This document shows positions 1 to 11,097 of a stretch of DNA of 11,097 nucleotides, piece by piece. This DNA comes from Bdellovibrionota bacterium (GTDB lineage Bacteria > Bdellovibrionota_C > UBA2361 > JBGSMV01): NCBI GenBank assembly GCA_044356455.1, contig JBIKWF010000131.1:1-11097 (forward strand). The letters run 5' to 3'. Positions within the stretch are counted from its first letter, which is position 1, and each line of letters opens with the position of its first letter. The notes below the pieces were generated by a model, which searched no databases, had not been told where the DNA came from, and saw only the letters and a program-made list of their open reading frames with translations. Both the position numbers and the translations under genes were made by a program.

Positions 1-50
1 CCCGGCGTGCCGAAACAAATGTTCGGCACGCCGGGGACGGCGCGCCCTAC
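1..50. repeat. REP-like doublet: right end of a + strand copy (1-11, truncated by the window) and a full - strand copy (25-50)
   Basis: The reverse complement of 25-50 reads GTAG-GGCGCGCCG-TCCC-CGGCGTGCC. Positions 1-14 and 22-35 are perfectly complementary. It lies just downstream of the HiPIP stop codon. Confidence 0.8.
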
Positions 51-70
51 CGGAATACGCCTTCTAGGAT

Positions 71-439
71 TTAGGCAGGCTTCGCAGCAAACGACATGCA
101 CCAGCCATTTTCATTCACGAGGCCAGTGGCAAAGAGGCTGCATTTTCCATAAGTCCCGTCTTTGCCGGCGATCTTCTGGCCACCCTGAGTGTAGAGCGCG
201 CATTTGCTGCAGGCACTGCCCTTTGCAATCGCATCTTTGGCTTGAGGAAAGCGGGTGGTGTCGGCTTTAGTGTAGTCCGCGACATACCCGAGCGCTTTGG
301 ACATGGGCGCTGCCTCATCTACTGGTGCTGCGGCTTGTGCCTGCGCAAGCGTGCCGTCAGCCAGTGTTTTTAGGATAGGAAACACTGAGGCAGCGAGAGC
401 GGTGTTACGAACAAACGTGCGGCGTGAGTAGTTGGCCAT
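71..439 (-). CDS. High-potential iron-sulfur protein (HiPIP) with Tat signal peptide, 122 aa
   Basis: ATG at 439 has a GGAGA RBS just upstream, so it is preferred over the 514 start. Twin-arginine signal SRRTFV ending in AQA/AAA. HiPIP motifs: ALGYV, CSKCALY, GKCSLF, VNENGWCMSF (four Cys ligands). Confidence 0.92.
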   Translation of the reverse strand: MANYSRRTFVRNTALAASVFPILKTLADGTLAQAQAAAPVDEAAPMSKALGYVADYTKADTTRFPQAKDAIAKGSACSKCALYTQGGQKIAGKDGTYGKCSLFATGLVNENGWCMSFAAKPA

Positions 440-662
440 GATGGTTCTCCAATCAGAGTAAATTGACGAGTTAAAGTCGTACTCGTATTTTGCTGCTCCC
501 GAGAAAAGGCGCAAGCAGCTGAAACCACAATATTTTTAATGGCTACCCGAGCATGGCTTCGAGTAGCGGTGTTCTTGCTTTAGTTGCCGAGCAGAGTTGG
601 TGGTCGCTAGTTTGCGGGGCCTCCCTGGGAACCCCTTAAAAACTTCGATATCTCATTTTTCT

Positions 663-736
663 CTCTGTGAGCTCTGTGCTCTCTGTGGTTTTTTCCGCAA
701 TTTAAATCAACCACAGAGGGCGCAGAGTTCACAGAG
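663..736. repeat. 28-bp imperfect inverted repeat built from CACAGAG units (REP-like palindrome of a second family)
   Basis: Arms 663-690 (CTCTGTGAGCTCTGTGCTCTCTGTGGTT) and 709-736 (AACCACAGAGGGCGCAGAGTTCACAGAG) give 25/28 Watson-Crick pairs with an 18-nt loop. Confidence 0.8.
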
Positions 737-794
737 CAGACTTCTTCAGTGCTTCCTAACCCCCGCTTGCTTGCTGAATTATTCGGCAGACCCC

Positions 795-1220
795 TTATCC
801 AACAAATGGGTTTCGAATTTCCAGGTTCTCATAGATACGGTTGTGTTGCAGGTCCTCGGAATACAGAACTGTGCATTCGCTATCGAGGGCGGCGGCAAGA
901 ATGAGTGAGTCATAGAAGCTGAACCCGGTGTCTGTTCGAATGGTAAGCGCACGGCAAAAAAGCGACATTCTTGAGTGTGTGCTGCAAAGTGGCTGGAGAA
1001 CCTTGAGGAGATATTCTCGAGAATCGGATTCAGAGATGGTTTTCTTAAATTTTGTGGTGGCGACGTTCAGAAACTCTTGGGCCACCTGCCAACTGATTCT
1101 GCCCCTTCCGGAGTGTAGTCCCTCAAAAACCAAATCCTGAGCGATCTTTTTTTTCTGTGCGGACGAATCATCGAACGTGTAAATGAAGATATTGGTATCA
1201 AGAAAAAATCTAGCGCTCAT
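795..1220 (-). CDS. vapC: PIN-domain (VapC-family) toxin
   Basis: N-terminal FLDTNIFIY, middle QVAQEF, C-terminal SFYDSLILAAAL and LYSEDLQH give the PIN acidic residues. 141 aa, overlapping the upstream small gene by 11 nt. Confidence 0.92.
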   Translation of the reverse strand: MSARFFLDTNIFIYTFDDSSAQKKKIAQDLVFEGLHSGRGRISWQVAQEFLNVATTKFKKTISESDSREYLLKVLQPLCSTHSRMSLFCRALTIRTDTGFSFYDSLILAAALDSECTVLYSEDLQHNRIYENLEIRNPFVG

Positions 1221-1443
1221 TCATTTCCTCTCGAGAAAATTTTCTTCCAGGCTGAGCGCCCGATAGTCGTTTCATTAAACTGTTATACTCCTGCCGGGTT
1301 GTGGCAGGTCGGGTAAATTCTTCAAGCCATTCGCGAAACGCTTGATTGAGGGTTGTTCCGAGATCCGTAGATCGCTTTCGAGCGTTCTCGATGAGAGAGG
1401 CATCTGCGCTGAGGGTGATGTTTTTAAGGGATAGTTTTTTCAT
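1210..1443 (-). CDS. Putative antitoxin for the PIN toxin (ribbon-helix-helix-like), 77 aa
   Basis: KNITLSADASLIENARK...TTLNQAFREWL fits a strand-helix-helix pattern, and the C-terminal FSREEMNER is typical of VapB-type antitoxins. It sits directly upstream of and overlaps the PIN gene. Start chosen at ATG 1443 because the predicted promoter lies within the longer ORF extension. Confidence 0.82.
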   Translation of the reverse strand: MKKLSLKNITLSADASLIENARKRSTDLGTTLNQAFREWLEEFTRPATTRQEYNSLMKRLSGAQPGRKFSREEMNER

Positions 1444-1464
1444 GTATGAAATCCACATGTGCCA

Positions 1465-1502
1465 CACTATTCCAGTGTACGCGAGAATAGTGCGGTAAGC
1501 AA
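1465..1502 (-). promoter_or_regulatory. Sigma70-like promoter of the TA operon with an inverted-repeat operator
   Basis: On the minus strand: TTGCTT (1502-1497), 17-nt spacer, TACACT (1479-1474). The inverted repeat CACTATTC (1465-1472) / GAATAGTG (1485-1492) straddles the -10, as expected for TA autoregulation. Confidence 0.65.
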
Positions 1503-1732
1503 TTTCGTTTTGTATAAACAATTTCAGATAGTTGGGTCTTGGTGCGTGAGGGGCTCCAGCGCTTGCGCAGTGAGGGGCAGATTCGTCCGGTCAGCCCCTT
1601 TCCATAGATTGAGGTGGGCAGATTTCGGCGAAATTGCTCTTGGGAAAGGCTTGGTGCCGCTGTGCTACCTGAACGAGGCAGACTTCATTTCATTGGTTGG
1701 AAAGGGCGGTGCGCTGGATTAGTTTCAATGCC

Positions 1733-2185
1733 GTGACACAACATGAGTTCTTCTCAATTCATTTCCCCGCTTTTCTTCTCACCATGGGTCTCATTGTGGT
1801 GTGTGTGGTGCTGCACTACGAAGTTATGGTGTGGCTCTCAGAAGTTCTTGACCGCCTTAAGGCGCTGCGCCGTATGCGTATGGTGCTGGTGATCTTGGGT
1901 GCTATGGGTACGCACCTAGTTGAGATTTGGATTTTCGCCTTAGGCTATCTTGCTCTCGAGCGTTTCCATCTAGGAGAAGTTCTTCAGGGTAACGTTGGTC
2001 TTGGATTACTCGACATCGTTTATTTTTCCGGTGTGACCTTCACCACTATTGGCTATGGGGATGTTGTTCCGATTGGCCCTGCGCGTTTTATGGCAGCGAT
2101 GGAAGCGCTCACAGGGCTTGTGCTGATTGCGTGGTCGGCTTCGTTTACCTATGTCGAAATGGGGAGGTTCTGGCGTAAGCGTTGA
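1733..2185 (+). CDS. Potassium channel family protein (Ion_trans_2; pore module without RCK domain)
   Basis: Pore helix and selectivity filter IVYFSGVTFTTIGYGD flanked by hydrophobic helices, plus an extra N-terminal hydrophobic segment. The start is uncertain (TTG 1697, GTG 1733 or ATG 1784). Confidence 0.88.
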   Translation: MTQHEFFSIHFPAFLLTMGLIVVCVVLHYEVMVWLSEVLDRLKALRRMRMVLVILGAMGTHLVEIWIFALGYLALERFHLGEVLQGNVGLGLLDIVYFSGVTFTTIGYGDVVPIGPARFMAAMEALTGLVLIAWSASFTYVEMGRFWRKR

Positions 2186-2260
2186 AACTGGTGGATGGCC
2201 GAATGATCCTTTGCTTTTCGGCGTACATGCCCTGCGATTCTAGCATTGAAGGGAAAGATG

Positions 2261-2285
2261 GTAGGGCGCGCTGTCCCAGCGTGCC
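2261..2285 (+). repeat. GTAG-type REP copy
   Basis: GTAG-GGCGCGCTG-TCC-CAGCGTGCC hairpin. Confidence 0.8.
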
Positions 2286-2435
2286 GTGTTTCGAATCTGT
2301 AGGTTGCTTCCAATATGCAGCCACCGATTGATGCGCGACGAAAGGTCTGGGAGTCATGCTTTAGATTTGCGATGCCTTACGGCTTTCCTCAATCGACGCA
2401 AGTCGTGGCCGCGAGGCAGGTTGAGAGATCTTGTT

Positions 2436-2460
2436 GCGCCCTGGGGACAGGGCGCCCTAC
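2436..2460 (-). repeat. GTAG-type REP copy, facing the 2261 copy across a 150-nt spacer
   Basis: The reverse complement reads GTAG-GGCGCCCTG-TCCC-CAGGGCGC. Confidence 0.8.
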
Positions 2461-2492
2461 CTAGGACGTGGTATGTGCAAGAGGGGCCGAGA

Positions 2493-2514
2493 GAGAGAGT
2501 AGTGGCGTGCCGGC
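2493..2514. repeat. Left arm of a long-range inverted repeat enclosing the 2635-3198 gene (partner 3276-3297)
   Basis: GAGAGAGTAGTGGCGTGCCGGC versus the reverse complement of 3276-3297, GAGAGAGTAGTGGCGTGTCGGC: 21/22 identical. Confidence 0.9.
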
Positions 2515-2634
2515 GGCCCTTGTTGTTACAAGGACAAACCGGCAGCCATCGTGGACTTTTTTGCACTTCATCGAATGGGCCCAATCGATGACCTGCGAGT
2601 CCTTAGCTCAAGAAATGAGCTTCAGGGCTGCCGG

Positions 2635-3198
2635 TCAGGGTTTGGGCGAGGGCGGCACTTCCTTCCAGTCGAGCTTGATGCCATCCTTGTCGCACTCTTC
2701 TCCGACCTTGATGCTCATCCCGCCGCTCACCCAGTAGGACAACGTGACGGGGTACTTCACTTCGCCGACGAGCGGCTTGCCCGTCCACGTTCCCTTCGCC
2801 ACGCGCTCGCCGTCGCAGGTCTCGACGATGAGATCTCCCGACGGCAGCAGACGCATCGTTCCGGTGACGACCACCTGGGTCTTGCCGCTGTCGCTCATCC
2901 CGGGGGACTGCTTCTCGCAGTTGGCGGGAGGAGGAGGGGTCTGCGGAGTTGCGGGTTCCGGCTCCTTGTGTCCGTGGCACCCGGCACCTCCCTTGCAGCC
3001 CGGAGTGCCGCACTTCGTGCAGCCGACCTGAGAGGCGAGCTGACGCCCTTGCTCCTTCTTCGCCTCGAGTTCGTCACACTGCTCTTCCGTCATGTGGGAC
3101 TTGTGGTGGCGGTGACCTGCGCACCCGGCCGCTCCAAGGCAGAACGCAAGCGCTCCGACCGCAGCGGCCAACAAAAACCTCGTATTAGGACGTTTCAC
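2635..3198 (-). CDS. Hypothetical lipoprotein with His/Cys-rich N-terminal region, 187 aa
   Basis: GTG at 3198 has a GGAG RBS at 3207-3204. Basic N-region, hydrophobic stretch and LGAAG/C lipobox, then HRHHKSH, CTKCGTPGCKGGAGCHGH, a Pro-rich linker and a beta-rich C-terminal domain. Strong G/C-ending codon bias in this frame. Confidence 0.8.
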   Translation of the reverse strand: MKRPNTRFLLAAAVGALAFCLGAAGCAGHRHHKSHMTEEQCDELEAKKEQGRQLASQVGCTKCGTPGCKGGAGCHGHKEPEPATPQTPPPPANCEKQSPGMSDSGKTQVVVTGTMRLLPSGDLIVETCDGERVAKGTWTGKPLVGEVKYPVTLSYWVSGGMSIKVGEECDKDGIKLDWKEVPPSPKP

Positions 3199-3275
3199 GA
3201 TAACTCCAATCTGGGGCATTTAAGCCCCAACGATGTCACCGTGTCACAGCCGAAAACCCTCGCGTTAAGGGTCCA

Positions 3276-3297
3276 GCCGACACGCCACTACTCTCTC
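3276..3297. repeat. Right arm of the long-range inverted repeat enclosing the 2635-3198 gene (lies in its predicted 5' UTR)
   Basis: GCCGACACGCCACTACTCTCTC is complementary to 2493-2514. Confidence 0.9.
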
Positions 3298-3330
3298 AAT
3301 CTACCGTTTTACTGGGGCTGGATTCAGCCG

Positions 3331-3384
3331 TTTGGAATGAACTTTAACCTGATGGGGTTATACGCCAAATGGGTCACCAATCAA
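3331..3384 (-). promoter_or_regulatory. Sigma70-like promoter plus boxA-like motif for the 2635-3198 gene
   Basis: On the minus strand: TTGATT (3384-3379), 16-nt spacer, TATAAC (3362-3357), then GTTCATTCCAAA (3342-3331) 14 nt downstream. Confidence 0.55.
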
Positions 3385-3401
3385 GGTTTTAGAGACAAAG
3401 T

Positions 3402-3455
3402 TTGACTAGCTAGTTTCGAGGGACTAGGTTCCTCTGGAACAGCGTTCTTTCCCAC
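3402..3455 (+). promoter_or_regulatory. Sigma70-like promoter plus boxA-like motif for the 3640-4173 gene
   Basis: TTGACT (3402-3407), 17-nt spacer, TAGGTT (3425-3430), then GTTCTTTCCCAC (3444-3455) 13 nt downstream. Confidence 0.55.
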
Positions 3456-3469
3456 AATATCAATAATTT

Positions 3470-3499
3470 GCAGAAGAGCAGCAGAGAAGGTTTTCTTCT
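3470..3499. repeat. 5' arm of a long-range imperfect inverted repeat enclosing the 3640-4173 gene (partner 4358-4390)
   Basis: GCAGAAGAGC (3470-3479) pairs with GCTCTTCTGC (4381-4390). AGCAG (3480-3484) pairs with CTGCT (4375-4379). TTTCTTCT (3492-3499) pairs with AGAAGAGG (4358-4365) using G-U pairs. Confidence 0.7.
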
Positions 3500-3512
3500 G
3501 AGGTTTTTAGGT

Positions 3513-3580
3513 GTGCTGGGCTTTTTTAGCCGGCGACTAGTTCTCTATTTCTCTTGTCGTTAGCTAGAAAAGTCCAGCAC
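3513..3580 (+). other. 25-bp hairpin in the leader of the 3640 gene
   Basis: Arms 3513-3537 and 3556-3580 give 20 Watson-Crick pairs, 4 G-U pairs on the + strand and 1 mismatch, with an 18-nt pyrimidine-rich loop. Confidence 0.75.
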
Positions 3581-3639
3581 GCGTGCTGAAACAATCCTTC
3601 CCCTCCTGGACTTGGGGAATCAACAGAAAGGAGGTTGCT

Positions 3640-4173
3640 ATGCGCATGGCAATCTTCGGTAAGTTGGCGGGACTCGGCCGGAACAATCTGGCCCAAAGTC
3701 CCAAACCGGTGCTCGGCGTGGCCTTGTTGGCTATGCTGAGCGTGAACCTCGGTGGTTGCATTACGGATCCCAAAGATTCGGACGGCAACAAGGCCGAGGC
3801 GCACAAACTCCTCGGTGTCCGGCCTGGTGCGGGGGAACTCCCCGATATCACCAGGAACACCACCCTCTCGGGGCACTACGAGCGGATGATGCTCCCCGAT
3901 GGGTCGTACGGCATGGTGCTCTGCACCATGGACATGGTCTACCTCAGTCAGGCTCAGGTGGACAACCTGGATGCTGACACCATGTTGACTCCCTTCAAGG
4001 CCTTTGGCCTGGTTGGGGCTGGCGTCGAGGGCTTGGGTGAAGGCACCCACGCCTTCGGGATCTCGAGGAAGAAGTACGACGAGGCGGTGCGTCTGTCTGG
4101 GAATCTCACCCAGAACATCAACAAGACCACGCGCAAGATCGTCGTCCCCCCTACCGCGCCCGATCCCCAGTGA
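3640..4173 (+). CDS. Hypothetical lipoprotein, 177 aa
   Basis: Near-perfect RBS AAGGAGGT (3628-3635) before ATG 3640. Long N-region, hydrophobic stretch VLGVALLAMLSV and LGG/C lipobox. Strong G/C-ending codon bias. No family recognised. Confidence 0.82.
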   Translation: MRMAIFGKLAGLGRNNLAQSPKPVLGVALLAMLSVNLGGCITDPKDSDGNKAEAHKLLGVRPGAGELPDITRNTTLSGHYERMMLPDGSYGMVLCTMDMVYLSQAQVDNLDADTMLTPFKAFGLVGAGVEGLGEGTHAFGISRKKYDEAVRLSGNLTQNINKTTRKIVVPPTAPDPQ

Positions 4174-4357
4174 TCCGGCGTGAAGTCGGCGATTGCAAAG
4201 CTCGGCGGCTGGTCCGACAGGAGCAGCCGCTGATTATGGCGTTATGATTAGGTGGCCTAAAGCTAGGCAGTCCGTTCGCACGAACAGATCGCCAGCCTTG
4301 GAGTTTCTCCCGTAGAAGCAGAAATGTTCTCTGCGGGCAGACTCCTAGGGCGTTCTA

Positions 4358-4390
4358 AGAAGAGGTTCTCCCCCCTGCTCGCTCTTCTGC
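4358..4390. repeat. 3' arm of the long-range inverted repeat enclosing the 3640-4173 gene
   Basis: Complementary to 3470-3499 in three colinear blocks. It is followed at once by the GCGCCCT/AGGGCGC hairpin (4389-4417). Confidence 0.7.
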
Positions 4391-4546
4391 GCCCTTATCT
4401 TCTTCGAATAGGGCGCGAATACGTATTAATCCAGCTCATAAATTAAGCGCTTACTAAGCAGCCTCTGAAGAGGCGCCATTCTTCGCAACATGTTTATCTT
4501 CCTGCGAGTTCCTAGCGAACCCTGGATGCCGCGAAGCATTTGATTC

Positions 4547-4617
4547 GGCACCGCGAGGACGCGGAGCCCTATCTAGTGCAGCAGAGTTTCGGTAGGGCGC
4601 CGCGTCCCCGCGGTGCC
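4547..4617. repeat. Back-to-back REP doublet (4547-4572 minus, degenerate; 4592-4617 plus)
   Basis: Plus copy GTAG-GGCGCCGCG-TCCC-CGCGGTGCC. Minus copy ATAG-GGCTCCGCG-TCCT-CGCGGTGCC. 19-nt linker. Located between convergent genes. Confidence 0.8.
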
Positions 4618-4696
4618 GCAAGATCTTTCTACCCAGCACATGGTAAGGTTTCATCCCGCTCGTCGATGGCGCGCTTGCTCAGCGGAGCAAGGCCAC

Positions 4697-6409
4697 TTAT
4701 CTCATGCCAAGTGGTCCAACTGGCGCTGCCTTAGAGGAGGAATCTTCTCCCTCTGCAACTTTCTCTTGCGTGTCAGGAGCGAAGAGATCGCTGGCCCACG
4801 AAGGCATCTCTATTGCGAGGCTGGAAGCTTTTGTCGGAGGAGGTGCCCAGCTCTCAAAGAGTGCAAAGGGGAATCTCTCTGCAGAGAACTGAGGTAAGGC
4901 AAATAGGCCTGTTGTCTGCATGCGGGGAAGGGCAACGAAATTAGCTTGAGCCTCAGCGGACGCGCCCTCTGATACCGGCGCCCAGAAGATGTTGGTGGGG
5001 GCTGAGTGTGGGAATAAATCTGTGGCCCAGTCAGGCAATCTTACTGCTAAGGAAGATGGGGTTGTTAGCGTAGGAAGTGCAGCCTCATTTTCTTTTGAAG
5101 CGGACGGATTTTCCTCTGTATCAGCACTTGAGTCACGTGTGGACTCGGAGGCGTCTTCTTTTTTATCTGTAACTACTGCGCTCGCCGCCACGGGCTCGTG
5201 AGGTTTGGTTTCAGTAGTAAACAGGTCCGACATTTCGCCAGGCAGCTCAACTCCAAGTGAAAGAGCTTTGCTTGCTGCATGAGGACGAGAAGGAGCTGAA
5301 GCAGAAGAAGACGGAGCAGCGGGAGCATCTGCCGATGCGGCTTCTGGGGCTGGACCCTGAGAAGGTGCGGGTTCAGTTCGCATGTTCTTGGGCGCCGCGA
5401 GTTCCTCGCTCCAAGGGTCATTCCGCAAATCGCTTTGAGGACCAGTCTTTTCTGAGTCAGGCTGAGCAGTGGGCGGTGTTGGCCCAGACGCTGGATCGTC
5501 CATGCGTAAAGGCTCTGGCGGCTTGTTAGTGCTCTGCTCTTCCTTAGTAGGGGCAGTAGCAACACTAACCGGCGGCATGATGAGAGGCCCAGAGTCTACT
5601 TGATCAGTCGGCTCGGCCGGGACAGTTACAATCGGAGCGGGGTTAACCAAAACTGGCTTAGGGGCTTCAGGCGCAGGGGCTGGATCTGTCTGCGAGGTCG
5701 TAGCCCCTGATTCTTTATTTTCCATCAAAGATGGAGCTTCTGGTGAAACAGTCAAGTCTTGAGCAGGGGGAGCATTCTTCAGCGACTCTCCCGGAGGATT
5801 CTCGAGTCCAGCAGAGGTTTTTGCTACTTCTCCTCCGGCGAGTCTTTTTTCAGGCGGGCGATTGTCAATTTGGCTCAGCATGAACGCTCCGCCGCCTGCA
5901 ATAATCAGAGCGGCTGCCGCGATAAGTTTTCCTCTCGTGCTTGTGTCGAGCGAAACGGGAGTTGCGGTGTGCGTGGGAAAACTTAGAGTTTCTGCCGCTT
6001 CTACGATTCTAATGTTTTGAATCTCTGGCAGCGCAAAGGGCAAGGCCCCTGCGAAGCTTGTGACCTTACGAAGGACGTTCGTACTTGAGAGCGAGAACAC
6101 GCGCGATGTCGCGAGGTCCACAAGAACGCTTCCATGCTCGGGGTGCGAGAAGGTGAGTGTCCTCTCGGCGGAGAGCCCTAACTCACGACTTTGATCTGCG
6201 GCGACGCCCTCAAATTTTGCTGGTACGTCGCTCTTCGTGAAGAGTGTCGTCTCGCCCGTTTCGCTCATCTGTGCGAGTGCGCCGGGAAGTGCGTACCAAC
6301 GGTCAGGCGCCTGAGTAGAATTTCTGTGAGTAAAGTTTCGTGGACGCGGGAGCGCTGCGTTCGACGAGAGTCGACGGTGTGAAGGTGGATGTGCAAGTGC
6401 GCTAACCAA
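4697..6409 (-). CDS. Hypothetical single-pass membrane protein with long Pro/Ala/Ser/Glu/Thr-rich, probably disordered C-terminal region
   Basis: 570-codon ORF with one hydrophobic helix (LIAAAALIIAGGGAFMLS) and three copies of an SLxVxLPxxxxDLF motif near the C-terminus. The TTG start at 6409 has no clear RBS, so the true start may be internal. Confidence 0.75.
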   Translation of the reverse strand: MVSALAHPPSHRRLSSNAALPRPRNFTHRNSTQAPDRWYALPGALAQMSETGETTLFTKSDVPAKFEGVAADQSRELGLSAERTLTFSHPEHGSVLVDLATSRVFSLSSTNVLRKVTSFAGALPFALPEIQNIRIVEAAETLSFPTHTATPVSLDTSTRGKLIAAAALIIAGGGAFMLSQIDNRPPEKRLAGGEVAKTSAGLENPPGESLKNAPPAQDLTVSPEAPSLMENKESGATTSQTDPAPAPEAPKPVLVNPAPIVTVPAEPTDQVDSGPLIMPPVSVATAPTKEEQSTNKPPEPLRMDDPASGPTPPTAQPDSEKTGPQSDLRNDPWSEELAAPKNMRTEPAPSQGPAPEAASADAPAAPSSSASAPSRPHAASKALSLGVELPGEMSDLFTTETKPHEPVAASAVVTDKKEDASESTRDSSADTEENPSASKENEAALPTLTTPSSLAVRLPDWATDLFPHSAPTNIFWAPVSEGASAEAQANFVALPRMQTTGLFALPQFSAERFPFALFESWAPPPTKASSLAIEMPSWASDLFAPDTQEKVAEGEDSSSKAAPVGPLGMR

Positions 6410-6494
6410 GGGAGGTAACTTTCGAAAATTATTACTAAGTCACGGCGAGTATTTCCGCTTGAGGGTATCTAGTCAAACATTTCGGGACATTGTT

Positions 6495-6523
6495 TTGATT
6501 AGCGCCTGACGCCGTTCTATACT
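6495..6523 (+). promoter_or_regulatory. Sigma70-like promoter for the 6604 gene
   Basis: TTGATT (6495-6500), 17-nt spacer, TATACT (6518-6523). Confidence 0.6.
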
Positions 6524-6603
6524 CGCCAAGCGATAAGGCAAGGCGCCTTTTTCTCCCTAAATATCAACAGCTTGCCTTCGAATCGCCCTCTTCTAGGATA
6601 CGT

Positions 6604-7830
6604 ATGCAACTCTCTTCTGCGCTTCGAAGAACCGCTTGGGTGGCAGCTGCCGCTGGTGCTTCTCTCATGGGGTTAGGCGGATGTGCTTCAAATAAGGCGA
6701 CAAACGGCACTCAGGCTGACGGGCAAACGGATGCTGCTTTGGTATCCGGCTCTCCTGGAGAAGCTGGGGCCGCTGCTGAAAATAGCGAATCCCCCAAGGT
6801 TGCCTCCGGCTCCAAGACTCCAAGCGGCGCAGAACAAGCGAGTGCCCTAGACCCCACAATTCTTGGCGACGATATTCTCAAGAGAGTTAATCCCGAGAAT
6901 ATCAGCGTGAACGTGGTGCAGCACGTTCCAAGCGCTGAGGAAGCCCAGAGAAGTTTCACCTTGTCGAAGGCCCAGATCACAAAAGCCGCTGAGGAATATG
7001 CGGCACTTGGTCAGTATCTGAAGGAGCACGCACCAAGGGCGCCAGAGAACCAGCGTATATCTATTGCAGCGATGTCGGATTTCTCCTTTGCCGTAAGCCA
7101 CAGAATTAGCCTGCTTGGGACCTCTGCGGGTGAGATTCAAATAGCGCTCGACCTTGCGAGCTCAGCTTCTAATGAAATGGACGATTGGGCACTGCGCACC
7201 AAGGAGCCTCAAGCGAGGAGTCGGCTTGCAAGAAGCGGAGCGGAGACCATTGCGCAGATTGCCTCTGCGTCAGGTGCTCCAGTCTCAGAGATTGAGGCTG
7301 AACTCAAGTCCGCGTGGACTAAAACGGCCCTCTTGATAATCGCAACTCGGGAGTATGGGGCGCCGATGTGGGGTGATGCCGTGACGGAGTCCCGCCGTAA
7401 GGCCGCTGCTCAAATCGCTACGGTGATAGAACACGACCAGTCGATAGCAAAATTAGGACAGCCACTTGACCCTGCCGTAGTGAACGCGAACTTGCGAGTG
7501 GCTGCTACGGCAGAGAAATTGATGCAGGTAGTTCTTGTTGCGGGAGACTCTGACGTAGTTAAGAAGCTGCGCCTTCTTTCGCCTCAAGGTGGCTCAGAAA
7601 TAGTCGGCGCGAGTGTTTTAGACACTGACGCATTTGCGAGATTCTCTGCCTTCGCAAAGTTAAATCCCTTGGATGAGAGCAGTATGCTTCGCTGGGCTCT
7701 GCTGCGTAATGTTCCTAAAGTCTCAGAGCGCTTCTTTTCTGGTTCTCAAGTGCCGCCTGCAGCCACCGCATCGCCGGAAGTTGCTTCCGGATTGCAGTCT
7801 CTTCTTAAGGACGAAGGGCTGGCTGAGTAG
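6604..7830 (+). CDS. Hypothetical lipoprotein, predicted mostly alpha-helical, 408 aa
   Basis: ATG with AGGA RBS. Signal LRRTAWVAAAAGASLMGLGG/C, then a low-complexity tether and an Ala/Leu/Glu-rich body. No family recognised. Confidence 0.82.
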   Translation: MQLSSALRRTAWVAAAAGASLMGLGGCASNKATNGTQADGQTDAALVSGSPGEAGAAAENSESPKVASGSKTPSGAEQASALDPTILGDDILKRVNPENISVNVVQHVPSAEEAQRSFTLSKAQITKAAEEYAALGQYLKEHAPRAPENQRISIAAMSDFSFAVSHRISLLGTSAGEIQIALDLASSASNEMDDWALRTKEPQARSRLARSGAETIAQIASASGAPVSEIEAELKSAWTKTALLIIATREYGAPMWGDAVTESRRKAAAQIATVIEHDQSIAKLGQPLDPAVVNANLRVAATAEKLMQVVLVAGDSDVVKKLRLLSPQGGSEIVGASVLDTDAFARFSAFAKLNPLDESSMLRWALLRNVPKVSERFFSGSQVPPAATASPEVASGLQSLLKDEGLAE

Positions 7831-7863
7831 AATCAGGAGTCAGGGCTTGAGCACAGTGTTTTA

Positions 7864-7890
7864 GAACGCTGTGGCTTTGAACGCTGTGGC
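7864..7890. repeat. Short tandem duplication GAACGCTGTGGC x2 next to a REP remnant
   Basis: 7864-7875 and 7879-7890 are identical. They run into GGCACCGC-CACCGCGGAGAC, which resembles the REP arm GGCACCGCGGGGAC. Confidence 0.5.
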
Positions 7891-7967
7891 ACCGCCACCG
7901 CGGAGACTCCGTAAGACAAAATAGGGAGCCACCTTTCTCGTAGATCAAAGAGCAAGAGCAGAATTTT

Positions 7968-9263
7968 CTAAGCAGCCTTTTTAGCTGCCTCTTCCTTCAT
8001 ATCCGCAATCCTCACCACTTCATTTCGCACCGCATCCGCATAGGTCAGCAAGACGGAATCAACGGTATCTCGCTTTCTTCCGCGAGAGCGTAAAATTCCT
8101 GAGAGTAGGGCGTAGTGAGAGAGCGAGTAGTCGTCCTCGGTGGAGAACATCCCGAGGTCCGCAAGGACGTCATTTCCCTCCTTGTCTTTGACTTGGCACG
8201 TTACTCCAACAAAAGGGACGTGTTCAGTGCTCATAGGAATGGTGACCACAAGAGTGGGGGAGGGATAAGAATCCGCCGGATTAACCACGCTTCTTACCAC
8301 GGCGGCCTCTTCTTCTGACATTTTGAACTCAATGCGCAGCCGTGAATCGTTGTTAGAAGAAGTTTGCACAATATCACTGCCTGAGTTCGCAAGAACTTTA
8401 AGAGGCGCAAAGGTTTGACCGACGCCAGGCACTGATTTAATGAGCCGAAGCCCGCCGCAGTGTTGGTTTGCAAAATCGAGATTCAACTTCGTAATACATT
8501 CTTTAAGCTCAGCTTGCGTGAGCTGCTTTGTGGCGTTGGCAAATAGGGACAGATCTACCGTTTTGCCAGAGAGGTGCGCGCCCTTAAAGATAGTGCCTAA
8601 TGTTTCGGCGCCTTCTGTTCTTGTTACGTCCCGAAGCTTAAGTCCCACACAATAAGCCTCAATTCTTGACCCAGGCCCTTGTATTGTCAGTCCTTCAAGG
8701 TTGCCTTTTAAGGCGCACTCTTTGCCGATTACCGTTTGCTTGAAGGTGGACTTCGGAAGGTCGAAATCCAGGGTCGATGCGCCAGTAGGCACAAATTTCT
8801 CGAAAGTTGCCGGTCCGCCGCGTAGGGAAAAAATACAGTTTTTATAATCACCAGAAACCACCGCGTTTTTGGCGAGAGTTCCTTCAATAAGCGCATGCTC
8901 ACCTGAGGCCGAGAGTTTGCGGATTTTAAGACCTTCTTCCATCGCGAGGCGCTGAAAGAGCGCGCTTTCAACGAGAGGTACGTGAGAGAGGATTTGAGCA
9001 GAAGGTGCGAAGAGGTCGACTTCTTCTTTGAAGGTCTTTGGCAGTGCCGACGGGGCCACTTCAAATTCAACAACCTCTCCCTTGGTTTTTCCGTTGAGAC
9101 GAAGAATTACCTTCTCGTTTTCGCAAAAAATTGAAACGTTCGGAGCTATGCTCAATGCGCAATCCGAAGTGCCCTTCGTCGCCCACTCAGGAATGCGTGG
9201 CTGAGCTTTGGGGTTGGTGAGAGCTGCTCGGGAGCTCGTCGCAATTGCAGGACTCATGGTCAT
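7968..9263 (-). CDS. Hypothetical cytoplasmic protein, 431 aa
   Basis: Long ORF with globular composition and no signal peptide or TM helix. Start ATG 9263 or 9257. The central part may be a degenerate beta-solenoid, but this is weak. Confidence 0.8.
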   Translation of the reverse strand: MTMSPAIATSSRAALTNPKAQPRIPEWATKGTSDCALSIAPNVSIFCENEKVILRLNGKTKGEVVEFEVAPSALPKTFKEEVDLFAPSAQILSHVPLVESALFQRLAMEEGLKIRKLSASGEHALIEGTLAKNAVVSGDYKNCIFSLRGGPATFEKFVPTGASTLDFDLPKSTFKQTVIGKECALKGNLEGLTIQGPGSRIEAYCVGLKLRDVTRTEGAETLGTIFKGAHLSGKTVDLSLFANATKQLTQAELKECITKLNLDFANQHCGGLRLIKSVPGVGQTFAPLKVLANSGSDIVQTSSNNDSRLRIEFKMSEEEAAVVRSVVNPADSYPSPTLVVTIPMSTEHVPFVGVTCQVKDKEGNDVLADLGMFSTEDDYSLSHYALLSGILRSRGRKRDTVDSVLLTYADAVRNEVVRIADMKEEAAKKAA

Positions 9264-9364
9264 AGGAAAAGTTACCCGTCACTGTGCCTAGGAGGGAAAG
9301 TGCGCTCCTGGCGAAATTGGCCCGAGCGCTAAGGGAGCTCGGGAGGAATAGGAACAGAGCGGCC

Positions 9365-9393
9365 AGGGTATCATTGTCGCGTGAGGCACTCAA
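9365..9393 (-). promoter_or_regulatory. Sigma70-like promoter for the 7968-9263 gene
   Basis: On the minus strand: TTGAGT (9393-9388), 17-nt spacer ending in TGA (extended -10), TACCCT (9370-9365). Confidence 0.5.
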
Positions 9394-9496
9394 ACGATGT
9401 TCGCTGCTCGTGCCTGGAGAGAGGGATAGCGAGCGATTGCTTAATGTTCAATGTTTCAGGGGGGTTATGTGGTTGTGCCGGGGCGACAGTTATTTC

Positions 9497-9601
9497 GGCA
9501 CCGCGGGGCTTGTCGCGCCGTCGCCTACTGGCAGAGGCGGAACGCGGCGCCCTACCAAGGACTCTGCGCCATTGGGTAGGGCGCCCTGTCCCCAGGGCGC
9601 C
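9497..9601. repeat. Back-to-back REP doublet; the minus copy (9497-9555) carries an insertion in its loop, the plus copy is 9576-9601
   Basis: Plus copy GTAG-GGCGCCCTG-TCCC-CAGGGCGCC. Minus copy arms 9543-9551 and 9497-9505 are separated by 37 nt instead of 3-4 nt. Confidence 0.8.
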
Positions 9602-9697
9602 GAAATATTTGCCGCGCCGACTCTCGTGTTGAAATGGCGGCGCGCAAACTGAGGCGCAAGAGTGGCAGCTCTTTTTCAGCTCTGTATACTCTTCGCC

Positions 9698-10276
9698 ATG
9701 ACTGCTCCTTCACTGCTGATTCTTGCTGGGCCGAATGGCTGTGGAAAGACGACCATTGCCGAGTTTATGGCCCAGGCGGGAAATCTAGGACGATTCCTAA
9801 ATGCCGATCTCATCGCTCGGGGTCTCGAGTCGAAACCTTTGATTGGTGGTCAGATTGAGTCGGGAAGGATTCTCTTGCAGCAATTGCACGCGGCTATCGA
9901 TTCTCGTGCGAGCATAGCCTTTGAGTCTACGCTTTCAGGGCGGACTTGGATGCGGTTAATAGGCGAGGCGCGTAAGAGCGGATTTGAGATTACAATCTGT
10001 TATGTTGCAGTTAGAACGGCAGATATCGCCGTTGCGCGGGTTGCAAGCAGAATTGCTGAAGGTGGTCATTCGGTTCCAGAGCAGGATATTCGCAGGCGGT
10101 ATGCACGCTCTCTTGAGTTGTTTTGGAATGTCTATCAGCCGCAGGTCGACAATTGGTATTTCTTCGATAATTCTGGGACGTCCGCGCTACTTGTTGCTTA
10201 CAAGGAGGGCCCGGCCCCTCACCAAGTGAAGGATTCGGAGTTGTTTGGCTTTTACCGAGGTCGCTATGGAAACTAA
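9698..10276 (+). CDS. Zeta-toxin-like / predicted ABC-type P-loop ATPase (AAA family), 192 aa
   Basis: Walker A ILAGPNGCGKTT, FLNADLIA, IAFESTLSG, ARVASRIAEGGHSVPEQDIRRRY and FDNS are typical of short zeta-toxin-family kinases. ATG 9698 places the P-loop at the usual N-terminal position. Confidence 0.9.
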   Translation: MTAPSLLILAGPNGCGKTTIAEFMAQAGNLGRFLNADLIARGLESKPLIGGQIESGRILLQQLHAAIDSRASIAFESTLSGRTWMRLIGEARKSGFEITICYVAVRTADIAVARVASRIAEGGHSVPEQDIRRRYARSLELFWNVYQPQVDNWYFFDNSGTSALLVAYKEGPAPHQVKDSELFGFYRGRYGN

Positions 10277-10463
10277 AGTAAAGCACCCCGCCGTGCAGGC
10301 ATTCATAGATTTACTCCCTGAGATGCCAAGGTTGCTCGAAGAGCGTCGTCGCCGAATCCGAGAGAAGCGAGAATTCCAAAGAAGAGTGTTCGAGAAAGCA
10401 TTGACCGAGGCGCGGCTCATTGGGCCGAATGCGAGGCGGAAAGTGTGGGGGGCGGACTCCTAG
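10266..10463 (+). CDS. Small basic protein overlapping the ATPase gene; candidate antitoxin or partner, 65 aa
   Basis: GAGGT RBS (10257-10261), ATG 10266, 11-nt overlap with the upstream gene, Arg/Glu-rich helix. Confidence 0.6.
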   Translation: METKVKHPAVQAFIDLLPEMPRLLEERRRRIREKREFQRRVFEKALTEARLIGPNARRKVWGADS

Positions 10464-10624
10464 CTCTCTTGTAGCGACAACCTAGAATTCTTTGGCTACT
10501 TCACAAAGAGTGCGGCAAGCATGGAGAGGGTGGTCTCTTCTTAGCCTGTAAAATGGAGGTTTTCAGAGCCTCATTCTATTATCCCGCAGGAGCGACACGG
10601 GGGAAATCATTTGCCTCTCGTTAG

Positions 10625-10936
10625 TTATCTGGCCCGCCTCAAGTACTCAATAGCCTTTTCCGCATAAGACCGAATTTCTTGGCCGATGTCCTGAGACGCT
10701 TTCACGCGCTGCCAAAATTCCAAGGCTACCGGCAGAACCGTCGACCAAATTTCTTCATCGCTCGGAATAAGTGAAGGAGCGGTGAAGGATAGAGGCGCAA
10801 GCTCCTCTGCCAAACTTGCGAGGGAGCGTCAGGCGGTGGCTTGAAAAATATAAAGTGCGGCACCGATATCCGCAGTTGTTAAGGGGGCATTTTTTAGGAG
10901 AAGCATCTTTGATGCGGGGGGAGTTTCTTTGGTTAT
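10625..10936 (-). pseudogene. Internally deleted YjjJ-type (HipA family) toxin pseudogene
   Basis: One frame reads ITKETPPASKMLLLKNAPLTTADIGAALYIFQATA*RSLASLAEELAPLSFTAPSLIPSDEEIWSTVLPVALEFWQRVKASQDIGQEIRSYAEKAIEYLRRAR. The first part resembles the YjjJ N-terminal HTH (LL..GP....L...L.ISQAT.SR) with a premature TGA at 10831-10829. The last part resembles the YjjJ-like C-terminal helices (W....A..FW.RV). The kinase core is missing. Family assignment is from recalled motifs only. Confidence 0.65.
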
Positions 10937-11097
10937 CGTGAATAGTATCGATTCTTTGTTCTGCGCATAAAATTCAGACGGTTAGGCGTTCTATTGTAGC
11001 ATTTGTGAATAGAAAGACGAATGATATTTTTGATGATTCAGACCTAGTATGCTCTCTCGGAACGGTTAGGACTTCCCGTCAGATGTAGAGGATGGGG

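Follow-up and report, generated by a model that had tools for sequence, protein, structure and literature searches.

Two divergent genes in the window (the whole 11,097-nt stretch of Bdellovibrionota DNA analysed here) are transcribed, conserved lipoprotein genes, each enclosed by a stem that pairs its two ends. Both belong to a dedicated class of single-gene messages. The frame is common to about 15 unrelated genes of the genome and to orthologues in three families of the order. It comprises, in this order, a promoter, a boxA-like word, the 5' arm of the stem, a GGUU tag inside both arms, and structured UTRs. The coding sequences of the two genes are under purifying selection and have retained a GC-rich codon style through heavy synonymous turnover. 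The original prediction had proposed that the two genes represent an undescribed class, and we found no such class in the literature. What it overlooked is that the class extends across the genome and the order, that there is a second motif (GGUU), and that codon bias and the traceable members both point to Planctomycetota. The class architecture, with mRNAs that resemble rRNA precursors and carry the codon style of another phylum, suggests messages made to last and perhaps read in a different cell. The parts of both units are listed in Table 1.

Table 1. Elements of the two framed genes (positions in the window)
Feature	Position	Strand	Details
Gene 1 putative promoter, sigma-70-type	3357..3384	-	TTGATT, 16 nt, TATAAC; kept in L187/L188
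Gene 1 boxA-like word	3332..3342	-	about 8 nt past the putative start
Gene 1 5' arm, enclosing stem	3276..3297	-	complementarity, fold, genome ranking, homologues
Gene 1 small hairpin	3253..3275	-	3' side bears inner 5' GGUU tag (3253-3260)
Gene 1 leader helix	3204..3246	-	GGGG/CCCC hairpin 3212-3229; SD 3204-3207
Gene 1 CDS	2635..3198	-	predicted 187-aa Cys-rich orphan lipoprotein; GTG start; GC3 0.79
Gene 1 3' region	2515..2634	-	multibranch fold; inner 3' GGUU tag 2536-2543; hairpin
Gene 1 3' arm, enclosing stem	2493..2514	-	complementarity, fold, homologues
Gene 2 putative promoter	3402..3430	+	TTGACT, 17 nt, TAGGTT; TTGACTA invariant in 4/4
Gene 2 boxA-like word	3444..3454	+	GATCTTTCAGA in G001
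Gene 2 5' arm	3470..3499	+	core 3470-3484; inner 5' GGUU tag 3487-3494
Gene 2 leader	3500..3639	+	long hairpin; GGGG/CCCC hairpin 3598-3619; SD AGAAAGGAGG 3625-3634
Gene 2 CDS	3640..4173	+	predicted 177-aa orphan lipoprotein; GC3 0.79
Gene 2 3' region	4174..4357	+	multibranch fold; repeat-like hairpin (about 4299-4352)
Gene 2 3' arm	4358..4390	+	inner 3' GGUU tag 4362-4369

The ordered layout proposed for both genes is observed: boxA-like words, arms, GGGG/CCCC hairpins before the SD, lipoboxes and high GC3 are all present. Both genes also end in TGA as described, which does not define the class since other members and the L187 homologue of gene 2 use TAA or TAG. Both proposed enclosing stems pair on folding. 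On the minus strand, the arms of gene 1 (22 nt, 95% complementary) are paired in both the MFE and the centroid fold with z -5.9, and those of gene 2 form a bulged helix with z -7.9; in each case 0/20 shuffles were as good. Folded alone, the UTRs reach z -10.2 in gene 1 and -8.2 in gene 2. In keeping with the original remark that other window genes have no comparable frame, the flanks of three of them fold with z -0.3, -0.3 and -2.2, and the HiPIP leader with z -3.2. In a stricter genome scan with repeats masked (a first permissive stem scan was uninformative), the stem of gene 1 ranks 1 of 3641 genes. Sense-versus-antisense stem energies were excluded, being biased by the choice of arms. Covariation of the stems is found for gene 1, as judged by compensatory changes and arm-swap pairing and not by a formal pair count. 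The arms of gene 2, like those of C56 and C90, are strongly conserved and pair after swapping as the native ones do, which means conservation, not covariation. The proposed promoters are seen by eye and conserved in homologues, and they rest on these two observations as a strict promoter scan gave 0 sites. Chance pairing or misassembly would be suggested by the stem of gene 2, which alone only ranks 104 of 3641, and by the boxA-like 11-mer GTTCWTTCCMA, which has 11 copies in the genome, nine besides the two in the window. We regard it as extremely improbable in view of the fold z-scores, the rank of gene 1, the covariation and the frame enrichment, and the same layout of the window units in three independent assemblies refutes it.

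In the genome, the full frame is found in 9/42 high-GC3 ORFs vs 5/3758 others; the frame is thus rare around ordinary genes, which supports the original prediction. GGTT lies just inside the 5' arm in 11/16 high-GC3 stems (39/363 in controls) and inside the 3' arm in 9/16 (42/363). This positional count was used since the raw AGGTT count (17/18 leaders) is inflated by SD overlaps and extra-stem copies. The promoter-plus-boxA pattern alone has 435 sites in G000, and it is not enriched over the reversed control in five relatives. Frames are also present in sequences outside the defining set (C84, G001 C52, G002, G031, L107, G034, G090 and G023). Host-style codons occur inside some frames (C156; G002 PilT, GC3 0.61), C76 and C44 are high-GC3 genes without a frame, and the GC3 of a similar sorting-tail gene in G034 is 0.38. 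Full-length orthologues of C150, C84 and C48 were found in 0/5, 0/90 and 0/90 kin searched, and a DNA search of 40 relatives gave repeats only. In homologues of gene 1, the boxA-like word reads GTTCTTTCCAT and GTTCTTTAAAT, the inner 3' GGUU tag is GCCGGTTT in 3/3 complete homologues, and the GTG start is retained in 4/4.

Were they relics of mobile cassettes or of integrated RNA replicons, the units would be recent GC-rich insertions that have inverted ends plus a short direct repeat but no role as RNA, and the members are indeed scattered single genes with foreign codons in a genome rich in inverted-repeat elements. This is quite unlikely, as the arm sequences are unique in the genome with none common between loci, and no integrase-like gene adjoins the members (by eye). 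The window units are chromosomal in four assemblies. Another species retains both the locus and its frame, with compensatory changes, and this covariation largely refutes the mobile origin. In addition, viral contigs and phages gave no match, no reverse transcriptase was found in G000 (93% complete), and the PilT members derive from one old acquisition. An IS/MITE or integron cassette was rejected on the unique arms and the ordinary neighbours.

A G[ACT]TC[AT]TT core is present in both genes and their homologues and fits the general boxA consensus core, beyond which the window copies diverge from GYTCTTTAANA. It lies in a word 134-144 nt upstream of gene 1 and 186-196 nt upstream of gene 2. 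Pre-rRNA, in the available part of PMC10250234, likewise consists of promoter, boxA, 5' strand, enclosed RNA and 3' strand, with a helix closing both ends. The likeness extends to C138, where the 16S-stem core of the order is partly present and the arm bears its GGGTAGAAG core. Unlike pre-rRNA, the window units enclose a protein-coding message, their arms are gene-specific and carry inner GGUU tags, and the rrn leaders of the producer have no conserved boxA core. A match of the word to the host's own rrn boxA is so far unsupported, since the 20 rrn leaders of the order have no conserved GYTCTTT core. The boxA core occurs in 5/20 of them at scattered positions, about as by chance, and in 7/48 tRNA leaders vs 13% by chance. 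The rrn stems of the order are preceded by an ACAAT-like remnant only, and ATGGGTAG is found in 20/20 of them. The invariant 16S-stem core of the order (ATGGGTAGAAG with its partner) is absent from both window stems. An Rfam search of the window and nine loci gave chance miRNA-hairpin hits only, with no ribozyme family and no tRNA.

In E. coli suhB, the boxA (consensus GYTCTTTAANA) adjoins the SD, represses translation and promotes Rho termination (available part of PMC5725501). Like such mRNAs, the framed genes have a boxA word in the 5' region of a protein gene. Unlike suhB as presented there, their boxA is about 140-330 nt upstream, before the enclosing stem, and on unrelated genes. A suhB-type layout, with boxA at most about 50 nt from the start and overlapping the ribosome site, is absent in genes 1 and 2. 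NusB, RNase III, Rho, SuhB and RtcB are all encoded. Mini-III, whose substrate has an AGGU motif, was rejected as the processing enzyme since the genome (93% complete) has no Mini-III gene, its single RNase III-domain gene being the full-length enzyme.

Both genes are present in metatranscriptomes. The RNA runs, with coverage leaving out three small-share runs (X4, X5 and X7), are uncovered at 1500-2555, 3264-3579 and 4393-5500; these stretches prove nothing, as this region had served to find the runs and their depth is low. One RNA piece (low depth) continues linearly beyond the 5' tag of gene 1 by 3 nt, another is linear through the 3' tag and the entire 3' arm of gene 2, and one piece ends at 4392. 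The original prediction had considered circularisation. In that case the stem and its twin GGUU tags would form a two-fold symmetric cut-and-join site, and RtcB ligation would give a circular mRNA, compatible with use either in another cell or in the producer. The enrichment of GGTT inside both arms of high-GC3 stems over controls and the encoded RtcB and RNase III are consistent with it. We consider it unlikely, as back-joined ends were absent from 4 runs (only 12 low-depth contig pieces), two pieces are linear across the inner tags, and the 3' tag is altered in gene-2 homologues. What stands of the stable-RNA-like maturation originally suggested is a conserved, covarying and rare frame on RNAs that are present, in a genome that encodes NusB, RNase III, Rho and SuhB; the circles and the link to the producer's own rrn boxA are so far unsupported.

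Most members have a GC3 of about 0.7-0.8, the genome GC3 being 0.52. It holds at 0.71-0.79 although 55-60% of synonymous sites differ, and member UTRs have 52-54% GC. Compared with L187, dN/dS is 0.30 for the CDS of gene 1 and 0.32 for that of gene 2. Four-fold GC is 0.65-0.82 in members and 0.40-0.55 in host EF-Tu, EF-G, GroEL, DnaK, RpoB/C and AtpD. A Phycisphaerales codon model beats the host model in only 13/3216 host ORFs; in this scoring, which left out C138, gene 1 reaches +0.078 and gene 2 +0.118 (host mean -0.333). Members have partner-like codons for Ser, Thr, Val and Arg; between C and G, they choose as the host does for Gly, Pro and Leu. By sequence comparison, the two traceable members, PilT and a DUF1444-like protein, appear closest to Planctomycetota/Phycisphaerales genes, which are unframed there. 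Framed PilTs from five genomes group in a single clade (SH-aLRT 98), placed next to Planctomycetota PilT and apart from the order's own PilT. The DUF1444-like member has 60-61% identity to genes in 2/81 Planctomycetota, where the gene stands directly before the next one and has no boxA word; in these two Planctomycetota, a canonical boxA precedes the 16S stem by 14 nt. Member codon usage also fits genomes of this kind.

Our best reading, held tentatively and at somewhat less than even confidence, is that the members are antiterminated, end-clamped, long-lived mRNAs that a GC-rich partner or prey cell would translate. By analogy with Nus biology, the boxA word would recruit NusB/NusE, and RNA polymerase could finish the RNA with no ribosomes trailing it. 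From RNase III biology, the stem would shield both ends from exonucleases and so leave a linear mRNA with a long life. That the messages are cargo is the least certain step. A packaging or export protein may read the GGUU-tagged stem, and the mRNA would be translated in a partner or prey cell of the Phycisphaerales type. There, the Sec, lipoprotein, sorting and pilus machines of the recipient would place lipoproteins, membrane proteins and the partner-type PilT, at sites hardly open to injected protein. The fuller version, in which lineage-wide, GGUU-tagged mRNA effectors, antiterminated and end-clamped, are codon-tuned to a planctomycete partner, pass between phyla, are translated by the recipient and remodel its envelope and pili, is possible but somewhat less likely still. 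Counting against cargo, no delivery machine was identified (VirB4 alone was looked for in G000 and not found), and occlusion of the SD and start codon does not exceed that in 150 control genes (p 0.37-0.99). The producer encodes exosortase and LspA and could thus sort the member proteins itself. Furthermore, gene 1 has no match in 61 Phycisphaerales genomes, the codon fit is not confined to Phycisphaerales, and the host-like C-versus-G choice, the framed host-style genes, the unframed high-GC3 genes and the G034 sorting-tail gene all speak against it. High GC3 may also serve folding, as 8/8 CDSs fold better than synonymous shuffles, two of them strongly.

A close rival, which we likewise rate as short of probable, is that these mRNAs are stored, or made extra stable, for use by the producer itself. 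Borrowed planctomycete genes or new genes would be framed, their messages would survive a non-growing phase and then be translated fast (e.g. surface mimics or adhesins), and GC3 would be retained because compact folding protects the RNA. The CDS folding beyond synonymous shuffles (z -6.3 for gene 2, -3.7 for C48), the open and strong SDs, the producer's exosortase and LspA, the frames round host-style genes and the host-like C/G choice in three codon boxes all fit such a store. A precedent is given by Bdellovibrio attack-phase cells, which contain very abundant structured RNAs (available part of PMC3627812). The store leaves unexplained the isolated partner-type PilT, a separate clade beside the host's own, the partner-like Ser, Thr, Val and Arg codons, and boxA on a translated mRNA. 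Nor is the CDS of gene 1 extra structured (z -0.8) despite its GC3.

Archaeal bulge-helix-bulge (BHB) processing yields circular pre-rRNA, and obelisks are viroid-like coding circles. The units resemble both as highly folded, single-ORF RNAs of about 1 kb whose ends pair and whose motif is roughly symmetric. They differ in being chromosomal, promoter-driven and vertically inherited, with no ribozyme or Rfam family and no circle seen in the 12 low-depth pieces. The abundant merRNA of Bdellovibrio, possibly a related predator, is also a structured RNA and a proposed store; it is a non-coding riboswitch RNA, and the available part of PMC3627812 describes no boxA-stem frame round a CDS. Like injected secretion-system effectors, the members are scattered, fast-evolving, partner-like orphan genes. 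Unlike injected protein effectors, their common signal is in RNA and not in protein, and lipoproteins or membrane proteins make up many of the products. The accepted view of bacterial mRNAs is that they live briefly and are translated where and while they are made. Selected, lineage-wide messages with stable-RNA architecture break this rule whichever reading is right. As cargo, they would represent a natural, programmed mRNA delivery between bacterial cells and a strategy of predation or symbiosis that injects RNA instead of protein; the sequence tag would then offer a way to the export machine, and an uncultured organism's partner could be predicted from codon usage. As stores, they would be a natural design for long-lived bacterial mRNA all the same. 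The frame is simple enough for scanning any genome.

Both products are predicted lipoproteins, with lipoboxes AAGC (23-26) in gene 1 and LGGC (37-40) in gene 2 after one hydrophobic segment, and the lipobox Cys is retained in homologues. The 16 members scored include four lipoproteins, one PEP-CTERM-like protein and four membrane proteins. Neither window protein matched Pfam or NCBIfam, the ESM Atlas gave no usable hit, and AlphaFold from a 5-row alignment reached a pLDDT of 48. By eye, the last hairpin of gene 2 looks like a degenerate version of a repeat that occurs throughout the genome. The contigs that encode several homologous proteins measure 578-766 nt, about unit size, most contigs there being short. 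The C-terminal halves of gene 1 are exchanged between L187 and L188.

The divergent orphan lipoprotein genes of the window, gene 1 (2635–3198, minus strand) and gene 2 (3640–4173, plus strand), lie on contig C152 of genome G000 (4.70 Mb, 52.5% GC). Each is set in a frame of promoter, boxA-like word, structured UTRs and an enclosing stem with a GGUU tag (DNA: GGTT) inside both arms. The stems of the original prediction are both present, pairing 3276–3297 with 2493–2514 for gene 1 and 3470–3499 with 4358–4390 for gene 2. Folding of the whole units gives z scores of −5.9 (gene 1) and −7.9 (gene 2), and the UTRs alone reach −10.2 and −8.2; the corresponding range for four other genes of the window is −0.3 to −3.2. 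When repeats are masked, the gene 1 stem is the strongest around any of 3641 genes of the genome, and that of gene 2 ranks 104. The boxA-like words lie 7–8 nt downstream of promoters identified by eye; a strict promoter scan of the window called none for either gene, and the −35 element of gene 2 is unchanged in 4/4 homologues. A terminator scan of the window found no intrinsic terminator downstream of either 3′ arm, so the 3′ ends of both messages are probably made by trimming back to the stem. Neither protein matched a family in family and structure-atlas searches, nor did the window in Rfam. Another orphan lipoprotein of the window (6604–7830, 408 aa) has a GC3 (GC at third codon positions) of 0.52 and unstructured flanks, and serves as an internal control. 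The HiPIP gene, the PIN-domain gene with a likely antitoxin beside it, the ion-channel gene and the zeta-toxin-like AAA gene with its small partner (71–439, 795–1445, 1784–2185, 9698–10463) have host-style codons and no frame. Palindromic genome-wide repeats have copies at 1–55, 659–741, 2260–2461, 4542–4633 and 9474–9619, two of which flank the framed pair.

The pair is conserved in G001, of the same genus, and on two metagenome contigs (L187 and L188). Among 90 other genomes of the order, one has a match to gene 1. The proteins are 51–66% identical to those of L187/L188 over the aligned part and are under coding constraint (dN/dS 0.30–0.47). All three complete homologues keep 21 of 22 pairs of the gene 1 stem; in two of these pairs both partner bases have changed, and three are maintained as wobble pairs. 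These compensatory pairs, and the better pairing of native than of swapped arms in all three homologues, bear out the expected covariation. The gene 2 arms are near-invariant, while the intervening 3′ UTR varies in length by more than 100 nt. Both units are present as RNA: parts of the region occur in seven runs from four studies, and the RNA contig pieces of four examined runs fall inside the two framed units (12/12), these contigs being of low depth, selected using this region and indicative of presence only. One piece ends at 4392, the foot of the gene 2 stem, and another reaches 3263.

The same frame was found around other GC3 outliers of the genome, whose average GC3 is 0.52 (sd 0.048, 3933 ORFs) against 0.79 for both genes 1 and 2. 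One such gene, on C84, was found unaided by a codon model trained on five members. GGTT stands immediately inside the 5′ arm in 11 of 16 high-GC3 stems versus 39 of 363 control stems, and immediately inside the 3′ arm in 9/16 versus 42/363. A genome scan for frames that combine a stem with both a boxA word and a 5′ tag finds them in 9 of 42 high-GC3 ORFs versus 5 of 3758 others, with a p of 2e-15 that is optimistic, the rule having been drawn up partly on the same genes. An ORF-free frame scan returned frames in 13/2160 tests, against 1/1796, 7/3270 and 2/1569 in three controls. About 15 members in G000 are convincing, single and scattered among ordinary genes, and their products include four lipoproteins, a PEP-CTERM-like protein, a pilin-like protein, three multi-pass membrane proteins, PilT, a DUF1444-like protein and several soluble orphans.

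Further framed loci of G000
Feature	Location	Strand
Framed gene	C150:22993-24090	+
Framed gene	C56:3880-5094	-
Framed gene	C48:7686-8782	-
Framed gene	C84:47611-48842	+
Framed gene	C79:46876-47706	+
Framed gene	C120:34747-36132	+
Framed gene	C35:10203-10725	+
Framed gene	C60:16714-17939	+
Two framed genes, tandem	C26:14431-15503 and 13280-14349	-
Framed gene	C202:14991-15768	+
Framed gene	C154:105110-105716	-
Framed gene	C90:440-1284	-
Framed gene	C138:22466-23147	+
Framed gene	C156:4386-5337	+

Independent cases come from relatives: a new both-tag member in G001 (793 kb examined), framed PilT orthologues in G002, G031 and stretch L107, and DUF1444-like orthologues in G034, G090 and G023, genomes that belong to a third family of the order. 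These orthologues share the layout with different arm sequences, and their boxA word is seen in G034 and falls outside the stretch inspected for G090 and G023. The DUF1444-like copy of G001 is broken, with a GC3 of 0.56 and the stem absent. High GC3 by itself is no proof of a frame, as two GC3-rich, frameless clusters of G000 illustrate (C76:2111–7320, plus; C44:14847–17329, minus); they hold phosphatase-, kinase-, nicotinamidase- and vWA-like genes (named by eye) and an M48 peptidase pair, and are probably ordinary transfers. Two GC3-rich genes of G001, also named by eye, are a peptidase-like gene with boxA word and stem (C39:129813–131330, minus) and an SPFH-like gene without a clear frame (C36:32795–33814, minus). 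In G000, C122:10908–11318 and C202:12113–12590 (both plus) carry boxA word, stem and 5′ tag but no clear GC-rich ORF, and are possibly non-coding or decayed members. A structured RNA after ahcY (C24:19500–20440, plus) carries AGGTT twice, once following a boxA-like word and once close to the end of the RNA; the frame scan did not accept this locus.

The boxA core of the members agrees with the published consensus GYTCTTTAANA (PMC5725501), and the words on C48 and C79 match it nearly completely. The proposed likeness to rRNA leaders stands for the general consensus core but not for the order's own leaders: the core occurs in 5 of 20 16S leaders (20 usable of 24 loci), at scattered positions and about as often as by chance. 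Only an ACAAT-like remnant precedes the 16S stems, whose own core is invariant in 20/20. Canonical boxA lies 14 nt upstream of the 16S stem in two Phycisphaerales-order genomes, and is found in 3/5 planctomycete 16S leaders. Since the core is present in members and not conserved in the 16S leaders, the word is best read, on sequence grounds, as a Nus site kept more strictly on these genes than on the lineage's rRNA. BoxA shields untranslated RNA from Rho, CRISPR arrays included; a literature search for such protection in CRISPR arrays found nothing. G000 encodes NusB, RNase III and RtcB, as well as Rho and SuhB by motif. The framed messages would work like a pre-rRNA unit but do not belong to that family, nor to suhB-type repression. 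A literature search, largely of openly available papers, found no such mRNA class, and the gene list of PMC5725501 could include related cases. The observation is real and the architecture new in kind.

The original prediction also raised circularised messages. The symmetric tag is suggestive of them and RtcB is at hand, but no joints occur among the 12 RNA contig pieces (four runs, low depth), and circles appear improbable. At G000 C38:71851–76899, rtcB is preceded by an SPFH-like gene and a tRNA-Asn, and stands in divergent orientation to an RtcR-like gene (named by eye).

The codon style of the members is foreign and maintained. Four-fold GC is 0.65–0.82 in members and 0.40–0.55 in highly expressed host genes. 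Member UTRs have 52–54% GC, so the high GC3 is not a regional bias. Among homologues of genes 1 and 2, 55–60% of synonymous sites differ and GC3 is still 0.71–0.79. The framed PilTs (GC3 0.61–0.81, flanks about 0.5 GC) form a single clade adjoining Planctomycetota PilT and separate from the order's own, in a quick tree of 111 rows sampling only best hits. The nearest genes to the DUF1444-like member, 60–61% identical, occur in 2 of 81 Planctomycetota genomes, which have 68% GC and share their order with a named Phycisphaeraceae record; there the gene directly precedes the next ORF, without boxA word. Member codons fit these two genomes better than kin (−1.07 versus −1.18 per codon), and only 13/3216 host ORFs are better fitted by a Phycisphaerales model, while other GC-rich genomes fit member codons about equally well. 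Between C and G, members choose in the partner's manner for Thr, Val, Arg and Ser, and in the host's manner for Gly, Pro and Leu. No match to gene 1 occurs among 61 genomes of that planctomycete order, and the C48 tail has weak matches in 3/21. A protease-like gene of G034 (L194) has a planctomycete-style sorting tail and a GC3 of 0.38.

We suggest that synthesis of the message would be Nus-assisted and that its ends would be clamped by the stem, yielding a long-lived linear mRNA. Its purpose, the least certain step, may be to serve as cargo for a GC-rich partner cell. We favour this reading tentatively, at somewhat under even chances, because it accounts together for boxA, stability, the shared RNA tag, partner-type codons, the lone partner-type PilT and the envelope proteins, which must be made inside the cell displaying them. 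Counted against it, a search of G000 for a delivery system (VirB4) found none. Storage of the mRNAs for the producer's own use is a close rival, only slightly less likely: the SDs are open, some CDSs fold beyond synonymous shuffles, the producer has its own exosortase and LspA, and some framed members carry host-style codons. Origins by chance or as mobile-element relics are largely excluded. By motif, G000 has thirteen flagellin-like ORFs on several contigs.

The gene 1 alleles of L187 and L188 are identical in leader and N-terminus but differ in the C-terminal half and in the interior of the 3′ UTR, a pattern suggestive of domain exchange between alleles. The homologous protein P0003 has a window-type N-terminus fused to an L188-type C-terminus.
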